Part shown: positions 1 through 64,000 of the stretch, in pieces
Layout: each line of letters opens with the position of its first letter
Position numbering within the stretch: position 1 is the stretch's first letter
Source of the DNA: Escherichia phage vB-Eco-KMB42
Strand: one strand, 5' to 3'
Sequence record: OR539221.1
Length of the DNA: 64,000 nt
The notes under the pieces: generated by a model
Seen by the model: the letters and a program-made list of their open reading frames with translations, nothing else
What the model was told of the DNA's origin: nothing
Database searches by the model: none
Program-made: the position numbers and the translations under genes

Positions 1-1
1 G

Positions 2-1273
2 GTACGTCGTGCTATTCCTAACCTGATTGCTTTCGATATTTGCGGTGTTCAGCCGATGAACAGCCCGACTGGTCAGGTATTCGCACTGCGCGCAGTATAT
101 GGTAAAGACCCAATCGCTTCCGGCGCTAAAGAAGCATTCCACCCAATGTATGGTCCAGATGCAATGTTCTCTGGTCAGGGTGCTGCTAAGAAATTCGCTG
201 CTTTGAAAGCAAGTGATACTCTTGAAGTCGGAACTATTTACACCCACTTCTTCCAGGACACTGGTACTGTGTATCTGCAAGCTACAGCAGCTAAACAAAT
301 TGATTCAGGTGCATCTGACGCAGACAAATTAGATGCTGAAATTAAGAAACAAATGGAAGCTGGTGTACTGGTAGAAATCGCTGAAGGTATGGCTACTTCT
401 ATCGCTGAACTTCAAGAAGGTTTTAACGGTTCTACCGATAACCCGTGGAATGAAATGGGCTTCCGTATCGATAAACAAGTTATCGAAGCTAAATCTCGCC
501 AGCTGAAAGCTGCTTACTCTATTGAATTAGCACAAGACCTCCGCGCTGTTCATGGTATGGATGCTGATGCTGAACTGTCTGGTATTCTGGCTACAGAAAT
601 TATGCTGGAAATCAACCGTGAAGTTGTTGACTGGATTAACTACTCAGCACAGGTTGGTAAATCTGGTATGACCCTGACTCCGGGTTCTAAAGCTGGTGTA
701 TTTGACTTCCAGGACCCAATCGATATTCGTGGTGCTCGCTGGGCAGGTGAATCCTTTAAAGCTCTGTTGTTCCAGATTGATAAAGAAGCAGTTGAAATCG
801 CTCGTCAAACCGGTCGTGGTGAAGGTAACTTCATTATCGCTTCCCGTAACGTAGTTAACGTTCTGGCTTCAGTTGATACCGGCATTTCTTATGCTGCGCA
901 AGGTCTGGCTACCGGCTTTAACACTGATACTACCAAGTCAGTATTTGCTGGTGTTCTGGGTGGTAAATACCGTGTATATATCGACCAGTATGCTAAACAG
1001 GATTATTTCACTGTAGGTTATAAAGGTCCGAACGAAATGGATGCTGGTATTTACTACGCTCCATATGTAGCTCTGACTCCACTGCGTGGTTCTGATCCGA
1101 AGAACTTCCAACCGGTAATGGGGTTCAAAACTCGTTACGGTATCGGTATCAACCCATTTGCAGAATCCGCTGCTCAGGCTCCGGCTTCTCGCATTCAGAG
1201 TGGTATGCCTTCTATCCTGAACAGCCTTGGTAAGAACGCTTACTTCCGCCGTGTATATGTTAAAGGTATCTAA
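2..1273 (+). CDS. 23: major capsid protein gp23, C-terminal ~424 codons (5' end lies outside the window)
   Basis: ORF open to window edge; translation recognised as T4 gp23; followed by hairpin terminator. Confidence 0.93.
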   Translation, partial: VRRAIPNLIAFDICGVQPMNSPTGQVFALRAVYGKDPIASGAKEAFHPMYGPDAMFSGQGAAKKFAALKASDTLEVGTIYTHFFQDTGTVYLQATAAKQIDSGASDADKLDAEIKKQMEAGVLVEIAEGMATSIAELQEGFNGSTDNPWNEMGFRIDKQVIEAKSRQLKAAYSIELAQDLRAVHGMDADAELSGILATEIMLEINREVVDWINYSAQVGKSGMTLTPGSKAGVFDFQDPIDIRGARWAGESFKALLFQIDKEAVEIARQTGRGEGNFIIASRNVVNVLASVDTGISYAAQGLATGFNTDTTKSVFAGVLGGKYRVYIDQYAKQDYFTVGYKGPNEMDAGIYYAPYVALTPLRGSDPKNFQPVMGFKTRYGIGINPFAESAAQAPASRIQSGMPSILNSLGKNAYFRRVYVKGI

Positions 1274-1287
1274 TCTTTGACGATTTA

Positions 1288-1312
1288 AGGGACCTTCGGG
1301 TCCCTTTAGTTG
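1288..1312 (+). terminator. rho-independent terminator after gene 23
   Basis: AGGGACC-TTCG-GGTCCCT hairpin then T-rich tract. Confidence 0.8.
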
Positions 1313-1315
1313 TTT

Positions 1316-1335
1316 TTATGGTATAAATAAATCAT
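1316..1335 (+). promoter_or_regulatory. late promoter (TATAAATA) for gene 24
   Basis: TATAAATA at 1322-1329, ~28 nt upstream of ATG. Confidence 0.7.
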
Positions 1336-1356
1336 ATAAACTGAAAGGAAAGCGCA

Positions 1357-2640
1357 ATGGCTAAAATCAACGAACTTCTGCGCGAATCAACCACAACGAA
1401 TAGCAACTCAATCGGTCGCCCAAATCTCGTTGCTTTGACTCGCGCTACCACTAAATTAATATATTCTGACATTGTAGCAACGCAAAGAACTAATCAACCT
1501 GTTGCTGCTTTTTATGGTATCAAATACCTTAACCCAGACAATGAGTTTACATTTAAAACTGGTGCTACTTACGCTGGCGAAGCTGGATATGTAGACCGAG
1601 AAAAAATCACAGAATTAACAGAAGAGTCTAAATTAACTCTCAATAAAGGCGATTTATTCAAATATAATAATATCGTTTATAAAGTATTAGAAGATACACC
1701 ATTTGCTGATATTGAAGAAAGCGACTTAGAGTTAGCTCTTCAGATTGCAATTGTTCTTTTAAAGGTTCGTCTATTTTCTGACGCAGCGTCAACAAGCAAA
1801 TTTGAAAGCTCTGATAGTGAAATTGCGGATGCTAGATTCCAGATTAATAAATGGCAAACCACAGTTAAATCTCGCAAACTTAAAACTGGTATCACAGTTG
1901 AATTAGCACAAGATTTAGAAGCAAACGGATTCGATGCTCCTAATTTCTTAGAAGATTTGCTTGCAACCGAAATGGCAGATGAAATCAATAAAGATATTCT
2001 GCAGTCTTTGATTACAGTATCAAAACGTTATAAAGTTACAGGAATTACTGATACTGGATTCATTGATTTGAGTTATGCATCTGCACCTGAAGCTGGTCGT
2101 TCATTATACCGAATGGTATGTGAAATGGTTTCGCATATCCAAAAAGAATCAACTTATACAGCAACGTTCTGTGTTGCTTCTGCTCGTGCCGCTGCGATTC
2201 TTGCTGCATCAGGTTGGTTAAAACATAAACCAGAAGATGACAAGTATCTTTCACAAAATGCCTACGGGTTCTTAGCTAATGGTTTACCGCTTTATTGCGA
2301 TACTAACAGCCCATTAGATTATGTAATCGTTGGCGTAGTAGAAAATATCGGTGAAAAAGAAATTGTTGGATCAATTTTCTATGCTCCGTATACAGAAGGT
2401 CTCGACTTGGATGACCCTGAACATGTAGGTGCATTTAAAGTTGTTGTTGATCCAGAAAGCTTGCAACCGTCTATCGGTTTATTAGTTAGATATGCTTTAT
2501 CTGCAAATCCTTACACCGTAGCAAAAGATGAAAAAGAAGCAAGAGTAATTGATGGTGGAGACATGGATAAAATGGCGGGTCGTTCAGATTTGTCTGTTTT
2601 ATTAGGTGTTAAGCTACCAAAAATTATCATTGATGAATAA
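1357..2640 (+). CDS. 24: capsid vertex protein gp24 (427 aa)
   Basis: size and sequence match T4 gp24, paralogous to gp23 C-terminal region; late promoter TATAAATA 1322-1329 and SD upstream. Confidence 0.93.
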   Translation: MAKINELLRESTTTNSNSIGRPNLVALTRATTKLIYSDIVATQRTNQPVAAFYGIKYLNPDNEFTFKTGATYAGEAGYVDREKITELTEESKLTLNKGDLFKYNNIVYKVLEDTPFADIEESDLELALQIAIVLLKVRLFSDAASTSKFESSDSEIADARFQINKWQTTVKSRKLKTGITVELAQDLEANGFDAPNFLEDLLATEMADEINKDILQSLITVSKRYKVTGITDTGFIDLSYASAPEAGRSLYRMVCEMVSHIQKESTYTATFCVASARAAAILAASGWLKHKPEDDKYLSQNAYGFLANGLPLYCDTNSPLDYVIVGVVENIGEKEIVGSIFYAPYTEGLDLDDPEHVGAFKVVVDPESLQPSIGLLVRYALSANPYTVAKDEKEARVIDGGDMDKMAGRSDLSVLLGVKLPKIIIDE

Positions 2641-2643
2641 ATC

Positions 2644-2668
2644 AAAGGGACCGAAAGGTCCCTTTTTA
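2644..2668 (+). terminator. terminator after gene 24 (GAAA tetraloop), also at 3' end of convergent rnlB
   Basis: GGGACC-GAAA-GGTCCC followed by TTTTTATTT. Confidence 0.8.
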
Positions 2669-2669
2669 T

Positions 2670-3674
2670 TTAGCTCACCAACTCAATCCAAGCCGGACGA
2701 AGTACATCTTGTACCATTTTAACTAATTCCTTTTTAACCAAAGAAGGATTATCCGCTTGAGTTAGAGTAATACCTTCACGAGAAGTTTCTTCCAAAATAT
2801 CTTGAACAGTTAGTCCCATCACCTTTCCAAAATCTTTTGGACCAATTTCGCCAATTTTAGAAATAACGTTATTTACTCGGTTCAGTGTAACGTAACAAGC
2901 TAAAATCCCCACCAATTTGTTATCAGCTTCTGACAATTCAACTTTAGCTTTAATAGGCTTATCAGACTTTTTCTTTTCACTAAATTTAGAATTCTTACAT
3001 TTGATGGCTACACGATTTCCATTATGAAGCCAAGAAGGATAACAAGGTTTCAATACATATCCTTCAGCAGTAAATACTTCGCCTTTTGCTTCGGCATTCC
3101 AAACGCATTTATTTGCATCAACTAATCCAGCATGGTCTACTGTAAAATTATAATCTTGGACGACAGAATCTAAATCATTTGGCAATTTAATAAGCTCTTC
3201 AAATTTACCGCGACCTAAAAGTGGAGCCATTTTAAATTTAAATGTATTACAGAATGATTCCATCATATAATCATCGACATAAGTCACATCACCACTTTCT
3301 GTAGTGACAATAATGTCAAATACATAAAAATCTTTATCACCATAATCAACATTCTTCTGAATGCCAGGTCCAGCGAATTCGCCAAAGACTTGATAAGATA
3401 CAACCGCTGAAGTTTCCATAATATCTTGTACTGCTTTAATGGAATCAGCGTAATTCTTTAGAATAATTTCATACCCAAAGAAATCTTCAGCAGGAAGAAT
3501 CGGTCCAGTACGTTTAGCGCAAGTTACTTTATCACGCCCAATAATCAATGAGAAATTTGTGCCGTGAATCTTTTCACGAGCTACCCATTCGCCGCCAGTC
3601 AATCCTAAGCTATAAAGTTTTTCAATAAATTTAGAGTTGTAATGATTTTCAAGACTGCTATACTTTTTAAACAT
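2670..3674 (-). CDS. rnlB: RNA ligase 2 (334 aa)
   Basis: N-terminus [13 protein letters not shown] and KIHGTN nucleotidyltransferase motif; T4 Rnl2 length. Confidence 0.92.
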
Positions 3675-3683
3675 AATTAATCC

Positions 3684-3962
3684 TCAAAATGTAATTTCTA
3701 ACCAATCACCATCACGCTGATCACTATTGACTTTAAAGCTGAATCCTTCTTTTCTCAGCCAATCACCAATTTCTTCAGTAATCAATTTATCACGAGCAGT
3801 ACAATAATAACTAAAATATGTTTTACCTTGTTCAGCTGCTTTATTAGCAAGTTCCGAAAAATCTTTAATAAAACACTCTAGTTTAAACTGTTTGCTTTTA
3901 AGTGCTTTTTCGCGTAATTGATTAGCAAAAGATTCATTTTCATAAAGATCATACTGTTCCAT
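3684..3962 (-). CDS. hypothetical protein (T4 24.2 position)
   Basis: ORF in syntenic position, tightly packed with neighbours. Confidence 0.6.
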   Translation of the reverse strand: MEQYDLYENESFANQLREKALKSKQFKLECFIKDFSELANKAAEQGKTYFSYYCTARDKLITEEIGDWLRKEGFSFKVNSDQRDGDWLEITF

Positions 3963-4164
3963 TTTTCACCTTTTTATTAATATGTCTTTTTCTATAGACA
4001 ACTTTTTCTCGAGTCTCAAATTTATTCTTAGCAGTCATAGCTCGAGCCCATAATACAGCCACTTCTTTTGCCTGTAAGTTCAATTCACGAGCAATTTCAA
4101 TGAATGACTTTCCAGACTCATGAAGAGTAAACACCACAACCTCAGTTCTCATAATCAATCTCAT
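3949..4164 (-). CDS. hypothetical protein (T4 24.3 position)
   Basis: ORF in syntenic position; sigma70-like -10 TATATAAT upstream. Confidence 0.55.
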   Translation of the reverse strand: MRLIMRTEVVVFTLHESGKSFIEIARELNLQAKEVAVLWARAMTAKNKFETREKVVYRKRHINKKVKNGTV

Positions 4165-4230
4165 GTTATCGAGTTGGTGCCATTATATACATCGTTTTCT
4201 GACTATGTTTCGTGTGCTTTCAAAATGAAG

Positions 4231-4250
4231 AAAGGGGCCGAAGCCCCTTA
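4231..4250 (-). terminator. hairpin terminator downstream of hoc
   Basis: minus-strand GGGGC-TTCG-GCCCC then TTTCTTC. Confidence 0.6.
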
Positions 4251-4253
4251 CGA

Positions 4254-5672
4254 TTATGGATAGGTATAGATGATACCAGTTTCTAAAGCAGTTTTATGAA
4301 TGATGTATCCATTGCGCGATTCTTGGACATCAACTTCTGGATAGTCTTTCATCATCTTCTGAAGCGTATAACGATGCAAGTAGTACTTACTATCTGGGTC
4401 GTCAGTTTTCCAATCTTTACCTTCTTCAGTCATTTTTTGGATTTCATCCATAACCCACCAACCGCACCAGATATAAGCTGAAGTACGGTGCGGAAGAGGA
4501 TGAACATAAGGCAATTCACCTTCTGGTTCTGGAGCAACTTTATCAGTCACTTGAACTTGACCTGTTGTTTTAACTGTTTTGCTATCATAATCAGTTGCTG
4601 TAACGACAGCAGTAACTTCAATAGTTTGACTTCCAACAGATGAGGTATCGACAGTATATACGTTAGTTGACCCTTCTACAGGAGAAGAATCTTTCTTCCA
4701 CGAGTAAGTAATTTGTGCTTCTTCTGGAGCATCCGTAACATTAGCCGTAAATGTAGCTGAAGCATCTTGCTGAACGTTAATAGAAGGAGGAGTCAATGTA
4801 ACCTGTGGATTCATTGTCTTCTTATTAACTGTCAATGACACTTCATTAGAAGTAACTTCCTTTTCATTGTAATTTTCTGCTGTTACTTGGGCTACGCATT
4901 TAATTCTTTTTACTCCACTTGTAGTTGGAGTATAGCTAAATGTAGAGTTAGTTTCTCCACCAACTTGTGAATCATCTACATACCACTGATACGTAGCAGA
5001 TGCTCCATCAGGTTGAGAAGCTAAGGCAGCAGTAAATTGAACTGGGGTTCCAATTACTCCAGCTGAAGGACTATCGGGAGTTACTGCCAAAGTAGTTGTC
5101 TGTGTCTTTTTATTAACAGTCAGTGACACTTCATTAGAAGTAACTTCTTTTGCATCATAATCTGTCGCGGTTACTTGAGCTACACACTTAATTGTTTTAA
5201 CTCCACTTGTGTCAGGAGTGTAATTGAATGTAGCGCTAGTCGCTTCGCTCACAGGAGAACTGTCAACGTACCATTGATACGTAGCAGATGCGCCTGATGG
5301 CTGCGAAGCCAAAGCAGCGGTAAATTTAACAGCTGTTCCAATCACTCCAGCCGCAGGACTAGCAGGAGTTACGGCTAAGGTAGTCGTCTGTGTCTTATTT
5401 TTAACTGTGATAGTTGTTGTCGCTTCAGCCGTTTCCGGGCCTCCTTCAGAAAGTGTATTTGTTGCAACTACTTTAATAGTCTTTTGACCAGCAGGACCTT
5501 TTAATACATAATCAAAAGTTGCTTCAGACCCATCTTGTGGAGCATTATCTACACTCCAAGCATAAGTAATAGTTCCACCTCCAGTTTCACCACTGGGTGC
5601 AGCAGTAAACTGCTTGGTTTCATCAATAACTCCTGACGGTGTTTTAGGAGTTATATCAACTGTAAAAGCCAT
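4254..5672 (-). CDS. hoc: Hoc outer capsid decoration protein, 472 aa with tandemly duplicated Ig-like domain
   Basis: N-terminus MAFTVDITPKTP and C-terminal capsid-binding region match T4 Hoc; internal 96-aa repeat. Confidence 0.9.
   Translation of the reverse strand: MAFTVDITPKTPSGVIDETKQFTAAPSGETGGGTITYAWSVDNAPQDGSEATFDYVLKGPAGQKTIKVVATNTLSEGGPETAEATTTITVKNKTQTTTLAVTPASPAAGVIGTAVKFTAALASQPSGASATYQWYVDSSPVSEATSATFNYTPDTSGVKTIKCVAQVTATDYDAKEVTSNEVSLTVNKKTQTTTLAVTPDSPSAGVIGTPVQFTAALASQPDGASATYQWYVDDSQVGGETNSTFSYTPTTSGVKRIKCVAQVTAENYNEKEVTSNEVSLTVNKKTMNPQVTLTPPSINVQQDASATFTANVTDAPEEAQITYSWKKDSSPVEGSTNVYTVDTSSVGSQTIEVTAVVTATDYDSKTVKTTGQVQVTDKVAPEPEGELPYVHPLPHRTSAYIWCGWWVMDEIQKMTEEGKDWKTDDPDSKYYLHRYTLQKMMKDYPEVDVQESRNGYIIHKTALETGIIYTYP
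4821..5396 (-). repeat. tandem 288-bp duplication inside hoc encoding two ~80% identical 96-aa Ig-like domains
   Basis: protein segments KTQTTTLAVTP...EVSLTVNK repeated twice. Confidence 0.85.
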
Positions 5673-5681
5673 AAGTTATCC

Positions 5682-6362
5682 TTATTTTAATGTTACGAAA
5701 GAAGAATTGCGTGTTTCACGAATTAAAACTGATCCGTCGCGATTAATGTAATAAATTAAGCTAAACAGAGTTTGGTGTGCTGACGCGTGTTCAAAACTAG
5801 TTGGATGAGATTTCCAATCAGGAGTTTCAGCGATCCATTGATAAATCCACCAAGGAACCGTACAGAATCCTGGATTTTTCCCCAATAATTGAAGATTCGG
5901 GCTAAAGTTTTCCGGAAGAGTAAATACAGACGGCTTTTCAGATTCAATAATCTCAGCTACAGCTTGTTCAAACTTTTCTTCAACAAAAGGAGTGTCTTCA
6001 ATCAAACCATCAGTATTTTCAGGAATTTTATCCGTTTCTACCACTTCAATTTTAACATCAGATTTAACTGGAGAATCAATCAGAAGTGCTGCTTCTGGAT
6101 TAACTTCTTCATCGTCATATTTTAATCCCTCTGCAGCATCAGCAGCATCAATTAAGTCTTTAATAGATAACCCATCAGTCTCTGGCATAGGTTCACTAGC
6201 GAGCTTCTGGAGGGCTTCTTCAATATCAACAACGATATTATCAAAAGATTTATTCTTTTTGACCTTTATACCAAACTGTTCAGCGTATTCAGCTAATTTA
6301 GCTTTAGCTTCTTTATTATCATCAAGAGCCTTCAGCTCTGCAATATAATCTTTATCTATCAT
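5682..6362 (-). CDS. inh: Inh, inhibitor of prohead protease (226 aa)
   Basis: synteny between hoc and uvsW, T4 Inh size. Confidence 0.8.
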   Translation of the reverse strand: MIDKDYIAELKALDDNKEAKAKLAEYAEQFGIKVKKNKSFDNIVVDIEEALQKLASEPMPETDGLSIKDLIDAADAAEGLKYDDEEVNPEAALLIDSPVKSDVKIEVVETDKIPENTDGLIEDTPFVEEKFEQAVAEIIESEKPSVFTLPENFSPNLQLLGKNPGFCTVPWWIYQWIAETPDWKSHPTSFEHASAHQTLFSLIYYINRDGSVLIRETRNSSFVTLK

Positions 6363-6369
6363 AATATTT

Positions 6370-6390
6370 CCTCAGTATAAATATAGATAT
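6370..6390 (+). promoter_or_regulatory. late promoter (TATAAATA) for uvsW
   Basis: TATAAATA at 6376-6383. Confidence 0.65.
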
Positions 6391-6412
6391 ATTTATTACA
6401 TGGTATTTAGAC

Positions 6413-7924
6413 ATGACTGACATTAAAGTACATTTTTATGATTTTAGTCACGTGAGAATTGATTGTGAAGAAAGTACATTTCATGAACTCCGTGATTTCT
6501 TTAGCTTTGAAGCTGATGGGTATCGTTTTAATCCGAAATACAAATATGGCAACTGGGATGGACGAATCCGTCTTTTAGATTATAATCGTCTTCTTCCATT
6601 CGGCTTAGTCGGGCAAATTAAAAAGTTCTGTGATAACTTTGGCTATAAAGCCTGGATTGACCCACAAATTAACGAAAAAGAAGAATTATCAAGAAAAGAT
6701 TTTGATGAATGGCTTTCTAAATTAGAAATCTATTCAGGAAATAAAAGAATTGAACCACACTGGTATCAAAAAGATGCAGTGTTCGAAGGATTAGTTAATC
6801 GTCGTAGAATTCTTAATCTTCCAACTTCGGCTGGTAAATCTTTAATTCAAGCTTTGCTTGCGCGATATTATTTGGAAAATTATGAAGGTAAAATTCTTAT
6901 CATTGTTCCAACAACTGCTCTGACAACTCAGATGGCTGATGACTTTGTTGATTATCGTTTATTCAGTCACGCAATGATAAAGAAAATTGGTGGCGGAGCA
7001 TCAAAAGATGATAAATATAAAAATGATGCACCAGTCGTTGTTGGTACATGGCAAACTGTAGTAAAACAACCAAAAGAATGGTTCTCACAGTTTGGAATGA
7101 TGATGAATGATGAATGCCATCTTGCTACAGGAAAAAGTATTTCATCTATCATATCAGGTTTAAATAACTGCATGTTCAAATTTGGTCTATCTGGTTCATT
7201 ACGTGATGGCAAAGCCAATATCATGCAGTATGTTGGAATGTTTGGTGAAATATTTAAGCCAGTAACGACTTCTAAATTAATGGAAGATGGGCAAGTAACT
7301 GAGCTAAAAATTAATAGTATTTTTCTTCGCTATCCCGATGAGTTCACTACTAAATTAAAGGGAAAAACTTATCAAGAAGAAATAAAAATTATTACGGGGC
7401 TTAGTAAAAGAAATAAATGGATCGCTAAATTAGCTATTAAGCTTGCGCAAAAAGATGAAAACGCTTTTGTCATGTTTAAACATGTATCGCACGGTAAAGC
7501 TATTTTCGATTTAATTAAAAATGAATACGATAAAGTTTATTACGTATCAGGGGAAGTTGATACCGAAACACGCAATATAATGAAAACCTTAGCTGAAAAT
7601 GGTAAAGGAATAATTATAGTAGCTAGTTATGGTGTATTTTCTACTGGTATTTCAGTTAAAAATCTGCATCACGTTGTTTTAGCGCACGGTGTTAAATCAA
7701 AAATCATTGTATTACAAACAATCGGTCGTGTATTACGTAAGCATGGTTCTAAGACAATAGCAACAGTCTGGGACCTCATAGATGATTGTGGTGTTAAGCC
7801 AAAATCTGCTAATACGAAAAAGAAATATGTTCATTTGAACTATCTTTTAAAACACGGCATTGATCGTATTCAGCGCTACGCAGATGAAAAATTCAATTAC
7901 GTAATGAAAACAGTTAATTTATAA
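6413..7924 (+). CDS. uvsW: UvsW DNA/RNA helicase (503 aa)
   Basis: helicase motifs (Walker A PTSAGKS, DECH box), late promoter TATAAATA 6376-6383. Confidence 0.92.
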   Translation: MTDIKVHFYDFSHVRIDCEESTFHELRDFFSFEADGYRFNPKYKYGNWDGRIRLLDYNRLLPFGLVGQIKKFCDNFGYKAWIDPQINEKEELSRKDFDEWLSKLEIYSGNKRIEPHWYQKDAVFEGLVNRRRILNLPTSAGKSLIQALLARYYLENYEGKILIIVPTTALTTQMADDFVDYRLFSHAMIKKIGGGASKDDKYKNDAPVVVGTWQTVVKQPKEWFSQFGMMMNDECHLATGKSISSIISGLNNCMFKFGLSGSLRDGKANIMQYVGMFGEIFKPVTTSKLMEDGQVTELKINSIFLRYPDEFTTKLKGKTYQEEIKIITGLSKRNKWIAKLAIKLAQKDENAFVMFKHVSHGKAIFDLIKNEYDKVYYVSGEVDTETRNIMKTLAENGKGIIIVASYGVFSTGISVKNLHHVVLAHGVKSKIIVLQTIGRVLRKHGSKTIATVWDLIDDCGVKPKSANTKKKYVHLNYLLKHGIDRIQRYADEKFNYVMKTVNL

Positions 7925-7939
7925 GGGCTTCGGCCCTTT
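7923..7939 (+). terminator. UUCG hairpin after uvsW
   Basis: GGGC-TTCG-GCCC then TTT. Confidence 0.5.
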
Positions 7940-7949
7940 GGAGAAAAAG

Positions 7950-8183
7950 ATGTTACTAGAATTTAAACAATTTCTTTATGAAGCTTCTATTGATGAATTT
8001 ATGGGTAAAATTGCCTCTTGTCAAACATTAGAAGGTTTAGAAGAACTTGAAGCTTATTATAAGAAAAGAGTCAAAGAAACTGAATTAAAAGATACTGATG
8101 ACATCTCTGTGAGAGATGCTTTGGCAGGAAAAAGAGCTGAATTAGAAGATTCAGACGATGATGAAGTAGAAGAAAGTTTTTAA
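7950..8183 (+). CDS. uvsW.1: UvsW.1 small acidic protein; ATG start preferred over TTG start of ORF track
   Basis: SD GGAGAAAAAG before ATG at 7950; synteny. Confidence 0.7.
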   Translation: MLLEFKQFLYEASIDEFMGKIASCQTLEGLEELEAYYKKRVKETELKDTDDISVRDALAGKRAELEDSDDDEVEESF

Positions 8184-8184
8184 A

Positions 8185-8215
8185 TAAAAAAGGCCCAACC
8201 GAAAAGGAAGGGCCA
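8185..8215 (-). terminator. minus-strand hairpin plus T-run after uvsY.-2-position ORF
   Basis: GGCCC / GGGCC stem with 13-nt loop followed (minus) by TTTTTTATTTA. Confidence 0.45.
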
Positions 8216-8237
8216 AAACTATAGACTAAAGGTCACA

Positions 8238-8405
8238 CTATAGCAAAAGTTGTGTTTCATTTAATTGTTCTTCCGAACTTTCTGAAACTGGTAGTTCTTT
8301 AATGTAATTATAGCAAGGCCCAGGATGTACAGGACCTTTGTCTGTTTCAACAACCAATGCAGAATCGATTGGAGTTTTACAGACAACACAAATCTTATCT
8401 GACAT
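8238..8405 (-). CDS. small Cys-containing protein (~55 aa; T4 uvsY.-2 position), not in ORF track
   Basis: ATG with SD GAGGAGACA, late promoter TATAAATA (minus) at 8431-8438; manual translation MSDKICVVCKTP... Confidence 0.45.
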   Translation of the reverse strand: MSDKICVVCKTPIDSALVVETDKGPVHPGPCYNYIKELPVSESSEEQLNETQLLL

Positions 8406-8424
8406 GATTGTCTCCTCTGAATTA

Positions 8425-8445
8425 TATATCTATTTATACAACTCT
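8425..8445 (-). promoter_or_regulatory. late promoter (TATAAATA on minus strand) upstream of uvsY.-2/uvsY region
   Basis: plus-strand TATTTATA at 8431-8438. Confidence 0.55.
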
Positions 8446-8658
8446 CATATGCATATCAATGCCCATATCTTTAGAATAAAAATATTCATCAAGATATCCA
8501 GCAAATTTTCCTTTAATATAAAGGACATCTTCACCACATGGATGGTCGGCCAGGATACGAATATCCTGACGCTTAAGATTATACTTTTTCATTAAGAATT
8601 GAATTTCCGTTTCAAATTCTTCTTCATAATTAAAAGCATCATCAATGTTATATCTCAT
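8434..8658 (-). CDS. hypothetical protein (T4 uvsY.-1 position, 74 aa)
   Basis: ORF, stop overlaps uvsY start. Confidence 0.6.
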   Translation of the reverse strand: MRYNIDDAFNYEEEFETEIQFLMKKYNLKRQDIRILADHPCGEDVLYIKGKFAGYLDEYFYSKDMGIDMHMRVV

Positions 8659-9071
8659 TATTTTCCAGCCTCAAATGCCCGCATGTCTTGAATATGCTTA
8701 ATAGCAAATCCACGTGATTTAATAGCATCAAGAGCTCCGCTACAGAAATCTAATAAAATCCCCCAATATTGTAACGAGGTATCAACCTTTAAAACATCCT
8801 TATCAGCTGATAGAACTGTCTTCATTTCTGATTTCTCGTAACGATCCATACTAAATTCATCACCATCTCCTCGTCCCGAGTAGTAATCTAATTTAGCTTT
8901 AAGAGCAACTTTTTTCTGTGCTTCAATTCTAAGCATTTCCTTTTTAATACTTGAATGCTTATTAAGCCATTTACTATATAACATCACATTATTAGCTGCT
9001 TCATACTGTAATTTAGTCGAATCTATAAACACATCTTTCTTCAATTCTTCTTGAAGATCTTCTAATCTCAT
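8658..9071 (-). CDS. uvsY: UvsY recombination mediator (137 aa)
   Basis: size and sequence match T4 UvsY. Confidence 0.9.
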   Translation of the reverse strand: MRLEDLQEELKKDVFIDSTKLQYEAANNVMLYSKWLNKHSSIKKEMLRIEAQKKVALKAKLDYYSGRGDGDEFSMDRYEKSEMKTVLSADKDVLKVDTSLQYWGILLDFCSGALDAIKSRGFAIKHIQDMRAFEAGK

Positions 9072-9137
9072 ATTGTTCTCTATTCAATTGTTATTGGATG
9101 GACTTAGATTCATTATACCACGTTTTAACGTGAAGCA

Positions 9138-9536
9138 TTATACCCTATTACTGGAAGCCAGTTGCAGTTTTATCTGCTCAATATCATCAGGATTATCGAT
9201 GACCGAAAAGCGTATTTCTACTATCAGAGTATAATCATCATAAACCGGTATTACATTAACTGCTAATTTATCAATACGTGGCTCATAGTTTCTTACTGCG
9301 CTTTCGATATTACGCTCAACCGTGTCAGCAGTAAGAGGAGTCATATTCTCAAAAAGTTGGTCAGATAAATCACATCCAAATTCAGGGTCAAACGGTCTTG
9401 AACCTTTTCTTGTTGTAATAATTCCTAAAAGACTATTTTTAATTGACCTTAATCCAAGTGATCTTGAAACGTCTTTGTTCCAATCCATTTTCATCTCTGG
9501 GTCAATATCAGAATAAAGCTTATTAATATTTGCCAT
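9138..9536 (-). CDS. 25: baseplate wedge protein gp25 (132 aa)
   Basis: sequence/size match T4 gp25; synteny. Confidence 0.9.
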   Translation of the reverse strand: MANINKLYSDIDPEMKMDWNKDVSRSLGLRSIKNSLLGIITTRKGSRPFDPEFGCDLSDQLFENMTPLTADTVERNIESAVRNYEPRIDKLAVNVIPVYDDYTLIVEIRFSVIDNPDDIEQIKLQLASSNRV

Positions 9537-10162
9537 TACAATAGCTCAAAGAATTCTTTGAGTCCTCTTATTACATGAGCGTGAATTTTTCCACACTCTG
9601 GACATTTAATTGGAACAGCCAAATAAACAGTAGGCTTTAAAAGCATATCTTTTATAGCTACAATATCTGACTCTGTGATGATAGAATATAAATCTTCCAA
9701 TTCTTTTTCATTTAAGTCTTCAACTGGAATGCTTTCCCCGTTAGCGTGAATCGTTTCTATACATGATACTATCATGTGGGCTATATTTTTATCATCAAAA
9801 ATTTTAGGGTAATGGAATTTAATTTTAATGTCACCCAGTGTATACCAGAGGTCTTCTGGTGCATCTATTTGTGTATGTAATAGATTTATATGGGTTGGTA
9901 TTTCAGTTCCGCAGGTGCACTTCCAGGAGTTTTCGTGATTAACTTCGCCAAGAGAATGTGCCCATAAATGAATCAACAATAGTTCTGATTCTTGACGATT
10001 TAAATCTTTTGCATTTGTGCAGTCTTTGATTAGCTTTTTAACAATTACTTCTACGGAACCATTATTTTTGGCAGTAATAAGTTCTAGATATTCTTTAAGC
10101 GTGAATGCGCGACAATTGATTATTTTAGAACCAACTCTCACATCAAATTTGTATTCATACAT
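9536..10162 (-). CDS. 26: baseplate hub protein gp26 (208 aa)
   Basis: synteny and size; stop overlaps gene 25 start. Confidence 0.88.
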
Positions 10163-10179
10163 ATTTAGCTCCTTTATTT

Positions 10180-10198
10180 ATCATATTTATAAATAGAA
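10180..10198. promoter_or_regulatory. overlapping divergent late promoters for gene 26 (minus) and gene 51 (plus)
   Basis: TATTTATAAATA: TATTTATA 10184-10191 and TATAAATA 10188-10195 in 51-bp intergenic gap. Confidence 0.6.
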
Positions 10199-10212
10199 TA
10201 AAAGGAGCATCT

Positions 10213-10965
10213 ATGGCAAACATTATTCGTTGTAAATTACCAGATGGTGTTCATCGTTTTAAACCATTTACGGTAGAAGATTATCGAGATTTTTTGTTAG
10301 TTCGAAACGATATAGAACATCGGTCACCACAAGAACAAAAAGAAGTAATTGCTGATTTAATTGCTGATTATTTTGGAGACTATCCAAAGACTTGGCAACC
10401 ATTTATATTTTTGCAGGTATTTGTAGGTTCAATAGGTAAAACTAAAGTACCAGTCACATTTGTATGTCCAAAATGTAAAAAAGAAAAGACAGTTCCATTT
10501 GAAATATATCAAAAAGAATTAAAGGAACCTATTTTTGATGTAGCTAATGTTAAAATTAAATTAAATTTTCCTTCTGAGTTTTATGAAAATAAAGCAAAGA
10601 TGATTACTGAAAATATTCATTCTGTTCAAGTAGATGAAATGTGGTATGATTGGAAGGAAATTAGTGAATCAAGTCAAATAGAACTTGTTGACGCCATCGA
10701 GATAGAAACATTAGAAAAAATTCTCGATGCAATGAATCCTATTAATTTAACATTGCACATGTCGTGTTGTGATAAGTACATTAAAAAATACACTGATATA
10801 GTAGATGTGTTTAAGCTATTAGTTAATCCAGATGAGATATTTACTTTTTATCAAATTAATCACACGCTTGTAAAAAGTAATTATAGCTTAAATTCAATAA
10901 TGAAAATGATTCCTGCCGAGCGCGGATTCGTATTAAAACTGATTGAGAAGGATAAACATCAATGA
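10213..10965 (+). CDS. 51: baseplate hub assembly protein gp51 (250 aa)
   Basis: synteny, size; late promoter 10188-10195. Confidence 0.88.
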
Positions 10966-12134
10966 GTATGTTACAACGTCCTGGATATCCAAATCTCAGC
11001 GTTAAATTATTTGAGAGTTATGACGCTTGGAGTAATAATAGATTTGTTGAATTAGCTGCTACTATTACCACATTAACTATGCGTGACTCTCTTTATGGTC
11101 GAAATGAAGGAATGCTACAATTTTATGATTCTAAAAACATTCATACAAAAATGGATGGAAATGAAATAATTCAGATTTCTGTAGCTAATGCAAACGATAT
11201 TAATAATGTTAAAACACGAATTTATGGATGCAAGCATTTTTCCGTGTCAGTAGATTCAAAAGGCGATAACATCATTGCTATTGAATTGGGAACTATTCAT
11301 TCTATAGAAAATCTTAAATTTGGTAGACCATTTTTCCCTGATGCCGGTGAATCTATAAAGGAAATGCTTGGCGTAATTTATCAAGATCGTACATTATTAA
11401 CTCCAGCGATAAATGCTATTAATGCTTATGTTCCTGATATTCCATGGACTAGCACATTTGAAAACTATTTGTCATATGTAAGAGAAGTTGCTCTAGCGGT
11501 AGGAAGCGATAAGTTCGTATTTGTATGGCAAGACATCATGGGAGTTAACATGATGGACTATGATATGATGATAAATCAAGAACCATATCCAATGATTGTA
11601 GGTGAGCCAACTTTAATAGGTCAATTCGTCCAAGAATTGAAATATCCATTAGCATATGATTTTGTTTGGTTGACTAAATCAAATCCGCATAAACGCGATC
11701 CAATGAAAAATGCTACTATCTATGCTCATTCATTTTTAGATTCTTCATTACCAATGATTACTACAGGAAAGGGTGAAAACTCTATTGTAGTGTCAAGGTC
11801 AGGTGCTTATTCTGAAATGACTTATAGAAATGGATATGAAGAAGCTATTCGTCTTCAGACTATGGCGCAGTATGATGGTTACGCTAAATGTTCTACTGTC
11901 GGTAATTTTAACTTGACTCCTGGCGTTAAAATTATTTTTAATGATAGTAAAAACCAATTTAAAACAGAATTTTACGTTGATGAAGTTATTCACGAATTAT
12001 CAAATAATAATTCCGTAACTCATCTTTATATGTTCACTAATGCAACGAAACTGGAAACAATCGACCCAGTTAAGGTTAAAAATGAATTTAAAACTGATAC
12101 TACCACTGAAGAAAGTAGTTCTTCCGATAAGTAA
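10962..12134 (+). CDS. 27: baseplate hub protein gp27 (390 aa)
   Basis: synteny, size; ATGA overlap with gene 51. Confidence 0.9.
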
Positions 12135-12615
12135 TAAAGAAGTTTCTATTCCTAAGATGGGTCTTAAACATTATAACATTTTAAAAGATGTTAAAGGTCC
12201 TGATGAAAATTTAAAGCTTCTTATTGATTCTATTTGTCCAAATTTATCACCTGCAGAAGTTGATTTCGTTTCTATTCATTTGCTAGAATTTAATGGAAAG
12301 ATTAAATCTCGTAAAGAAATAGATGGTTATACTTATGATATTAATGACGTTTATGTATGTCAAAGATTGGAATTTCAATACCAAGGAAATACATTTTATT
12401 TTAGACCTCCTGGAAAATTTGAACAATTTTTAACTGTAAGCGATATGTTATCCAAATGCTTGCTTAAGGTCAATGATGAAGTTAAAGAAATTAATTTTCT
12501 TGAGATGCCAGCATTTGTTTTAAAATGGGCAAATGATATTTCTACAACTTTAGCAATTCCTGGCCCTAATGGTCCAATAACCGGAATTGGCAATATTATT
12601 GGATTATTTGAATGA
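12082..12615 (+). CDS. 28: baseplate hub distal protein gp28 (177 aa; start moved to internal ATG with SD AAGG)
   Basis: T4 gp28 length 177 aa; ORF-track start would overlap gp27 by 95 nt. Confidence 0.8.
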
Positions 12616-14384
12616 AAAAGCCACAAGAAATGCAAACGATGCGTAGAAAAGTTATTTCAGATAATAAACCAACACAGGAAGCGGCTAAATCCGCTTCCAA
12701 CACTTTATCTGGACTTAATGACATATCTACGAAATTGGATGATGCTCAAGCTGCCTCTGAATTAATAGCTCAAACTGTCGAAGAAAAATCGAATGAAATA
12801 GTTGGAGCAATTGATAACGTTGAAAGCGCAGTAAGTGATACTACTGTCGGTTCTGAGTTAATTGCTGAAACTGTTGAAATTGGCAACAATATTAATAAAG
12901 AAATCGGTGAATCGCTCGGAAGCAAATTAGATAAATTAACAAGTTTACTGGAACAAAAAATTCAGACAGCTGGAATTCAGCAAACTGGAACGAGTTTAGC
13001 AGTAGTCGAAAATGCTATTCCTGTTAAAGTCGTCGAGGATGATACAGCTGAATCTGTGGGTCCTTTATTACCGGCTCCTGAAGCAGTTAATAATGATCCT
13101 GATGCTGATTTTTTCCCTACTCCTCAGCCAATTGAACCAAAACAAGAGTCTCCAGAAGAGAAGCAAAAAAGAGACGCATTTAACTTAAAAATATCTAATG
13201 CATTAGATAAATTAACAAAGACAGTTGATTTCGGATTTAAGAAATCTATTTCAATTACTGATAAAATATCTAGTATGCTATTTAAGTATACCGTCAGTGC
13301 TGCTATTGAAGCTGCTAAAATGGTTGCATTGATAATGGCTGTTGTTATTGGAATAGACCTGCTGATGGTTCATTTTAAATACTGGTCAGATAAATTTTCA
13401 AAAGCCTGGGATTTATTTGGTACTGATTTTACTAAATTCTCTAGCGAAACCGGAACATGGGGTCCTTTATTACAGAGCATCTTTGATTCTATTGATAAAA
13501 TTAAACAACTTTGGGAAGCTGGAGATTGGGGCGGATTAACAGTAGCTATTGTTGAAGGGCTTGGAAGTGTTCTTTATAATTTAGGAGAGCTTATTCAATT
13601 AGGTATGGCTAAATTATCTGCTGCAATTCTTCGAGTCATTCCTGGCATGAAGGATACTGCTGATGAAGTAGAAGGAAGAGCATTAGAAAATTTCCAAAAT
13701 TCTACTGGAGCATCTCTTAATAAAGAAGACCAAGAAAAAGTAGCAAATTATCAAGATAAACGAATGAATGACGATCTTGGCCCAATAGCAAAAGGATTAG
13801 ACAAAATTGCGAACTGGAAAACTCGTGCATCTAACTGGATTCGTGGTGTAGATAATAAAGAAGCATTGACTACTGACGAAGAACGTGCAGCAGAAGAAGA
13901 AAAATTAAAACAACTTTCACCGGAAGAAAGAAAAAATGCTTTAATGAAAGCTAATGAAGCTCGTGCTGCGATGATTCGTTTTGAAAAATACGCTGATTCA
14001 GCTGATATGAGCAAAGACTCGACAGTTAAATCAATTGAAGCTGCTCATGAAGACCTTAAAAAACGAATGAATGATCCGGATTTAAATAATTCACCAGCGG
14101 TTAAAAAAGAGCTTGCTTCTAGATTTGCTAAAATTGATGCCACTTATCAAGAGCTCAAGAAAAATCAACCTGAAGCAAAACCTGAAACTTCTGCTAAATC
14201 ACCAGAAGCAAAACAGGTCCAGGTGATTGAAAAGAACAAAGCACAACAAGCTCCTGTTCAACAAGCATCTCCTTCAATCAATAATACTAATAATGTTATT
14301 AAGAAAAATACTGTCGTTCATAATATGACACCTGTCACAAGCACAACTGCTCCTGGTGTATTTGGTGCGACGGGAGTTAATTAA
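12612..14384 (+). CDS. 29: gp29 baseplate hub / tail length determining (tape measure) protein (590 aa)
   Basis: size, coiled-coil rich, synteny. Confidence 0.9.
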   Translation: MKKPQEMQTMRRKVISDNKPTQEAAKSASNTLSGLNDISTKLDDAQAASELIAQTVEEKSNEIVGAIDNVESAVSDTTVGSELIAETVEIGNNINKEIGESLGSKLDKLTSLLEQKIQTAGIQQTGTSLAVVENAIPVKVVEDDTAESVGPLLPAPEAVNNDPDADFFPTPQPIEPKQESPEEKQKRDAFNLKISNALDKLTKTVDFGFKKSISITDKISSMLFKYTVSAAIEAAKMVALIMAVVIGIDLLMVHFKYWSDKFSKAWDLFGTDFTKFSSETGTWGPLLQSIFDSIDKIKQLWEAGDWGGLTVAIVEGLGSVLYNLGELIQLGMAKLSAAILRVIPGMKDTADEVEGRALENFQNSTGASLNKEDQEKVANYQDKRMNDDLGPIAKGLDKIANWKTRASNWIRGVDNKEALTTDEERAAEEEKLKQLSPEERKNALMKANEARAAMIRFEKYADSADMSKDSTVKSIEAAHEDLKKRMNDPDLNNSPAVKKELASRFAKIDATYQELKKNQPEAKPETSAKSPEAKQVQVIEKNKAQQAPVQQASPSINNTNNVIKKNTVVHNMTPVTSTTAPGVFGATGVN

Positions 14385-14392
14385 GGAATAAT

Positions 14393-15487
14393 ATGGCAAT
14401 TGTTAAAGAAATAACTGCTGATTTAATTAAAAAGTCCGGTGAAACAATTTCAGCCGGACAGAGTACTAAATCAGAAGTAGGAACTAAAACATACACAGCC
14501 CAGTTTCCAACTGGGCGTGCTAGTGGTAATGACACTACAGGGGACTTCCAGGTAACAGATCTATATAAGAATGGATTATTATTTACTGCATACAATATGT
14601 CATCTAGGGATTCTGGAAGTCTTAGAACGATGAGATCTAACTACTCTTCTTCATCTTCGAGTATTTTACGTACAGCCAGAAACACTATCAGTAATACAGT
14701 ATCAAAACTATCAAATGGACTAATATCAGATAATAATTCAGGAACAATAAGTAAAGTTCCTGTTGCAAATATTCTTTTACCTAGATCTAAATCTGACGTC
14801 GATACGTCATCACATAGATTTAATGATGTTCAAGATAGTCTTATTACAAAAGGCGGAGGAACTGCTACTGGTGTGCTAAGCAATATGGCTTCAACCGCAG
14901 TATTTGGAGCGTTGGAAAGTATAACACAAGGTATAATGGCTGATAATAATGAACAGATCTATACAACAGCCAGAAGCATGTACGGCGGTGCTGAAAATAG
15001 AACTAAAGTGTTCACCTGGGATTTAACTCCGCGCTCAACAGAAGATTTAATGGCTATTATTAATATCTATCAGTATTTTAACTATTTTTCTTACGGTGAA
15101 ACTGGTAAATCTCAATATGCTGCTGAAATAAAAGGATATTTAGATGAGTGGTATCGTTCTACATTTATTGAACCATTAACGCCAGAAGACGCGATTAAAA
15201 ACAAGACGTTATTTGAAAAAATGACATCGAGTTTAACGAACGTTCTTGTAGTTTCAAACCCGACAATTTGGATGGTGAAAAACTTTGGTGCAACTTCTAA
15301 ATTTGATGGAAAGACTGAAGTATTCGGTCCATGCCAAATACAGAGTATTAGATTTGATAAAACACCAAATGGTAACTTTAATGGATTAGCTATTGCTCCT
15401 AACCTTCCAAGTTCTTTTACACTCGAGATTACTATGAGAGAGATTATTACGTTAAACCGTGCTTCTTTATATACGGGGACTTTCTAA
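14393..15487 (+). CDS. 48: baseplate tail-tube junction protein gp48 (364 aa)
   Basis: synteny, size. Confidence 0.9.
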   Translation: MAIVKEITADLIKKSGETISAGQSTKSEVGTKTYTAQFPTGRASGNDTTGDFQVTDLYKNGLLFTAYNMSSRDSGSLRTMRSNYSSSSSSILRTARNTISNTVSKLSNGLISDNNSGTISKVPVANILLPRSKSDVDTSSHRFNDVQDSLITKGGGTATGVLSNMASTAVFGALESITQGIMADNNEQIYTTARSMYGGAENRTKVFTWDLTPRSTEDLMAIINIYQYFNYFSYGETGKSQYAAEIKGYLDEWYRSTFIEPLTPEDAIKNKTLFEKMTSSLTNVLVVSNPTIWMVKNFGATSKFDGKTEVFGPCQIQSIRFDKTPNGNFNGLAIAPNLPSSFTLEITMREIITLNRASLYTGTF

Positions 15488-16452
15488 TGTATTCTTTAGA
15501 GGAATTTAATAATCAAGCAATAAACGCAGACTTCCAACGTAATAATATGTTCAGCTGTGTTTTTGCTACAACTCCATCAACTAAAAGCTCATCGTTAATA
15601 AGCTCAATTAGTAACTTTGCTTATAATAACTTGGGTCTAAATTCAGATTGGTTGGGATTAACTCAAGGTGATATTAATCAGGGAATTACCACGCTAATTA
15701 CTGCTGGCACACAAAAACTAATAAGAAAATCGGGAGTCAGTAAATATCTTATTGGCGCTATGAGTCAGCGTACTGTTCAGAGTTTATTAGGCTCATTTAC
15801 AGTTGGTACATATTTAATTGACTTCTTTAACATGGCATATAACTCATCTGGATTGATGATATACTCTGTAAAAATGCCAGAGAATAGATTATCCTATGAA
15901 ACTGACTGGAACTATAATTCTCCTAATATTCGTATAACTGGAAGAGAATTAGACCCTTTGGTTATTTCATTCAGAATGGATTCAGAAGCTTGTAACTATC
16001 GTGCAATGCAAGACTGGGTTAACGCTGTTCAAGACCCAGTAACTGGATTGCGTGCTTTGCCGCAAGATGTCGAGGCAGATATTCAGGTTAATCTTCATTC
16101 TCGCAATGGATTACCTCATACTGCGGTGATGTTCACTGGATGCATTCCAATATCAGTGAGCGCTCCTGAGTTATCATATGATGGAGATAACCAAATAACT
16201 ACATTTGACGTTACTTTTGCGTATAGAGTGATGCAGGCTGGAGCAGTTGATAGACAAGCTGCCCTTGAATGGCTTGAATCTGCTACTATAAATGGTATTC
16301 AAAGCGTTCTCGGAAATAGTGGAGGTGTTACTGGACTATCTAATTCGCTTTCACGACTTAGTAGATTAGGGGGAACTGCAGGAAGCATTTCAAATATTAA
16401 TACTATGACAGGAATTGTCAATTCGCAAAGTAAAATATTAGGAGCAATATAA
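15487..16452 (+). CDS. 54: baseplate tail-tube initiator gp54 (321 aa)
   Basis: synteny, size; ATGA overlap with gene 48; terminator follows. Confidence 0.9.
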   Translation: MYSLEEFNNQAINADFQRNNMFSCVFATTPSTKSSSLISSISNFAYNNLGLNSDWLGLTQGDINQGITTLITAGTQKLIRKSGVSKYLIGAMSQRTVQSLLGSFTVGTYLIDFFNMAYNSSGLMIYSVKMPENRLSYETDWNYNSPNIRITGRELDPLVISFRMDSEACNYRAMQDWVNAVQDPVTGLRALPQDVEADIQVNLHSRNGLPHTAVMFTGCIPISVSAPELSYDGDNQITTFDVTFAYRVMQAGAVDRQAALEWLESATINGIQSVLGNSGGVTGLSNSLSRLSRLGGTAGSISNINTMTGIVNSQSKILGAI

Positions 16453-16454
16453 CA

Positions 16455-16486
16455 ATGGGGACCGAAAGGTCCCCATATTTTTATTT
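16455..16486 (+). terminator. terminator after gene 54
   Basis: GGGGACC-GAAA-GGTCCCC then ATATTTTTATTT. Confidence 0.8.
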
Positions 16487-16771
16487 ACGGAATGAAATAA
16501 AAGCAGCAACTGAAGCAACAGAGGTTTCTTCAATATAAACCTCAATTTTTACCGGAGCTTCTGACTCAAATTTACCTGTTACTACACCTTGGAAAATACT
16601 TTCAGTCTGTTCTGGCTTTGAAAAATTTTCAGAAGGAAAAATTCCAAACTTTTTATCGGTTCCGAAAATTTTAATAAATTCATCATAAACTGCTTCATTG
16701 AAAGCGTTATCAGCGGGAATAACGCCTTCAACGACGAGTTCTTGACCTAAAAAGCGCAAAGAAGATTTCAT
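16481..16771 (-). CDS. hypothetical early protein (96 aa; T4 alt.-3 position)
   Basis: ORF with SD GAGGAA and its own early promoter (16790-16850). Confidence 0.6.
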   Translation of the reverse strand: MKSSLRFLGQELVVEGVIPADNAFNEAVYDEFIKIFGTDKKFGIFPSENFSKPEQTESIFQGVVTGKFESEAPVKIEVYIEETSVASVAAFISFRK

Positions 16772-16789
16772 TTTGTGTTCCTCATGTTA

Positions 16790-16850
16790 TGTCAGTAAAA
16801 CTACTATAACACAATACGAGGGACTTGTAAACTACATTTTGAACTTTTTA
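16790..16850 (-). promoter_or_regulatory. early sigma70-type promoter (-35 GTTTAC, -10 TATAGT)
   Basis: minus-strand GTTTAC at 16827-16832, 18-bp spacer; nearly identical to promoter at 32140-32200. Confidence 0.6.
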
Positions 16851-18889
16851 GACATTCCGTTGATGTTAACCAAAGAAGCTAAGATTTGAGAAACTTCGTT
16901 TTCCTCTTCTTTTGATTCTTCTACAAGGAATTGATTAAATCCAGCCATTGGACGAACTTCACCAGTTTCCATCAGATGGTCGCCATCATATACTGATTCT
17001 TCTAATTGTTCAGAAGGAGAAACGATTGTACCTTCGATTAGATACTTGTTATAAGCAGTTTCTTTCATCATGTACGTACTTACTTTATTAATCTTCAGTA
17101 AAATTCCACGCGGCAAAATAACTTCAGCTTCGGATGGAAATCCTGATAAATGACCTGGAACGATAACTTTAACTCGTTCAGCTCCTTTAATTACCATACC
17201 TACATTAGTTTCAGCGTCTTCATTCGCATATGTAGAATGACTACCCATATGCATTAAATCTTCAGCATCAACTGAACCTTCTCCTTCACCAGAAAATACT
17301 GTTCCAGCGTCATCTAAAGCCATATAATTTTTACCATATTCACCGAAGATATTTGGCTTGAGTGAAGTAGATACAAAGTTCTTGAAATAGAACATTTTAT
17401 TTTCTATATTATGACGTAAAGTTTTAAAAGTAACTTCTTGGCCACGGTAAAGTGTAGTTCCCGGAGGAAGAACTGAACCTTTAGCAAATGCAGAATCCAA
17501 CGTCTCAATGTGCTTAATAGCACGTTCCATATATTCTTCACGTGTAGAATCAGGTTTACCTAAAAGGAATGAGTTCATTTCAACATATGAATCTGCACAA
17601 TAATCTTCAATTACATCAGATTCAGCCTGAGTTAATCCTTTTGGAGTTACTTCAGTGCTTGCATATTCATATGCCTGAGCAGCAGATTCATCAATTAATT
17701 TATAAATTCCATTCATTACAAATTGAATAATAGCTGTCTTTTCATCTGGTGTAGCTTTAGAACCTTTAACTAAATCATTGATAATTTTCTTAATAACATC
17801 AAAACTATTAGAAATATTAATATCAGCAAGATCACTTAAAATTTTATCAGTTTTATAATCAAAGAATTCTTTATTCTTTAAATATTCTTGAGAACCTTGA
17901 TATGTTATATCGCTCTGCAGCTTGATAGATGGATCGCGTAAACGTGCATGGGCCAATGCAATATGATTTCGGAAGCTTTCGAGTTCATAATCACTAGATT
18001 TAAAACGAGAAGCACTTCTCATACCACCGATAGCTCCTTTGCTAAAGTTTGAACCAACCTGAATAACGCCAGAGTTCATTGGTCCTTCTGCTTTATATAC
18101 CGGAACTTTAGATTCAAACTCTTGATATTTCTTAGCAGCGAAGCTATCACCCTGAAGTGAAGCATCAACAGTAGAATATTGAGCTTGCGCTGCTAATCGA
18201 CGACTAATTTTAGTTTTCTGAATAACAGCTTGATCCGTGCGCTTATCATTTTCTAAAGCAATAGAAGCAGCAACAGCAACAGCTTTAGGAACAGCATTAC
18301 CTGTTTTAACGTCTACATAAACATCACCAACCTTTGATTCAACTTTTGTGAATAACTCGGTTGAAATAGGAGGTACACCTGGAATGTCTTCTAAATTGGC
18401 ATTTTTACGGTAAACCATAATATATGCGTACTTTTTATCATAATCCCAGATTTCCTTTAAAAGAACATATCGACCTGCTCCTTTAGTACGTACTAAACGG
18501 TCAGCAATAACTTGCATTTGACGAGCAGCGCCATTTGTTTTACTTTTTAGTACGCGGAATAAGCATGCATCAATTTTATACTGTTTCATTGTTTGAAGAG
18601 CAGTATCAAAAACAGCATTAATGACGCCAATTGGATTTCCACCCAAGTTTTTAAGCTTAACTAATGATAGTTTCTCATTAACACCTATCATTACGATATG
18701 CATCATTTTGTCGCCTGGCTTAACGTTTTTATTCGTATCACCGCCAGAGGTGTATGTACAAAATCTAAATCCAGGAAGCACGCTTTCTTCACCGGCTTGA
18801 ATAGCAAAAATTTGTGGTATTTTATGCTTAGGATTTAAGTTAACAACCGGCGCCGAAGCGCCGTCAAATAATTCTGTAATAAGTTCCAT
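16832..18889 (-). CDS. Alt-family mono-ADP-ribosyltransferase paralog (685 aa; T4 alt.-2/alt.-1 position)
   Basis: N-terminal MELITELFD region highly similar to adjacent alt; C-terminal R-S-E type ART signature (LYRG...FVSTSL...SEAEVILPRG). Confidence 0.82.
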   Translation of the reverse strand: MELITELFDGASAPVVNLNPKHKIPQIFAIQAGEESVLPGFRFCTYTSGGDTNKNVKPGDKMMHIVMIGVNEKLSLVKLKNLGGNPIGVINAVFDTALQTMKQYKIDACLFRVLKSKTNGAARQMQVIADRLVRTKGAGRYVLLKEIWDYDKKYAYIMVYRKNANLEDIPGVPPISTELFTKVESKVGDVYVDVKTGNAVPKAVAVAASIALENDKRTDQAVIQKTKISRRLAAQAQYSTVDASLQGDSFAAKKYQEFESKVPVYKAEGPMNSGVIQVGSNFSKGAIGGMRSASRFKSSDYELESFRNHIALAHARLRDPSIKLQSDITYQGSQEYLKNKEFFDYKTDKILSDLADINISNSFDVIKKIINDLVKGSKATPDEKTAIIQFVMNGIYKLIDESAAQAYEYASTEVTPKGLTQAESDVIEDYCADSYVEMNSFLLGKPDSTREEYMERAIKHIETLDSAFAKGSVLPPGTTLYRGQEVTFKTLRHNIENKMFYFKNFVSTSLKPNIFGEYGKNYMALDDAGTVFSGEGEGSVDAEDLMHMGSHSTYANEDAETNVGMVIKGAERVKVIVPGHLSGFPSEAEVILPRGILLKINKVSTYMMKETAYNKYLIEGTIVSPSEQLEESVYDGDHLMETGEVRPMAGFNQFLVEESKEEENEVSQILASLVNINGMSKKFKM

Positions 18890-18892
18890 GAT

Positions 18893-20986
18893 TTATCCTT
18901 GAACGAACTTGTAAGGCATGTTTGTAATATCTATGCAAGACGCAATAATTCCAAGAGATGATTCTACTTTCTGTTTAATATTTGATGAAACAAATGATGC
19001 AAAGTCAACTCTGTCTTCTATTTCAATATCACCTGTCATTGCAACCAATTCACCAGTTTCCATTAAATGGTCTCCATCATAGATTACCGATTCGGTGAGC
19101 TCTTCCGTGGTCATAACTTCAGCTTGAATGAGTTTTGTATTATTAGATGTTGTTCCGTCATTATTAGAAGCATCAGTTATTTTATTAACCTTGACCATCA
19201 ATCCGCGTGGTAGAATAACTTCAGCTTCTGTTGCTATTCCGAGACTTCCTGGATATACAACATTAACTTTATGAGCTCCATCAATTGCCCATCCTATTTG
19301 AACTTTAACATATTCAGGATTTTCTTTATACGCTCTTATTTCGTTTGGATTAATAGTTATTCCTTCTTCATTTTTATCAACTGTTAATTCGTTACGAGCT
19401 TCTGGTTCTAAAAGACCAATACCAGCATGTGTGATTCCAAAACGTCCAAAAATGATAGGAGTTAAAGAAGTAGATACAAAATTTCTGAAGTAGAACACTT
19501 TATTTTTAACTAACGCTTCATATATAGGAGCAGTCATACTTTGAGCACGATAAACTGTAATGCCTTCTGGTATACGGTCACCATTTTCAAAAGCTGAATC
19601 TAAGTTATTTATAGCAGATTCAATTTCTTTTTCACTCATTACATCGTATCGTTCTGGATTGTAACGACCTAAAAGAAGATTATTGATGTCAGTATATCCT
19701 GAACCGCAATATTCTCTAATGCCACGCTTTTGTGATGGAGTATATTTAGAACCATCGCGGGCAATAGTAATATCAATCATTGGACCAGCACCAATTCCAG
19801 AAAAACTGTAAATCATTCGTTTGAGGAATTTAGTTTTTGCTGCGTTCCAGGAATTTTTAGTTATTTCTTCCCAGACTTCATCTGGTTGTCCTTTACGATT
19901 TTTATTATGATTAGCAAGCCATTTATCTTTATAATCTTCAAAGAATTGATTTACAGCTGCTGCGTATTTCTCTAAACATTTTATTGAAGTAGTTGGTTCA
20001 TTTTTAATTGCATTAAAAATTACTTCTTTAATTTTTTCTGAAACTTCACCGACTTGACTCATTGGAAAGAATTTATAATCATAGTGAAGTTCATCTGCCG
20101 TTCCTTCAGCAATAATTTTTGCTGCCTTTGTTTTAGAAGCTAATGAATTAATTCCAATTTTCATTTCTTCTGCTTCGGGAATTAAAGGTGCAGTAGCTGG
20201 TTTATTAAAATTAGCTGCTGTAGATTCATACTTCTGGAATAATTCACTTTCAAATCTAGAAGATTCCAATGACTGACTTTGTGCAATTGCTCTACGGGAA
20301 ATTTTAACTTTAACGATTACAGCTTGGTCAGAACGTTTATCATTTTCTTGTGCAATTGATGCTGCAATTGCCTCATTTTTAGTTACTTGGGCTCCAGTAT
20401 CTTTATTGATATAAACATCACCGACTTTCGATTCAACTTTAGTAAAGAGTTCAGTGCTAATTTCTGGAACTCCTGGAATGTCTTCTAGTGATACATTTTT
20501 ACGATGTATAAGAATATATGCATACTTTTTATCGTAATCCCAGAGTTCCTTAAGAAGGACGTATCTGCCACCTGAACGACTACGGATAAGTCTATCAGCA
20601 ATAACTTGAATTTGTCTAGCTTGGCCAGCAGTTTTAGACTTAAGAATACGAAGCATACAGGCATCAATTTTATATTGACGCATTGTTTGCATTGCAACAG
20701 TAAAAACTGAATTGATATAATTAATCGGGCTTGGACCAAGACCTTTTAATTTGGCAATTGAACCTTTAGCAGTTAATGTAAAAGGAACAATATGCATCAT
20801 TTTATCGCCCATCTTTAAATCGCGATTAGTATCACCTCCAGATGTATAGGTACATAAACGAAAGCCTGGTTGTTCAATTGCATCATCAACATGAACTGAA
20901 AAAATTTGTGGTATTTTCTTCTTTGGATTTAAGTTTGTAATCGGAAGAGTAGTATCTTCGTCAAATAATTCTGTAATAAGTTCCAT
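18893..20986 (-). CDS. alt: Alt ADP-ribosyltransferase, capsid-packaged (697 aa)
   Basis: MELITELFDEDTTLPITNL N-terminus; ART motifs VYRAQ...FVSTSL...TEAEVILPRG; late promoter TATAAATA (minus) 21010-21017. Confidence 0.85.
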   Translation of the reverse strand: MELITELFDEDTTLPITNLNPKKKIPQIFSVHVDDAIEQPGFRLCTYTSGGDTNRDLKMGDKMMHIVPFTLTAKGSIAKLKGLGPSPINYINSVFTVAMQTMRQYKIDACMLRILKSKTAGQARQIQVIADRLIRSRSGGRYVLLKELWDYDKKYAYILIHRKNVSLEDIPGVPEISTELFTKVESKVGDVYINKDTGAQVTKNEAIAASIAQENDKRSDQAVIVKVKISRRAIAQSQSLESSRFESELFQKYESTAANFNKPATAPLIPEAEEMKIGINSLASKTKAAKIIAEGTADELHYDYKFFPMSQVGEVSEKIKEVIFNAIKNEPTTSIKCLEKYAAAVNQFFEDYKDKWLANHNKNRKGQPDEVWEEITKNSWNAAKTKFLKRMIYSFSGIGAGPMIDITIARDGSKYTPSQKRGIREYCGSGYTDINNLLLGRYNPERYDVMSEKEIESAINNLDSAFENGDRIPEGITVYRAQSMTAPIYEALVKNKVFYFRNFVSTSLTPIIFGRFGITHAGIGLLEPEARNELTVDKNEEGITINPNEIRAYKENPEYVKVQIGWAIDGAHKVNVVYPGSLGIATEAEVILPRGLMVKVNKITDASNNDGTTSNNTKLIQAEVMTTEELTESVIYDGDHLMETGELVAMTGDIEIEDRVDFASFVSSNIKQKVESSLGIIASCIDITNMPYKFVQG

Positions 20987-21004
20987 GTTATCCTCTCTAG
21001 TGTT

Positions 21005-21022
21005 TATTCTATTTATAAAATT
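21005..21022 (-). promoter_or_regulatory. late promoter (minus) for alt
   Basis: plus-strand TATTTATA at 21010-21017, 24 nt upstream of alt ATG. Confidence 0.6.
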
Positions 21023-21040
21023 AAAGGCCCGAAGGCCTTT
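21023..21040 (-). terminator. hairpin after alt.1-position ORF, immediately upstream of alt late promoter
   Basis: AAAGGCC-CGAA-GGCCTTT. Confidence 0.5.
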
Positions 21041-21042
21041 AA

Positions 21043-21228
21043 TTAATAGAGAGCTAAAAGAGTACGATATACTTCAAACTTTGGACCTTTTTCATATGGA
21101 TCAAATCTTTCCGTGAATTCATCATATGCTAGTTTATCTGGGAATTCAAGAATAACCTGCGATACCGCAGTGGAAACATCTCCACCTTCTTTTTGAGCCA
21201 CGACAATTGTTTCTAAGTAAGCTTTCAT
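21043..21228 (-). CDS. hypothetical protein (T4 alt.1 position, 61 aa)
   Basis: ORF, stop overlaps ligase start region. Confidence 0.55.
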   Translation of the reverse strand: MKAYLETIVVAQKEGGDVSTAVSQVILEFPDKLAYDEFTERFDPYEKGPKFEVYRTLLALY

Positions 21229-22688
21229 AAACCAGTTACCTCATGAAAATCGCCAAATACATCTTCGAACGTATTAGCTTTAGTTTTATCTTCACGTAAA
21301 CGAATTGCAATTGGAAGAAATAGCTTAACGTAATCAGTACGTCCATCTAATTTTACCCAGCCGTTGCATTCGCACTCTAGAATTTTTCCAATATAATAAT
21401 TTTGGTTTTCCATAATGCGAGTACGATCAAGTTCATGCGATTTTATACCGGCTTTATCTTTTAAGCCTGAACCAGCATTTACTTTAATTTTTCCACACTC
21501 TGATTCAAGAATGAAACCACCTGCTTTAGTAGGGTCTTTACGGTGAGGATAAATTCCTACAATTTTTAAATCAACATCAATTACTTCTTTAAATTTATAA
21601 AGATTTTTTGAACGAGCATTTTCCCATAATCCATCGATATTTTTAAGAATAATACCTTCAAGACCTTGGTCAATATACTTTTTATAAATTACCTTAGCTT
21701 CATCTAGGTTATTTACTATCTGGTTTTCAATTAAAATTACTTTATCATAGCCTGATGTCATTTGTTCTAGTTTAGAAAAACGTACATCATATTTTAAACG
21801 AAATGCTGGAAGACCATATATTTCTACTAATGGAACATAGTCCCAGACCTGAAACTTCATGCATTGTGCTTCTTTTTCAGAAATGGTTCCCTTTAAAGAT
21901 TTATTAGCGATTCCATTAGAAGTAGTACGTGATTCAGCTACTTCGGCGAATTCTTTAGCTTTACTAATTTCAGGATAAGCATCAAAAAGAAAATCTAGGC
22001 CTTCTGGCTCCTTTTTAACCTGCTCATGGTATACCAATTCGCCATCAATTAACACACCTTCTGGATGAATCTGGCGAGCTTCTGCAGTCATTTTGATTAA
22101 CTCTTCCTTGAGAAGATCTAATCCTAGATATTCATTACCAGCTCGTGATAAAAGACGAACATCATCTAATTCATCACCTCTGACTTCAGCAAAGCACCGA
22201 GCTCCATCAGCTTTTAACTGGGCAAAAGCTGGAAATTTAATATTCTTATTAATGCCTTTTTCATCATAAGAACTTGCCAGCATTTGAGGTTGTTCAGGAA
22301 TTAAACCTGGCCAAACTTTATTTGCAATAGATACAGAAGCACCACATTCAAGGTCTCGCATCATTACTCGACGTAATACTTCAACATCATCTTTTTTACC
22401 ATCGGTGATATATCCGATTAATTCCTCAATTGCCGCATTTCCAGTCAATTTCCGAGTAGCTAACGTGAATTCAATGAAGTCAAGCATATCGGTAAGAGTC
22501 AACATTCCAAAACTCTGGGTAGTAATACCCGGTTTAGGCCATTTCTTGATATAATACTGTAACCCACGAGAATAAGTCAGACGATATACTCGTTTAAGCA
22601 ATTCATTATCTTTATTCTTTTCAAGAATTGCTTGCTTCTGCTTAGTTGAACCAATAGATGCTATTTCGTTCAGAATTTTAAGAATCAT
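21225..22688 (-). CDS. 30: ATP-dependent DNA ligase gp30 (487 aa)
   Basis: N-terminus MILKILNEIASIGSTKQKQAILEK matches T4 DNA ligase; length 487. Confidence 0.95.
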   Translation of the reverse strand: MILKILNEIASIGSTKQKQAILEKNKDNELLKRVYRLTYSRGLQYYIKKWPKPGITTQSFGMLTLTDMLDFIEFTLATRKLTGNAAIEELIGYITDGKKDDVEVLRRVMMRDLECGASVSIANKVWPGLIPEQPQMLASSYDEKGINKNIKFPAFAQLKADGARCFAEVRGDELDDVRLLSRAGNEYLGLDLLKEELIKMTAEARQIHPEGVLIDGELVYHEQVKKEPEGLDFLFDAYPEISKAKEFAEVAESRTTSNGIANKSLKGTISEKEAQCMKFQVWDYVPLVEIYGLPAFRLKYDVRFSKLEQMTSGYDKVILIENQIVNNLDEAKVIYKKYIDQGLEGIILKNIDGLWENARSKNLYKFKEVIDVDLKIVGIYPHRKDPTKAGGFILESECGKIKVNAGSGLKDKAGIKSHELDRTRIMENQNYYIGKILECECNGWVKLDGRTDYVKLFLPIAIRLREDKTKANTFEDVFGDFHEVTGL

Positions 22689-22954
22689 TGTTCATCCTTT
22701 AGAGTTTGGTTTACAGCTCTATTATAAATCAATTCATCATTAAGCTCAGTCAAAGACCTGTGGTACGTGGTTCTAACTTTATTTCCTTGCATCCAGTGCT
22801 TGACGTAAATGAAACCTTGCTCTACACATTTTTTAAAAATTCGTTCGTCTTTTTGAGCTCGGAATTCTGGATTGCATCTAAAAAATTGATTTACGTGACC
22901 GTAATCACGTGTAGTATTACCTTCATTTTCATAAATAGTGTGAACGACAAACAT
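22685..22954 (-). CDS. hypothetical protein (T4 30.1 position)
   Basis: ORF in synteny. Confidence 0.6.
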   Translation of the reverse strand: MFVVHTIYENEGNTTRDYGHVNQFFRCNPEFRAQKDERIFKKCVEQGFIYVKHWMQGNKVRTTYHRSLTELNDELIYNRAVNQTLKDEQ

Positions 22955-23184
22955 TAGAATGCTCCTTGGAAAATATTATCACCACTAGTAGGTCTATTAT
23001 ACAAATACTCTATGCCACCGGGTTTAATATAGTTCCATGTCTGAAACGGATGCGTCTGATATGGATGATATAGATTATAAGGATTAAATCCAGGAGTTCT
23101 CCGGATGCGTCTGATATGGATGATATAGATTATAAGGATTAAATCCAGGAGTTCTCCAGGTAGTGTTCCAAGGAAAAGAATCAT
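22954..23184 (-). pseudogene. 3' fragment of the disrupted 30.2-like gene (shares RTPGFNPYNLYHPYQTHP with upstream ORF)
   Basis: duplicated peptide encoded by both copies of the 55-bp repeat in different register. Confidence 0.55.
23047..23156. repeat. perfect tandem direct duplication, 2 x 55 bp
   Basis: CGGATGCGTCTGATATGGATGATATAGATTATAAGGATTAAATCCAGGAGTTCTC at 23047-23101 and 23102-23156. Confidence 0.95.
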
Positions 23185-23845
23185 TTTTAATCATCTTTTC
23201 AATTACATCTTTTATAGCTTTTTCACTATCAAAACTTTCTTTATTTTCATTCGATGGAAAAAGCTTATTCTCTACATCATTCCATGTATAAACTCGCTGT
23301 GCAGTTTTTGGAATACTGTCACGCTCCCCTCGAGCCATCCAATAAACAGGAACATTTAATATTTCACTCGCATGATCGCAGTGGTGAGCGAGATCGTCAA
23401 TATAACAAATTACGTTATATTTCTCTTTTGCCTTTTTGAACAACTCTTCTTTTGAAGAATCATGACCACACATCAATACTTCTGAGAAGGCACCAGGAAA
23501 AAGAGCATTCAAATTAAATTGACGATTCAGCAGAGCGTCAATAGAATCACCCAGTGCTGTAACAGCTACAAAATTATAATCTTCTTTTAATTTGTTAATT
23601 ACACACAGGGCATCTTTATATGGAGACAAATAGCGAATAAAATCTGAACGATTATACTTTTCGATTAATTTAACACCAAGTTCTTCATCGCAATTAAAGA
23701 GCTTACCAGGAGAAATAAATTTTTCGTCCTGAATCATTTTTAAAATATGTTCCAACGGAAGATTATATTTTTGGGCAAAATAAGGAAGGCCCGATTGCCA
23801 GCTTAAACACACCCCGTCAATATCAGTCAAAATAGTAGGCTTCAT
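23084..23845 (-). CDS. HAD-superfamily hydrolase-like protein (T4 30.2 position), C-terminus truncated by frameshift caused by 55-bp tandem duplication
   Basis: HAD motif I ILTDIDGV and motif IV CYIDD; reading frame continues into ORF 22954-23184 if one repeat copy is removed. Confidence 0.7.
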   Translation of the reverse strand: MKPTILTDIDGVCLSWQSGLPYFAQKYNLPLEHILKMIQDEKFISPGKLFNCDEELGVKLIEKYNRSDFIRYLSPYKDALCVINKLKEDYNFVAVTALGDSIDALLNRQFNLNALFPGAFSEVLMCGHDSSKEELFKKAKEKYNVICYIDDLAHHCDHASEILNVPVYWMARGERDSIPKTAQRVYTWNDVENKLFPSNENKESFDSEKAIKDVIEKMIKNDSFPWNTTWRTPGFNPYNLYHPYQTHPENSWI

Positions 23846-24306
23846 AGAGAGTCTCTTAATAGGTTTAACACATCAATAAATTCAGCTTCGGTTAGTATTG
23901 TATCATCTTTTGTTAGACCACTAGCCATGCTATGCTTCAAAATTTTTCCTTTAGAGGCTTGTAAGGCATCACGAAACCCCTTGTTTTGAATCGCTGCTTC
24001 AAAATATGCATTTGTATACAACTCTTTCCATGCTACAGAGTATCTTGAAAAGGGAATTCCAAGCCAGAAAAGCGTCCCACGGTCCGCAGCTCTTGCATAA
24101 GCTCTTCCACTTTGCTGGGCGGCCAAGCCGGAGAGCCCAAATATACGTTTTTGTTGTTCAACATTTTTCACCTTGCATCCTTGGAGGAATCCTTCAAGAC
24201 CTCCGAATTGAATACCATCCATGACGAAAGGCCATTGGGCGAAATTACTTAATGCACACGATGGCCATCTAAAATTGCTTCTAATCTCTAACTCAGACAT
24301 TTTCAA
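23842..24306 (-). CDS. NADAR/YbiA-like (DUF1768-type) protein (T4 30.3 position, 154 aa)
   Basis: motif LSNFAQWPFVMDG...E..LQ.CK resembles YbiA FSNFAAWP...DG...EH..Q; from memory, unverified. Confidence 0.6.
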   Translation of the reverse strand: MKMSELEIRSNFRWPSCALSNFAQWPFVMDGIQFGGLEGFLQGCKVKNVEQQKRIFGLSGLAAQQSGRAYARAADRGTLFWLGIPFSRYSVAWKELYTNAYFEAAIQNKGFRDALQASKGKILKHSMASGLTKDDTILTEAEFIDVLNLLRDSL

Positions 24307-24499
24307 TACTTATAATTTCAACATCAGCCCAATGACCATAGCAAGGAAGACGAAATTCAACTGGCCAGTTAGGGTCCTTTTCTAATATAATAGACTCAAC
24401 TTGTGGTTCTTCATGTTCATCAGTATATGGATTTTTATCTGTTACTTTATATGTGACCTTAATGTACTGAATTCCAAAAATCTTATTAATTATATTCAT
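24293..24499 (-). CDS. hypothetical protein (30.4 position)
   Basis: ORF in synteny. Confidence 0.5.
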   Translation of the reverse strand: MNIINKIFGIQYIKVTYKVTDKNPYTDEHEEPQVESIILEKDPNWPVEFRLPCYGHWADVEIISIENV

Positions 24500-24693
24500 A
24501 CTAATTCCTTTAATCCGTAAATAGGAGACAATTCATCACCCATACGAAGGTCTTCATTTCCATCTACCCAGGAAACAATATAAGCCTCTTTTATTTGAAC
24601 ACCACTCCATTTAAATGGAGGTAGAACCTTAGAAATTAATCCAGGTATACCAACTCCCTTTAATTCAACAGTTTGACCTAAAAAGAATTTCAT
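24496..24693 (-). CDS. hypothetical protein (30.5 position)
   Basis: ORF in synteny. Confidence 0.5.
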   Translation of the reverse strand: MKFFLGQTVELKGVGIPGLISKVLPPFKWSGVQIKEAYIVSWVDGNEDLRMGDELSPIYGLKELV

Positions 24694-24980
24694 TAGAACC
24701 TCATCTGAAAACCATGCGATTTAACATTACCGCCGCCAATATCAGAAATATTAATTTCACGCGCAATTGAAGGGTCAATGTCAATTTCACGATTAAGTTT
24801 AGCGATAGCTAAAGTATCACGCCCATTTACTGTACGGAATTCTAAAGGACAAACCACATCAACGTAATTTTTAATCGATTCACTGGTAGGCTGCAAATGA
24901 GCAGGAAGGTCTTTAGGTGCCTTTGAGAAAACCACTTCACAAAAATTTTTGCGGGTGTCAAAATAAGTAGTCATAAACAT
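24693..24980 (-). CDS. hypothetical protein (30.6 position)
   Basis: ORF with SD GAGGAAAA; hairpin upstream. Confidence 0.55.
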   Translation of the reverse strand: MFMTTYFDTRKNFCEVVFSKAPKDLPAHLQPTSESIKNYVDVVCPLEFRTVNGRDTLAIAKLNREIDIDPSIAREINISDIGGGNVKSHGFQMRF

Positions 24981-24995
24981 AATATTTTCCTCAGT

Positions 24996-25014
24996 AAGGG
25001 GCCGAAGCCCCTCA
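24996..25014 (-). terminator. hairpin between 30.7- and 30.6-position genes
   Basis: minus-strand GGGGC-TTCG-GCCCC directly upstream of SD. Confidence 0.5.
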
Positions 25015-25021
25015 TTTTATT

Positions 25022-25387
25022 TTAAATATCAAATTCGTTAAGAACTACATCAAAGATTGCTTCAAGATGCTCAGGTTTAGCTCTGTTACTCAGAATATGA
25101 CGAATCCAAGTTTTAACCAAAAGCTTGCGATTATCACCATTCCAGCAAGGATGAGTCCCTAAATCGCGTTGACGAAAATCATCATCTAAAGCGATTTTAA
25201 AATTTGAACCTTCCATTGTGATTGAAACCGTGATGCCATTTTCAAATCGCATATAAACGTAGTTAGGAGTCATATACTGTTCAATTTCGCATACTGATCC
25301 ATTTTGATGTTTCCAAAGGCAAATAGTATCAATAGAACCTGCAATACCATTAGAAACATATTTACGTTCAAAGTTGATGTAGTTCAT
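25022..25387 (-). CDS. hypothetical protein (30.7 position, 121 aa)
   Basis: ORF with SD; early promoter 25405-25465. Confidence 0.6.
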   Translation of the reverse strand: MNYINFERKYVSNGIAGSIDTICLWKHQNGSVCEIEQYMTPNYVYMRFENGITVSITMEGSNFKIALDDDFRQRDLGTHPCWNGDNRKLLVKTWIRHILSNRAKPEHLEAIFDVVLNEFDI

Positions 25388-25404
25388 TTTTGTTCTCCGA
25401 GATG

Positions 25405-25465
25405 TTTAATTGCGGTACAGGTATATAATATCATATCCTGTACCAAAGTAAACAATTATTTTACT
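25405..25465 (-). promoter_or_regulatory. early promoter upstream of 30.7-position gene; -10 region embedded in 7-bp inverted repeat
   Basis: minus-strand GTTTAC (25448-25453), 17-bp spacer, TATTATATA; inverted repeat GTACAGG...CCTGTAC 25415-25445. Confidence 0.55.
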
Positions 25466-25788
25466 ACTTTCCAGTGCTTCATGTCAAGTTTACCGACTTT
25501 TTTCATCTTCTCAATTAAGCGTTCGGCACGTTGGCGAGCTGTAACATAATACCATTCACCTAATTCATTTTGTTCAATTTTTCCAACGATTACTGTATTC
25601 AATTCATAAATCCAACCAGTAAAGAAATTATGAACTTGAATTGTAAAGGTGAAATCTGTTCCCATACCTTCTGTTGTTTCTACTTCAATAATATCACCTT
25701 CAACTGCCATTAAGAACCACATAGTTTCGTTATATTCACCATTGAAGCATTTAGCTTTAACTGCAGCGTTCAGATTAATCGTTTTCAT
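25456..25788 (-). CDS. hypothetical protein (30.8 position, 110 aa)
   Basis: ORF with SD AAGGAG; early promoter 25800-25860. Confidence 0.6.
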   Translation of the reverse strand: MKTINLNAAVKAKCFNGEYNETMWFLMAVEGDIIEVETTEGMGTDFTFTIQVHNFFTGWIYELNTVIVGKIEQNELGEWYYVTARQRAERLIEKMKKVGKLDMKHWKVVK

Positions 25789-25799
25789 TTTATTCTCCT

Positions 25800-25860
25800 T
25801 TGTTTGTGTAAGATAATACTATCACAAAGGAACCATACTGTAAACAACTTTATGCAATCT
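25800..25860 (-). promoter_or_regulatory. early promoter upstream of 30.8-position gene
   Basis: minus-strand GTTTAC (25840-25845), spacer 18, TAGTAT. Confidence 0.55.
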
Positions 25861-25861
25861 T

Positions 25862-25895
25862 TGGAAAATAAAAAAGGACTCCCGAAGGAGTCCTC
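25862..25895 (-). terminator. strong rho-independent terminator after 30.9-position gene
   Basis: minus-strand GGACTCC-TTCG-GGAGTCC followed by TTTTTTATTTT. Confidence 0.8.
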
Positions 25896-25898
25896 AAC

Positions 25899-26075
25899 TT
25901 ATGCTTTCTGCTTACCAAAACGAGAAGCATCATCTCGAAGAACCGCACGTGCTCGGCGCATGATCTTCTCAACAGTTTGATTGATACGAGAGTTCGACCC
26001 ACGCTTGTAGCCAGCGCGTTTAGAATCACCAACTTTCTTTTCAACTGCTTTCTTTGCTTTAGCTTGTTTTGCCAT
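25899..26075 (-). CDS. small highly basic protein (30.9 position; start at internal ATG, ~58 aa)
   Basis: K/R-rich ORF followed by strong hairpin terminator; start uncertain (ORF track extends to 26117). Confidence 0.5.
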   Translation of the reverse strand: MAKQAKAKKAVEKKVGDSKRAGYKRGSNSRINQTVEKIMRRARAVLRDDASRFGKQKA

Positions 26076-26320
26076 TATAAATTCTCTTTTAAATGAAAAT
26101 GCAGGACTTATTGGCATTGCCTGCGCAAGCCCTCAAGGGGAACATAGGTTTTTGGGTATTTAACGACCAGGATAACCATAAACCCGTCATCATTCACATT
26201 CAAGAGGTACACCATAAAACTGCCGGGGTCTTAAAACTATAATGATTCGCAAATCATTAATCAGACAGTTCGATGGCTCCTCGATTTTAGCTCACACTAA
26301 GGCAGTGAATCTCCAATAAA

Positions 26321-26569
26321 TTACTTCAATGTTACCACAAAGTGACGAACTGCTTTTCGTGCAGCAGAAGCCAGAGGCTTAGCATACTTAAGTTCATCTT
26401 TTTCCTGAAGCTCAGCAGCTAATGCAGTTTGAGCAGGATTTAGATGTTTGAAATAACGCAGGATTTCAAGAGCTTCGGCTTCAACATCAATAGATGCGCC
26501 ATAGTTTTCGTGACCATTATTCCATGCGTTTCGTTGCAGTTCAAGAGCGTGTTGTAATTGTTTAATCAT
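26321..26569 (-). CDS. rIII: rIII lysis inhibition accessory protein (82 aa)
   Basis: sequence MIKQLQHALELQRNAWNN and 82-aa length match T4 RIII. Confidence 0.88.
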   Translation of the reverse strand: MIKQLQHALELQRNAWNNGHENYGASIDVEAEALEILRYFKHLNPAQTALAAELQEKDELKYAKPLASAARKAVRHFVVTLK

Positions 26570-26703
26570 TTAAAAATTCTCGTTAGAGATTAAAACTCGG
26601 TAGTCACGTTCTTCTGAATTTCATCTTCTTTCGACAGATCTCTCAGTTGTAGACTACCACATAGAATTGTTCGGTTAACTTATTATTCCGACACCCAATT
26701 CAT

Positions 26704-26720
26704 ATTATTATTTATATCAC
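26704..26720 (-). promoter_or_regulatory. late promoter (minus) upstream of rIII
   Basis: plus-strand TATTTATA at 26709-26716. Confidence 0.5.
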
Positions 26721-27052
26721 TTATAAAGACATGGAATAGCTTTATAGTGGCAAGTGACGAATTTTTGTTTAATTTCTTTTGGCTGCTTAAGACCCAGAGC
26801 TACAAAAGGATGCGGAACATTTCGAATTTGACCAACTGGAAGAGAAGTCAAATCACCAACTTCGCAGAAACCTTCAGGAACATCAGGACCAACAGAGTGA
26901 ACTACACACAGTTCAGGAACTTCACCTTGAACACGTTTACCGATAATAAGTCCTGATTCTGTAACTTCTTCATCACCAGCCTGTGCAGGTTCAGAAACTA
27001 AAATAACATATTCACCGACAGCACGAATTGGTAGCTGTTGTACTTCAGACAT
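26717..27052 (-). CDS. 31: gp31 co-chaperonin (GroES analogue, 111 aa)
   Basis: size, synteny, sequence resemblance to T4 gp31. Confidence 0.88.
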
Positions 27053-27108
27053 CGTTTTTCCTTTTTGTTAACAGATGAATTAATAATAACAAATAATTCT
27101 TAAAGCAT

Positions 27109-27417
27109 TTATTTACCAATAAATTGAAGCAAATGCTCAACTTTCATACCATTAACAGAAATCAATTTGCCAATAGAAAAACCTCGCCATGCGCCAAGTT
27201 CAACATCAAATACTGGAATCATGTCAGTAGATTCTTTCCGAGTAGATTCAGTCAATTTACCAGTTTGCATGGTTGGCATAAAGTCTGCATCACGAGTACC
27301 TTTCATAGTACGAATAGTACCATCAGACTTTTCAAAAACTACGTTTGAAACACCCATGGACAATTTGGTTTTCAAAATTTCGCGAATTGCTACTTTCTGC
27401 TCAGTTGTCAGTTTCAT
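27109..27417 (-). CDS. hypothetical protein (31.1 position)
   Basis: ORF in synteny. Confidence 0.6.
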   Translation of the reverse strand: MKLTTEQKVAIREILKTKLSMGVSNVVFEKSDGTIRTMKGTRDADFMPTMQTGKLTESTRKESTDMIPVFDVELGAWRGFSIGKLISVNGMKVEHLLQFIGK

Positions 27418-27654
27418 TTATTTACCTATTACAGTTTTAATATGAGTTGTTCCACGTTCTTTAAGGGTGGAAAGTAATTTTTGGCATTTTTCTAAATCAG
27501 ATTTCCAACTATACGGTCTATCAATACAAACCCATTCTGACTTATAATACTGCTTCCATTTAGAGAAAAAATATTTCTTATACTCTACAGCAAATGAAAT
27601 GTTCTCGTTAGAATAAGAACTAATTGCTGTGAGCTTTACCAAACGAAATTTCAT
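27418..27654 (-). CDS. hypothetical protein (31.2 position)
   Basis: ORF in synteny. Confidence 0.55.
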   Translation of the reverse strand: MKFRLVKLTAISSYSNENISFAVEYKKYFFSKWKQYYKSEWVCIDRPYSWKSDLEKCQKLLSTLKERGTTHIKTVIGK

Positions 27655-28235
27655 TATTCACCACAGAATTCGTTGATATTTTCCCAGTTTAACTTATTCA
27701 AGTTTTTCTTAGGAACATTAAACACTTCAATACCTGCATTTCGCAGAATATCATCCCAGCCAGGTTTATTTTTATCGTATGTTTCGCAATAAACCAGCTT
27801 TTTAATACCAGATTGAGCTATCGCTTTTGCACAATCTGGACAAGGAGAAAGTGTTACATACATAGTAGCACCTTCAATTGAAGAACCATTTCGTGCAGCA
27901 AACAAAATTGCATTTAGTTCAGCATGAATTTCATTTTTAGACGACCATTCAGAGTGAGCGCTACGGTGTTCTTTCGCCAAGACAAAGCGATCAGTTGAAC
28001 CAAATGATACGCATTCAGGCTTATGGCCTTGGATAATAGTATGTTTAGGTTTATTCAGCAACCAACCTTGCTCAGCGGCATAATCACAACAGTTCACACC
28101 ACCAGCAGGTGAACCATTATATCCGGTAGAAATAATACGTCCATTCTTTTCAATTACTGCTCCTACCTTCCAGGAGCAACATTTGGATTCTTGTGATACT
28201 AAATATGCAATTTGAAGTACTGTACTCGCTTTCAT
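27654..28235 (-). CDS. cd: dCMP deaminase (193 aa)
   Basis: zinc deaminase motifs HAELNAI and PCPDCAKAI. Confidence 0.92.
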   Translation of the reverse strand: MKASTVLQIAYLVSQESKCCSWKVGAVIEKNGRIISTGYNGSPAGGVNCCDYAAEQGWLLNKPKHTIIQGHKPECVSFGSTDRFVLAKEHRSAHSEWSSKNEIHAELNAILFAARNGSSIEGATMYVTLSPCPDCAKAIAQSGIKKLVYCETYDKNKPGWDDILRNAGIEVFNVPKKNLNKLNWENINEFCGE

Positions 28236-28570
28236 TTCATAATCACCAGATAAGCAGATTTAGCAGTTTCAACACGATAAATTTCGTGACGAAGTTTAGT
28301 TATACTTTTAATAACAGAACTAATTATATTCTGCCCATCTTTAAAGCGGTTTTTCTTATCAATAAAAACTGCGCCAACCATCTTTTTGTGAAGCTCAACT
28401 GGATACTTCGTCACAATAATAGCATCATACACAGAAGGATGAATACTATTCACCAGAGTGTCATTCATTAAAGTTATTCTAATGAACTGAGCTGTTTCAG
28501 AATCAAGTGCTCTATGATCGCCAGTATCATTTTCAAGACAATTATCAATTATATCAGTTAAATTCATCAT
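28232..28570 (-). CDS. hypothetical protein (cd.1 position)
   Basis: ORF, ATGA-type overlaps. Confidence 0.55.
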   Translation of the reverse strand: MMNLTDIIDNCLENDTGDHRALDSETAQFIRITLMNDTLVNSIHPSVYDAIIVTKYPVELHKKMVGAVFIDKKNRFKDGQNIISSVIKSITKLRHEIYRVETAKSAYLVIMK

Positions 28571-28806
28571 AGTACGCCATACACCCTTTGTGCTTCAACT
28601 AATCCATCAAAATCTAATTTAAGATGCGATATTTGATCGCCATCACCTGGATTCACAATTACTAATACTGAACGAGGAGTTTCGGTAATAACACGAACCG
28701 ATGTTTCAGGAAATCGTTCAGAAACCTTATTTACCAATTCCTGCGCAAATAGCTTAACTTTTTCTTGGAATTCTTTAACAGTAATCGGTTTTTCACTTAG
28801 CAGCAT
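28567..28806 (-). CDS. hypothetical protein (cd.2 position; start at internal ATG with SD GAGG)
   Basis: ORF-track start would overlap upstream gene by 35 nt. Confidence 0.5.
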   Translation of the reverse strand: MLLSEKPITVKEFQEKVKLFAQELVNKVSERFPETSVRVITETPRSVLVIVNPGDGDQISHLKLDFDGLVEAQRVYGVL

Positions 28807-28867
28807 TTTGTTTTCCTCATTTGTTTGGTAGAGCCATAATATCACAACTCTACCGTAAAGTAAACTA

Positions 28868-29143
28868 TTAAATTGCTTTGAATTCTGATGTCTGTGATTC
28901 AAAACGAATATCGCCTTTGATGACTAGCTCAGCATCAAGACCGAATACGACAATGATATGCGCGGAACCTGGATACAACGTAATGGCAATAGAATCCACC
29001 TGGTCTGGAAGCAAAGTGTTCAATACATGAGTCACTTGAGCATGGATTCGAAGTTCAGCTGCGTTATCAAGCTTTTCAAACATATTATTAGCGATAATTT
29101 GACTAAACACTACTTCTACGATTTTAGAATAAGTCGGAAACAT
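28868..29143 (-). CDS. hypothetical protein (cd.3 position)
   Basis: ORF in synteny. Confidence 0.55.
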   Translation of the reverse strand: MFPTYSKIVEVVFSQIIANNMFEKLDNAAELRIHAQVTHVLNTLLPDQVDSIAITLYPGSAHIIVVFGLDAELVIKGDIRFESQTSEFKAI

Positions 29144-29145
29144 AT

Positions 29146-29346
29146 TTACCTCACATAATTTTCTTCAAGCCAATCAATAACATCCAACGCATTATCAAAA
29201 GTTGAACCATCTACTTTGTCTTCTGTTTCATAATCAAGAACATCTAAACCTACTCTTCCATTAACAATAGGCCATAAACAAAACAGGTATTTCTTTTCTT
29301 TTTCAATTTTATCACAAAGATGATAAATTTTTTCTATGTTATTCAT
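29146..29346 (-). CDS. hypothetical protein (cd.4 position)
   Basis: ORF in synteny. Confidence 0.55.
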   Translation of the reverse strand: MNNIEKIYHLCDKIEKEKKYLFCLWPIVNGRVGLDVLDYETEDKVDGSTFDNALDVIDWLEENYVR

Positions 29347-29535
29347 AAGTTTTCCATGGTAAAGGCAGTTTAGTTTTCTTTACTGTTAGTTCAACATCAG
29401 GATTCTTTTCTCTTAATTTAAGGCATTCCTCCCAAGCTCTGATTTCACTAGTGAATACACAAAATTGCCCATTACTAGTACCGACTAAACCACTATTTAC
29501 AATAATAATAGCCCAAGTTTCATGATGCAATGCCA

Positions 29536-29536
<1 letters not shown>
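29339..29536 (-). CDS. hypothetical protein (cd.5 position)
   Basis: ORF in synteny. Confidence 0.55.
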
Positions 29537-30758
<1,222 letters not shown>

Positions 30759-30992
30759 TTATTTTTTCTCAACCAATGATTGAATATAATCATGCAGGTC
30801 TTTAGATGCTTTGCCCCATTTATTTTGATATTCATTTTTAAGATTAGCCCGAGATTGAGCTAATAAAACATCATTAGTTGGAGGTAAAGATTCTAATCGT
30901 TGAATCTGTCGTCCATAAATCATTGCAGCCATCTCGGATTCATAAATCAATCCTTTGAGATGTTCAAATTGATGCCATGAAATCATTTGCAT
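30759..30992 (-). CDS. hypothetical protein (pseT region)
   Basis: ORF in synteny. Confidence 0.5.
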   Translation of the reverse strand: MQMISWHQFEHLKGLIYESEMAAMIYGRQIQRLESLPPTNDVLLAQSRANLKNEYQNKWGKASKDLHDYIQSLVEKK

Positions 30993-31282
30993 TTATCCTC
31001 TTTTAACTCTCGACGATAATAACATATCATAGTTTTTTGGTCATGTACATATCGTTTTACATCATTAAGCCAAATACGAAATTCCTGGGAATCTTCAAAT
31101 GGCATACCGACCCAAGCTTTACCATCAATAACTTTAACTTGCCAAGATAGTTTAGCTTCATCATATGACTTTATTTGTACAGGCCAATTAGGATGAACTG
31201 TTTCTTTCTTTACTTCTAGAGGCTTTGTCGAACAACCAACTAGAAGACCAATAGATAATATTACTGCTGATAGTTTAATCAT
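30983..31282 (-). CDS. o-spanin (outer-membrane lipoprotein, Rz1 equivalent)
   Basis: lipoprotein signal MIKLSAVILSIGLLVGC; adjacent to i-spanin-like gene with overlapping stop/start. Confidence 0.7.
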   Translation of the reverse strand: MIKLSAVILSIGLLVGCSTKPLEVKKETVHPNWPVQIKSYDEAKLSWQVKVIDGKAWVGMPFEDSQEFRIWLNDVKRYVHDQKTMICYYRRELKEDKCK

Positions 31283-31632
31283 TTAGAAAGGTCCTGGATG
31301 TCTTCTGCGAACTTGTTGAAGGAGTTGTTGATTTGTTTTTCAACCAATCCTGGCTTATGAGCCACCACATCCGCCTTCTTTGCGTCTTTGCGCAGTTTTT
31401 CATTTTCACGCTCAATAGCAGCAATTGCCTCACGATTTTTATTATTCATCGCATCAATATAATTATACTGAATTCGCAAATTATTTAATGCTAAAGCGTT
31501 TTCATTGGCCGTTTTTGTAATTTCTACAACAGACGTTTCTAATCTTTCAATTTTATTTTTTAAAATTAAAGAAGTTCCGCCCAATGCAATTACAATTAAT
31601 AGCAAGCCTGCTGTCGTATTACTTAATTGCAT
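31279..31632 (-). CDS. i-spanin (inner-membrane anchored, Rz equivalent)
   Basis: N-terminal TM segment then coiled-coil periplasmic domain; gene order i- then o-spanin. Confidence 0.7.
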   Translation of the reverse strand: MQLSNTTAGLLLIVIALGGTSLILKNKIERLETSVVEITKTANENALALNNLRIQYNYIDAMNNKNREAIAAIERENEKLRKDAKKADVVAHKPGLVEKQINNSFNKFAEDIQDLSK

Positions 31633-32129
31633 AAAGTTTTAATAACCTCTATAATATCGTCTTGAGAAAGACCGTTAATTAAAATATGATGTTCAGCCGG
31701 AGATTTAGAAATTTTAAAGCATGCCTCAACATTTTCTGCCATATCTGATGCGCTACGATTTGGATTACTAATTCCAAGACGATGTTTTCCCGTCAAAGGA
31801 TTAACGATGATATAGCATTTACAGTTGTTAATATGAACATTAGGTTGAGTCTGATTAATGAACACATCACAATCATATTTCGCAAGCTGATTTTCTAAAA
31901 AGACTTTCATCTCCTCAACTGCATCAGGAAGCATATCACGGGCTTGCTCAAGACGACGATTTCGATATTCTTTAATGGTCGTTTTCCGCTTGACTTGCTT
32001 AGCTAAATCTTTCTTAAGATCGGTGATATATCCAACTCGACGATTTCCTTTGAATACAGAAATCCCATCTGTAGTATCACCGTATGCTTCAACGACCATC
32101 TCAGTAGTAATAAGCTGCAAATCCATCAT
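31623..32129 (-). CDS. alc: Alc, inhibitor of host transcription (allows late gene expression on cytosine DNA)
   Basis: size ~167 aa, synteny; early promoter 32140-32200 upstream. Confidence 0.78.
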   Translation of the reverse strand: MMDLQLITTEMVVEAYGDTTDGISVFKGNRRVGYITDLKKDLAKQVKRKTTIKEYRNRRLEQARDMLPDAVEEMKVFLENQLAKYDCDVFINQTQPNVHINNCKCYIIVNPLTGKHRLGISNPNRSASDMAENVEACFKISKSPAEHHILINGLSQDDIIEVIKTLCN

Positions 32130-32139
32130 AAAGTCCTCA

Positions 32140-33778
<1,639 letters not shown>

Positions 33779-33808
33779 AATAAAATGGGCCTTGCGGCCC
33801 ACTCCTTA
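33779..33808 (-). promoter_or_regulatory. denA translation initiation region: SD AAGGAG separated from ATG by a GCAA-tetraloop hairpin
   Basis: minus-strand AAGGAG-TGGGCC-GCAA-GGCCCA-TTTTATT-ATG. Confidence 0.5.
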
Positions 33809-34984
33809 AAAGTATTTTTTAAAACTCATCATAACTTTATCATCAACATCATTATCAATCTGTGCAACAAGATAAGATGACAGTTCTACTTCTTGCGGCG
33901 CGGATTGAACATTATCAGAATTAAGGTATTCACGAATCCAAGGATATGGATGTTTAACCGGAGCATCGGTAATTGGGCATGGAAGACCACACTGTTTCAT
34001 ACGAGATACAGTTAAGTAATCAATAAAGCTCCACATGCTATTTGTATTTAATCCAGGAACATCGCCATCTTTAAATAAATGAACTGCCCAATCTTTTTCT
34101 TGGCGGTTAACTTCCATGAAAATATCAACTGCTTCTTGTTCACACTCTTTGGCAATTTTAACCCATTCATCACCATCAGTGCCAAGTTGAAGTTGACGAA
34201 TAATATACTGGGTGCCTTTAAGGTGGAGTTGTTCGTCTCGAGCAATGAATTTCATAATCTTCGCATTACCTTCCATGATTTCCATATTTTTATGGAAGTT
34301 GAAAGTACATGCAAAGGATACATAAAAACGAATAGCTTCCAGGGCATTGATAACATGAAGGCAGAGATAAAGCGACTTCATCAATGCATATTTACATTCT
34401 TCCACATGCATAAGACTATTTGAATATGCATCTAAATCATATTCATTTTCGGAAAAACATTTAAAAATTTCTTTTGCATTTTCCCATTCGCGCGTCTTAA
34501 CCAGAACATCATCATAATAACGACCAATAGATTCAGCACGTTTCATGATAGCTTTATCTAATACAATCTCATCAAATACCTTTGACGGATCAGTATAAAG
34601 ATTTCGCATAATATGAGTGTATGAACGACTGTGAATAGTTTCACTAAAAGTCCATGTAGCAACCCATGTATCAAGACTTGGGTCTGAAATTAACGACATA
34701 AGTACAGCAGACGGTGCACGACCCTGAATGCTATCTAGAAGTGATTGATACTTCAGGTTATTAGTAAAAATATCTTGCTGATATTGAGGAAGCTTGTTAA
34801 ATTGCGCAGCATCCATCATTAAGTTTACTTCTTCAGGACGCCAGAAAAATGACAACTGCTTTTCGGTTAAATCTTCAAAAACTTTATGACGTTGAATATC
34901 ATAACGCGCAATACCAAGGCCTGAACCAAAAAACATAGGTTCTTTTAAAACATCAACTGGATTTGTATTAAAAACTGTGCTCAT
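33806..34984 (-). CDS. nrdB: ribonucleotide reductase small subunit, uninterrupted (no intron)
   Basis: continuous 392-codon ORF with di-iron RNR motifs. Confidence 0.94.
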   Translation of the reverse strand: MSTVFNTNPVDVLKEPMFFGSGLGIARYDIQRHKVFEDLTEKQLSFFWRPEEVNLMMDAAQFNKLPQYQQDIFTNNLKYQSLLDSIQGRAPSAVLMSLISDPSLDTWVATWTFSETIHSRSYTHIMRNLYTDPSKVFDEIVLDKAIMKRAESIGRYYDDVLVKTREWENAKEIFKCFSENEYDLDAYSNSLMHVEECKYALMKSLYLCLHVINALEAIRFYVSFACTFNFHKNMEIMEGNAKIMKFIARDEQLHLKGTQYIIRQLQLGTDGDEWVKIAKECEQEAVDIFMEVNRQEKDWAVHLFKDGDVPGLNTNSMWSFIDYLTVSRMKQCGLPCPITDAPVKHPYPWIREYLNSDNVQSAPQEVELSSYLVAQIDNDVDDKVMMSFKKYF

Positions 34985-35035
34985 AAATTTTCCACTTAGT
35001 TAATAGATAGTGACTCGTCCGTGAGTCAAATTATA

Positions 35036-37300
35036 TCATAATTTACAGGATGAACAATCTTCAGCTTTTGGAGTTTCTATTTCATAATCATCAGTACCAG
35101 AACCATCACGGGTATTATGATAATAGAAATTTTTTCCGCCAAAATACCAAAAATACAAAAGGTCATCAATCATTATTGACATTGGAACCTTTCCTTTTGG
35201 AAAAATCTGCGGGTCATAATATGTATTCGCTGAAGCTGATTGACATACCCATTTCAGCATAATAGCTACCTGCGTAAGATAAGGTTTATTACCTTTCTTA
35301 GCTAATTTCCATGTATAATCATAGAGGTCTATGTTATGCTCAATATTGGGCACGACTTGATTAAAGGAGCCCTCTTTTGATTCTTTAACAGAGACTGGTC
35401 CACGTGGAGGCTCGATACCGTTTGTACTGTTAGAAACTTGGGAAGATGACTCACATGGCATAAGTGCTGATAATGTGCTATTACGGATGCCAAAGAGCTT
35501 AAGGTCTTCCCGCAGCGACGACCAGTCACAAACGTATTTTGGAGCTGCGATTTGGTCAATCTTTTTATTGTACCAGTCGATAGGTAATTCGCCTCGAGAC
35601 CAACGAGTGTCTGAATAATATTCGCAAGGTCCTTTTTCTTTGGCGAGCTTAATGGATGCTTTAATGAGTCCATACTGTAATCTCTCAAATAGTTCATGTG
35701 TTAAATCGTTAGCATCTTCATAAGAAGCAAAGTTACTTGCCAGCCAAGCTGCATAGTTAGTAACACCTACACCGAGGTTACGACGCTTTTTAGCTTTTTC
35801 TGCTTCAGGAACTGGATATCCTTGGTAATCCAAAAGATTATCAAGAGCACGAACTTGGACTTCTGCCAATTCATTAATTTTATCTTGGTCTTGCCAGTCA
35901 AAATTATCCAGTACGAATGCAGAGAGAGTACACAATCCAATTTCAGCATCAGGACTATTCACATCATTTGTTGGAATAGCAATTTCACAACACAAGTTAC
36001 TCTGACGAATAGGTGCCTTTTCACGAATAAACGGAGTATAATTATTCGTATTATCGATGAACTGCACATAAATCCTTGCTGTTCCTGAGCGTTCAGTCAT
36101 GAGCAATTCAAATAGTTCACGGGCTTTAATGCGCTTTTTACGAATATTAGGGTCTTTTTCTGCGGCTTCATACAATTCACGGAAACGGTCTTGGTCTTTA
36201 AAATAAGAATAATAAAGCTCGCCACCCATTTCATGTGGACTGAACAAAGTAATGTAATCGTTCTTTCCAAAACGTTCCATCATCAAATCATTCAGCTGGA
36301 CGCCATAATCCATATGACGGATACGGTTTTCTTCTACACCTTTGTTATTTTTTAGAACGAGAAGATTTTCAACTTCCAAATGCCAAATAGGATAATAAGC
36401 AGTAGCAGCGCCGCCACGAATTCCACCCTGTGAGCATGATTTAACAGCAGTCTGAAAATGTTTCCAAAAAGGAATAACACCAGTATGGCGTACTTCACCC
36501 ATGCCAATCTTAGAACCTTCGGCACGAATCATACCAACGTTAATACCAATTCCAGCACGTTTGGAGATATATTCAACAATTGAAGCGGAAGCCTTATTGA
36601 TAGACTTTAATGAATCACCTGCCTCAATAACAACACATGAACTAAACTGTCGAGTCGGAGTACGACAACCAGCCATAATAGGAGTTGGTAATGAAATCTG
36701 TCGAGTAGATACTGCTTCATAAAAATGAATAACATGTTTTAATCTATCAATAGGTTCATCTTGATGCAATGCCATTCCAATAGTCATAAATGCAAACTGA
36801 GGAGTTTCATAAATTTGACCAGTGGTTTTATCTTTAACTAGATATTTTTCTTTTAATTGCATCGCCCCGGAATAAGTAAATTCCATATCCCGCTCGTGCT
36901 TAATTTTTGATTCTAAAAATGTAATTTCTTCTGCTGAATATTTTGACAATAATTCAGGGTCATATTTACCTTCATTTACACAGTAAGAAATATGGTCAAT
37001 AAATGAACGTGGTTCATACTGCCCATAAACATGCTTACGAAGAGCAAACATTAAACAACGTGCAGCTACATATTGATAATCAGGCTCTTCAACCGAAATA
37101 GAATTCGCAGCAGCCTTAATGACAATAGTCTGAATATCATCAGTTGTCATTCCATCACGGAGATAAGATTTAATATTTTCATATAATTCATAAGGATCGA
37201 CTGATGTTCCTTCAGCTGCCCAAGATAAAACTTTAATAATTTTTTGTGGGTCAAAGCTCTGAGAAACACCACTACTTTTGATAACATTAATTAATTGCAT
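35036..37300 (-). CDS. nrdA: ribonucleotide reductase large subunit (754 aa)
   Basis: class I RNR large subunit sequence, length equal to T4 NrdA. Confidence 0.95.
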   Translation of the reverse strand: MQLINVIKSSGVSQSFDPQKIIKVLSWAAEGTSVDPYELYENIKSYLRDGMTTDDIQTIVIKAAANSISVEEPDYQYVAARCLMFALRKHVYGQYEPRSFIDHISYCVNEGKYDPELLSKYSAEEITFLESKIKHERDMEFTYSGAMQLKEKYLVKDKTTGQIYETPQFAFMTIGMALHQDEPIDRLKHVIHFYEAVSTRQISLPTPIMAGCRTPTRQFSSCVVIEAGDSLKSINKASASIVEYISKRAGIGINVGMIRAEGSKIGMGEVRHTGVIPFWKHFQTAVKSCSQGGIRGGAATAYYPIWHLEVENLLVLKNNKGVEENRIRHMDYGVQLNDLMMERFGKNDYITLFSPHEMGGELYYSYFKDQDRFRELYEAAEKDPNIRKKRIKARELFELLMTERSGTARIYVQFIDNTNNYTPFIREKAPIRQSNLCCEIAIPTNDVNSPDAEIGLCTLSAFVLDNFDWQDQDKINELAEVQVRALDNLLDYQGYPVPEAEKAKKRRNLGVGVTNYAAWLASNFASYEDANDLTHELFERLQYGLIKASIKLAKEKGPCEYYSDTRWSRGELPIDWYNKKIDQIAAPKYVCDWSSLREDLKLFGIRNSTLSALMPCESSSQVSNSTNGIEPPRGPVSVKESKEGSFNQVVPNIEHNIDLYDYTWKLAKKGNKPYLTQVAIMLKWVCQSASANTYYDPQIFPKGKVPMSIMIDDLLYFWYFGGKNFYYHNTRDGSGTDDYEIETPKAEDCSSCKL

Positions 37301-37617
37301 AAGTCCTCAACTTGAAAATCGTCTTTAAACAATCGGTTAACTATATGAGCTATTATATCACCATGACACGGCTTTGGTTTACATGTGCATCCTAGCCTCA
37401 TTCCACGTAAAGGCTCTAAATGTGCTTTAGTTATTTCTCCGGATTTAATTCGACGTATAAAATCTTTTTTGAATAATTCAATGGCAGCCTCCCGGCTGCC
37501 AGCATCTTTACCGACGTAATTTCCCCAAAATGTACCACGGTGAATATTAACATCAAAGTCGGATTTATATTTATTCACTACTCGGCATATACGGCCTGCG
37601 CGGTTGTAGGTGTTCAT
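37291..37617 (-). CDS. hypothetical protein (nrdA.1 position)
   Basis: ORF in synteny. Confidence 0.6.
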
Positions 37618-37846
37618 ATTGTTCTTCCGTTAAAACAGTAATATCGTAGTAACAGTCAGAAGAAGTTTTAACTGTAGAAATTTTATTATCAAAATACTCA
37701 CGAGTCATTTTATGAGTATAATATTTTTTGCCATAAATGATAATAGGCTGATTTGGTCCTGGAACTTCTAACTCGCTTGGATTAGGAAGTGTAAAAAGAA
37801 CTACACCAGAAGTATCTTTAAATCGTAAAATCATATATCCTCGCAA
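37571..37846 (-). CDS. hypothetical protein (nrdA.2 position)
   Basis: ORF in synteny. Confidence 0.55.
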
Positions 37847-37857
37847 TTAAATTAAAA

Positions 37858-38718
37858 TTATACCGCCATTTTTCCTTTAATTGGCGGGTGAGATACATAG
37901 TTTTTAAGAACAAAATCATGTGGCTTTGCAAATTGACTCAACCAAAATACCTGCGATTCTGTGTCCCATTCATCAAATTCATCTGGAAATTTTAATTGTA
38001 ATTCGCATAAATCCATAGGTTCACGGCGTAAAATTTCTTTACATTGTTCTACGTGATTCATATAGATATGAGTATTACCACCAGAAAATATCAAATCTCC
38101 AGGAATAAGATTACACATTTTAGCTACAATATGAACTAACGTAGCATATGATGCAATATTAAATGGAAGACCGAGGAAAACATCTACCGAACGTTGATAC
38201 CACTGCAAATCCAAATAGCAATTACGCACATTAAACTGATAGAACATATGACAAGGAGGTAATGCCATATATTTAAGTTCAGCTGGATTCCATGCAGAAA
38301 CAATTTGACGCCTATCATTTGGCAGTTTTTTAATACGATCAACAACTTCTATAATTTGGTCTACACCGCCAAAATCACGCCACTGTTTTCCATAAATTGG
38401 ACCAAGTTCACCGCTATGGTATCCTAAATCTTTTGCCTGATTTTCGTAATTTTCATCCCAAACTGTTTTGCCTTGGATTAACGAATCGTGTTGAATTAAT
38501 CGTAAATCATTGACATTTGTGCTTCCTGATAAAAACCATATTAGCTCAGCAATGCATGCATTCCAGGCGAGCTTTTTAGTTGTTACTGCAGGAAAACCTT
38601 TAGTTAAATCCCAGCGTAATTTAGTACCGAACAAAGCAATTGTTCCTGTGCCTGTTCGATCATCGGTTTCATAGCCATTTTCAAAAATGTCTTTAATTAA
38701 ATCTTGGTATTGTTTCAT
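37858..38718 (-). CDS. td: thymidylate synthase, uninterrupted (no group I intron)
   Basis: continuous 286-codon ORF; ThyA active-site region ALPPCH. Confidence 0.95.
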   Translation of the reverse strand: MKQYQDLIKDIFENGYETDDRTGTGTIALFGTKLRWDLTKGFPAVTTKKLAWNACIAELIWFLSGSTNVNDLRLIQHDSLIQGKTVWDENYENQAKDLGYHSGELGPIYGKQWRDFGGVDQIIEVVDRIKKLPNDRRQIVSAWNPAELKYMALPPCHMFYQFNVRNCYLDLQWYQRSVDVFLGLPFNIASYATLVHIVAKMCNLIPGDLIFSGGNTHIYMNHVEQCKEILRREPMDLCELQLKFPDEFDEWDTESQVFWLSQFAKPHDFVLKNYVSHPPIKGKMAV

Positions 38719-38763
38719 TTAGTACCTTATATAAATTATAATACATTTTATGAAGCTAAATAA

Positions 38764-39111
38764 TCAATACGGTTTAGCATCAAATTTTCTCTCAATTTCA
38801 GGCGTGAAATATAATTCTTTACCACGTTTGGAAAAGCGACCAATAATATGATAATTATTCTCATCAAACGTGATATTACCAATATCCATAGCTTTCAACC
38901 AAATATCAATATTTCTATCCAGCTTTATGTCAAAATTCCAATACGGAGAACTATTACCGAAAATACTGCAAGCGGATTCAGTGAAACAACTGCTATAAAT
39001 CTTGTCTTTAGGAACTACTAATTGATAGACACCTTTAATAAACTGAGGACCCTGCCACTTTGGCTGTTTCTCGTCTTTTTCTAATAGAATAGGGTAATAA
39101 TTAAAATTCAT
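38764..39111 (-). CDS. hypothetical protein of unknown function (115 aa) inserted between frd and td
   Basis: clean ORF with phage-like codon usage; not recognised from T4 gene set; no nuclease motifs seen. Confidence 0.6.
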   Translation of the reverse strand: MNFNYYPILLEKDEKQPKWQGPQFIKGVYQLVVPKDKIYSSCFTESACSIFGNSSPYWNFDIKLDRNIDIWLKAMDIGNITFDENNYHIIGRFSKRGKELYFTPEIERKFDAKPY

Positions 39112-39130
39112 ATTTCCGCCACGCGTTATT

Positions 39131-39953
<823 letters not shown>

Positions 39954-39969
<16 letters not shown>

Positions 39970-40313
39970 TGAAAGGGGCCAGAAGCAAATCCGCTATCTT
40001 TAATCATTTTAACTAAAGTTACCATTCCTCTGTTAACTGCTTGTGCGATTTCATTAAAAACTTCATCACTATCACCATAAAGATCGCTAAAAAGTTCTAA
40101 CACGTTCTTCTGAACCTTTAATTTACAACCAACAAATTCGCCTACAGTAAATTCGTTTCCGCCAACTCCAGCGTAAAACGTAATTACACCAGTTAATGGT
40201 CTTTCACTAGAACATAGGTCGTGTGATAAATTAATATAAGCCGTCCCGGGCGCAGTTTTAAGTTGGCAACGAATACTTACTCGAGCAATTCCAGCTACAC
40301 GAATGTCAGACAT
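39954..40313 (-). CDS. hypothetical protein (frd.2 position)
   Basis: ORF in synteny. Confidence 0.6.
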
Positions 40314-40323
40314 AATATTTTCC

Positions 40324-40566
40324 TCAGACAGACTTTTTCACAATTTTCCAATCAGCTTTAAACTGATCAACATCAGAATGATAAATCCAGAATCCTGCGC
40401 TTTCTCCGTCTTCATAAAGAGGACATCCATCACATTCATCTTCCCATCCCATATCACGTAAAAGATGTTCAGCTTTTTCAACGAGTTCAGAATCTTTACC
40501 GATGATATTAAAATACCATTTACCTCTAACTTCCGAATCTTTAATGCTCTGGCGTTGTAATCTCAT
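40324..40566 (-). CDS. hypothetical protein (frd.3 position)
   Basis: ORF with SD GAGGAG and early promoter 40575-40640. Confidence 0.6.
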   Translation of the reverse strand: MRLQRQSIKDSEVRGKWYFNIIGKDSELVEKAEHLLRDMGWEDECDGCPLYEDGESAGFWIYHSDVDQFKADWKIVKKSV

Positions 40567-40574
40567 TTTATTCT

Positions 40575-40640
40575 CCTCAGTAGTTGATAGGGTAATAGTA
40601 TCACACTACTACCCTGTTGTAAACAATTATTTTTGAATTT
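40575..40640 (-). promoter_or_regulatory. early promoter upstream of frd.3-position gene
   Basis: minus-strand GTTTAC (40619-40624), -10 TACTAT. Confidence 0.55.
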
Positions 40641-40887
40641 TATCGAGCCACTTACCAAGCTTAATCATTTCTTTAGTAGCCTTTTCCATACTTCTGAACT
40701 TAACTAATAGAGGATAGGTATCGACACCCATAACTAAATTGGTTGCAAGACTGTGTTCACCCACAAGCCATAACGAATACGTTTGAATATCGAGTCCGTA
40801 ATTTCTGTCTTTATGGACCCGTACACCCATCACTTCAAATTTCTCACTAGCTTTTTCTACCGCATCCAGGAAATCATCTTTAGTCAT
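40627..40887 (-). CDS. hypothetical protein (variable region between frd.3 and gene 32)
   Basis: ORF; start placed at ATG 1 nt after upstream stop. Confidence 0.5.
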   Translation of the reverse strand: MTKDDFLDAVEKASEKFEVMGVRVHKDRNYGLDIQTYSLWLVGEHSLATNLVMGVDTYPLLVKFRSMEKATKEMIKLGKWLDKIQK

Positions 40888-40888
40888 A

Positions 40889-41275
40889 TTAGGCCTTAAA
40901 AGTTTTTCGCAAAAGTTCAATGATTTCATCTACATTGTTTTCGTCAACAATACAGTGAATTTTTGTTACGCCAGAAACTATACCTTCATTAGCGGATTGA
41001 GGCTTTTCTAAAGCTACCTCAGTAAAGTATTTGAATTCTTCAGGGTAAATCTCAAAATACGTCTCAAGTGGGCCACCCGCCATGTATTCAGTGCCATCTT
41101 CCATAGTTACACGTACCACACATTCACCAGTACAATCATCACTTTCCATTTCATCTACAACAAAACTAGGTCCGTGCTTCTCTATTAAATTTAGCATCAT
41201 TACATTGCAACGGCACTCGTTAGCAAAGTCATTTTTAAATAAAGGGTTAATGATATAAGTTTTTCCAACTTCCAT
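40889..41275 (-). CDS. hypothetical acidic protein (variable region, 128 aa)
   Basis: ORF preceded by hairpin plus SD. Confidence 0.55.
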   Translation of the reverse strand: MEVGKTYIINPLFKNDFANECRCNVMMLNLIEKHGPSFVVDEMESDDCTGECVVRVTMEDGTEYMAGGPLETYFEIYPEEFKYFTEVALEKPQSANEGIVSGVTKIHCIVDENNVDEIIELLRKTFKA

Positions 41276-41284
41276 TTTGATTTC

Positions 41285-41305
41285 CTCATTTTAACGGGGC
41301 TATTA
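41285..41305 (-). terminator. hairpin after variable-region ORF 41320-41550
   Basis: GGGGCTA-TTA-TAGCCCC. Confidence 0.45.
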
Positions 41306-41319
41306 TAGCCCCTTGATAA

Positions 41320-41550
41320 TTATTGTTCAATCAATCCCATGTAAAATTCTGCGTCTTCAGAATCCATACCATCACAATATTCATTAGCCATAAAGCGGGT
41401 GAGGTCTTCAAGAGGACCTTCAATGACAATAGAAAAATTGCAATAATTGGGATCATCATGAATACTTGTGATACTAAGTTCAGGATAACGATTACGAATA
41501 ATCTCTTCAATATATTCAAAATCAACGATGTCAATATCAACTTTAGCCAT
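41320..41550 (-). CDS. hypothetical acidic protein (variable region, 76 aa)
   Basis: start at MAKVDIDIV with SD GAGGAAAA, downstream of early promoter 41570-41650. Confidence 0.5.
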
Positions 41551-41569
41551 ATCATTTTCCTCTTTAATC

Positions 41570-41650
41570 ATCAGCAGTATTGCCGATAGTTGTATAGTAC
41601 CATGGAAGGACAAGGATGTAAACAGTTTTGTGAAAAAATTTTTGAAATAA
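41570..41650 (-). promoter_or_regulatory. early promoter with A/T-rich UP element, between gene 32 terminator and variable-region ORF
   Basis: minus-strand AAAAATTTTTTCACAAAAC UP element, GTTTAC (41617-41622), -10 TACTATACA. Confidence 0.6.
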
Positions 41651-41675
41651 AAAAGGGGACCTCTAGGGTCCCCAA
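41640..41675 (-). terminator. rho-independent terminator after gene 32
   Basis: minus-strand GGGGACCC-TAGA-GGTCCCC followed by TTTTTTATTTC. Confidence 0.8.
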
Positions 41676-41695
41676 TTAATTAGTAATATAATCTA

Positions 41696-42604
41696 TTAAA
41701 GGTCATTCAAAAGGTCATCCAGGTCCGTGTCATCAGCACTAGATGAACTGCCAGAGCTTGAGCTCATAAAATCATCTTCAGTTTTTGTTTTGAAGTCATC
41801 AACATTGAATGCATCTAAATCATCAGCAACTTTATCAGCTTTCTTAGCAGCAGTTGCAGCGGCACCACCCATAGCAGCAGTTCCCATAACTTGACTGAAC
41901 TTAGTGCTCAGTTCTTCAAACGATTTGAATTTATCTTTAGAAGTCATTTCAGAAAGGTCAACCATTTGTTCGAACAGTTCTTTCTGGAAAGATTCATCGT
42001 CAATGTTTGGAATCGCAGATTGATTCAGGAATTTAGATTCGTCGTAGTTACTAAAACCAGAAACTTGTTTAACTTTCAGTACAAAGTTAGCACCTTCCCA
42101 CGGACAAGTTACATCAACAGGAGTTTCACCCATTTCAACATCAACTGCAATCATTGCGTTGATTTTATCCCAGATTTTCTTACCGAAACGGTATTTAAAT
42201 ACTTTACCTTCATTTTCTGGAGCAGCTGGGTCTTTTACTACAAGAATGTTAGCCCAGTAAGAAGTTTTACGTTTAACAAGACCGTACTCTTTATTGTCAG
42301 TGTTGTACAAATCATTTTTACTGATGTACTGACATACTGGACAAGAATCGTAATCACCGTGGGTAGATGAACAGTTTTCAATATACCATTTACCATTTTT
42401 CTTGAAACCGTGATTTACAAGAATTGCGAATGGTGCTTGTTCATCATTTTTAGACGGAAGAAAACGAATTACTGCTTGACCGTTACCCGCATTATCGAGT
42501 TTCAGTTTCCACTCGCCTTTATCTTCAGAAGAAAAACCACCTTTATTTCCAGCCAGTTTAGCCATTTGTGCAGCGAGTTCAGCAGTAGATTTACGTTTAA
42601 ACAT
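41696..42604 (-). CDS. 32: single-stranded DNA-binding protein gp32
   Basis: N-terminus [17 protein letters not shown]; zinc-binding Cys/His region; characteristic autoregulatory leader. Confidence 0.95.
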
Positions 42605-42670
42605 TTTTATTTCCTTTTTAATTTAATTAACAGTTGGTGCTATGACGATGTATGACCTCATAGCTGGTCA
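42605..42670 (-). promoter_or_regulatory. gene 32 mRNA leader: autogenous translational operator (A/U-rich UUAAA repeats) preceded by pseudoknot
   Basis: minus-strand GCTGACCAGCTATGAGGTCATACATCGTCATAGCAC then TTAATTAAATTAAAAAGGAAATAAAAATG. Confidence 0.75.
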
Positions 42671-42681
42671 GTGAGATAATT

Positions 42682-42700
42682 ATAATCTATTTATAATAAG
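42682..42700 (-). promoter_or_regulatory. late promoter (minus) for gene 32
   Basis: plus-strand TATTTATA at 42688-42695. Confidence 0.55.
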
Positions 42701-42703
42701 CAA

Positions 42704-43357
42704 TTAATACTTGCAAGATTTCACAGTTTCAATAAAAACTTTTTTAGCTTCCTGTGAATCAATATTTAAAATTTTTCTATAAGCCTTTAACTTTATAGAA
42801 TAATTATTCCAGACTAAATTATCAGTCTGTTCATCATGTTTATCGATTATATTTAAAAACGAATCAAGCAAGATAAACGTCTCAAACGAAATTATATTCG
42901 ATTGAAGTAGTTTAAAAATATAACTTGACTGAACTTTTGGATTATAATCAAAGATTTCTTTAAAAGCAGAAACTTCAACTTTTTTACTAAAATAATAAAT
43001 GTTGCGAATATCTTCTTCAAACTTAAATTTAATTTGCTTTAAGCGTCCGATATATTCACGATAAAACACAAGTGCATCAGCGTCAGAGATGTCACCAATC
43101 CAAGCATCCTGGTTAGCAACAAGATTGCTTATAAAGATTAAAGCAAGTTCCTTTAATTTATATTTTTCTGATAACTTCTGAAAAAAATACTTATCCCTTC
43201 GCTTTTGATAAGCGGCATCAGACACCCGCATGCACCAATTGTACTTAATAACATCATATTTTCCATTCATATGTTGTTTTATCATTAAGTATAATTTATA
43301 AACTGATTTACCATCAATATATCTTTCACCACCAGCAGGCATGCGGAGTTTAATCAT
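42704..43357 (-). CDS. 59: gp59 helicase loader (217 aa)
   Basis: N-terminus MIKLRMPAGGERYIDGKSVYKLYLMIK; size. Confidence 0.92.
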   Translation of the reverse strand: MIKLRMPAGGERYIDGKSVYKLYLMIKQHMNGKYDVIKYNWCMRVSDAAYQKRRDKYFFQKLSEKYKLKELALIFISNLVANQDAWIGDISDADALVFYREYIGRLKQIKFKFEEDIRNIYYFSKKVEVSAFKEIFDYNPKVQSSYIFKLLQSNIISFETFILLDSFLNIIDKHDEQTDNLVWNNYSIKLKAYRKILNIDSQEAKKVFIETVKSCKY

Positions 43358-43692
43358 AGCAGAAAATCTAATGTATTAGTTTTTTCACAACGAACAACAG
43401 AAGGGCGTAAAAGATTTTCGTCAATAGCTTCTGACTGAATTTTTTCAATTATACCCGAAGGAATAAATTTAGCAAATTGAGTTTCAGGAATAGAGTTTTC
43501 TTCCAAGAATGCTGTTGTAGCTTCAAGATAACTCATTCCAAACTCTTCTACCATTTTTTCAATAATAAATCCATTTTCTTGACGATCAAGAAGCTTTGCT
43601 ATTTCATCCTTTTCTTTCTTGATTGAAAGTTCTTTTTCTGAAAGACCGGTCTCATCGACCGGACGAATATCATTTAGAGAAAACTGTGTCAT
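43354..43692 (-). CDS. 33: gp33 late transcription co-activator (112 aa)
   Basis: start MTQFSLNDIRPVDE; synteny. Confidence 0.85.
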   Translation of the reverse strand: MTQFSLNDIRPVDETGLSEKELSIKKEKDEIAKLLDRQENGFIIEKMVEEFGMSYLEATTAFLEENSIPETQFAKFIPSGIIEKIQSEAIDENLLRPSVVRCEKTNTLDFLL

Positions 43693-43939
43693 AAAGTTCA
43701 ACTACCTCTTCAGTTTCAGCTTCAAACACATCACGGTTATCTTTATGATACAAAGCTAATAGACGATTAAACATCTTACCATCAACGCCAAGTTCATCTT
43801 TGGCACGAATTCGAATGTCTTTAATCAATTCATTATAACCGGAAATTTTCAGTTTATGATCAGATGCTTCTTTAATAAATTTAGCCAAGTCTTCGCCATG
43901 GATAGCTTCATCAAATTCAACCATTTCTTTTTTAGCCAT
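43670..43939 (-). CDS. dsbA: DsbA double-stranded DNA-binding late transcription protein (89 aa)
   Basis: size and synteny between rnh and 33. Confidence 0.8.
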   Translation of the reverse strand: MAKKEMVEFDEAIHGEDLAKFIKEASDHKLKISGYNELIKDIRIRAKDELGVDGKMFNRLLALYHKDNRDVFEAETEEVVELYDTVFSK

Positions 43940-43947
43940 TATTCACC

Positions 43948-44865
43948 TCAAAATTCATTAATGCTATTAGTTAATTTAGAAAGACCCGCTTTTACAAAAT
44001 ATGAATAAATTTTGCCACGCGGTGGTAATTTATATGAATTATAGTAATTCACAATGTTTGAAGCAATATTATCAGGAATATAATCAAAATCAATTAGAAC
44101 TAAATTTTCTTTATAACGATTATATTCAGATTCTGTGAGAAGCACCTTAGCTTGCTCACGGTCATTAGCAATAGCTTCAACGATTGAAGTTTTCATTGAA
44201 GGAGTTCGTTCACCTTCAACTCTGGTAAACCAAAAGTCAGATCGTACTTTAACTGAAGCAACGTTATCCTTTTTGTCGCCTTTAAGGATTTTAGTCATAC
44301 AGTCAATTTCAGCAGAACCGCTTTTAATTTTAACCCATTTCTTATGCATCGGTGACCATTGCTTAACATTTGGGTATTTGTGAAGCTGTGTAAAGTCACC
44401 ATCCGATGAAATGATTAAAATCTTGTGTCCTTCTAAAGAGAACTTTTTAACAAGAACAGCAATATGGTCATCTGCTTCATACTTATCAATATCCATAACA
44501 ATGTATGGCATATAAGCTTTCAATTCATCTATAACTTTATGGCTGGATTCAAAATAACCTTCCCAGTCCCAAGTAGATTCTTCTCGTGCTTTTCCACGGT
44601 TTTTCTTGTAATAGTAAGCGAAATCACGACGCCAGTATCCAGATTTCGCATTATCAATACACAGTACAATTTTAGTGTATCCAAGAGTTTTTGCTTTTTT
44701 GACATTAAACTTAATTGAGTTCAATATCAAATGACGAACCATTGATAAATTAATTTTTTCTTTATCTGGGAAGTTTACTAAAGCAGTTGAAAGCGCAATT
44801 TGACTAAAGTCAATAAAGCAAATTCCTTCTTTGTAATCTTCATCCAGCATCATTTCTAAATCCAT
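43948..44865 (-). CDS. rnh: RNase H (5'-3' exonuclease, FEN family, 305 aa)
   Basis: start MDLEMMLDEDYKEG with SD GAGGT; early promoter 44880-44935. Confidence 0.9.
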   Translation of the reverse strand: MDLEMMLDEDYKEGICFIDFSQIALSTALVNFPDKEKINLSMVRHLILNSIKFNVKKAKTLGYTKIVLCIDNAKSGYWRRDFAYYYKKNRGKAREESTWDWEGYFESSHKVIDELKAYMPYIVMDIDKYEADDHIAVLVKKFSLEGHKILIISSDGDFTQLHKYPNVKQWSPMHKKWVKIKSGSAEIDCMTKILKGDKKDNVASVKVRSDFWFTRVEGERTPSMKTSIVEAIANDREQAKVLLTESEYNRYKENLVLIDFDYIPDNIASNIVNYYNSYKLPPRGKIYSYFVKAGLSKLTNSINEF

Positions 44866-44879
44866 ATGAACCTCGTTCA

Positions 44880-44935
44880 ATTAGTGAGATTTCTATTATA
44901 TACCATCCAAATCTTAAAGTAAACAAGTATAAATA
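44880..44935 (-). promoter_or_regulatory. early promoter for rnh, overlapping the gene 34 late promoter on the other strand
   Basis: minus-strand GTTTAC (44919-44924), 16-bp spacer, TATATAAT. Confidence 0.6.
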
Positions 44936-44940
44936 CTTAT
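44922..44940 (+). promoter_or_regulatory. late promoter for gene 34
   Basis: TATAAATA at 44928-44935. Confidence 0.7.
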
Positions 44941-44969
44941 TATTGAAAACACAATAGGAGCCCGGGAGA

Positions 44970-47900
44970 ATGGCCGAGATTAAAAGAAAGTTCAGAGCAG
45001 AAGACGGTCTGGACGCAGGTGGCGATAAAATAATCAACGTAGCTTTAGCTGATCGTACCGTAGGAACTGACGGTGTTAACGTTGATTACTTAATTCAAGA
45101 AAACACAGTTCAACAATATGATCCAACTCGTGGATATTTAAAAGATTTTGTAATCATTTATGATAACCGCTTTTGGGCTGCTATAAATGATATTCCAAAA
45201 CCAGCAGGAGCTTTTAATAGCGTACGATGGAGAGCGTTACGTACTGATGCAAACTGGACAACTGTTTCGTCAGGACCTTATCAATTAAAATCAGGCGAAT
45301 CGATTTCAGTTAACACTGCAGCGGGTAATGACATTACATTTACTTTGCCATCTTCTCCAATTGATGGTGATACTATCGTTCTCCAAGATATTGGAGGAAA
45401 ACCTGGAGTTAACCAGGTTTTAATTACAGCTCCGGTACAAAGCATTGTAAACTTTAGAGGTCAACAAGTACGCTCAGTACTAATGACTCATCCAAAATCA
45501 CAGATAGTTTTAATTTTTAGTAATCGTCTGTGGCAAATGTATGTTGCTGATTATAGCAGAGAAGCGGCAGTTGTAACGCCAGCGAGTCTTTATCAAGCGC
45601 AATCAAACGATTTTATCGTGCGTAGATTTACTTCTGCTTCAGCAATTAATATTAAACTTCCTAGATTTGCTAATCATGGGGATATTATTAATTTTGTTGA
45701 TTTAGATAAATTAAATCCGTTATATCATACTATCGTTACTACATACGATGAAACGACTTCAGTACAAGAAGTTGGAACTCATTCCATTGAAGGCCGTACA
45801 TCTATTGATGGTTTCTTAATGTTTGATGATAATGAGAAATTGTGGAGATTATTTGACGGGGATAGTAAAGCACGTTTACGCATTATAACGACTAATTCTA
45901 ATATTCGTCCAAATGAAGAAGTCATGGTATTTGGTGCGAATAATGGAACAACCCAAACAATTGAACTTCAGCTTCCAACTGATATTTCTATCGGTGATAC
46001 TGTTAAGATTTCCATGAATTATATGAGAAAAGGACAAACAGTTAAAATCAAAGCTGCTGGTGAAGATAAAATTGCTTCTTCAGTTCAATTGCTGCAATTT
46101 CCAAAACGTTCAGAATACCCACCTGAAACTAAATGGGTAACTGTTCAAGAATTAGTTTTTAATGGCGAAACCAATTATGTTCCAGTTTTACAGCTTGCTT
46201 ATATCGAAGATTCCGATGGAAAATATTGGGTTGTACAGCAAAACGTTCCAACCGTAGAAAGAGTAGACTCTTTAAATAATTCTACTAGAGCAAGATTAGG
46301 TGTAATTGCATTAGCTACACAGGCTCAAGCTAATGCAGATTTAGAAAATTCTCCACAAAAAGAATTGGCAATTACTCCAGAAACGTTAGCTAATCGTACT
46401 GCTACAGAAACTCGTAGAGGTATTGCAAGAATAGCAACAACTGCGCAAGTAAACCAGGATACCACATTCTCTTTTGCAGATGACCTTATCATCACTCCTA
46501 AAAAGTTGAATGAAAGAACTGCTACAGAAACTCGCAGAGGTGTCGCTGAAATTGCTACACAGCAAGAAACTAATGCAGGAACCGATGATACGACAATCAT
46601 CACTCCTAAAAAGCTTCAAGCTCGTCAAGGTTCTGAATCATTATCTGGTATTGTAACTTTTGTATCTACTGCAGGTGCTACTCCGGCTTCTAGCCGTGAA
46701 TTAAATGGTACGAATGTTTATAATAAAAACACTAATAACTTAGTTGTTTCGCCTAAAGCTTTGGATCAGTATAAAGCTACTCCAACGCAACAAGGTGCAG
46801 TAATTTTAGCAGTTGAAAGTGAAGTAATTGCTGGACAAAGCCAAGAAGGATGGGCAAATGCGGTTGTAACGCCAGAAACGTTACATAAAAAGACATCAAC
46901 TGATGGAAGAATTGGTTTAATTGAAATTGCTACTCAAAGTGAAGTTAATACAGGAACTGATTATACTCGTGCAGTCACTCCTAAAACTTTAAATGACCGT
47001 AGAGCAACTGAAAGTTTAAGTGGTATAGCTGAAATTGCTACACAAGTTGAATTCGACGCAGGCGTCGACGATACTCGTATCTCTACACCATTAAAAATTA
47101 AAACTAGATTTAATAGTACTGATCGTACTTCTGTTGTTGCTCTATCTGGATTAGTTGAATCAGGAACTCTCTGGGACCATTATACCCTTAATATTCTTGA
47201 AGCAAATGAGACACAACGTGGTACACTTCGTGTGGCTACACAAGTTGAAGCTGCTGCTGGAAAATTAGATAATGTTTTAATAACTCCTAAAAAGCTTTTA
47301 GGTACTAAATCTACTGAAGCGCAAGAAGGTGTTATTAAAGTTGCAACTCAGTCTGAAACTGTGACTGGAACGTCAGCAAATACTGCTGTATCTCCAAAAA
47401 ATTTAAAATGGATTGTGCAGAGTGAACCTACCTGGGCAGCTACTACTGCAGTAAGAGGCTTTGTTAAAACTTCATCTGGTTCAATTACATTTGTCGGTAA
47501 TGATACAGTCGGTTCTACCCAAGATTTAGAACTGTATGAGAAAAATAGTTATGCAGTATCACCATATGAATTAAACCGTGTATTAGCAAATTATTTGCCA
47601 TTAAAAGCAAAAGCTGCAGATAGTAATTTATTGGATGGTCTAGATTCATCTCAGTTCATTCGTAGGGACATTGCGCAGACGGTTAATGGTTCACTAACCT
47701 TAACTCAACAAACGAATCTGAGTGCCCCTCTTGTATCATCTAGTACTGCTACGTTTGGTGGTTCAGTTACAGCAAATAGTGTACTAACGATTTCTAATAC
47801 TGGAACAGCAACTCGATTGATTTTTGAGAAAGGACCTCAAACTGGAACAAACCCAGCCCAAACGATGACTGTTAGAGTGTGGGGAAATCAATTTAGTGGG

Positions 47901-48839
47901 GAATTAGATACAACACGTTCTACCGTATTTGAAGTTAGTGATGAAACATCTAGTCATTTTTATTCTCAGCGCAATAAAGCCGGAAATATAACATTTAATA
48001 TCAACGGTACAGTAACACCGATAAATGTTAATGCTTCAGGAACATTGAATGCAAATGGCGTAGCAACATTTGGTAATTCAGTCACTGCAACTGGTGAAAT
48101 TATTTCTCGAAGCGCAAATGCTTTCCGTGCTATTAACGGAAATTATGGTTTCATTGTTCGCAATGATGGATCAGTAACGAATTTTATGCTTACTGCATCG
48201 GGTGATCAGACTGGTGGATTTAACGGATTACGTCCTTTGGCTATTAATAATGCATCTGGTCAAGTAACGATTGGTGAAAGCTTAATCATCGCCAAAGGTG
48301 CTACTATAAATTCTGGTGGTTTAACTGTTAATTCGAGAATTCGTTCTCAAGGTACTAAAACTTCTGATTTATATACCCGTGCGCCAACATCTGATACTGT
48401 AGGATTCTGGTCAATTGATATTAATGATTCAGCTACTTATAACCAGTTCCCCGGTTATTTTAAAATGGTTGAAAAAACTAATGAAGTGACTGGACTTCCG
48501 TACTTAGAACGTGGCGAAGAAGTTAAATCTCCTGGTACACTGACACAGTTTGGTAACACACTTGATTCGCTTTACCAAGATTGGATTACTTATCCAACGA
48601 CACCAGAAGCGCGTACCACTCGCTGGACACGTACATGGCAGAAAACCAAAAATTCTTGGTCAAGTTTTGTTCAGGTATTTGATGGAGGTAACCCTCCTCA
48701 ACCGTCTGATATCGGTGCTTTACCATCTGATAATGCTACAATGGGGAATCTTACTATTCGTGATTTCTTACGAATTGGTAATGTTCGCATTATTCCTGAC
48801 CCAGTGAATAAAACTGTTAAATTTGAATGGGTTGAATAA
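44970..48839 (+). CDS. 34: long tail fibre proximal subunit gp34 (1289 aa)
   Basis: size, internal repeats, late promoter 44928-44935. Confidence 0.94.
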   Translation: MAEIKRKFRAEDGLDAGGDKIINVALADRTVGTDGVNVDYLIQENTVQQYDPTRGYLKDFVIIYDNRFWAAINDIPKPAGAFNSVRWRALRTDANWTTVSSGPYQLKSGESISVNTAAGNDITFTLPSSPIDGDTIVLQDIGGKPGVNQVLITAPVQSIVNFRGQQVRSVLMTHPKSQIVLIFSNRLWQMYVADYSREAAVVTPASLYQAQSNDFIVRRFTSASAINIKLPRFANHGDIINFVDLDKLNPLYHTIVTTYDETTSVQEVGTHSIEGRTSIDGFLMFDDNEKLWRLFDGDSKARLRIITTNSNIRPNEEVMVFGANNGTTQTIELQLPTDISIGDTVKISMNYMRKGQTVKIKAAGEDKIASSVQLLQFPKRSEYPPETKWVTVQELVFNGETNYVPVLQLAYIEDSDGKYWVVQQNVPTVERVDSLNNSTRARLGVIALATQAQANADLENSPQKELAITPETLANRTATETRRGIARIATTAQVNQDTTFSFADDLIITPKKLNERTATETRRGVAEIATQQETNAGTDDTTIITPKKLQARQGSESLSGIVTFVSTAGATPASSRELNGTNVYNKNTNNLVVSPKALDQYKATPTQQGAVILAVESEVIAGQSQEGWANAVVTPETLHKKTSTDGRIGLIEIATQSEVNTGTDYTRAVTPKTLNDRRATESLSGIAEIATQVEFDAGVDDTRISTPLKIKTRFNSTDRTSVVALSGLVESGTLWDHYTLNILEANETQRGTLRVATQVEAAAGKLDNVLITPKKLLGTKSTEAQEGVIKVATQSETVTGTSANTAVSPKNLKWIVQSEPTWAATTAVRGFVKTSSGSITFVGNDTVGSTQDLELYEKNSYAVSPYELNRVLANYLPLKAKAADSNLLDGLDSSQFIRRDIAQTVNGSLTLTQQTNLSAPLVSSSTATFGGSVTANSVLTISNTGTATRLIFEKGPQTGTNPAQTMTVRVWGNQFSGELDTTRSTVFEVSDETSSHFYSQRNKAGNITFNINGTVTPINVNASGTLNANGVATFGNSVTATGEIISRSANAFRAINGNYGFIVRNDGSVTNFMLTASGDQTGGFNGLRPLAINNASGQVTIGESLIIAKGATINSGGLTVNSRIRSQGTKTSDLYTRAPTSDTVGFWSIDINDSATYNQFPGYFKMVEKTNEVTGLPYLERGEEVKSPGTLTQFGNTLDSLYQDWITYPTTPEARTTRWTRTWQKTKNSWSSFVQVFDGGNPPQPSDIGALPSDNATMGNLTIRDFLRIGNVRIIPDPVNKTVKFEWVE

Positions 48840-48847
48840 GAGGTATT

Positions 48848-49963
48848 ATGGAAAAATTTATGGCAGAGTTTGGACAAGGATATGTCCAAACGCCATTTTT
48901 ATCGGAAAGCAATTCAGTAAGATATAAAATAAGTATAGCGGGTTCTTGCCCGCTTTCTACCGCAGGACCATACGTTAAATTTCAAGATAATCCTGTAGGA
49001 AGTCAAACATTTAGTGCAGGTCTTCATTTAAGAGTTTTTGACCCTTCCACGGGAGCATTGGTTGATAGTAAGTCATATGTTTTTTCGACTTCAAATGATA
49101 CTACATCAGCTGCTTTTGTTAGTTTCATGAATTCTTTTTCAAACAACAGACTTGTTGCTATATTAACCAGTGGAAAGGTTAATTTTCCTCCTGAAGTAGT
49201 ATCTTGGTTAAGAACAGCAGGAACATCTGCTTTTCCATCTGATTCTTTATTGTCAAGATTTGATGTATCATATGCTGCCTTTTACACTTCTTCTAAAAGA
49301 GCTATCGCACTAGAGCATGTTAAACTGAGTAACAGAAAAAGCACAGATGACTATCAAACTATATTAGATGTAGTATTTGACAGTTTAGAAGATGTTGGAG
49401 CGACAGGATTTCCTAAAAGAACATATGAAAGCGTTGAGCAATTTATGTCAGCTGTTGGTGGAACTAATAACGAAATTGCACGTCTACCTACAGCATCTGC
49501 AATAAGTAAACTCTCTGACTATAATTTAATTCCTGGAGATGTTCTTTATCTTAAAGCACAACTATATGCTGATGCTGATTTACTTGCTCTTGGAACTACA
49601 AATATATCTATCCGTTTTTATAATGCGTCGAATGGATATATTTCCTCGACACAAGCTGAGTTTACTGGACAAGCTGGGTCTTGGGAATTAAAAGAAGATT
49701 ATGTAGTTGTTCCTGAAAATGCAGTAGGATTTACGATATACGCACAGAGAACTGCACAAGCGGGTCAAGGCGGTATGAGAAATTTAAGCTTTTCTGAAGT
49801 GTCAAGAAATGGCGGCATTTCAAAACCTGCTGAGTTTGGCGTCAATGGTATTCGAGTTAATTATATCTGCGAATCTGCTTCACCTCCAGATATAATGGTA
49901 CTTCCTACGCAAGCATCGTCTAAAACTGGTAAAGTGTTTGGGCAAGAATTTAGAGAAGTTTAA
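48848..49963 (+). CDS. 35: long tail fibre hinge protein gp35
   Basis: synteny, size. Confidence 0.88.
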   Translation: MEKFMAEFGQGYVQTPFLSESNSVRYKISIAGSCPLSTAGPYVKFQDNPVGSQTFSAGLHLRVFDPSTGALVDSKSYVFSTSNDTTSAAFVSFMNSFSNNRLVAILTSGKVNFPPEVVSWLRTAGTSAFPSDSLLSRFDVSYAAFYTSSKRAIALEHVKLSNRKSTDDYQTILDVVFDSLEDVGATGFPKRTYESVEQFMSAVGGTNNEIARLPTASAISKLSDYNLIPGDVLYLKAQLYADADLLALGTTNISIRFYNASNGYISSTQAEFTGQAGSWELKEDYVVVPENAVGFTIYAQRTAQAGQGGMRNLSFSEVSRNGGISKPAEFGVNGIRVNYICESASPPDIMVLPTQASSKTGKVFGQEFREV

Positions 49964-49965
49964 AT

Positions 49966-49992
49966 TGAGGGAGCCTTCGGGCTCCCTTTTTC
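49966..49992 (+). terminator. terminator after gene 35
   Basis: GGGAGCC-TTCG-GGCTCCC followed by TTTTTCTTT. Confidence 0.8.
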
Positions 49993-50008
49993 TTTATAAA
50001 TACTATTA
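49990..50008 (+). promoter_or_regulatory. late promoter for gene 36
   Basis: TATAAATA at 49995-50002 directly after terminator hairpin. Confidence 0.7.
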
Positions 50009-50025
50009 AAATAAAGGGGCATACA

Positions 50026-50682
50026 ATGGCTGATTTAAAAGTAGGTTCAACAACTGGAGGCTCTGTCATTTGGCATCAAGGAAATTTTCCATTGAATCCA
50101 GCCGGTGACGATGTACTCTATAAATCATTTAAAATATATTCAGAATATAATAAACCACAAGCTGCTGATAACGATTTCGTTTCTAAAGCTAATGGTGGTA
50201 CATATTTAAATAAAGTAATTTTTAATAAAGGAATGACTGTTCCTGGTGCTGGGTCAGGTGACAACGGTATTTTTGCCGGTCCTGGTGATAATGCCACATA
50301 TGATACTACAAATATGGATATTGTTTCATGGTATGGTATCGGCTTTAAATCATCACAAGGGGCAGCAGGTAGAACTGTAGTAATTAACACACGAAACGGA
50401 GATATTAGCTCAAAGGGTGTAATTGAAGCATCACAAATACGCGCAACTTCGTTATCACCAGTAAATAATTATGACCTTACGAGAAAAGATTATGTTGATG
50501 GAGCAATAAATATTGTTACAACAAATGCAAACTCTAGAGTATTACGCTCTGGAGACACTATGACAGGAAATTTAACTGCGCCAAACCTTTTTTCACAGAA
50601 TCCTGCATCTCAACCCTCGCATGTTCCGCGATTTGACCAAATCGTAATTAAGGATTCTGTTCAAGATTTCGGCTATTATTAA
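50026..50682 (+). CDS. 36: long tail fibre distal connector gp36
   Basis: synteny, size, late promoter 49995-50002. Confidence 0.88.
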   Translation: MADLKVGSTTGGSVIWHQGNFPLNPAGDDVLYKSFKIYSEYNKPQAADNDFVSKANGGTYLNKVIFNKGMTVPGAGSGDNGIFAGPGDNATYDTTNMDIVSWYGIGFKSSQGAAGRTVVINTRNGDISSKGVIEASQIRATSLSPVNNYDLTRKDYVDGAINIVTTNANSRVLRSGDTMTGNLTAPNLFSQNPASQPSHVPRFDQIVIKDSVQDFGYY

Positions 50683-50690
50683 GAGGACTT

Positions 50691-54828
<4,138 letters not shown>

Positions 54829-54860
54829 TTTTTGAATAAATATCCTTAAAAGGAGGGTCT

Positions 54861-55517
54861 ATGGCAGCACCTAGAATATCATTTTCGCCCTCTGATATTC
54901 TATTTGGTGTTCTAGATCGCTTGTTCAAAGATAACGCTACCGGGAAAGTTCTTGCTTCCCGGGTAGCTGTCGTAATTCTTTTGTTTATGATGGCGATTGT
55001 TTGGTATAGGGGAGATAGTTTCTTTGAGTACTATAAGCAATCAAAGTATGAAACATACAGTGAAATTATTGAAAAGGAAAGAAATGCACGCTTTGAATCT
55101 GTCGCCCTGGAACAACTCCAGATAGTTCACATATCATCTGAGGCAGACTTTAGTGCGGTGTATTCTTTCCGCCCTAAAAACTTAAACTATTTTGTCGATA
55201 TTATAGCATATGAAGGAAAATTACCTTCAACAATAAGTGAAAAATCACTTGGAGGATATCCTGTTGATAAAACTATGGATGAATATGCAGTTCATTTAAA
55301 TGGACGTCATTATTATTCCAACTCAAAATTTGCTTTTTTACCAACTAAAAAGCCTACTCCCGAAATAAACTACATGTACAGTTGTCCATATTTTAATTTG
55401 GATAATATCTATGCTGGAACGATAACCATGTACTGGTATAGAAATGATCATATAAGTAATGACCGCCTTGAATCAATATGCGCCCAGGCGGCCAGAATAT
55501 TAGGAAGGGCTAAATAA
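54861..55517 (+). CDS. t: holin T (218 aa)
   Basis: sequence MAAPRISFSPSDILFGVLDRLFKDNATGKVL with single TM; T4 t length. Confidence 0.93.
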   Translation: MAAPRISFSPSDILFGVLDRLFKDNATGKVLASRVAVVILLFMMAIVWYRGDSFFEYYKQSKYETYSEIIEKERNARFESVALEQLQIVHISSEADFSAVYSFRPKNLNYFVDIIAYEGKLPSTISEKSLGGYPVDKTMDEYAVHLNGRHYYSNSKFAFLPTKKPTPEINYMYSCPYFNLDNIYAGTITMYWYRNDHISNDRLESICAQAARILGRAK

Positions 55518-55790
55518 TTATTTGTTCGTATACATCTCTAGATATCGATATACACCCTCAAAACCCTCGTTGAATTCGTCGATGAGGGTTTTCTTATCTT
55601 CTTGGGTTAATTCAGAAACAATTTTACGGAATGAATTCTGATTTAACTTTCTACCTTCATGCGTTACTCCAATCTCATTCAGAAATGCAATAAAATTAGC
55701 ACGATTCTCAACAATATCTTCTCTGGAAAATTTAATCAAAATAGATGCAACAGTAATAATTTCACGAACTGTATCAATGTTTTTATTCAT
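55518..55790 (-). CDS. asiA: AsiA anti-sigma70 factor (90 aa)
   Basis: sequence MNKNIDTVREIITVASILIKFSREDIVENRANFIAFLNEIGVT matches T4 AsiA. Confidence 0.93.
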   Translation of the reverse strand: MNKNIDTVREIITVASILIKFSREDIVENRANFIAFLNEIGVTHEGRKLNQNSFRKIVSELTQEDKKTLIDEFNEGFEGVYRYLEMYTNK

Positions 55791-55802
55791 TAACTATACC
55801 AC

Positions 55803-55955
55803 TCAATTAGTTGACTTTATTATAATATCATCAGACGCTTGATTTGTAAACTGGTCTGTGTTATTTTCTTCAAAAATTTTTTCTACGAATTCCTTGAACG
55901 ACTCACGTTCCTGAGCTACATTATGCTCGATTACCTTTTCAAGATTATGACTCAT
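55803..55955 (-). CDS. small acidic protein (~50 aa; asiA.1 position), not in ORF track
   Basis: ATGA overlap with arn stop; manual translation MSHNLEKVIEHNVAQ... Confidence 0.45.
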   Translation of the reverse strand: MSHNLEKVIEHNVAQERESFKEFVEKIFEENNTDQFTNQASDDIIIKSTN

Positions 55956-56230
55956 TCGAAATAATCTTCAATTTCGTAATCATGGACATAAATCATTATA
56001 GTTTTTAATACATCATCAATACTTTTTCCTGGAGCTGGAATTACGTAGAAATATCCTGCTTTTGAGAGGTCTTTATAAGTTCCAATCAAGAAATCATTAT
56101 TCTCAAGATGCAGTTCTTCAACTAATTCATTAACAATTGAATGGTATAAATTTGGTAGAAACTTATATAGCTTTTCTAGAATATCAATTTTGATTGTGTA
56201 TTGAACCACAGACTGAGAATCAATAATCAT
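55952..56230 (-). CDS. arn: Arn anti-restriction (anti-McrBC) protein (92 aa)
   Basis: 92-aa acidic protein in the asiA-motA interval; assignment by size and position. Confidence 0.7.
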   Translation of the reverse strand: MIIDSQSVVQYTIKIDILEKLYKFLPNLYHSIVNELVEELHLENNDFLIGTYKDLSKAGYFYVIPAPGKSIDDVLKTIMIYVHDYEIEDYFE

Positions 56231-56313
56231 AGACCTTCCCCTTATGTTTCTGTTTGCGATTAGATTCTTTAAACGCTTTCTTCTTATCCTTATGAACAGA
56301 AGCTTTATTAAAA

Positions 56314-56532
56314 TTATGCTTTGCGACTAAATTGTTCATAGTGCTGAATTACCTCTCTTAAACATTTGCATGTGAATGAAAACTTTTTAGCTACACCACA
56401 TTCAAATATATGTTCTCTTAAATCACGTGTATCAGTATATCCCATCTCAACAATAAAATGCCGTATTAGATTTTTATCTTTATCATTGAGAGAATTAAAA
56501 TAATCGGATTTTGAATTAATTTCCCTGGCCAA
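56314..56532 (-). CDS. hypothetical protein (arn.1 position)
   Basis: ORF in synteny. Confidence 0.5.
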   Translation of the reverse strand: MAREINSKSDYFNSLNDKDKNLIRHFIVEMGYTDTRDLREHIFECGVAKKFSFTCKCLREVIQHYEQFSRKA

Positions 56533-56812
56533 ATTGAATCACCTTCAGTTGACGTTTTAGCTCTTTTATCATCTCTTCATTCATCGCAATATAAAGATCA
56601 CGTAAAGCAGGTTTTAACATTCCATTTACTGGAGAACTAAATGGACATACATAATCTTTTCCTACGAGCTTTTTAGTTAATTCCATGTCACAGAACTGAA
56701 ATGCCGGTTCATTGGCATAAATTCCCCAATTGGTTGACATCATTTTATTGGCATATTCCAATGCCTGGATTTGATTCATAATTCCATCAATTTGAAACTT
56801 TTTAATATTCAT
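56516..56812 (-). CDS. hypothetical protein (arn.2 position)
   Basis: ORF in synteny. Confidence 0.55.
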   Translation of the reverse strand: MNIKKFQIDGIMNQIQALEYANKMMSTNWGIYANEPAFQFCDMELTKKLVGKDYVCPFSSPVNGMLKPALRDLYIAMNEEMIKELKRQLKVIQFGQGN

Positions 56813-57273
56813 TAGTAAAGGTCCTCAGAGTAAAGTTCTTTTTCACTACCGCCGCGTTCAATACGTACTTGTCCAGCGTAAGTTGCAATAATCATTGCTT
56901 CTTCACGTGTCCAATAATTACTGTATTGGTCAATAAACCCTTGGTCATCATCACAAACTTGTTGAGTAACTAATTGAGGTTTAACTACATCTAAAACTTC
57001 TGCCATATCTTTAGAATAATGACGAGCACCTGGAATAATAAGAGTTCGTCCATCTTTTAATTTAAAACGATTAGCTGCGCAGACAATTCGTCGTTGATAC
57101 TTTTGGTTTTCATCCCAGTATGCAGACTGCCAGCAAATTTCAGGAACTTCTTTTAGAATATCTTCTTCTGTGCATTTATAACCATGTGCTTTAAATTTTT
57201 CAACAAGACTTTCTGGAGTTTCACGAGATAAAGGAACATTCAGCATTTTTAAACGATTAATAAATGGGTTCAT
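56812..57273 (-). CDS. hypothetical protein (arn.3 position, 153 aa)
   Basis: ORF, ATGA overlap. Confidence 0.6.
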
Positions 57274-57599
57274 TTAAACCATCCTTTAATACGTTTCCAC
57301 AAAGTTTTCTGCTGAGCTTTGTTAACACCAATTGAACGAATAACCGGTTGAGATTCCTGGAATTCTTTATAATCGGCAAGGTAAATTTCGTAAGCTGCAT
57401 CAGTAAATGAACTTATCGCTGCCATAAAATTATTGCGAATACCTACTGGAGCATCTTTACTTTCACGAATAATCATGTATTTACCAGTCTTAATCTTTAC
57501 GATAGTTCCAAGATAAGCTCCATGATACCAGATGTCCCAACCCTCTTGAGTAGGTTCTGCACAACGACGAAGTTCATTAACAATTTCTAACTTGTTCAT
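57270..57599 (-). CDS. hypothetical protein (arn.4 position, 109 aa)
   Basis: ORF in synteny. Confidence 0.6.
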
Positions 57600-57609
57600 T
57601 ATTTATTCC

Positions 57610-58245
57610 TCACAGTTCAGATGCTACAGCGATTACAGCTTCAATGTTTTCTGCCGAGCGTTTAATGTCAAGATACACATTACCGTTTTTAGCGATTTTA
57701 CATGACATTCCGATATCAGTAAATTTCTGAATATGATGTTCCATCATTTTGTATCCAAAAATTCGCATATTTCCATTGTTGTTAATTTCAAAATTGCGAA
57801 TTCCGTGAGTGCGTTTTTCTAAAATAGCGAGATAGTTACTGCGATAAGTTTCAACCTTTTTAAGAACAAATCCATTTTCATCTAAAAGTTTTAACATGAG
57901 GTCTTTATCTTCTTCCATATCAGAAGTAATCTCACGAGCTTTACGAGTTGCTCGTTTTTTCAGTAGTTCCGGAGCATTTTCTTGCGCGTATAAAGTTGCT
58001 GCATTTGAAATAATATCCTGAGCTTCACCAGTAATGATTAATCCATCACCAGATTTCTCCACCAGGCCTTTTTTAATCAACACCCCAATATTACTATTAA
58101 CTACTGCATTACCTAAATCTGGATGCACCTCACGAACTTCTGCAGCTGTAATGAAATCTTTCTTAGCAATAGTAATTAAAATCGCAGCAGTTTTTTCATT
58201 CAGAACATCGTTAGAAGCTTTGATGATGTAAGTTACTTTAGACAT
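57610..58245 (-). CDS. motA: MotA middle-promoter transcription activator (211 aa)
   Basis: sequence MSKVTYIIKASNDVLNEKTAAILITIAKKDFITAAEV matches T4 MotA; early promoter upstream. Confidence 0.93.
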   Translation of the reverse strand: MSKVTYIIKASNDVLNEKTAAILITIAKKDFITAAEVREVHPDLGNAVVNSNIGVLIKKGLVEKSGDGLIITGEAQDIISNAATLYAQENAPELLKKRATRKAREITSDMEEDKDLMLKLLDENGFVLKKVETYRSNYLAILEKRTHGIRNFEINNNGNMRIFGYKMMEHHIQKFTDIGMSCKIAKNGNVYLDIKRSAENIEAVIAVASEL

Positions 58246-58261
58246 TTTCTAATCTCCGTAA

Positions 58262-58345
58262 TTCTGTATCAGTAGTTGATAGTTGTATAGTACCACAGTA
58301 TGCTTTGGTTGTAAACCGTTTTGTGAAAAAATTTTTGAAATAAAA
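58262..58345 (-). promoter_or_regulatory. early promoter for motA with UP element
   Basis: same UP element as 41570-41650, GTTTAC (58311-58316), -10 TACTATACA. Confidence 0.65.
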
Positions 58346-58370
58346 AAGGGAGAGCCGAGGCTCTCCCTAA
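58336..58370 (-). terminator. rho-independent terminator between motA.1 and motA promoter
   Basis: minus-strand GGGAGAGCC-TC-GGCTCTCCC followed by TTTTTTATTTC. Confidence 0.8.
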
Positions 58371-58372
58371 AA

Positions 58373-58522
58373 TTACTGCATGAATGTGATAACTATCATG
58401 ATAACACGTTGAATTCCGAACGCAAGAAGACCTCCTGCTACGGCTGGAACAACGCCTAAACCCGCCAGTAAAATGCTACCAGATACTAATGCAGCGCTTG
58501 TAATACCTATGAATGGACTCAT
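58373..58522 (-). CDS. small hydrophobic membrane protein (49 aa; motA.1 position), not in ORF track
   Basis: manual translation MSPFIGITSAALVSGSILLAGLGVVPAVAGGLLAFGIQRVIMIVITFMQ; ATGA overlap with gene 52. Confidence 0.45.
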   Translation of the reverse strand: MSPFIGITSAALVSGSILLAGLGVVPAVAGGLLAFGIQRVIMIVITFMQ

Positions 58523-59847
58523 TTGATTTCCTCTAAATCTTTGGTGTATTCTGTAACTACATCAGTAGTTTTCCAATATTCGTTTTCTTCTTTTTTAGCT
58601 TTAGCTTCTTCAGCAAGTTTCTTTGCTTCGTCGGAAGTCATATGAAAAATATTCATTCCAACTAGTTTATCAACATAAGAAGAATACATATCAATTTTAG
58701 AAAGTTCTTCGGTCAGTTCTTTACGAGTTTTACCCTGTACAACAATTTCACCTGAAATTACTTTCTTAATGAAATGTGCCTTGGCAAAGGCTAAACGAAA
58801 AGCTGATTCAGTTTCTTTAATTTTGTTATCAATTCGTTTTTGAACATAAGTTTTACGAACTTCAACAAAGTCTTTAATTAAATCAACTACGTTATCGTAA
58901 ACTTGTAGTTTTCCTTTCTCATTAATAACCGTAATATTCTGAGAACGACGCTCAATCAACCCGAAGTCTTTCATAATTTTTGCATGACGTTCTTCTTCAT
59001 TATCGCTCAAAGAATATTCTTTGCGGAATTTAACTTTGAAGCCAAAACCATGCTCACCACAAGCATCATCCCATGTAATGAAGCCTTTATCTTCAAGCGG
59101 GTCTAAAATTTTACTCACATAAGTTTCACGATCATACTTATACGGAATCTCAGTGATATGCATTTGAGTTCGTGAAGTAAACTTATATGTTCCACGAATT
59201 TCATATTGACCGTCAATCTCAACGACTTCACCACGAAATTCTGGGAATTCTACCTTTGGTTTAGTTACTTTCTTTCCTTGAAGAGCTTGTAATACAGCTT
59301 TCTTGACAGAAGAAACACTATGAGGAAGAATGTAAGTTGCATAACCAGTTGCAATACCGGAAACACCATTAAGAAGAACAGTAGGAATAATAGGCAAATA
59401 GAAAGCAGGCGGAATGTGTTCTTTATCTTGATGTACTGGAGCATATTCAGTATCTTTATATACGTTATAGAAATTTTTACTTACACGAGCAAAAATATAA
59501 CGACTTGCTGCTGCTTTTTGAACGGTACGAGAACCAAAGTTTCCTTGACCATCTAACAGAGGAAAGTTATTATTCCAAGTGTTAGCCATCAAAGCGCCAG
59601 CATCTTGTGCAGAGTTTTCGCCATGATGATATCCAAGGTCCGCTACACCACCTGCGATAGAAGCGAGTTTGTGAAACTTATCTTTATTTCCTCGTGCCAA
59701 ATCAAGAGCTCGAGCAATAACAAATCGTTGAACTGGCTTAAATCCATCAATCATATTTGGAATAGCACGATTTTCAACCGTGTACATAGCATAAGCCAAC
59801 GCTTCATTATCAATGATACTTTTTAAATCGCGATTATTCAGTTGCAT
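58519..59847 (-). CDS. 52: DNA topoisomerase II medium subunit gp52 (442 aa)
   Basis: topoisomerase A-subunit sequence, size 442. Confidence 0.92.
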   Translation of the reverse strand: MQLNNRDLKSIIDNEALAYAMYTVENRAIPNMIDGFKPVQRFVIARALDLARGNKDKFHKLASIAGGVADLGYHHGENSAQDAGALMANTWNNNFPLLDGQGNFGSRTVQKAAASRYIFARVSKNFYNVYKDTEYAPVHQDKEHIPPAFYLPIIPTVLLNGVSGIATGYATYILPHSVSSVKKAVLQALQGKKVTKPKVEFPEFRGEVVEIDGQYEIRGTYKFTSRTQMHITEIPYKYDRETYVSKILDPLEDKGFITWDDACGEHGFGFKVKFRKEYSLSDNEEERHAKIMKDFGLIERRSQNITVINEKGKLQVYDNVVDLIKDFVEVRKTYVQKRIDNKIKETESAFRLAFAKAHFIKKVISGEIVVQGKTRKELTEELSKIDMYSSYVDKLVGMNIFHMTSDEAKKLAEEAKAKKEENEYWKTTDVVTEYTKDLEEIK

Positions 59848-59851
59848 AAAT

Positions 59852-59992
59852 TTACCATACTAGTGAATGTAGTGCCATAATAACATCAGAAATGAAAAGC
59901 ACGACTTGAATTAATCCGAACATTATTCCGTAATATAACGCTATCAATAAAATAGCAAGGGCTAATGAATAGCCCAAGATTTTCTTAATCAT
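59852..59992 (-). CDS. small hydrophobic protein (46 aa; 52.1 position), not in ORF track
   Basis: manual translation MIKKILGYSLALAILLIALYYGIMFGLIQVV... Confidence 0.4.
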   Translation of the reverse strand: MIKKILGYSLALAILLIALYYGIMFGLIQVVLFISDVIMALHSLVW

Positions 59993-60140
59993 TAGATAAC
60001 AACACAAATGTTAAATATGCACACATACCCTGAGCTAAAGCCTGTGAAAACACACTGCTGGCATCAATACAGATAGTTAAAACACATGCTACTATCCAAC
60101 AAATAAATGAAATAACTCCTAATAATTTTGCAATATTCAT
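59985..60140 (-). CDS. ac: Ac (acridine sensitivity) small membrane protein (51 aa), not in ORF track
   Basis: 51-aa hydrophobic ORF immediately upstream of stp in transcription order; manual translation MNIAKLLGVISFICWIVACVL... Confidence 0.6.
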   Translation of the reverse strand: MNIAKLLGVISFICWIVACVLTICIDASSVFSQALAQGMCAYLTFVLLSND

Positions 60141-60147
60141 ATTTTCC

Positions 60148-60228
60148 TCACTGGTGTCCGAAGACGCCTTTAGTTTTAAGATTATTACGATAGAACTGCA
60201 TCACGTGTTCGTTGTGGAAATTACTCAT
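60148..60228 (-). CDS. stp: Stp 26-aa peptide, activator of host PrrC anticodon nuclease
   Basis: manual translation [26 protein letters not shown] matches remembered T4 Stp; start overlaps ndd stop (TAATG). Confidence 0.8.
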
Positions 60229-60686
60229 TAATATGCCTGCAAAACGAATTTAAAATTATCAGCCAACATACGGTTCATTTCTTCAAGTGTTTGATACTCA
60301 GAATGATGATTACGAGTAAACGCTAAAGCTAACTGTCCTTTTCCAAATCCCGTCGTCAGAGGTTTCATCTTAGAAGCATGCAGATAAAATACTGTGTATG
60401 GAACATTGTTATTTGCAATAGTACGTGCAAGCTGAGACCGACGTTGACGAATATGACTTAGAACTGCACTGAATCCTTGCTTAGAACGCTGATTACCTAC
60501 ATAAAATCGTGCTGACACACATGGATTACTAAATGGACGACCATCTAATTTACTTACTAAAAAGTAAAATCCAGGTTTAGATAAAATATCTTTATGCGGA
60601 GTTCCCAAAAACCACTCACCACCCTTGATCGTACCAATAACAGTAGCACCTGCATTGTTCAGATCAGTAACAGTCATGTATTTCAT
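60228..60686 (-). CDS. ndd: Ndd nucleoid disruption protein (start at MKYMTVTDL)
   Basis: sequence matches T4 Ndd; ORF-track start 48 nt upstream lacks SD. Confidence 0.87.
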
Positions 60687-60718
60687 ATTGATTTCCTCTA
60701 AATTATTTTCTACTCCAA

Positions 60719-60740
60719 GGCCGCATGAATTCATACGGCC
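60719..60740 (-). terminator. near-perfect 22-bp palindrome (contains GAATTC) between ndd.1-position gene and ndd
   Basis: GGCCGCATGAATTCATACGGCC. Confidence 0.45.
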
Positions 60741-60746
60741 GATAGA

Positions 60747-60962
60747 TTAATCGTCGCAGTCGACGCTCAATTCCCAAAACTCTTCTACGGTATAAGTTTC
60801 AGTATCATTTTCAATACAGAAACGTTCATTACTGTTATTTGCTAAAGTAGCGTTAACTGTCATTTTCTCGCTAGTGCTCTTAAGAGGTGAAATACGAATT
60901 AACTGATCACCATTATCTAAACAAAAAATTTCACCAACTTTTACATCTTTAAAAATTTTCAT
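60747..60962 (-). CDS. hypothetical protein (ndd.1 position)
   Basis: ORF with SD GAGGTGA. Confidence 0.55.
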   Translation of the reverse strand: MKIFKDVKVGEIFCLDNGDQLIRISPLKSTSEKMTVNATLANNSNERFCIENDTETYTVEEFWELSVDCDD

Positions 60963-60970
60963 AATTCACC

Positions 60971-61078
60971 TCAAGGAGTATAAAATCCGAATGCAGTTGT
61001 TGACCATCCCATCCAATATGGAAAATTTGCACCAATGTAAAACATAAGAATATAAAACCAACCGCTCAGCAAATTCAT
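60971..61078 (-). CDS. tiny hydrophobic protein (35 aa), not in ORF track
   Basis: ATGA overlap with upstream gene; manual translation MNLLSGWFYILMFYIGANFPYWMGW... Confidence 0.4.
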   Translation of the reverse strand: MNLLSGWFYILMFYIGANFPYWMGWSTTAFGFYTP

Positions 61079-61275
61079 CATTTTACACCATTCCAAATTG
61101 TTTCAACTACGGATTTTAAACCATTTTGATGAATATCAATTCCGACTACTGTCATCAAATAGATTCCAACTACAACTGAACCTAAGGCAAAAATCAGCAT
61201 GAAAATGAATAAAGCCGGAAAAATATTATCGAAAAACCATTCAATAAATGTAAAAGCACTGCGTTTACGCTTCAT
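61078..61275 (-). CDS. small membrane protein (65 aa; start at MKRKRSAF with SD GAGG)
   Basis: hydrophobic ORF. Confidence 0.5.
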   Translation of the reverse strand: MKRKRSAFTFIEWFFDNIFPALFIFMLIFALGSVVVGIYLMTVVGIDIHQNGLKSVVETIWNGVK

Positions 61276-61282
61276 ATTTTCC

Positions 61283-61396
61283 TCACATAAATCCAAAGTA
61301 AACGTTTAATACATCAATCATTAAAACGATTGGGAATATACTCAAAACTATTAGTATTATAACTACATTCCATATAGCTTTAACAATCTTTTTCAT
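61283..61396 (-). CDS. tiny hydrophobic protein (37 aa) downstream of early promoter
   Basis: start MKKIVKAIWNVV with SD GGAGGAACAG; ORF-track N-terminal extension covers the promoter. Confidence 0.45.
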   Translation of the reverse strand: MKKIVKAIWNVVIILIVLSIFPIVLMIDVLNVYFGFM

Positions 61397-61399
61397 TTT

Positions 61400-61470
61400 C
61401 TGTTCCTCCGTAGTTGATAGGGTAATAGTACCACGGAAGAACAGTCTTGTAAACAACTTTTTAAAAATAT
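61400..61470 (-). promoter_or_regulatory. early promoter inside ndd-denB small-ORF cluster
   Basis: minus-strand GTTTAC (61449-61454), -10 TACTAT. Confidence 0.5.
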
Positions 61471-61559
61471 TCGTAATAAATGTGAATACCAATCACCACT
61501 GCTGAAACCTGTGCAACCCACCACGCACAAGCAATAAGTACAGAATTCAAAATTTTCAT
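61461..61559 (-). CDS. tiny hydrophobic protein (32 aa), not in ORF track
   Basis: manual translation MKILNSVLIACAWWVAQVSAVVIGIHIYYEYF; SD GAGG. Confidence 0.35.
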   Translation of the reverse strand: MKILNSVLIACAWWVAQVSAVVIGIHIYYEYF

Positions 61560-61642
61560 AATAACCTCATCACAAAAGTAAATGTTAAACAAATTAATGG
61601 AATACTAATTAACCAAACGAAACACCACCATAATGAACTCAT
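61556..61642 (-). CDS. tiny hydrophobic protein (28 aa), not in ORF track
   Basis: ATGA overlaps at both ends; manual translation MSSLWWCFVWLISIPLICLTFTFVMRLL. Confidence 0.35.
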   Translation of the reverse strand: MSSLWWCFVWLISIPLICLTFTFVMRLL

Positions 61643-61902
61643 AGCTCAATCTCAGCGATTTTCATTTCATTACTATTAATAGCCGCTTTAAGACTATCTG
61701 AAAGAATTACATTCCAGTGGTCATTCATATGACCATTAACTAAGCGTGTAATTTCTTCGGGAGTTGAAAAATAAGGCGTATCAGACTCCCAATGCGATAA
61801 TCCTAAGCGAGTATAAATCATACCTTCATCATCGCTAGAATATTCAACTGACACAAACTCATCAGTTATTTTATGTTTAGCGTAATAAAATTTAAATTTC
61901 AT
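61639..61902 (-). CDS. hypothetical protein (88 aa; ndd.6 position; start at MKFKFYYAKHK)
   Basis: SD GGAGGAGCGG; downstream of early promoter 61905-61985. Confidence 0.55.
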   Translation of the reverse strand: MKFKFYYAKHKITDEFVSVEYSSDDEGMIYTRLGLSHWESDTPYFSTPEEITRLVNGHMNDHWNVILSDSLKAAINSNEMKIAEIEL

Positions 61903-61904
61903 TT

Positions 61905-61985
61905 TCCGCTCCTCCGTAGTTGATAGTTGTATATTACCACGGTCCTTGTGGTATGTAAACCGTTTTGTGAAAATTTTTAAATGGA
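61905..61985 (-). promoter_or_regulatory. early promoter downstream of denB, upstream of ndd.6-position gene
   Basis: minus-strand GTTTAC (61955-61960), -10 TAATAT. Confidence 0.5.
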
Positions 61986-62534
61986 AAGATACCATCCGTT
62001 GTAGTTGCTTTTTCTTACAACCTTACGAAGGTCTTCTCTGTCACCGATGAACTTCGGAGTGTACTGGATGACACCTGGATGAATTTCTTTAGTGTTGAAT
62101 ATAATTATACAGTCAGCGACTTGATGATTTAGAATGGGCCCTAGATTTATTCCAGAACCATATGGATACTCTCCGCTGCATCCCGTTGTTACCGAAATCC
62201 AACGCGAGTCAGTTTGATGTGTCTTAACTTCTACACGAAGCCCGCAGTATCTTGGATGCGCCAATACATCCCATGCGTATGTATACGGGTCATTAACGTC
62301 CTCTTGGCCTTTGTTAACATACCCGCTTAGCCAATCTGCTACAAAAAACTCTGCGTACACCGCGATACGGCATCTTTCGATAACTTCTGCTTTATCCTGG
62401 TTCGGGTTTTGTTTTAAAGAGTATCTTGCTGTATCAGCAATTTTGACCTTCATTTCACTAGTCAAATCACTGTTCGATAGGGTAAATGTCGGAATCTGAA
62501 ATAGTCTCTGTAAACCCGGATTCGTTTTCTGCAT
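61977..62534 (-). CDS. denB: endonuclease IV (185 aa)
   Basis: 185-aa ORF with strong SD AAAGGAAAG; size and position as T4 DenB. Confidence 0.78.
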   Translation of the reverse strand: MQKTNPGLQRLFQIPTFTLSNSDLTSEMKVKIADTARYSLKQNPNQDKAEVIERCRIAVYAEFFVADWLSGYVNKGQEDVNDPYTYAWDVLAHPRYCGLRVEVKTHQTDSRWISVTTGCSGEYPYGSGINLGPILNHQVADCIIIFNTKEIHPGVIQYTPKFIGDREDLRKVVRKSNYNGWYLSI

Positions 62535-62796
62535 TTAGACTTTCCTTTTTACCGCTGAGATAAGCGTTATATACTTTAAGAGTGCCGTAATAAATTCGGT
62601 CATTTTCATCTAAAGACTCACGGTCAAGTTCATCGAGTTCCTTTTTATCCATGACTATAACATCATTGCAATAAAGAAACCCAAGTTTTTCGTGTCCAAA
62701 CTCAAATTTATTACAGTACACAATATTAGCGTGATGATTACCATGTAGAGAAATTTCTTTTATGTCGGAATCACCGATATTCATACAATAAATCAT
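62467..62796 (-). CDS. hypothetical acidic protein (109 aa), 3' end overlaps denB start by 68 nt
   Basis: ORF with SD AAGGTGA. Confidence 0.5.
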   Translation of the reverse strand: MIYCMNIGDSDIKEISLHGNHHANIVYCNKFEFGHEKLGFLYCNDVIVMDKKELDELDRESLDENDRIYYGTLKVYNAYLSGKKESLNAENESGFTETISDSDIYPIEQ

Positions 62797-62813
62797 AATT
62801 CACCTTAAAACAA

Positions 62814-62843
62814 AAGGGCCGAAGCCCTTATTTAAATTGTTCA
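62814..62843. repeat. 30-bp perfect direct repeat copy 1 (gene 3' end plus hairpin)
   Basis: AAGGGCCGAAGCCCTTATTTAAATTGTTCA identical to 63037-63066. Confidence 0.9.
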
Positions 62844-63022
62844 ATTCTTTTCTCTAAACAATCTGCATAAGATTTCATTGAGATAAACTGTGAAAGCAGT
62901 AATTCTTGCTCAACTGCACTAACCGTTAGAAACTTTGCGCTTTCTAAAAATTTGCTCAGTGCATTAATTTTGAGCATTAATTGATCGTATTCTTCTTTTA
63001 CTCGTGCTTGATAACCTAACAT
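62828..63022 (-). CDS. hypothetical coiled-coil protein (64 aa) ending with same EQFK-stop-hairpin as rIIB
   Basis: ORF with SD AAGGAAAA; 3' end lies in a 30-bp repeat. Confidence 0.5.
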   Translation of the reverse strand: MLGYQARVKEEYDQLMLKINALSKFLESAKFLTVSAVEQELLLSQFISMKSYADCLEKRIEQFK

Positions 63023-63036
63023 AATTTTCCTTAGTT

Positions 63037-63066
63037 AAGGGCCGAAGCCCTTATTTAAATTGTTCA
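63037..63066. repeat. 30-bp perfect direct repeat copy 2 (rIIB 3' end plus hairpin)
   Basis: identical to 62814-62843. Confidence 0.9.
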
Positions 63067-63989
63067 GTAACGTCTTCAATTACTTCGTATTGGCAGGTAC
63101 GCATTTTAGCGTCGTTGTAATCAATCGGAATTGATACTACATCACGAGGATGAACTTTAACTTTTACAACTCGGCTGGTTGAACCACCGAAGTGACGAAT
63201 ATAAGATTTAGAACACACATGCAGACCACGAGAACAAGTTTGTGTATCATCGTCATTCACACGAGTACGCGGCATTTTAACTACTTTACCAGGACTGTTA
63301 TCAAAGGTATTTGAGTGACAGTCAAAGTAATTGTTGCGAACTACTTTCCAAGCATAGAAGTAACCATCTTCTGTAATTTCAATATCGTTTGCTACCAAGA
63401 AATCAAAAAGTCGAGATACCGCTTTCTGGCTTGGGTTTTCCAGCAGATTTTCCAAGAACGGAAAATAAAATTCAAAGTTTTCGCCTTTTTCCATCGAATC
63501 AAGAATACGATCAACCAAACCAGACCGCAATTCAATATTTTGATAGAATAAGCTTCCACCTTCAATTCGAACATCGCCGGAAATATATTTTTCAACAGCG
63601 CGACGAACATTAATTTTTTGTGCCGCTTCTTCCAGCTTATCCGCTACAAGCAGATTGAGAATTTCCTGGAAGTTTGAATGAGTATTAGGTGTTGCATTAT
63701 AAGTTACACCATCGACAGTAATCGAAATGAATTTTTTAGAAGCATTCCAAATAATATCAGATTTAGCAACTGGAGCAATAACTGCATCGCTATTAACTTT
63801 AACTGTAATATCACCGCTAATAGTAACTTTAGAGCGTTTAGCTTCTTCAGCATTTTTCAAAACACGACGGATTGTATCAACCGATACACCTTGCCAATCA
63901 GCCAATTCCTGCTGAGTATAATTACCGCTTGAATACAGTTTAACAATTTCAGCTTGTTCGTTTTTGGTCAGGCATTTAATATTGTACAT
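63051..63989 (-). CDS. rIIB: rIIB membrane-associated protein (312 aa)
   Basis: N-terminus MYNIKCLTKNEQAEIVKLYSSGNYTQQELADWQGVS; length equals T4 rIIB. Confidence 0.92.
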   Translation of the reverse strand: MYNIKCLTKNEQAEIVKLYSSGNYTQQELADWQGVSVDTIRRVLKNAEEAKRSKVTISGDITVKVNSDAVIAPVAKSDIIWNASKKFISITVDGVTYNATPNTHSNFQEILNLLVADKLEEAAQKINVRRAVEKYISGDVRIEGGSLFYQNIELRSGLVDRILDSMEKGENFEFYFPFLENLLENPSQKAVSRLFDFLVANDIEITEDGYFYAWKVVRNNYFDCHSNTFDNSPGKVVKMPRTRVNDDDTQTCSRGLHVCSKSYIRHFGGSTSRVVKVKVHPRDVVSIPIDYNDAKMRTCQYEVIEDVTEQFK

Positions 63990-64000
63990 AATTTTCCTTA

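What the first reader, a model, noticed from the sequence alone, without database searches (positions are those of the whole stretch)
4821..5396. Hoc carries an extra, recently duplicated Ig-like domain
Hoc here is 472 aa, about 96 aa longer than the 376 aa I recall for T4 Hoc. The excess corresponds to a tandem repeat of a 96-aa Ig-like domain at about 80% amino-acid identity (KTQTTTLAVTP...EVSLTVNK twice). A longer Hoc fibre would project further from the capsid and could alter adherence to mucus or surfaces. The repeat is also a substrate for unequal recombination.
Basis: partly seen in the sequence, partly recalled or inferred. Interest (0 to 1): 0.45.

Follow-up and report, generated by a model that had tools for sequence, protein, structure and literature searches.

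The report
Four-Ig Hoc capsid fibre, known variant
This T4-like phage's head-decoration protein Hoc does carry one more immunoglobulin-like domain than T4's, but the duplication is old. It was annotated in phage RB30 more than twenty years ago, and about a quarter to a third of related phages share it, so it is ordinary.

Summary
It contains two tandem 96-aa Ig-like units, aa 93-188 and 189-284, at window 5396..5109 and 5108..4821. The units are 80.2% identical in protein and 77.4% in DNA. T4 Hoc is 376 aa and has exactly one such unit.

"Recently duplicated" is not supported:
- Synonymous divergence between the two copies is near saturation (dS 1.11, dN/dS 0.11). That is about 4-7 times the dS between this gene and T4 hoc in the flanking domains (0.16-0.26).
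- Each copy has its own orthologue in other phages: 94% and 92% DNA identity to the first and second units of RB27/RB30.

The variant is already known and common. In an evenly spaced sample of 60 of the 678 matching phage records, 17 had the 1419-nt form and 33 the 1131-nt form. Forms with three units (568-570 aa) and four units (664 aa, slur03) also exist.

The units are mosaic between phages. T4's single unit is a patchwork of this phage's two copies, so units are shuffled, gained and lost by recombination. A longer fibre is plausible but was not tested.

The parts
4254..5672 (-). [quoted passage not shown]
   Evidence: ORF list. Match to T4 Hoc 5vf3_Z at E = 4e-223. 93-99% DNA identity to annotated hoc genes of Tequatrovirus phages.
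5397..5672 (-). Ig-like domain 1 (aa 1-92). Carries E29 and G33, the residues reported to bind MUC2 in phage PNJ-6 Hoc.
   Evidence: Alignment to T4 Hoc 1-92. Beta-strand domain at pLDDT 83-93. Residues read from the translation. PMC11150434.
5109..5396 (-). Repeat copy A: Ig-like domain 2a (aa 93-188), the 'first-position' unit type
   Evidence: unit-profile score 190 bits. 100% nt identity to the first unit of 11B_SA_NWU, 94% to RB27/RB30 first unit, 88-90% to the single units of RB14 and ATK47.
4821..5108 (-). Repeat copy B: Ig-like domain 2b (aa 189-284), the T4-D2-like unit
   Evidence: 197 bits. 98% nt identity to the second unit of 11B, 92% to RB27/RB30 second unit, 91% to T4's single unit. 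dS to T4 D2 is 0.23. Pfam PKD hit at aa 195-267.
4536..4820 (-). Ig-like domain 3 (aa 285-379)
   Evidence: Aligns to T4 Hoc 189-283. Pfam Ig_3 / I-set hits at aa 289-356. pLDDT about 90.
4254..4535 (-). C-terminal capsid-binding domain (aa 380-472) and stop codon
   Evidence: One non-synonymous difference from T4 Hoc 284-376 (R396S in T4), dN 0.004, dN/dS 0.017. Function taken from PMC10385173.
4232..4249 (-). GC-rich hairpin (AAGGGGCTTCGGCCCCTT) followed by a T-rich run, 5 nt after the hoc stop codon: likely intrinsic terminator
   Evidence: Pattern scan and sequence. A terminator is annotated at the same place in phage ATK47.
5679..5683 (-). AAGGA Shine-Dalgarno-like motif 6 nt upstream of the hoc ATG, overlapping the inh stop codon
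   Evidence: Sequence read directly. Role inferred.

Best explanation
This is an intact, inherited 'RB30-type' allele of hoc, the dispensable head-decoration fibre of T4-like phages (genus Tequatrovirus). The protein has a conserved C-terminal domain that anchors it at the centre of each major-capsid hexamer. In front of that sits a string of four Ig-like domains (D1, D2a, D2b, D3) where T4 has three. The extra domain is a second copy of the 96-aa D2 unit.

The two copies split long before the sampled Tequatrovirus hoc genes diverged from one another, and both have since been kept under purifying selection. D2 behaves as a cassette. Related phages carry 1, 2, 3 or 4 units, the units are mosaics of one another, and unit number changes by unequal or inter-phage homologous recombination.

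Shown here: the gene, the repeat, its age relative to orthologues, the purifying selection, the four-Ig predicted fold, and the distribution across phages.

Inferred, not shown: the fibre is about one Ig domain (roughly 40 A) longer than T4's 180 A fibre and carries two copies of the D2 NEVSLT motif. This could change reach or valency of glycan and mucin binding.
For: - Identity as hoc: E = 4e-223 to T4 Hoc, with the C-terminal domain nearly identical. The gene lies between inh and 24.3 as in T4-like genomes. The window is 98.5-98.8% identical over 25 kb to Tequatrovirus phages ECP52 and 11B_SA_NWU.
- Repeat.
- Four Ig-like domains: Pfam PKD/Ig hits. The AlphaFold model has four all-beta domains at pLDDT about 90 over residues 1-378. 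Best Foldseek PDB matches are four-Ig strings (Dscam1 Ig1-4, Sidekick Ig1-4, ICAM-5 D1-D4), with RB49 Hoc 3shs also matched.
- Age and selection: A vs B dS 1.11, dN 0.118, omega 0.107, against WIN vs T4 dS of 0.16 (D1), 0.26 (D3) and 0.26 (C-terminal domain). Between unit clades the median dS is 0.96, within clades 0.29 and 0.43.
- Orthology of copies across phages: protein clustering of 170 units and the nt identity matrix.
- Prior knowledge: the RB30 record AY101183 annotates the same repeat and the extra Ig-like domain.
- Prevalence: 17 of 60 evenly sampled records have the 1419-nt form and 33 the 1131-nt form. Of the best 120 protein cluster representatives, 29 are 472 aa and one is 468 aa, all with two units.
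- Other unit numbers: three units in UGKSEcP1/2, EC101, YUEEL01 and others. Four units in slur03, 664 aa.
- Cassette shuffling: T4's single D2 is A-type at nt 1-54, B-type at 63-219 and A-type at 228-274, judged on 65 informative sites. UGKSEcP2 units 1-2 are 100% identical to phiD1 units 1-2, while its unit 3 is 98% identical to slur03 unit 4.
Against: - Fibre length, capsid occupancy and binding properties were not measured. The model's C-terminal domain is low confidence (pLDDT 40-67), and no coordinates were available to measure end-to-end length.
- The direction of change cannot be polarised from 11 DNA sequences in a heavily recombining gene. It could be gain from a one-unit ancestor or loss from a multi-unit ancestor.
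- dS near 1.1 is close to saturation on only about 71 synonymous sites, so the ratio to orthologous dS is approximate.
- MUC2 binding was mapped to D1 in one phage and to D2 in another (PMC11150434, PMC11853027). What a second D2 adds is therefore uncertain.
Confidence: 0.9

Rival explanations
1. Recent in-situ tandem duplication in this phage's own lineage. A T4-like three-Ig hoc duplicated D2 not long ago, and the copies have begun to diverge.
For: The units are tandem, in frame, of equal length (288 nt) and clearly homologous.
Against: - dS between the copies is 1.11, about 4-7 times the dS between this gene and T4 hoc in D1, D3 and the C-terminal domain.
- Copy A is 94% identical to the first unit of RB27/RB30 and copy B is 92% identical to their second unit, while A and B are only 77% identical to each other.
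- Thirty of 31 first-of-two units and 23 of 31 second-of-two units fall in separate clusters.
- The same two-unit gene occurs in dozens of independently isolated phages.
Confidence: 0.03
2. The two-unit arrangement did not arise by duplication followed by slow divergence within one gene. Instead, an unequal crossover occurred between two already diverged hoc alleles of co-infecting phages, one with an A-type D2 and one with a B-type D2. This placed the two allelic domains in tandem. The converse crossovers regenerate one-unit genes such as T4's.
For: - One-unit phages carry either type. At the 15% distance threshold, 45 single units cluster with first-position units and 29 with second-position units.
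- RB14 and ATK47 single units are 88-90% identical to copy A, and T4's is 91% identical to copy B.
- T4's unit has a clean A-to-B switch between nt 54 and 63, as expected of an A/B crossover product.
- T4-type phages recombine intensely in mixed infection. The SegE homing site lies next to hoc, and homing co-converts flanking sequence (PMC2330249).
Against: - The data cannot separate this from an ancient in-situ duplication followed by losses that kept either copy.
- Three- and four-unit genes need further rounds of change either way.
- Only 11 DNA sequences were analysed.
Confidence: 0.35
3. Assembly artefact or decaying gene. The apparent extra domain is a mis-assembled repeat, or hoc here is a dispensable gene drifting toward a pseudogene.
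For: Hoc is non-essential in the laboratory (GenBank note; PMC10385173). Some database records show hoc split into two CDSs.
Against: - The ORF is uninterrupted, with a ribosome-binding motif and a terminator hairpin.
- The two copies differ at 65 of 288 positions, so they cannot be a collapsed or expanded assembly of identical repeats.
- dN/dS is 0.11 between the copies and 0.017 in the C-terminal domain.
- The same 1419-nt gene is found in many independent genomes.
Confidence: 0.01

Closest known systems
Hoc of phage RB30 (GenBank AY101183.1, protein AAM52483.1) and RB27 (KM607000.1)
   Same: 472 aa and a 1419-nt gene, with the same two tandem 96-aa D2 units at the same boundaries. The RB30 record annotates five regions and an 'intragenic repeat [that] led to appearance of additional immunoglobulin-like domain'. 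Whole-gene DNA identity is 93%. Unit A is 94% and unit B 92% identical.
   Different: Only allelic sequence differences of about 7%. The nearest database gene is from phage vB_EcoM_11B_SA_NWU, at 98.8%.
Hoc of phage T4 (376 aa; PDB 5vf3, 8t1x, 8t9r)
   Same: Same family and genomic position. D1, D3 and the capsid-binding domain are collinear (dS 0.16-0.26). The C-terminal domain has a single amino-acid difference.
   Different: T4 has one D2 unit, giving three Ig-like domains. That unit is a mosaic of this phage's two copies: A-type at nt 1-54, B-type at 63-219, A-type at 228-274. T4 also has segE between inh and uvsW, which this window lacks.
Three- and four-unit Hoc variants (UGKSEcP1/2, EC101, YUEEL01 at 568-570 aa; slur03 at 664 aa)
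   Same: Same gene and the same 96-aa D2 cassette in tandem, with the same D1, D3 and C-terminal frame.
   Different: One or two more units than here. The third unit type (UGKSEcP2 unit 3 = slur03 unit 4, 98% identical) is a further lineage, 81-85% identical to copies A and B.
Hoc-like fibres with variable Ig-domain number in other phages (Serratia phage Muldoon with 10 Ig domains; PNJ-9 Hoc lacking D3; RB49 Hoc, PDB 3shs)
   Same: A C-terminal capsid-binding domain plus a linear string of Ig-like domains whose number varies between phages (PMC10385173; PMC11853027). The model matches the RB49 Hoc fold.
   Different: These are distant in sequence (RB49 is about 22% identical to T4 Hoc according to PMC10385173). 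Their domain-number differences are not the D2 cassette polymorphism seen within Tequatrovirus.

Membership tests
Hoc (highly immunogenic outer capsid protein of T4-like phages) | C-terminal capsid-binding domain homologous to T4 Hoc residues about 281-376 | tested here: met
   Residues 380-472 align to T4 Hoc 284-376 with one substitution. dN 0.004, dN/dS 0.017.
Hoc (highly immunogenic outer capsid protein of T4-like phages) | N-terminal linear string of Ig-like domains | tested here: met
   Pfam PKD, Ig_2 and Ig_3 hits. The AlphaFold model has four beta-sandwich domains at pLDDT about 90. Foldseek matches four-Ig strings and RB49 Hoc 3shs.
Hoc (highly immunogenic outer capsid protein of T4-like phages) | Conserved genomic position: rnlB - 24.2 - 24.3 - hoc - inh - uvsW | tested here: met
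   The ORF order in the window matches the annotated neighbours in RB14, RB27, phiD1, ATK47 and UGKSEcP2.
Hoc (highly immunogenic outer capsid protein of T4-like phages) | One monomer bound at the centre of each gp23* hexamer (155 per capsid); dispensable for infectivity | not testable with these tools
   Needs virion proteomics or cryo-EM, and a hoc deletion mutant. Inferred from the near-identical binding domain.
RB30-type four-Ig Hoc allele | 472 aa with two tandem 96-aa D2 units between D1 and D3 | tested here: met
   Same length and unit boundaries as the RB30 record's annotated features. Position-specific orthology of both units.
Recent tandem duplication | Copies are each other's closest relatives, with synonymous divergence lower than between orthologues of related phages | tested here: not met
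   dS A vs B is 1.11, against 0.16-0.26 for WIN vs T4 orthologous domains. Each copy is 92-100% identical to the same-position copy in other phages but only 77% to its neighbour.
Mucus-adherent Hoc (BAM model; PNJ-6 / PNJ-9 type MUC2 binding) | Presence of the residues reported as MUC2/fucose contacts (D1 E29 and G33; D2 S183-L184-T185) | tested here: met
   E29 and G33 are present. NEVSLT is present twice, at 180-185 and 276-281 (translation). The residues come from PMC11150434 and PMC11853027. This shows presence of residues only.
Mucus-adherent Hoc (BAM model; PNJ-6 / PNJ-9 type MUC2 binding) | Demonstrated binding of virions or Hoc to mucin glycans | not testable with these tools
   Requires glycan arrays, co-IP or mucus-adherence assays.

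The most novel reading that the evidence does not exclude
The D2 unit is a copy-number 'dial' (1 to 4 units within one genus) that tunes the length and valency of the capsid fibre. Arrays survive in a hyper-recombinogenic phage only because neighbouring units are kept synonymously diverged: dS is about 1 and no identical run exceeds 24 nt. The canonical three-Ig T4 Hoc would then be a crossover-derived deletion product of a two-unit ancestor rather than the ancestral form.
Probability: 0.25. Interest if true: 0.35.

Novelty: already known. Interest (0 to 1): 0.12.

Why it matters
It matters little as a discovery. The extra Ig-like domain was annotated for RB30 Hoc in a 2002-series GenBank accession, and the literature already notes that Hoc domain number varies. 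The modest value lies in context:

- Hoc is used as a display platform and is implicated in phage adherence to mucus.
- Natural alleles with 1, 2, 3 and 4 D2 units form a ready-made series for testing how fibre length and D2 valency affect mucin binding, immunogenicity and dispersion.
- The mosaic pattern also suggests that T4's 'reference' three-Ig Hoc is just one recombinant among many.

Tried and rejected
- Counting two-unit genes with a junction-specific BLAST query was considered and dropped. The tool joins non-collinear pieces into one 'place', so one-unit genes would also show full coverage, as seen for KIT03. I used an evenly spaced sample of 60 records instead and read the span of each match.
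- A first literature search failed because 'T4' is too short a term.
- Searching the Fokine 2023 paper for 'duplication', 'four Ig' and similar terms found nothing. The relevant passage on variable domain number was found with other terms.
- Naive end-anchored comparison of D1 between UGKSEcP2 and other phages gave meaningless values of about 40% because of a 2-aa indel. I discarded it.
- Scripts failed on file naming, a missing start coordinate and an N in phiD1. They were rerun.
- The AlphaFold model could not be used to measure fibre length, because no coordinates are exposed and the C-terminal domain is low confidence. The length increase is therefore an inference.
- The recent-duplication, assembly-artefact and pseudogene readings were rejected, as set out under the rival explanations.

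Full report
**1. What is there**

The finding lies inside a 472-aa ORF on the minus strand, window 4254..5672. Its neighbours are:
- downstream: the homologues of T4 24.3 (3949..4164), 24.2 (3684..3962) and RNA ligase 2 (2670..3674);
- upstream: inh (5682..6362);
- on the other strand: uvsW (6413..7924).

The first 25 kb of the window is 98.5-98.8% identical to Tequatrovirus phages ECP52 and vB_EcoM_11B_SA_NWU, so this is a T4-like coliphage genome. The ORF matches T4 Hoc (PDB 5vf3_Z, 376 aa) at E = 4e-223.

An AAGGA motif sits 6 nt upstream of the ATG. A GC-rich hairpin followed by a T-run sits 5 nt after the stop codon, where phage ATK47 has an annotated terminator.

**2.

Tandem Repeats Finder gives a 288-nt period with 2.1 copies at 4815..5405. 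Slicing the protein at the two KTQTTTLAVTP motifs gives:

| Copy | Residues | Window coordinates |
|---|---|---|
| A | aa 93-188 | 5396..5109 |
| B | aa 189-284 | 5108..4821 |

The copies share 77 of 96 residues (80.2%) and 223 of 288 bases (77.4%), with no indels. T4 Hoc aligns to residues 1-113 and 201-472, so it lacks exactly one unit. The T4 genome copy is 1131 nt.

**3. The extra unit is a folded Ig-like domain**

- Pfam PKD, Ig_2 and Ig_3 models hit the repeat units and D3.
- An AlphaFold model built on a 66-sequence alignment shows four all-beta domains over residues 1-378 at pLDDT about 90. The C-terminal domain is poorly modelled (pLDDT 40-67), probably because the alignment is shallow.
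- The best Foldseek matches in the PDB are crystal structures of four consecutive Ig domains: Dscam1 Ig1-4, Sidekick Ig1-4 and ICAM-5 D1-D4. The three Ig domains of RB49 Hoc (3shs) are also matched.

**4. The duplication is not recent**

Nei-Gojobori estimates:

| Comparison | dS | dN | dN/dS |
|---|---|---|---|
| Copy A vs copy B (this window) | 1.11 | 0.118 | 0.107 |
| D1, window vs T4 | 0.16 | 0.045 | 0.274 |
| D3, window vs T4 | 0.26 | 0.081 | 0.313 |
| C-terminal domain, window vs T4 | 0.26 | 0.004 | 0.017 |
| Copy B vs T4 D2 | 0.23 | 0.057 | 0.252 |
| Copy A vs T4 D2 | 0.68 | 0.108 | 0.159 |

The A-versus-B figure rests on 34 synonymous and 19 non-synonymous codon differences.

Across 11 phages, D2 units form a 'first-position' clade and a second, more heterogeneous group. 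Median dS is 0.96 between them and 0.29 and 0.43 within them. The within-group values are comparable to orthologous D3 (0.32) and the C-terminal domain (0.19).

Copy A is 100% identical to the first unit of 11B_SA_NWU and 94% to that of RB27/RB30. Copy B is 98% and 92% identical to their second units. A and B are only 77% identical to each other.

The same picture appears at the protein level for 170 units from 121 Hoc proteins. Thirty of 31 first-of-two units fall in one cluster and 23 of 31 second-of-two units in another.

The two copies therefore separated well before the sampled hoc genes diverged, and both are under purifying selection.

**5. It is already known and common**

Megablast of the gene finds 678 phage records. 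In an evenly spaced sample of 60 of them, 17 have a hoc span of about 1419 nt and 33 a span of 1131 nt. That puts the four-Ig allele in roughly a quarter to a third of these phages, including RB27, ECO4, PhiZZ30, Sf23 and phiD1.

Among the best 120 cluster representatives in the protein database, length and unit number correspond exactly:

| Length | D2 units | Representatives |
|---|---|---|
| 365-378 aa | 1 | 81 |
| 468-472 aa | 2 | 30 |
| 567-570 aa | 3 | 9 |

At least 22 rows listed (20 distinct phages) show a span of three or more units (1701-1710 nt). Phage slur03 is annotated with a 664-aa Hoc that I verified as an open frame with four units.

The literature states that Hoc homologues keep a C-terminal binding domain with a variable string of Ig-like domains, up to ten (PMC10385173). 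[quoted passage not shown]

**6. How the polymorphism is generated (partly shown, partly inferred)**

The units are mosaics. At the 65 sites where copies A and B differ, T4's single unit has this pattern:

| nt in unit | Type |
|---|---|
| 1-54 | A |
| 63-219 | B |
| 228-274 | A |
| 279 and 288 | B |

The first switch is what an unequal A/B crossover would produce. RB14 and ATK47 carry mostly A-type single units, and ESh17 shows a B-A-B pattern.

UGKSEcP2 (three units) has units 1-2 identical to those of phiD1 (two units). Its third unit is 98% identical to slur03's fourth. This points to a recent change in unit number by exchange between phages.

Within this phage, the longest perfectly identical run between A and B is only 24 nt, and the next is 17 nt. 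From my own knowledge, T4 recombination falls off steeply below about 50 bp of homology.

I could not decide whether the two-unit state is ancestral or arose by crossover between diverged alleles.

**7. Function**

Shown: the capsid-binding domain is almost identical to T4's, so the protein should decorate hexamer centres as in T4.

Inferred: one extra Ig domain adds roughly 40 A to the 180-A T4 fibre described in PMC10385173.

The residues reported to contact fucosylated MUC2 are all present. These are E29 and G33 in D1 of PNJ-6 Hoc (PMC11150434) and S183-L184-T185 in D2 of PNJ-9 Hoc (PMC11853027). The NEVSLT motif occurs twice here, at 180-185 and 276-281. Whether that changes adherence is untested, and the two published mappings disagree on which domain matters.

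**8. Verdict**

The feature is a known, widespread allele of a well-studied gene. Novelty: already known. Interest is low.

Noticed in passing
window 6363..6412 (between inh 5682..6362 on the minus strand and uvsW 6413..7924 on the plus strand): The inh-uvsW intergenic region is only 50 nt, so the homing-endonuclease gene segE that T4 carries here is absent, as reported for RB30 and RB52. SegE homing from a co-infecting T4 co-converts flanking sequence and could carry hoc alleles along with it (PMC2330249).
   Followed up: partly
L008 (LN881728.1, phage slur03) 10..2004: Hoc is annotated as 664 aa and contains four tandem 96-aa D2-type units in an open frame. This is the largest unit number seen here. 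slur08, slur14, FJ1 and Sfk20 gave similar tblastn patterns.
   Followed up: partly
L007 (UGKSEcP2) versus L006 (phiD1) and L008 (slur03), D2 units: UGKSEcP2 units 1-2 are 100% identical in DNA to phiD1 units 1-2. Its third unit is 98% identical to slur03 unit 4. This indicates a very recent change in unit number by exchange between phages.
   Followed up: partly
L002 (T4) hoc nt 277-564 versus window 4821..5396: T4's single D2 is a clean patchwork of this phage's two copies: A-type at nt 1-54, B-type at 63-219, A-type at 228-274. The reference three-Ig Hoc may therefore itself be a crossover product.
   Followed up: partly
Database records UFV09/10/11, UPWr_E2, SfPhi01, FriedrichMiescher, NHEP10 and KNP5: Several phage records show hoc under two CDSs ('Hoc part 1 / part 2', 'capsid and scaffold protein (x2)'). 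In KNP5 the match span stretches to 2072 nt. These could be frameshifts, insertions or sequencing errors in this dispensable gene.
   Followed up: no
Protein clusters P0014, P0019, P0022 and others: Hoc proteins are deposited under bacterial organism names and unrelated product names, for example 'endonuclease [Shigella sonnei]' and 'PKD domain-containing protein [Escherichia coli]'. These are probably phage contigs in bacterial assemblies and mis-annotation.
   Followed up: no
L005 (KT184309.1, phage ATK47, classified Mosigvirus): A phage assigned to a different genus carries a Tequatrovirus-type hoc, 86.5% identical to the window gene, with an A-type single D2. This is consistent with exchange of hoc across genus boundaries or with taxonomic mis-assignment.
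   Followed up: no

Follow-up and report, generated by a model that had tools for sequence, protein, structure and literature searches.

The alt gene of phage T4 encodes gpAlt (NP_049811), an internal head protein that is injected and acts as an NAD+–arginine ADP-ribosyltransferase. Two propeptides, of 6 residues at the N-terminus and 63 at the C-terminus, are removed by gp21, which cleaves after ITE at residue 6 and after LTE at residue 619 (PMC5694885); the N-terminal site is also given in the annotation of X15811. ADP-ribosylation of RNA polymerase alpha at Arg265 is known for T4 Alt only, and the enzyme is promiscuous, with numerous targets (PMC2988021). The gene is dispensable in T4 (PMC9026906), and a role as an important core protein, regardless of catalysis, has been ascribed to Alt (PMC11404850).

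Alt duplications have been in print since 2006 (PMC1524935), and annotated pairs of matching sizes (697 and 685 aa) are found in T2, T6, RB51/RB68, wV7, UFV-AREG1, BECP11 and other Tequatrovirus. Many records label the pair alt_1/alt_2 or call both genes 'Alt-like', and the second gene is often only a 'hypothetical protein'. The window analysed here, a 64,000-nucleotide stretch of Escherichia phage vB-Eco-KMB42 (OR539221.1), is a further instance with no substantive difference from these pairs. The tandem arrangement is already known: it is usual across Tequatrovirus and does not set this phage apart.

Results

Layout of the locus

A first-pass annotation of the sequence had described two adjacent Alt-family genes of 685 and 697 codons, both beginning MELITELFD and similar over some 230 N-terminal residues, and the open reading frame (ORF) list and BLASTP agree. 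The locus reads, in the direction of transcription:

21023-21040 (-): hairpin AAAGGCC-TTCG-GGCCTTT followed by a T-run, directly 3' of the alt.1 stop (sequence reading)
21010-21017 (-): T4-type late promoter TATAAATA, about 24 nt 5' of the upstream alt ATG
18893-20986 (-): upstream alt gene, 697 aa, with its GAGG ribosome-binding site at 20992-20995 and stop codon at 18893-18895 (ORF list)
18890-18900 (-): gene junction, with the AAGGA ribosome-binding site at 18896-18900, TAA at 18893-18895, an ATC spacer at 18890-18892 and the downstream ATG at 18887-18889
16832-18889 (-): downstream alt paralogue, 685 aa, stop codon at 16832-16834 (ORF list)
16803-16831 (-): T4-early-type promoter by pattern match only (GTTTACA, 17-nt spacer, TG-TATAGT), between the downstream alt stop and alt.-3
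16481-16771 (-): alt.-3, 96 aa, the next gene 3' of the pair (ORF list; synteny with T4 alt.-3)
16455-16476 (both strands): bidirectional terminator hairpin between alt.-3 and gene 54 (pattern scan)

Both alt genes are flanked by gene 30/alt.1 on one side and alt.-3/gene 54 on the other. The gene alt.-3, described in PMC11618068, marks the end of the locus and lies outside the paralogue pair. At the opposite end, the hairpin 5' of alt was missed by the pattern scan for terminators and is kept in T4, T2, T6 and L004. It looks like a terminator that would shield the alt operon from upstream early and middle transcription; a terminator 5' of alt is kept in five of six T4-like genomes (PMC1524935).

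The late promoter occupies the equivalent position in T4, T2, T6 and L004. As the first-pass annotation had it, this promoter precedes the 697-codon copy only, and a scan of the window sequence found none directly before the downstream gene. An additional TATAAATA within the upstream gene (19606-19613, minus strand) is probably incidental because it is missing from the diverged T4 and L004 alleles. The ribosome-binding site of the downstream gene sits in the final codons of the upstream one, and the whole junction is the same, letter for letter, in T2 and T6; the diverged L004 has conserved it too. A pattern scan of the minus strand gave no terminator-like site between the two genes, which together with the 3-nt junction implies, as far as sequence can tell, that they are co-transcribed.

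Two proteins on one plan

The two proteins divide as follows:

20273-20986 (-): upstream Alt, N-terminal alpha/beta domain, residues 1-238, with the propeptide MELITE and its gp21 site after ITE, residue 6
19757-20224 (-): upstream Alt, hypervariable helical middle region, residues ~255-410 (helical in the AF2 model)
19106-19750 (-): upstream Alt, ADP-ribosyltransferase domain, residues ~413-627 (Pfam PF03496)
19547-19549, 19472-19474 and 19220-19228 (-): upstream Alt, catalytic codons of R480, of S505 and of E587 and E589
18896-19090 (-): upstream Alt, C-terminal tail predicted to be a propeptide, residues 633-697, immediately past LTE630-632
18176-18889 (-): downstream Alt, N-terminal domain, residues 1-238, with MELITE ending at residue 6
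17681-18115 (-): downstream Alt, helical middle region, residues ~259-403
17027-17644 (-): downstream Alt, ADP-ribosyltransferase domain, residues ~416-621, with R482, S507-T-S509, E587 and E589
16835-16996 (-): downstream Alt, C-terminal tail predicted to be a propeptide, residues 632-685, immediately past LEE629-631

Overall the paralogues are 41% identical (BLASTP, E = 5e-166), and both match PHROG 802, 'Alt-like RNA polymerase ADP-ribosyltransferase'. Identity is 68% between the N-domains (residues 1-238; 55-82% across 40-residue windows), falls to 15-25% across the windows of ~255-410, with 12% between the middle regions, whose sequences are unrelated, and is 38% between the catalytic domains (25-52% across 40-residue windows). 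The C-terminal halves have indeed diverged with the R-S-E(xE) signature intact in each: VYRA (R480), STS505-507 and EAE587-589 upstream, LYRG (R482), STS507-509 and EAE587-589 downstream. [quoted passage not shown] Against PF03496 (ADPrib_exo_Tox) the upstream and downstream proteins score 129.9 and 72.3 bits, above the 23.4-bit cut-off, and the predicted fold of the upstream catalytic domain, an ADP-ribosyltransferase (ART) fold, matches Vis, CDTa, Iota Ia and C3 (Foldseek, E 2e-6 to 5e-4). The combination of ExE, Arg and Ser-Thr-Ser is a signature of arginine-specific enzymes, and both Alts are presumably arginine-specific. In the downstream protein the loop preceding ExE contains an aromatic residue, F584; for Alt proteins the ARTT-loop argument would rest on structural work on C3 and Iota.

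ModA and ModB of T4 share this R-S-ExE core with both Alts; when all are aligned together, the catalytic columns show no variation. In ModA the second Glu of the motif is E165, and E165A is inactive (PMC11404850). Unlike the Alts, ModA and ModB are early, non-packaged proteins of ~200 aa, 16-17% identical, and have neither the Alt N-terminal domain nor the helical region nor the propeptides.

The N-terminal domain is specific to Alt. It corresponds to PF26846 (Tevenvirinae_ADPRT), a precomputed assignment for P0001, a cluster representative at 98% identity, and for P0118. Members of this family invariably occupy the N-terminus and number only 69 representatives among 1.84 billion, and the sole matches in a fold search were weak and GNAT-like. 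At the level of motifs, gp21 sites are present at both ends: ITE4-6 in both proteins, and LTE630-632 upstream and LEE629-631 downstream in a homologous column. E6 and E632 of the upstream protein and E631 of the downstream one are invariant among 37 homologues. Beyond these C-terminal sites model confidence drops, with pLDDT <50 for upstream residues 631-675 and mostly <50 for the downstream chain past residue 630, where the propeptide holds a conserved YDGDHLMETGE. The first-pass annotation had equated the shared N-terminal region with the region associated with capsid packaging in Alt. The published record for T4 Alt covers the removal of the two propeptides by gp21 (PMC5694885); that the entire ~230-residue domain serves packaging goes beyond that record, and we found no such role published in the literature.

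T4 carries a remnant of the downstream gene

Upstream alt is the positional orthologue of T4 alt. Its late promoter and hairpin are equivalent to those of T4, the R/STS/ExE residues are shared, and so are the ITE (residue 6) and LTE motifs. The two proteins are 72% identical overall, in a mosaic: ~100% over residues 1-238, 12-33% over ~260-410, 55-78% in the catalytic part and ~90% in the C-terminal tail. The middle and catalytic parts are thus another allele than those of T4 Alt. Within Tequatrovirus the upstream middle region falls into at least three allele classes, and dS in the upstream gene is 1.3 in the middle region versus 0.15 in the N-domain. Downstream Alt matches T4 Alt domain for domain and has both of its cleavage motifs, at ~42% identity overall (N-domain 68%, catalytic domain 37%).

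Whether T4 itself has an intact second copy or only fragments had been left as a question. It has fragments only, alt.-1 and alt.-2 (NP_049810, NP_049809), annotated as 'an old duplication of the first part of gene alt'. At the equivalent genomic position, their products differ hardly at all from residues 1-55 and 62-117 of downstream Alt, which PHROGs 23015 and 15247 match with E 2e-40 and 3e-38. What T4 is missing is a single segment:

16852-18541: absent from T4, 1,690 bp, downstream Alt codons ~117-679 (T4 locus compared with the window by blastn; junction alignment)

The deletion is bounded by a 9-bp direct repeat, ACTTTTTAG, at 16843-16851 and 18542-18550, a microhomology, and the stump left in T4 is broken by a frame disruption into alt.-1 and alt.-2. 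From the repeats and the split stump we conclude that T4 holds the remnant of a full-length paralogue and not a partial duplication. The gene that is intact in this phage survives in T4 as two short ORFs. We found no proteomic or biochemical data in the literature on the downstream Alt of any phage.

Distribution, recombination and selection

A full-length downstream Alt at least 95% identical to this one occurs in 396 phage records, T2 and T6 included, and the 4.9-kb locus shows 96.6-99% DNA identity among the best 40 matching records listed. In L004 the frame and catalytic residues are intact at 75% identity. Tandem arrays hold one to three copies. ECML-134 and PST have a single chimeric alt, from recombination between copies, whose N-domain comes from the upstream copy and whose enzyme comes from the downstream one; in genomes reduced from the pair to one gene, the downstream catalytic module is the one retained. 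Across genera, the catalytic part of upstream Alt is 95% identical to that of the second alt paralogue of Dhakavirus PSD2002, with 47% identity between the N-domains.

Between the paralogue N-domains dS is 1.7, which is saturated, so the duplication is old. Purifying selection acts on the downstream gene, with dN/dS of 0.048 against T6 and 0.126 against L004 at substantial dS (overall 0.05-0.13), and of 0.05-0.2 in the catalytic domain. The downstream copy is near-monomorphic as against several upstream allele classes, which suggests different selective regimes.

Discussion

We propose a model, which we hold to be probable, where one late operon yields two co-transcribed, head-packaged and injected arginine ADP-ribosyltransferases, T4 having lost the downstream copy. 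A single T4-type late promoter would drive a bicistronic mRNA covering both genes, with translation of the downstream gene starting 3 nt past the upstream stop from a ribosome-binding site inside the end of the upstream gene. Both products follow one plan: a 6-residue propeptide and a ~230-residue alpha/beta N-domain exclusive to T4-like Alts, a helical middle region wholly different between copies, an ART domain of the C3/Iota/Vis type with Arg, Ser-Thr-Ser and Glu-x-Glu, and, directly past an LxE protease site, a tail of ~55-65 residues that is predicted to be disordered. If they behave as T4 Alt does, both would enter the prohead core, be trimmed at both ends by gp21, stay in the head and be injected with the DNA, to mono-ADP-ribosylate host proteins on arginine seconds after infection. 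T4 lost its downstream copy through the 1.69-kb microhomology deletion that left alt.-1 and alt.-2.

The first-pass annotation had further suggested that the two enzymes differ in their host targets, and it is plausible that the target sets would be different. Against this stands the view that both Alts modify the same substrates, chiefly Arg265 of RNA polymerase alpha, the second copy being an extra dose or a spare. Architecture, catalytic signature and predicted processing are common to both, T4 Alt itself is promiscuous (PMC2988021), and natural phages thrive with only an upstream-type module (T4) or only a downstream-type one (ECML-134, PST). We nevertheless consider simple redundancy unlikely. 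It does not predict an old duplication with both copies under purifying selection in ~400 genomes, nor does it sit easily with catalytic domains just 38% identical, unrelated middle regions, and a near-monomorphic copy beside a multi-allelic one. The viability of one-module phages and the non-essential nature of alt do leave room for overlapping functions in place of separate essential targets, and the target sets may well be overlapping yet non-identical.

A different objection concerns the route of the downstream protein. It could be made late and left unpackaged, acting in the producing cell, or it could be a structural part of the prohead core in which enzymatic activity is irrelevant. No separate late promoter serves the gene, we found no virion proteomics in the literature for either Alt of two-copy phages, and the view of Alt as a core protein independent of catalysis (PMC11404850) fits a structural part. 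Even so, we regard this as improbable: the Alt-specific N-domain, the identical MELITE propeptide and the LxE site with its invariant Glu are all kept, the catalytic residues are invariant in a domain whose dN/dS is low, and the ECML-134 and PST chimeras are sensible only if the downstream module is a packaged payload. Finally, the T4 counterpart reduced to two short ORFs and the pairs collapsed into one gene might hint at a decaying duplicate or incipient pseudogene, a very remote prospect given the dN/dS of 0.048-0.126, the intact frame and catalytic residues in ~400 records and in L004, and the retention of the downstream catalytic module in collapsed genes.

It is tempting to go a step further, on a footing that we regard as tentative. 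The alt locus may be a polymorphic-effector system in which the lineage-specific N-domain and two cleaved propeptides serve as the ticket into the head, ART cassettes are swapped between genera and reshuffled between tandem copies, and the nearly invariant downstream enzyme, missing from T4, acts on a host target of its own distinct from RNA polymerase alpha, such as a factor in defence or translation.

Among bacterial enzymes, the Alts are 14-26% identical in sequence to Vis, C3bot, Iota Ia, CDTa, VIP2, SpvB and Certhrax. They are carried by the phage head, whereas C3-like and binary toxins use secretion or a pore-forming partner. The Alts were also compared with the enzymatic component of binary toxins (Iota Ia, CDTa, VIP2, C2I); in those toxins an ART-like adaptor domain precedes the catalytic one and a pore-forming partner is required, but the Alt N-terminal domain is no second ART-like domain of the kind in Iota Ia or VIP2, and that assignment was rejected. 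The closer parallel, drawn as an analogy and not as membership, is with polymorphic effector loci, such as the T-even internal proteins with their shared capsid-targeting sequence and the bacterial polymorphic toxins, which combine a conserved delivery part with exchangeable payloads. Unlike these, alt has no immunity genes, and all payloads seen are ARTs of one family. Like them, alt has an N-domain that tracks phage lineage and a catalytic part that moves across lineages, and recombination from copy to copy yields new combinations.

A tandem pair of Alt genes

The first-pass annotation had described two tandem Alt-family genes with shared N-terminal and ADP-ribosyltransferase (ART) motifs, and every detail of that description is borne out by the ORFs, the alignment and the Pfam and PHROG matches. 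The phage belongs to Tequatrovirus, and its locus is arranged as follows.

Features of the alt locus
16481-16771, minus strand: alt.-3, 96-aa ORF directly after downstream alt, convergent with baseplate gene 54
16832-18889, minus strand: downstream alt, ORF of 685 aa
18893-20986, minus strand: upstream alt, ORF of 697 aa
21043-21228, minus strand: alt.1, small ORF of 61 aa
21225-22688: gene 30 (DNA ligase), flanking the alt locus

The two Alt proteins share the N-terminus MELITELFD and align end to end with 41% identity (E = 5e-166), from 55-82% in the N-domain (residues 1-238) and ~15-25% in the middle region (255-410) to 25-52% in the catalytic ART domain and 22-45% in the C-terminal tail. 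Both match Pfam PF03496, well over threshold, and PHROG 802 ('Alt-like RNA polymerase ADP-ribosyltransferase'); in NCBIfam, models are lacking for both of them and likewise for alt.-3 and alt.1.

Such tandem pairs are known and have been annotated widely in T-even phages, and the window, at 99% identity to published genomes, adds a further example. The 4.9-kb locus matches 542 phage records, is 99.0% identical to that of phage vB_EcoM-BECP11, and is present in one piece over at least 80% of its length in 364 records. In tblastn, 396 phage records contain full-length downstream Alt at 95% identity or more, and hardly any fall at 60-95%. Many records already label the pair 'alt_1/alt_2' or 'Alt-like RNA polymerase ADP-ribosyltransferase (x2)', and paralogous alt duplications were noted in 2006, among them alt.-1/alt.-2 in T4 and a full-length one in phage 44RR (PMC1524935). 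With ~400 records, these annotations and the 2006 report, the arrangement must be considered known and widespread. Other records give 'hypothetical protein' for the second gene, which would be better named an Alt paralogue. Three tandem alt paralogues (631, 693 and 707 aa) lie in Dhakavirus PSD2002 (L009 1012-7124), and Acinetobacter phage Acj9 has one copy. No study of downstream Alt emerged from literature searches that covered 'gpAlt', a characterized second Alt and the virion proteomes of two-copy phages; the 1994 work of Koch and Rüger, in which alt of T2, T4 and T6 was reportedly sequenced, lay outside their coverage. Petrov 2010 does not mention alt.

The flanking ORFs deserve brief comment. 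The small alt.1 has a 4-nt overlap with the ligase stop codon and ends immediately ahead of the hairpin and late promoter of the alt genes; in related contigs it carries a precomputed assignment to Pfam family PF24647 ('Phage_blade'). A promoter-like site of the T4-early type (16803-16831, minus strand; GTTTACA, 17-nt spacer, TG-TATAGT) would serve alt.-3, and a bidirectional terminator lies between alt.-3 and gene 54 (16455-16476); alt.-3 is therefore probably expressed early and independently of the late alt operon. C-terminal extensions of T4 Alt.-3 are escape mutations against the CmdTAC defence, with CmdA degradation blocked (PMC11618068).

T4 as a truncated relative

In the T4 reference (NC_000866), alt (682 aa) is followed by alt.-1 (61 aa), alt.-2 (67 aa) and alt.-3, and alt.-1/alt.-2 are annotated there as 'an old duplication of the first part of gene alt'. 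The two short ORFs are nearly identical to residues 1-55 and 62-117 of downstream Alt, not to upstream Alt, and their families, PHROGs 23015 and 15247, match downstream Alt at E 2e-40 and 3e-38. T4 DNA is collinear with the window apart from a missing 1,690 bp (16852-18541), and the 9-bp sequence ACTTTTTAG stands at both edges of the deletion (16843-16851 and 18542-18550). T4 thus retains only the stump of what was a full-length second alt gene, the rest having been removed by a microhomology deletion. Whether T4 has an intact second copy or fragments had been left open in the first-pass annotation; the alt.-1/alt.-2 alignment and the 1,690-bp gap give the answer as fragments only, and these ORFs are better described as a deletion remnant. 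The intact pair of 697 and 685 aa is present in T2 and in T6, and phage OE5505 has a T4-type alt allele together with an intact second copy. At the alt locus T4 is the exception, in a derived, truncated state.

Catalytic competence, expression and probable packaging

When both proteins are aligned jointly with T4 Alt, ModA and ModB, no variation is seen at the catalytic Arg, at the initial Ser of the S-T-S motif or at either Glu of the E-x-E motif, confirming the earlier claim that both copies retain the ART signature; the same residues are invariant across 37 diverse Alt homologues. Catalytic activity is abolished by E165A in ModA, which alters the second of these Glu, and by E577A in T4 Alt (PMC11404850). 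The published Alt numbering seems to be off by one residue, as the NC_000866 translation places the E-x-E glutamates at E574 and E576, while ModA E165 agrees.

A solved-structure sequence search returned nothing for downstream Alt and only weak CDTa/Iota matches for upstream Alt, so fold comparison was required. AlphaFold2 models (mean pLDDT 78.8 and 75.8 for the two proteins) share one plan: an alpha/beta N-domain (1 to ~240), a helical region (~250-470), an ART core (~478-625) and a low-confidence tail. The upstream model matched Vis, CDTa, Iota Ia and C3 in Foldseek (E 2e-6 to 5e-4). GNAT-like fold matches of the N-domain lack sequence support, since the N-domains and middle regions, scanned on their own against Pfam (E <= 10), yielded nothing of use, and we have not built on these fold matches.

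Downstream alt is under strong purifying selection, with Nei-Gojobori dN/dS of 0.048 against T6 (dS 0.21) and 0.126 against L004 (dS 1.5), a diverged metagenomic phage with both copies. The same ratios rule out a decaying duplicate, and the evidence points to a functional enzyme.

Upstream alt is preceded by the late promoter TATAAATA (21010-21017) and by a terminator-like hairpin, both kept in T4, T2, T6 and L004. The downstream gene begins 3 nt beyond the upstream stop codon, and its AAGGA ribosome-binding site falls within the last upstream codons; this junction is kept even in L004, and no terminator-like site was found between the two genes. A perfect TATAAATA octamer also occurs within the upstream coding region (19606-19613, minus strand), 717 nt ahead of the downstream start, where it might serve as a separate late promoter of downstream alt. 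We reject this role, as the octamer is confined to one allele, present in T2 and T6 and missing from the diverged alleles of T4 and L004, and chance alone would be expected to give ~9 such octamers across the window; it is probably incidental.

T4 Alt is built into the prohead core at ~40 copies per head (PMC5694885, PMC9026906) and is cut by the prohead protease gp21 after ITE-6 and LTE-619, the latter cut removing 63 C-terminal residues (PMC5694885; X15811 annotation). Both window proteins begin MELITE, and the column homologous to LTE-619 holds LTE630-632 in upstream and LEE629-631 in downstream Alt, each followed by a conserved YDGDHLMETGE. Both cleavage-site glutamates are invariant in 37-sequence alignments, and AlphaFold2 predicts disorder past the predicted C-terminal sites in both proteins. 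By analogy with T4 we infer that upstream Alt is packaged, and the second copy probably is as well.

Recombination and cassette exchange

Recent gene conversion could make the two N-domains alike, yet we reject it: dS between them is 1.7, which is saturated, and L004 keeps upstream-type and downstream-type N-domains separately, arguing against recent homogenization. The duplication is old. The third Dhakavirus PSD2002 paralogue is the counterpart of downstream alt in position and in sequence (catalytic 58%, middle 46%).

Upstream alt, compared with T4 alt, is a mosaic: dS is low in the N-domain (0.15) and the tail (0.19) but reaches 1.3 in the middle and catalytic regions. Its middle region (19757-20224) has 12-33% identity to T4 alt, against 90-100% in the flanks. 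The window type of this region occurs in 103 records at 95% or above, 214 at 90-95% and 38 at 60-80%, and the T4 type in 174 at 90% or above. Several allele classes of the upstream middle thus circulate within Tequatrovirus, while downstream alt is nearly monomorphic. The upstream catalytic domain (19106-19750) is 95% identical to that of PSD2002 paralogue 2 (nucleotides 82-93%, third positions 57-83%), whereas the N-domains of the two reach only 47% identity and are almost saturated at third positions. This disparity indicates that a catalytic cassette has moved recently between genera, the N-domain tracking the phage lineage.

The pair also appears to have collapsed repeatedly. Protein clusters P0003, P0004, P0005 and P0007 join an upstream-type N-terminus to a downstream-type remainder, with crossovers near residues 50, 100, 185 and 215, and a chimera is the sole alt gene in a 65-kb contig (L007 6001-8055) and in the complete genomes of ECML-134 (L010 2501-4561) and Yersinia phage PST (L011 2501-4561). 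As ECML-134 and PST are isolated phages with complete genomes, an assembly artefact is rejected. The differing crossovers, at least six distinct points over clusters and genomes, argue for unequal recombination between the tandem N-domain repeats, and each collapse retained the downstream catalytic module. Among ten N-domain relatives of atypical length, seven have an ART match and three no Pfam match: P0205 (221 aa, probably a fragment), P0202 (485 aa) and P0203 (541 aa). The N-domain matches of P0202 and P0203 are weak (E 3.5e-8 and 7.9e-7), and these may combine an Alt-type N-domain with another payload or may merely be diverged sequences.

Discussion

Beyond a known gene pair, we add a clear statement that T4 is derived and truncated, evidence that the second gene encodes a functional and probably packaged enzyme, and a picture of recombination and cassette exchange. 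It is plausible that the two enzymes have different targets. Their catalytic domains are 38% and their middle regions 12% identical, both copies are kept under purifying selection, and upstream Alt is variable while downstream Alt is nearly monomorphic. In C3 and Iota-type enzymes the loop just before E-x-E (the ARTT motif) touches the substrate, and here this loop differs consistently, an aromatic residue being present in the downstream lineage but absent from the upstream/T4 lineage. Against distinct targets, phages with one catalytic module of either type are viable, alt is dispensable in T4 (PMC9026906), and T4 Alt is promiscuous, with substrates that include MazF and several translation and metabolic proteins besides RNA polymerase alpha R265 (PMC2988021, PMC10286901). 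One tentative reading, to which we give somewhat less than even weight, is a polymorphic system of injected effectors in which the conserved second enzyme acts on a host target of its own; it would merit more interest than the pair itself.

Should the second enzyme be packaged with targets of its own, the host would be modified more extensively in the first seconds of T-even infection than the T4 model shows, with a bearing on host takeover and also on counter-defence, since T4 Alt inactivates MazF. This is readily testable, as phages with one copy, two copies or a chimera occur naturally. To our knowledge, nearly all that is understood of injected phage ADP-ribosyltransferases derives from T4, and yet T2, T6 and ~400 sequenced relatives hold a well-conserved second Alt that T4 has lost.

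What the first reader, a model, noticed from the sequence alone, without database searches (positions are those of the whole stretch)
23047..23156. Perfect 55-bp tandem duplication splits a HAD-like gene (30.2 position) into two ORFs
Two identical 55-bp copies lie head to tail. Because 55 is not a multiple of 3, the HAD-like ORF (23084-23845) shifts frame and stops after 5 codons. The ORF at 22954-23184 re-encodes the same peptide RTPGFNPYNLYHPYQTHP from the other copy and then continues. Removing one copy restores a single ORF of about 278 codons, and the count of nine 30.x genes between ligase and rIII then matches T4. This is either a very recent duplication that inactivated the gene, a reversible copy-number switch, or an assembly/sequencing artefact.
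Basis: seen in the sequence. Interest (0 to 1): 0.55.

Follow-up and report, generated by a model that had tools for sequence, protein, structure and literature searches.

The report
Assembly-join artefact splitting phage gene 30.2
The perfect 55-base tandem duplication that splits a T4-like phage gene is really in the sequence, but it is most likely an untrimmed assembler overlap (55 is a standard SPAdes k-mer) left inside the genome when the circular contig was rotated, so it is ordinary rather than biology.

Summary
Bases 23047-23101 and 23102-23156 are identical, adjacent 55-nt copies inside the minus-strand orthologue of T4 gene 30.2. The copies split it into a 253-aa ORF and a 76-aa ORF. 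Deleting one copy gives an 837-nt (278-aa) gene identical in its C-terminal 292 nt to phage BECP11.

The most likely cause is an assembly artefact (about 0.85).
- The copy length is 55, the k at which short-read SPAdes contigs overlap.
- The copies are perfect and share only 1 nt of junction microhomology.
- The junction is absent from 50,697 phage genomes and three large contig collections. About 500 relatives are single-copy where checked.
- The window ends on the same base as the RB14 GenBank record (the rIIA/rIIB origin). The record was therefore rotated after assembly, which moves contig ends into the interior.
- Two of ten sampled relatives still carry exact end overlaps of 99 and 127 nt.

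A real, recent duplication cannot be excluded without reads (about 0.12). Even then, the HAD-fold catalytic core (residues 1 to about 190) would stay intact and only a poorly conserved, low-confidence tail would be lost. Interest is low.

The parts
23047..23101 (.). Copy 1 of the perfect 55-nt tandem duplication
   Evidence: identical to copy 2.
23102..23156 (.). Copy 2 of the duplication. The junction 23101|23102 is the only sequence unique to the two-copy state. C at 23157 is the single base of junction microhomology.
   Evidence: Junction absent from phage records, viral contigs, metagenome contigs and genome contigs.
23084..23845 (-). Upstream 253-aa ORF: the N-terminal 248 residues of the gene 30.2 orthologue (complete HAD-fold core plus part of the tail), then 5 frameshifted codons (ENSWI) and a stop
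   Evidence: phrog_420. HAD motifs. HAD fold.
22954..23184 (-). Downstream 76-aa ORF. Its N-terminus reads copy 2 out of frame. From copy 1 onward it is the native C-terminal 48 residues of 30.2 (RTPGFNPYNLYHPYQTHPFQTW...GIEYLYNRPTSGDNIFQGAF).
22954..23845 (-). Whole 30.2 locus: 892 nt as recorded, 837 nt (278 aa) with one copy removed
   Evidence: Same length as RB14 30.2 and the BECP11 orthologue. The 292-nt tail is identical to BECP11.
22685..22954 (-). Gene 30.1 orthologue (DUF3045). Its start overlaps the 30.2 stop by 1 nt.
23842..24306 (-). Gene 30.3 orthologue (PF08010), overlapping the 30.2 start
21225..22688 (-). DNA ligase (gp30), the anchor for synteny
63990..64000 (.). The last 11 nt of the window, following the rIIB start codon (rIIB is 63051-63989, minus strand). 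The window ends on the same base as GenBank RB14, at the rIIA/rIIB origin. This shows that the record was rotated after assembly.

Best explanation
The duplication is an assembly or finishing artefact, not a feature of the phage DNA.

T4-like genomes are circularly permuted, so a de Bruijn-graph assembler returns one contig that closes on itself. Its first k bases repeat at its end. With SPAdes or metaSPAdes on short reads, the largest k in use is 55. The submitter then rotated the sequence to the T4/RB convention (start at rIIA, end 11 nt past the rIIB start codon) by cutting and re-joining the contig, without trimming the overlap. The old contig ends happened to lie in gene 30.2, so they now sit head to tail as a perfect 55-bp tandem copy. 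Because 55 is not a multiple of 3, gene callers see two ORFs. Joining two contigs end to end without collapsing a 55-bp overlap would give the same result. The true genome most likely has one copy and an intact 278-aa HAD-fold 30.2 protein.

Shown directly: the repeat, its exact length, its uniqueness, the rotation of the record, and the existence of this artefact class in relatives and in the literature. Inferred: that this particular repeat arose in that way.
For: 1. The two copies are exactly 55 nt, adjacent and 100% identical, with only 1 nt of microhomology.
2. 55 is a member of the SPAdes k series ('-k 21,33,55,77,99,127', PMC8530038). SPAdes v3.15.5 contigs from a 150-cycle paired-end run were joined by '55 bp overlaps' (PMC12697093). 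A circularly permuted phage NODE contig carried 55-bp DTRs (PMC13220884). 127-bp DTRs were labelled 'assembly artefact removed' (PMC9331655). Internal ~79-bp repeats in short-read phage assemblies were shown to be artefacts by Sanger sequencing (PMC10438801).
3. The window's last 60 nt equal the last 60 nt of the RB14 record, ending on the same base, and the next base in ECP52 starts the rIIA stop codon. The record was therefore rotated, and the original contig ends must lie internally.
4. The duplication is unique. All 40 top relatives span 1746-1752 nt against 1801. No record matches across the junction at E<=1e-20. The junction is absent from three contig collections. Sixty records spread over 499 hits span 291-319 nt for a 347-nt query. 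Independent Logan and NCBI assemblies are single-copy.
5. Two of ten sampled GenBank relatives keep exact start-equals-end overlaps of 99 and 127 nt.
6. The surrounding sequence is clean: no gaps against ECP52 over 14.7 kb to the left, and only two 1-nt indels over 9.8 kb to the right.
7. It is the only perfect tandem repeat in 64 kb.
8. Removing one copy restores a gene whose 292-nt tail is identical to BECP11.
Against: No raw reads, assembly metadata or independent assembly of this phage could be found. Exact-protein look-ups for the two ORFs and for the two largest ORFs in the window's tail-fibre region returned nothing. The artefact is therefore inferred, not observed.

If the record had been built by mapping reads to an RB14-like reference, it would share the origin without any rotation, and a 55-bp insertion would then need read support.

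The same tail region shows natural in-frame repeat expansions in T6 and PST, so the locus is somewhat slippage-prone in nature. T4-type phages are also known, from my own knowledge, to produce spontaneous tandem duplications.
Confidence: 0.85

Rival explanations
1. A genuine, very recent 55-bp tandem duplication arose in the sequenced phage stock by replication slippage or illegitimate recombination. It frameshifts 30.2 after residue 248. The phage makes a 253-aa protein with an intact HAD core but without the native last 30 residues, and tolerates this because 30.2 is non-essential.
For: The sequence as recorded contains the duplication. The Pro/Tyr-rich tail shows natural in-frame expansions in T6 (+9 nt) and PST (duplicated YNPYYTHP), and length alleles of 291-319 nt occur across relatives. 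Many natural homologues lack the tail altogether, at about 200-220 aa. The tail is predicted with low confidence, so its loss may be tolerated.
Against: The length equals an assembler k value exactly. There is only 1 nt of microhomology, and the ends do not fall on the natural repeat motifs. There is zero divergence between copies. No other phage or contig carries it. The record was rotated, which gives a ready artefactual origin. All natural length variants seen here are in frame.
Confidence: 0.12
2. The duplication is a reversible copy-number (phase-variation-like) switch. Recombination between the two 55-bp copies toggles 30.2 between split and intact forms in the population.
For: Direct repeats of 55 bp could in principle recombine in a recombination-proficient T4-type phage (inference).
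Against: There is no conservation of a two-copy or multi-copy state in any of about 500 relatives. Only two copies are present. No associated regulatory element, RNA family or tRNA was found. It requires the duplication to be real in the first place.
Confidence: 0.02
3. The two ORFs are the intended products, as a natural two-gene arrangement or through programmed frameshifting or re-initiation.
For: An ATG at 23184 opens the 76-aa ORF inside the upstream ORF.
Against: Orthologues are single 278-280-aa genes in all annotated relatives inspected. Nothing was found in the protein collection identical to either ORF. The first 29 residues of the 76-aa ORF are out-of-frame translation of 30.2 coding sequence, mostly of copy 2.
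Confidence: 0.01

Closest known systems
Untrimmed de Bruijn-graph end overlaps ('artefactual DTRs') in SPAdes phage assemblies, such as the 127-bp DTRs removed in PMC9331655 and the 55-bp DTRs or overlaps in PMC13220884 and PMC12697093
   Same: An exact duplicate whose length equals an assembler k value, in a circular or circularly permuted phage genome, with no biological counterpart in relatives. Relatives BECP11 (99 nt) and PsgM02F (127 nt) show the same thing at their record ends.
   Different: Here the two copies are adjacent in the interior of the record rather than at its two ends. That is what is expected after rotation to the rIIA origin.
Internal ~79-bp repeat artefacts in short-read-only przondovirus assemblies, refuted by Sanger sequencing (PMC10438801)
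   Same: A short perfect repeat inside a finished phage genome, created by short-read assembly and able to cause a spurious frameshift.
   Different: A different phage group and repeat length. Those repeats lay near true terminal repeats, whereas T4-like phages have no fixed ends.
Spontaneous tandem duplications and frameshift mutations of phage T4 (classical rII and lysozyme genetics; from my own knowledge, not checked here)
   Same: A tandem duplication, not a multiple of 3, that frameshifts a non-essential T4-type gene.
   Different: Classical cases usually have end-point microhomology and were selected genetically. This one has 1 nt of microhomology and a length equal to an assembler parameter.
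Natural in-frame repeat-length alleles of the 30.2 tail (T6 extra HPY; PST duplicated YNPYYTHP)
   Same: The same gene region and a local duplication.
   Different: These are 9-27 nt long, in frame, diverged, motif-bounded and shared by lineages. The window's copy is 55 nt, out of frame, perfect and unique.

Membership tests
Assembler k-mer end-overlap artefact (untrimmed on circularisation or rotation) | The two copies are exactly identical and directly adjacent | tested here: met
   100% identity, no spacer.
Assembler k-mer end-overlap artefact (untrimmed on circularisation or rotation) | Copy length equals a k value used by a common assembler | tested here: met
   The copy is 55 nt. 55 is in the SPAdes k series, and 55-bp overlaps or DTRs are reported for SPAdes contigs. 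The assembler actually used for this record is unknown.
Assembler k-mer end-overlap artefact (untrimmed on circularisation or rotation) | The record was re-oriented after assembly, so the contig ends became internal | tested here: met
   The window ends on the identical base to the RB14 record, 11 nt past the rIIB ATG. The inference is that the window end is the record end.
Assembler k-mer end-overlap artefact (untrimmed on circularisation or rotation) | The duplication is absent from close relatives and from independent assemblies | tested here: met
Assembler k-mer end-overlap artefact (untrimmed on circularisation or rotation) | No sequencing read spans the copy-to-copy junction | not testable with these tools
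   The genome and its reads were not found in any collection.
Spontaneous slipped-strand or illegitimate-recombination tandem duplication | Short direct-repeat microhomology at the duplication end-points | tested here: inconclusive
   Only 1 nt (C at 23047, 23102 and 23157), which chance gives 1 time in 4.
Spontaneous slipped-strand or illegitimate-recombination tandem duplication | Physical presence in phage DNA, or heterogeneity in the stock | not testable with these tools
   This needs reads or PCR.
Phase-variable or contingency repeat locus | Copy number of the same unit varies among relatives or within populations | tested here: not met
   All relatives checked have one copy. Their length variation comes from other, in-frame motifs.
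T4 gene 30.2 orthologue | Position between 30.1 (DUF3045) and 30.3 (PF08010), downstream of ligase, on the same strand | tested here: met
T4 gene 30.2 orthologue | Sequence similarity and length | tested here: met
   The restored gene is 278 aa, the same as RB14 30.2 (837 nt). It matches phrog_420 at E=4e-93. T4 30.2 records match the locus (H136).
HAD (haloacid dehalogenase-like) hydrolase superfamily | Rossmann-like HAD fold | tested here: met
   AF2 model of the 97%-identical P0001: pLDDT above 90 for residues 1 to about 200. Foldseek top PDB hits are all HAD enzymes, including 5'(3')-deoxyribonucleotidases, with E about 1e-8 and probability 1.00.
HAD (haloacid dehalogenase-like) hydrolase superfamily | Catalytic motifs: DxD (I), S/T (II), K (III), DD (IV) | tested here: met
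   D8, D10 and K132 are invariant, and T96, D150 and D151 are at least 90% conserved, in 44 homologues. Assigning these residues to motifs is from my own knowledge of HAD enzymes.
HAD (haloacid dehalogenase-like) hydrolase superfamily | Match to a curated HAD sequence model | tested here: not met
   There is no Pfam hit above threshold. The PDB sequence search gives only E=1.4 to deoxyribonucleotidase 2jao. Membership therefore rests on fold and motifs.
HAD (haloacid dehalogenase-like) hydrolase superfamily | Phosphatase or nucleotidase activity | not testable with these tools
   No literature on 30.2 was found.

The most novel reading that the evidence does not exclude
The duplication is physically present in the phage. 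On this reading, a fresh 55-bp tandem duplication in a naturally slippage-prone Pro/Tyr-rich tail has just detached the conserved C-terminal GIEYLYNxPT motif from the HAD core of gp30.2. Homologous recombination between the copies can restore it, giving a mixed population. That would offer a natural separation-of-function allele of an uncharacterised, widely conserved T4-family HAD enzyme.
Probability: 0.1. Interest if true: 0.3.

Novelty: not a real feature. Interest (0 to 1): 0.08.

Why it matters
The main value is as quality control. The record is probably 55 bp too long, and it splits a conserved gene into two spurious ORFs that would propagate into protein databases and pan-genome counts.

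The case gives a simple recognisable signature: a perfect tandem copy whose length equals an assembler k value, inside a genome that has been rotated to a conventional origin. Such calls can be filtered automatically on that basis.

As a by-product, gp30.2 of T4-like phages is shown here to be a HAD-fold protein, closest in structure to 5'(3')-deoxyribonucleotidases, with a variable and probably disordered tail. If the duplication were real, it would be a minor, recent, probably tolerated mutation in a non-essential gene.

Tried and rejected
- **Finding the source genome or its reads.** Exact-protein look-ups for the 253-aa ORF, the 76-aa ORF and the two largest ORFs in the tail-fibre region (1289 and 1109 aa) found nothing. 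The ligase look-up found only non-identical relatives, at most 99.1% identical and all single-copy.
- **Junction searches.** Ordinary junction BLAST rows tied and could not discriminate. This was solved by a strict E-value cut-off, which gave no match.
- **Natural-mechanism signatures.** I looked for microhomology, hairpins, promoters or terminators, RNA families and tRNAs. There is only 1 nt of microhomology, no terminator, promoter-like hits at background level, and no Rfam or tRNA hit.
- **Literature on gene 30.2.** Nothing relevant was found.
- **Pfam and PDB sequence searches.** Neither gave a significant family for 30.2. The fold search was needed.
- **P0002 as a possible duplication carrier.** It was considered because it is 100% identical over 82% of the query. 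It was rejected because its divergent end, RSEEHTSELQSQ, looks like translated Illumina adapter (my own reading of the sequence).
- **A low-quality, error-rich assembly.** This was rejected because the flanks are essentially gap-free against ECP52.

Full report
**1. What is in the sequence**

The window is a Tequatrovirus (T4-like) genome segment. Its best match over 25 kb is Escherichia phage ECP52 at 98.8%, and its own record is not in the phage library.

Tandem Repeats Finder reports one array at 23047-23157 with period 55, 2.0 copies, 100% matches and no indels. A direct comparison confirms that 23047-23101 and 23102-23156 are identical. The period extends by a single extra base, C at 23157. 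It is the only perfect long-period tandem repeat in the 64 kb.

The repeat lies on the minus strand in the gene between the DNA ligase/30.1 genes and 30.3, which is the orthologue of T4 gene 30.2.
- The 253-aa ORF (23084-23845) ends ...RTPGFNPYNLYHPYQTHP, then five out-of-frame codons (ENSWI) and a stop.
- The 76-aa ORF (22954-23184) reads copy 2 out of frame, then re-encodes the same 18-residue peptide and continues to the native C-terminus.
- Removing one copy gives 837 nt / 278 aa. That is the length of RB14 30.2 and the BECP11 orthologue.
- The restored 292-nt tail is identical to BECP11.
- With a single 30.2 gene, nine genes (30.1 to 30.9) separate ligase from rIII, as in RB14.

**2. Is it found anywhere else?**

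No.
- Of 727 phage records matching the 1.8-kb region, 494 cover at least 80% of it. All 40 listed span 1746-1752 nt against the window's 1801, which is one copy.
- An 80-nt query centred on the junction, restricted to E<=1e-20 so that only a continuous match can pass, finds nothing in 50,697 phage records.
- The exact junction is absent from viral contigs, metagenome contigs and genome contigs.
- Sixty records sampled evenly across all 499 hits span 291-319 nt for a 347-nt query.
- Independent NCBI and Logan assemblies that carry the identical ligase protein are single-copy, and their alignments break exactly at 23102.

**3. Why an assembly artefact is the best explanation**

(a) The length is exactly 55.
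- 55 belongs to the SPAdes k series ('-k 21,33,55,77,99,127', PMC8530038).
- SPAdes v3.15.5 contigs from a 150-cycle paired-end run were joined through '55 bp overlaps' (PMC12697093).
- A circularly permuted phage 'NODE' contig carried 55-bp DTRs (PMC13220884).
- The same phenomenon at k=127 is explicitly labelled 'assembly artefact removed' (PMC9331655).
- Internal ~79-bp repeats in short-read phage assemblies were proved to be artefacts by Sanger sequencing (PMC10438801).

(b) The record was rotated.
- The window's last 60 nt are identical to the last 60 nt of GenBank RB14 and stop on the same base, 11 nt beyond the rIIB start codon.
- In ECP52 the next bases are the rIIA stop codon.
- A random window would end on that nucleotide about once in 1.7x10^5 (my own arithmetic).
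- The window is therefore the terminal 64 kb of a record re-oriented to the T4/RB origin. The original contig ends must now be joined somewhere inside the record.

(c) Untrimmed overlaps are common in this clade. I compared the first and last 300 nt of ten deposited relatives. BECP11 has an exact 99-nt start-equals-end overlap and PsgM02F a 127-nt one.

(d) There is no signature of a natural event. Microhomology is 1 nt, there is no hairpin or terminator, and promoter-like hits are at background level.

(e) The surrounding sequence is clean. There are no gaps against ECP52 over 14.7 kb to the left, and two 1-nt indels over 9.8 kb to the right. This is an isolated join anomaly, not general sequencing noise.

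Putting these together: a self-closing contig with a 55-nt end overlap was cut at rIIA and re-joined without trimming. Alternatively, two contigs were abutted without collapsing their 55-nt overlap.

**4. The rival: a real, recent duplication**

It cannot be excluded without reads. The tail of 30.2 is Pro/Tyr-rich and shows natural in-frame expansions: T6 has an extra HPY, and Yersinia phage PST has YNPYYTHP twice. Length alleles of 291-319 nt exist across relatives. Local slippage therefore does occur at this locus over evolutionary time.

Those events are 9-27 nt long, in frame, motif-bounded and lineage-wide. The window's copy is 55 nt, out of frame, perfect, unique and not bounded by the motifs.

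I put the probabilities at about 0.12 for a real duplication, about 0.02 for the reversible-switch variant, and about 0.01 for an intended two-ORF arrangement.

**5. The gene itself**

- The restored protein matches phrog_420, of unknown function, at E=4e-93. It has no Pfam family, and no literature on it was found.
- One hundred homologues were found in T4-like phages of many hosts.
- An alignment of 44 shows a conserved core (residues 1 to about 190), with D8, D10 and K132 invariant and T96 and D150-D151 nearly invariant. This is the HAD motif pattern.
- An AlphaFold2 model of the 97%-identical P0001 has pLDDT above 90 over residues 1 to about 200.
- Its best PDB matches are all HAD enzymes: haloacid dehalogenases, YfnB, and cytosolic and mitochondrial 5'(3')-deoxyribonucleotidases, with E about 1e-8 and probability 1.00.

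'HAD-like' is therefore supported by fold and motifs, although no curated sequence model is matched.

The tail (residues 228-279) is predicted with low confidence. Many homologues lack it entirely and are about 200-220 aa long. Long forms share a terminal GIEYLYNxPT motif. So even a real duplication would leave the catalytic core intact, and 'inactivation' is not established.

**6. Verdict**

- The best classification is 'not a real feature'.
- Interest is low.
- The decisive test is trivial: look for reads or a PCR product across the junction.

Noticed in passing
window 63940-64000: The window ends on exactly the same base as the GenBank RB14 record, 11 nt past the rIIB start codon, and the next base would be the rIIA stop. 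The window is therefore the 3'-terminal 64 kb of a record rotated to the T4/RB coordinate convention.
   Followed up: yes
L009/L010 (MW286157.1 ends) and L019/L020 (OR584013.1 ends): GenBank records of phage BECP11 and 'Pseudomonas phage' PsgM02F keep exact start-equals-end overlaps of 99 and 127 nt. These are probably untrimmed assembler k-mer overlaps, so the records would be too long by that amount.
   Followed up: partly
window 22990-23160; L032 (PST), L033 (T6): The Pro/Tyr-rich C-terminal tail of gp30.2 has natural in-frame length alleles. T6 has an extra HPY, and Yersinia phage PST has YNPYYTHP duplicated. Spans of 291-319 nt occur across relatives.
   Followed up: partly
window 37858-38718 (-): The thymidylate synthase (td) gene is an uninterrupted 286-aa ORF here. 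The closest relative, ECP52, has td split around an I-TevI homing-endonuclease gene, and about 1 kb of ECP52 is absent from the window. This is intron presence/absence polymorphism.
   Followed up: partly
window ~8442: About 98 nt present in ECP52 (L008 24394-24493) are missing from the window, downstream of the 503-aa helicase ORF 6413-7924. ECP52 annotates no gene across that stretch.
   Followed up: no
window 4815-5405 (within ORF 4254-5672, minus strand): There is an imperfect 288-nt x 2.1 tandem repeat (77-79% identity) inside the 472-aa ORF. The matching ECP52 gene is annotated as head decoration protein. The repeat probably encodes repeated protein domains.
   Followed up: no
protein P0002 (ENA contig, 220 aa): This 30.2 homologue is 100% identical to the window for 208 residues and then ends in RSEEHTSELQSQN. 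That ending looks like the in-frame translation of the Illumina TruSeq adapter, so the public contig appears to be adapter-contaminated.
   Followed up: partly
hits H9, H65, H66 (OR584013.1, PV654520.1): Two genomes labelled as Pseudomonas phages are 97.9-99.4% identical to this coliphage-type Tequatrovirus region. The host assignments look doubtful, or the genomes may be contaminants.
   Followed up: no
window 62814-62843 and 63037-63066: There is an exact 30-nt direct repeat containing a GC-rich hairpin (AAGGGCCGAAGCCCTT), with copies 223 nt apart at the 3' end of rIIB. A 70% similar copy lies at 24997-25026. These may be terminator-like elements.
   Followed up: no
window 40563-40641, 61393-61471, 61899-61977; 41585-41682 and 58278-58375; 16779-16832 and 32134-32187: Several families of dispersed 54-98-nt repeats (66-96% identity) share motifs such as GTAGTTGATAG...GTAAAC. 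Positions relative to genes were not checked. They may be recurring promoter or regulatory elements of T4-type phages.
   Followed up: no
L034 (OL964745.1, T4 clone T4_7t1): In this T4 deletion-mutant record, the CDS annotated at the 30.2 locus is only 453 nt (117055-117507) rather than about 837 nt.
   Followed up: no

Follow-up and report, generated by a model that had tools for sequence, protein, structure and literature searches.

Genes 30.3 and 30.2 in a T4-Like Escherichia Phage: an AdfN-Type NADAR and a Predicted HAD Phosphatase with a Truncated Tail

Locus and gene layout

The window, i.e., the whole stretch of DNA analyzed, comprises 64,000 nucleotides of Escherichia phage vB-Eco-KMB42 (OR539221.1), a Tequatrovirus whose genome shares 99.8% identity with those of phages BECP11 and fFiEco06. 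Gene 30.3 is located between 30.4 and 30.2, as in T4, and is followed by 30.2, 30.1, and the DNA ligase gene, which is the final gene of a tightly packed 30.x array (Table 1). The start of gp30.2 overlaps the stop of gp30.3 as ATGA. A promoter and terminator scan of positions 21000 to 27200 returned sites no more numerous than in shuffled sequence, and it placed no terminator between 30.3 and the ligase gene; the scan therefore indicates that the genes are tightly packed and nothing further.

Table 1. Coordinates of the 30.3-30.2 region and neighboring genes in the window
Feature	Position	Strand	Basis
gp30.3 (AdfN), phage-type NADAR, 152 aa	23842..24300	-	PF08010, identity to T4
gp30.2 as encoded here, C1-capped HAD phosphatase (predicted), 253 aa	23084..23845	-	ORF list, motifs, model
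Perfect 55-bp tandem duplication	23047..23156		TRF
Orphaned 3' end of gp30.2, beyond premature stop	22954..23083	-	Restored ORF
gp30.1 (DUF3045)	22685..22954	-	PF11243 at E 2.9e-64
gp30 DNA ligase	21225..22688	-	ORF; DNA ligase annotation in relatives
Alt-like ADP-ribosyltransferase gene 1	18893-20986	-	PF03496; fFiEco06 annotation
Alt-like ADP-ribosyltransferase gene 2	16832-18889	-	PF03496; fFiEco06 annotation

Two Alt-like ADP-ribosyltransferase (ART) genes are also present (PF03496 at E values of 9.6e-38 and 4.4e-20). A preliminary description, made from the DNA letters, had seen the 30.3-30.2 pair and these ARTs as suggesting an ADP-ribose metabolism or counterdefense theme. No evidence for a functional link was found, and it was rejected: both paralogues are plain PF03496 ARTs in ordinary T4 synteny. 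The known targets of Alt are proteins.

gp30.3 is a phage-type NADAR

The longest open reading frame (ORF) of gp30.3 (23842-24306) encodes 154 amino acids from a TTG codon and contains ALSNFAQWPFVMDGIQFGGLEGFLQGCK, but translation most probably begins at the ATG at 24300, giving 152 amino acids and matching the annotation in relatives and in T4. The protein is identical to T4 gp30.3 at 144 of 152 residues (95%), without gaps and at the same length. It matches Pfam family PF08010 (Phage_30_3) with an E value of 1.6e-67 (226 bits, against a cutoff of 36) over positions 1 to 138 of the 138-position profile. This match and that of gp30.2 to phrog_420 (E, 1.7e-88) are both far beyond chance; the PHROGs families of both proteins lack function annotation.

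The catalytic residues are conserved. E36 (24193-24195) and K43 (24172-24174) lie within GGLE36GFLQGCK43, and both are invariant in the family alignment, as is H123 (23932-23934; LKHSM), which is also nearly invariant across 148 representatives. Histidine at this last-strand position, which is occupied by Glu in YbiA and by Asp in DarG1, is a hallmark of phage NADARs (PMC11125620, PMC11543638). The predicted C-terminal helix (residues 138 to 151) is intact and has the same sequence as in T4; this helix is missing from the inactive RB69 allele.

Single-sequence searches against PDB sequences were empty for gp30.3 and weak for gp30.2 (E of about 1 at best), which made it necessary to use profiles and structure prediction. 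A search of NCBIfam was uninformative for both proteins. The general NADAR profile PF08719 did not match gp30.3 of the window at E values up to 1; it matched 11 of the 148 gp30.3-family representatives (best E, 1.2e-6). Searched against PDB sequences, the gp30.3 family profile retrieved YbiA first (E, 0.057), over the SNF...E..Q..K motif. The AF2 model of gp30.3 has a pLDDT of 82.6 and a pTM of 0.81, and its top three Foldseek matches in the PDB were E. coli YbiA (2b3w; E, 7.4e-5), the Geobacter lovleyi NADAR (8bat), and a Phytophthora NADAR (8bau), with nothing significant besides NADAR structures. The YbiA/NADAR-like character noticed in the preliminary description is thus upheld by PF08010, by fold matches confined to NADARs, and by E36, K43, and the phage-type H123. 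Judged by these sequence features, gp30.3 is AdfN, a NADAR.

In T4, AdfN strips ADP-ribose from DNA and counters DarTG1 defense (Johannesman et al. 2025, PMC11825919). Deletion of adfN renders T4 and T2 sensitive to DarTG1, the T4 phenotype is DarTG1 specific, ectopic AdfN rescues RB69, and purified AdfN de-ADP-ribosylates DNA, with E36A and K43A mutants being impaired (PMC11825919). Activity in vitro has been reported on G-ADPr DNA and RNA (PMC11125620, PMC11833690). For full activity outside T-even infection, AdfN(T4) requires a T-even factor (Johannesman et al., PMC11825919). From its 95% identity to the T4 protein and its conserved catalytic residues, we infer an anti-DarT1 function for gp30.3 in this phage. 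As an “orphan antitoxin” NADAR, it would cleave the N-glycosidic bond between ADP-ribose and guanine, erasing host DarT1 marks on phage DNA and allowing replication in DarTG1-carrying cells.

[quoted passage not shown] The core of the preliminary description was a correct blind prediction of a published function. The anti-DarT role of gp30.3 is known already (published 2024-2025), and the window adds nothing new there.

gp30.2 is a predicted HAD phosphatase

As encoded here, gp30.2 consists of 248 native residues followed by ENSWI and a stop codon, and it contains the motifs ILTDIDGV and CYIDD. HAD motifs I (DxD), II (S/T), III (K), and IV (DD) are complete: among 40 homologues, there is no variation at D8, D10, K132, D150, or D151, and conservation of T96 reaches at least 90%. 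Motif I (D8 and D10; 23816-23824) and motif IV (D150 and D151; 23393-23398) were found in 94 of 100 homologue clusters. The confident AF2 model is a Rossmannoid HAD core with an inserted helical C1 cap. The four motifs, this model, and HAD-type structural neighbors sustain the earlier reading of the neighbor of gp30.3 as a HAD phosphatase. A Pfam search with gp30.2 gave no match, and a literature search on it returned nothing relevant and no assay.

The 5'(3')-deoxyribonucleotidases cdN/mdN and the NT5C family (PF06941; 2jao, 2i7d, and 3bwv) share with gp30.2 the HAD core, the C1 cap, and the DxDGV...W/F context of motif I, and their structures gave the best target-normalized TM-scores to the gp30.2 model (TMt, 0.63 to 0.70). 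Among PDB sequences, cdN was also the first match to the gp30.2 family profile (E, 0.012), and comparison of this family with NADAR-linked NT5C by hhalign gave a probability of 86% (E, 5e-6). PF06941 itself matched neither gp30.2 of the window nor P0023 and matched only 3 of 40 homologues (best E, 1.2e-4). By sequence, gp30.2 is best described as NT5C-like and not as a member of NT5C, the similarity being partial. The predicted activity is that of a Mg-dependent phosphomonoesterase. The cap type predicts a small-molecule substrate, which would most likely be a nucleoside monophosphate or a phosphorylated ribose or ADP-ribose derivative.

A 55-bp duplication truncates the gp30.2 tail

The two copies of the duplication (23047-23101 and 23102-23156) are identical; TRF reports a period of 55, 2.0 copies, a 100% match, and a score of 222 at 23047-23157. 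The frame of gp30.2 is shifted after residue 248, downstream of all HAD motifs, so that the last 30 residues are replaced by 5. Removal of one copy yields an ORF of 278 amino acids (22954-23845), which shares 98% identity with the commonest homologue cluster. Read in the wild-type frame, the native 3' end encodes ...FQTWNYIKPGGIEYLYNRPTSGDNIFQGAF, including a conserved tail motif, G-I/V-E-Y-L...P-T, that 17 of 100 homologue clusters contain. The tail is predicted to be disordered (pLDDT of <50 over most of residues 224 to 279) and is missing from 42 of the 100 clusters. The start of gp30.1 normally overlaps the stop of gp30.2; here gp30.2 stops 130 nucleotides upstream, and the coupling is lost. 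The catalytic domain of the truncated protein should still be produced, with the tail motif and translational coupling to gp30.1 gone.

The copies are arranged head to tail with 1-nucleotide microhomology, and the surrounding region contains short 9-bp repeats.

The preliminary description regarded the HAD gene as disrupted by this duplication and the gene pair as possibly dispensable. A perfect duplication does interrupt gp30.2, but 248 of its 278 residues, including the four motifs and the folded domain, are intact. Nor can the pair be concluded to be dispensable, since gp30.3 itself is fully intact. We also rejected, as the default view, that gp30.2 is a pseudogene here; the frameshift lies past the folded domain and affects a tail that is absent from many homologues.

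Replication slippage in T4-like phages classically generates duplications of this kind, and the present one probably arose in this way. The extra 55 bases are absent from all of the closest phage genomes (99.8% identity), and a 30-mer spanning the junction had no match in 50,697 phage records or in IMG/VR. This uniqueness, together with copies that are still identical and therefore of recent origin, could point to an assembly or sequencing artifact or a recent laboratory mutation, with gp30.2 nonfunctional and the duplication biologically uninformative. We consider that explanation very unlikely: the perfect head-to-tail copy with microhomology and nearby repeats is the pattern of replication slippage, the whole folded domain is kept, and the 42 natural clusters mentioned above are equally short. 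The strain-specific truncation offers a natural allele for probing the importance of the conserved C-terminal motif.

The gp30.2 tail motif bears a loose resemblance to SLDFLFG, with which T4 DNA polymerase ends and binds the clamp (the C terminus of T4 gp43 was checked and reads ...ASLDFLFG); a C-terminal motif resembling the tail occurs in none of the other ORFs of the window. By analogy, the tail may be a candidate sliding-clamp docking segment.

NADAR-HAD coupling across phages

The order NADAR, HAD, ligase was found in 16 T4-like loci; within T4-like phages, this conserved 30.3-30.2 order may be plain synteny. Two further kinds of arrangement were found. First, gp30.3-type NADARs occur in gut metagenomes in single-ORF fusions with NT5C (L026 and L027). 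With the L027 fusion as the query, 1831 clusters were retrieved, with both domains in at least 120, i.e., in all of the matches listed. HAD fusions fall into 4 separate 50%-identity clusters, or about 4 of 147 family representatives, and the KptA-NADAR-NT5C proteins among the fusions adjoin genes for an RNA ligase, an HD and AAA_33 kinase-like protein, and an ADP-ribosylglycohydrolase. Second, in KVP40-like phages 30.3 overlaps an NT5C gene at another site in the genome, next to genes 47/46. The NT5C fusion and adjacency lineage may have a single origin. No description of a NADAR-deoxyribonucleotidase, NADAR-KptA, or NADAR-HAD fusion was found in the literature searched. The recurrent pairing of gp30.3-type NADARs with NT5C-like HADs is the one lead that goes beyond that literature.

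Taking the evidence together, we think it likely that the region represents the pair of genes 30.3 and 30.2 known from T4-like phages, in which gp30.3 has the role of AdfN and the HAD protein is coupled to it. On balance, gp30.2 and AdfN would act in one pathway, because gp30.3-type NADARs are repeatedly fused to, or lie directly before, NT5C-like HADs elsewhere; this recurrent coupling is circumstantial evidence for a role of the HAD protein in ADP-ribose metabolism. gp30.2 could remove a compound that de-ADP-ribosylation leaves behind, whether product or by-product, or could clean ADP-ribosylated guanine nucleotides. Against coupling, AdfN shows activity in vitro and rescues RB69 without a partner (PMC11825919), and gp30.2 is therefore not strictly needed.

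The activity of AdfN in vitro without gp30.2 also fits a different role for the latter, as a 5'(3')-deoxyribonucleotidase-like dNMP phosphatase that reshapes the T4 deoxynucleotide pool, has no tie to AdfN, and is adjacent through inherited gene order. Deoxyribonucleotidases are, as described above, the closest structural and sequence neighbors of gp30.2. In Karamvirus CkP1 and Klebsiella phage 5N, a distance of about 58 kb separates the two genes, most divergent NADAR loci are without a HAD gene (none within 5 kb of the gp30.3-type NADAR at L002, L003, L004, L021-L023, L025, L028, or L029), and in KVP40-like phages the NADAR-NT5C pair is accompanied by a separate gp30.2-like gene at a distance of about 12 kb. 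Conversely, the NADAR-NT5C fusions and the relocated yet adjacent KVP40 pair show selection for linkage, the gene order equals the domain order of the fusions (NADAR first and HAD second), and 30.3 and 30.2 overlap in the window. A pool enzyme independent of AdfN is accordingly a credible alternative that we hold to be the less probable one.

The genes surrounding the KptA-NADAR-NT5C proteins raise another question, that of the substrate. The NADAR-HAD pair might mainly handle small soluble ADP-ribose derivatives and not DNA adducts, with anti-DarT activity as only one facet; candidates include by-products of NAD-dependent RNA repair (ADP-ribose 1''-phosphate and 1''-2'' cyclic phosphate) and NAD-derived immune signals. 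Soluble ADP-ribose substrates have been proposed for phage NADARs by Iyer et al. 2022 (PMC9503650). NADAR genes lie inside tRNA clusters in RSP15 and CkP1, and a C1-capped HAD implies a small substrate. We regard this as unlikely, since all tested NADARs, including that of T4, act on guanine-linked and not phosphate-linked ADP-ribose (PMC11833690), the T4 phenotype is specific to DarTG1 (PMC11825919), and KptA is absent from this region of T4-like phages.

A bolder version of the coupling of gp30.2 to AdfN would make gp30.2 the working partner of AdfN and the very T-even factor required by AdfN(T4), which on its own fails in DarTG1 cells infected with T5 or Bas25. Together they would be a de-ADP-ribosylation module of two enzymes, welded elsewhere into NADAR-NT5C proteins (sometimes with KptA), and the tail motif would dock the phosphatase to a partner; we think this doubtful. 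Should the coupling as such be true, phage reversal of nucleic acid ADP-ribosylation would be a two-step pathway, and one more of the about 100 unassigned T4 genes would have a function.

Comparison with known systems

E. coli YbiA, the founding NADAR, is known as an N-glycosidase of riboflavin intermediates. It is the best structural match to gp30.3 (query-normalized TM-score, 0.62) as well as the best PDB match to its family profile, but the two proteins are only 18% identical, and YbiA has Glu in place of H123.

DarG1 (e.g., the G. lovleyi NADAR) and gp30.3 have in common the fold and, as predicted for gp30.3, the chemistry of guanine-N2-ADP-ribose hydrolysis (PMC11543638). DarG1 has an N-terminal extension, whereas gp30.3 is a NADAR core only, and the catalytic position in the last strand is Asp in DarG1 and His in gp30.3. 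DarG1 is partnered by a DarT toxin gene; gp30.3 has no ART next door, its neighbors being 30.4 and 30.2. With neither an adjacent DarT1 nor the DarG1 extension, gp30.3 was rejected as a member of a DarTG1 toxin-antitoxin system. In uninfected cells, T4 AdfN is unable to substitute for DarG1 (PMC11825919). By analogy, gp30.3 would act like DarG1 yet is an orphan outside any toxin-antitoxin system.

T4 AdfN (PMC11825919) and gp30.3 are orthologues that share E36, K43, H123, the C-terminal helix, and the genome position; the eight substitutions between them are conservative, and the downstream gp30.2 is shortened in the present genome.

The fusions from gut Bacteroidales-associated phage contigs (e.g., P0123 and P0182; L026, L027, and L032), whether NADAR-NT5C or KptA-NADAR-NT5C, resemble the pair in the window in having the NADAR first and the HAD second, and they carry a gp30.3-type NADAR with His in the last strand. 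They differ in that the fusions are one polypeptide and the window has two overlapping genes, and in that their HAD is a clear NT5C while gp30.2 is divergent. Their neighbors are RNA repair and ARH genes, in contrast to the DNA ligase and Alt genes that accompany the 30.3-30.2 pair.

Gene arrangement and identity of gp30.3

The source of the window is a Tequatrovirus (T4-like phage); region 22600-24600 shares 99.8% identity with Escherichia phages BECP11, bov9_1, and fFiEco06 and has matches in 727 phage records. The minus-strand genes follow the standard T4 order: 30.7 ... 30.4, 30.3, 30.2, 30.1, 30 (DNA ligase), alt.1, alt, and alt-like. An ORF lister places the gp30.3 start farther out, at a TTG (24306); relatives and T4 use the ATG. 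A link of the 30.3-30.2 pair to the Alt ADP-ribosyltransferases, raised in the preliminary description, was not supported.

Features of the gene 30.3 region and the Alt genes
Feature	Coordinates	Strand	Remarks
gp30.3	23842-24300	-	ATG start as in relatives and T4
gp30.2	start 23845, premature stop 23084	-	ATGA overlap with gp30.3 stop
Tandem repeat	23047-23157		Period 55, two copies, 100% identical (Tandem Repeats Finder)
gp30.2 tail	22954-23046	-	Homologues P0023-P0078 compared
gp30.1 (DUF3045)	start 22954	-	Normally overlaps gp30.2 stop
Alt-like ADP-ribosyltransferase	18893-20986	-	PF03496
Alt-like ADP-ribosyltransferase	16832-18889	-	PF03496

Judged by its sequence and predicted structure, gp30.3 is AdfN, a NADAR protein, in agreement with the YbiA-like character first proposed for it. 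Pfam, suggested as a check on both proteins, supports gp30.3 through PF08010 (Phage_30_3; E 1.6e-67), though not directly through the general NADAR profile PF08719, which is matched by 11 of 148 representatives of the gp30.3 family; gp30.2 has no significant match in Pfam or NCBIfam. Among PDB sequences the family profile matches Escherichia coli YbiA best, across the SNF...E..Q..K motif (E 0.057), and the only significant PDB matches of the AlphaFold2 model (pLDDT 82.6) are YbiA 2b3w (E 7.4e-5) and the NADARs of Geobacter lovleyi (8bat) and Phytophthora (8bau). The family shows no variation at E36, K43, or H123, the histidine being the published hallmark of phage NADARs (PMC11125620, PMC11543638). 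T4 gp30.3 shares 144 of 152 residues with the window protein, gap-free and including the C-terminal helix, and the fFiEco06 orthologue was annotated by its depositors as a 'member of NADAR and 30.3 superfamilies'.

The core of this finding, gp30.3 as AdfN, is known from earlier work. Johannesman et al. 2025 (PMC11825919) traced T-even resistance to DarTG1, a bacterial defence whose DarT1 toxin ADP-ribosylates guanine in phage DNA, to gene 30.3, for which they introduced the name adfN. T4 and T2 deleted for adfN are DarTG1-sensitive, and RB69, with an allele of its own that carries a frameshift 15 residues before the end, is rescued by ectopic AdfN(T4). The substitutions E36A and K43A weaken AdfN, and DarT1-modified DNA loses ADP-ribose on treatment with the purified protein (PMC11825919). 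Separate papers describe activity in vitro on DNA and RNA ADP-ribosylated at guanine (PMC11125620, PMC11833690). The anti-DarT role, by removal of ADP-ribose from DNA, anticipated in the preliminary description is right and established for the T4 orthologue (PMC11825919); the experiment suggested there had already been performed.

Relatives of gp30.3 occur in varied settings. Gene 30.3-type NADARs lie within tRNA clusters in the unrelated Ralstonia phage RSP15 (locus L002, 3995-4513), beside an annotated 'RNA-binding protein', and Citrobacter phage CkP1 (L004, 4001-4447), with neither ligase nor HAD seen nearby, a setting that may point to functions connected with RNA or tRNA in some phage NADARs. 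In Rhizobium phage AF3 (L003, 4001-4444; NC_070887.1, 60401-60844), a family member (HMM E 3.5e-41; tblastn 38% identity), unannotated in RefSeq, is flanked by a small hypothetical gene and a helicase, with denV a few genes away. Some homologues (P0013, P0014, P0015, and P0022) are short proteins in which part of gp30.3 is joined to families of neighbouring genes, namely PF11097, PF06919 (gp30.7), and PF06019 (gp30.8), an indication that the 30.3-30.8 block of other T4-like phages has undergone deletion or recombination. The Klebsiella phage Roth16 homologue (H79; PQ657790.1, 66950-67387) seems to be mis-annotated as 'anti-CBASS protein acb1'.

gp30.2 and the 55-bp duplication

The neighbouring protein had been called a HAD-type phosphatase, and motifs and fold agree. 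An alignment of 40 homologues contains invariant D8 and D10 (motif I), K132 (motif III), and D150-D151 (motif IV), with T96 (motif II) almost invariant. AlphaFold2 models residues 1-222 of the full-length orthologue with confidence, pLDDT being <50 for most of residues 224-279, and the model has a HAD core with a helical insert following strand 1, i.e., a C1 cap; in the HAD superfamily, such a cap points to a small-molecule substrate. Foldseek gave 107 PDB matches with E values no higher than 1e-3, and each of the 50 listed has the HAD fold; the top target-normalised TM-scores were for deoxyribonucleotidase-like 3bwv (0.68-0.70) and cdN/mdN (0.63-0.68). The family profile best matches mouse cdN 2jao among PDB sequences (E 0.012), and 3 of 40 homologues weakly match Pfam NT5C. 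Given the motifs, model, fold, and weak NT5C matches, we regard gp30.2 as an NT5C-like HAD phosphatase rather than an NT5C member.

The 55-bp duplication (23047-23101 identical to 23102-23156), with 1 base of flanking microhomology in common and short 9-bp repeats around it, has the form expected of replication slippage. The extra 55 bases are missing from all close relatives, and a 30-mer across the junction had no match among 50,697 phage records or in IMG/VR, so the duplication is genome-specific and recent; with one copy deleted, gp30.2 has 278 residues and 98% identity to the commonest homologue cluster. The duplication thus stood as described, but disruption of the HAD gene was overstated: residues 1-248 are kept, followed by ENSWI and a stop, and only the final 30 residues are lost. 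That the gene pair is dispensable on the propagation host found no support. A long tail is absent in 42 of 100 homologue clusters (235 residues or shorter) and differs by lineage in the long forms, so the folded enzyme, as modelled, is probably still made. Translation now ends 130 nt before the gp30.1 start, and since the stop-start overlap is gone, gp30.1 expression may be reduced in this phage.

The lost segment looks, from its sequence, like a short linear motif: G-[I/V/L]-E-Y-[L/W/Y]...P-T is common to 17 of 100 clusters, and other disordered tails end in L-R/K-A-Y-Y (8 clusters) or L-L-N-x-x-A/S-N-D (7), each motif conserved within its lineage. These resemble docking motifs for partners; the lost motif bears a loose likeness to the end by which T4 DNA polymerase binds the clamp (...ASLDFLFG).

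Association of NADAR and HAD genes

The order NADAR, HAD, (30.1), ligase is constant in 16 T4-like loci (L001, L005-L018, and L020), and tblastn found gp30.3 and gp30.2 genes in 1510 and 1455 phage records, respectively, with the same genus spread. Taken alone, the constant order could be synteny. An obligate link is disfavoured, because the two genes are ~58 kb apart in CkP1 and Klebsiella phage 5N and nine divergent NADAR loci, including those of RSP15 and AF3, have no HAD within 5 kb.

Nevertheless, the two domains also meet outside the T4 arrangement. In IMG/VR contigs L026 and L027, a single protein has a gp30.3-type NADAR at its N terminus and an NT5C HAD at its C terminus (motifs DMDxV, ILST, and YLIDDR). 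Where the genes are separate, their order matches that of the fused domains, NADAR first and HAD second. A database query with this fusion gave 1831 clusters; both domains occurred in all of the best 120 of these, 21 of which added an N-terminal KptA/Tpt1 domain. HAD fusions are spread over four separate 50%-identity clusters of the gp30.3 family. KVP40-like Vibrio phages have a standalone NT5C gene that is overlapped by 30.3 and lies next to genes 47 and 46, a genome location other than that in T4, and hhalign relates the gp30.2 family to NADAR-linked NT5C over the N-terminal half (probability 86%, E 5e-6).

Fusion genes adjoin an ADP-ribosylglycohydrolase gene. In L032/L033, from gut metagenome contigs of up to 200 kb, a 503-aa KptA(Tpt1)-NADAR-NT5C protein (6001-7512) is directly followed by it and preceded, with one small gene between, by an RNA ligase gene and an HD + AAA_33 (polynucleotide-kinase-like) gene, a layout resembling a cassette for NAD-dependent RNA repair and ADP-ribose clean-up. 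The KptA-less fusion of L027 adjoins DSP phosphatase, lysozyme, and PP2C phosphatase genes. In the L026 fusion (4914-5966), HAD motif I reads DMGGV instead of DMDxV; as the second catalytic Asp is missing, the phosphatase part of this protein may have lost or changed its activity.

We judge the chances of a real functional coupling of NADAR and HAD to be about even. No description of it was found in the accessible literature, and it offers a testable lead.

Proposed role of gp30.2

We infer that gp30.2, translated from the same message as gp30.3, would dephosphorylate a small phosphomonoester tied to the AdfN reaction. Candidate substrates would include ADP-ribosylated guanine mononucleotides (according to a table in PMC12945103, ScARP-type transferases also modify nucleosides and mononucleotides), breakdown products of freed ADP-ribose, and, prompted by the KptA fusions, phosphorylated ADP-ribose derivatives.

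The T4 orthologue has been shown to neutralise DarT1 and to hydrolyse guanine-N2-ADP-ribose in the DNA of the phage (PMC11825919). It is active alone in vitro and so has no strict need of gp30.2 (PMC11825919). Full AdfN(T4) action occurs only during T-even infection; a helper T-even protein was proposed and DNA modification excluded (PMC11825919). Among many T-even genes, that of gp30.2 is one reasonable candidate for this helper.
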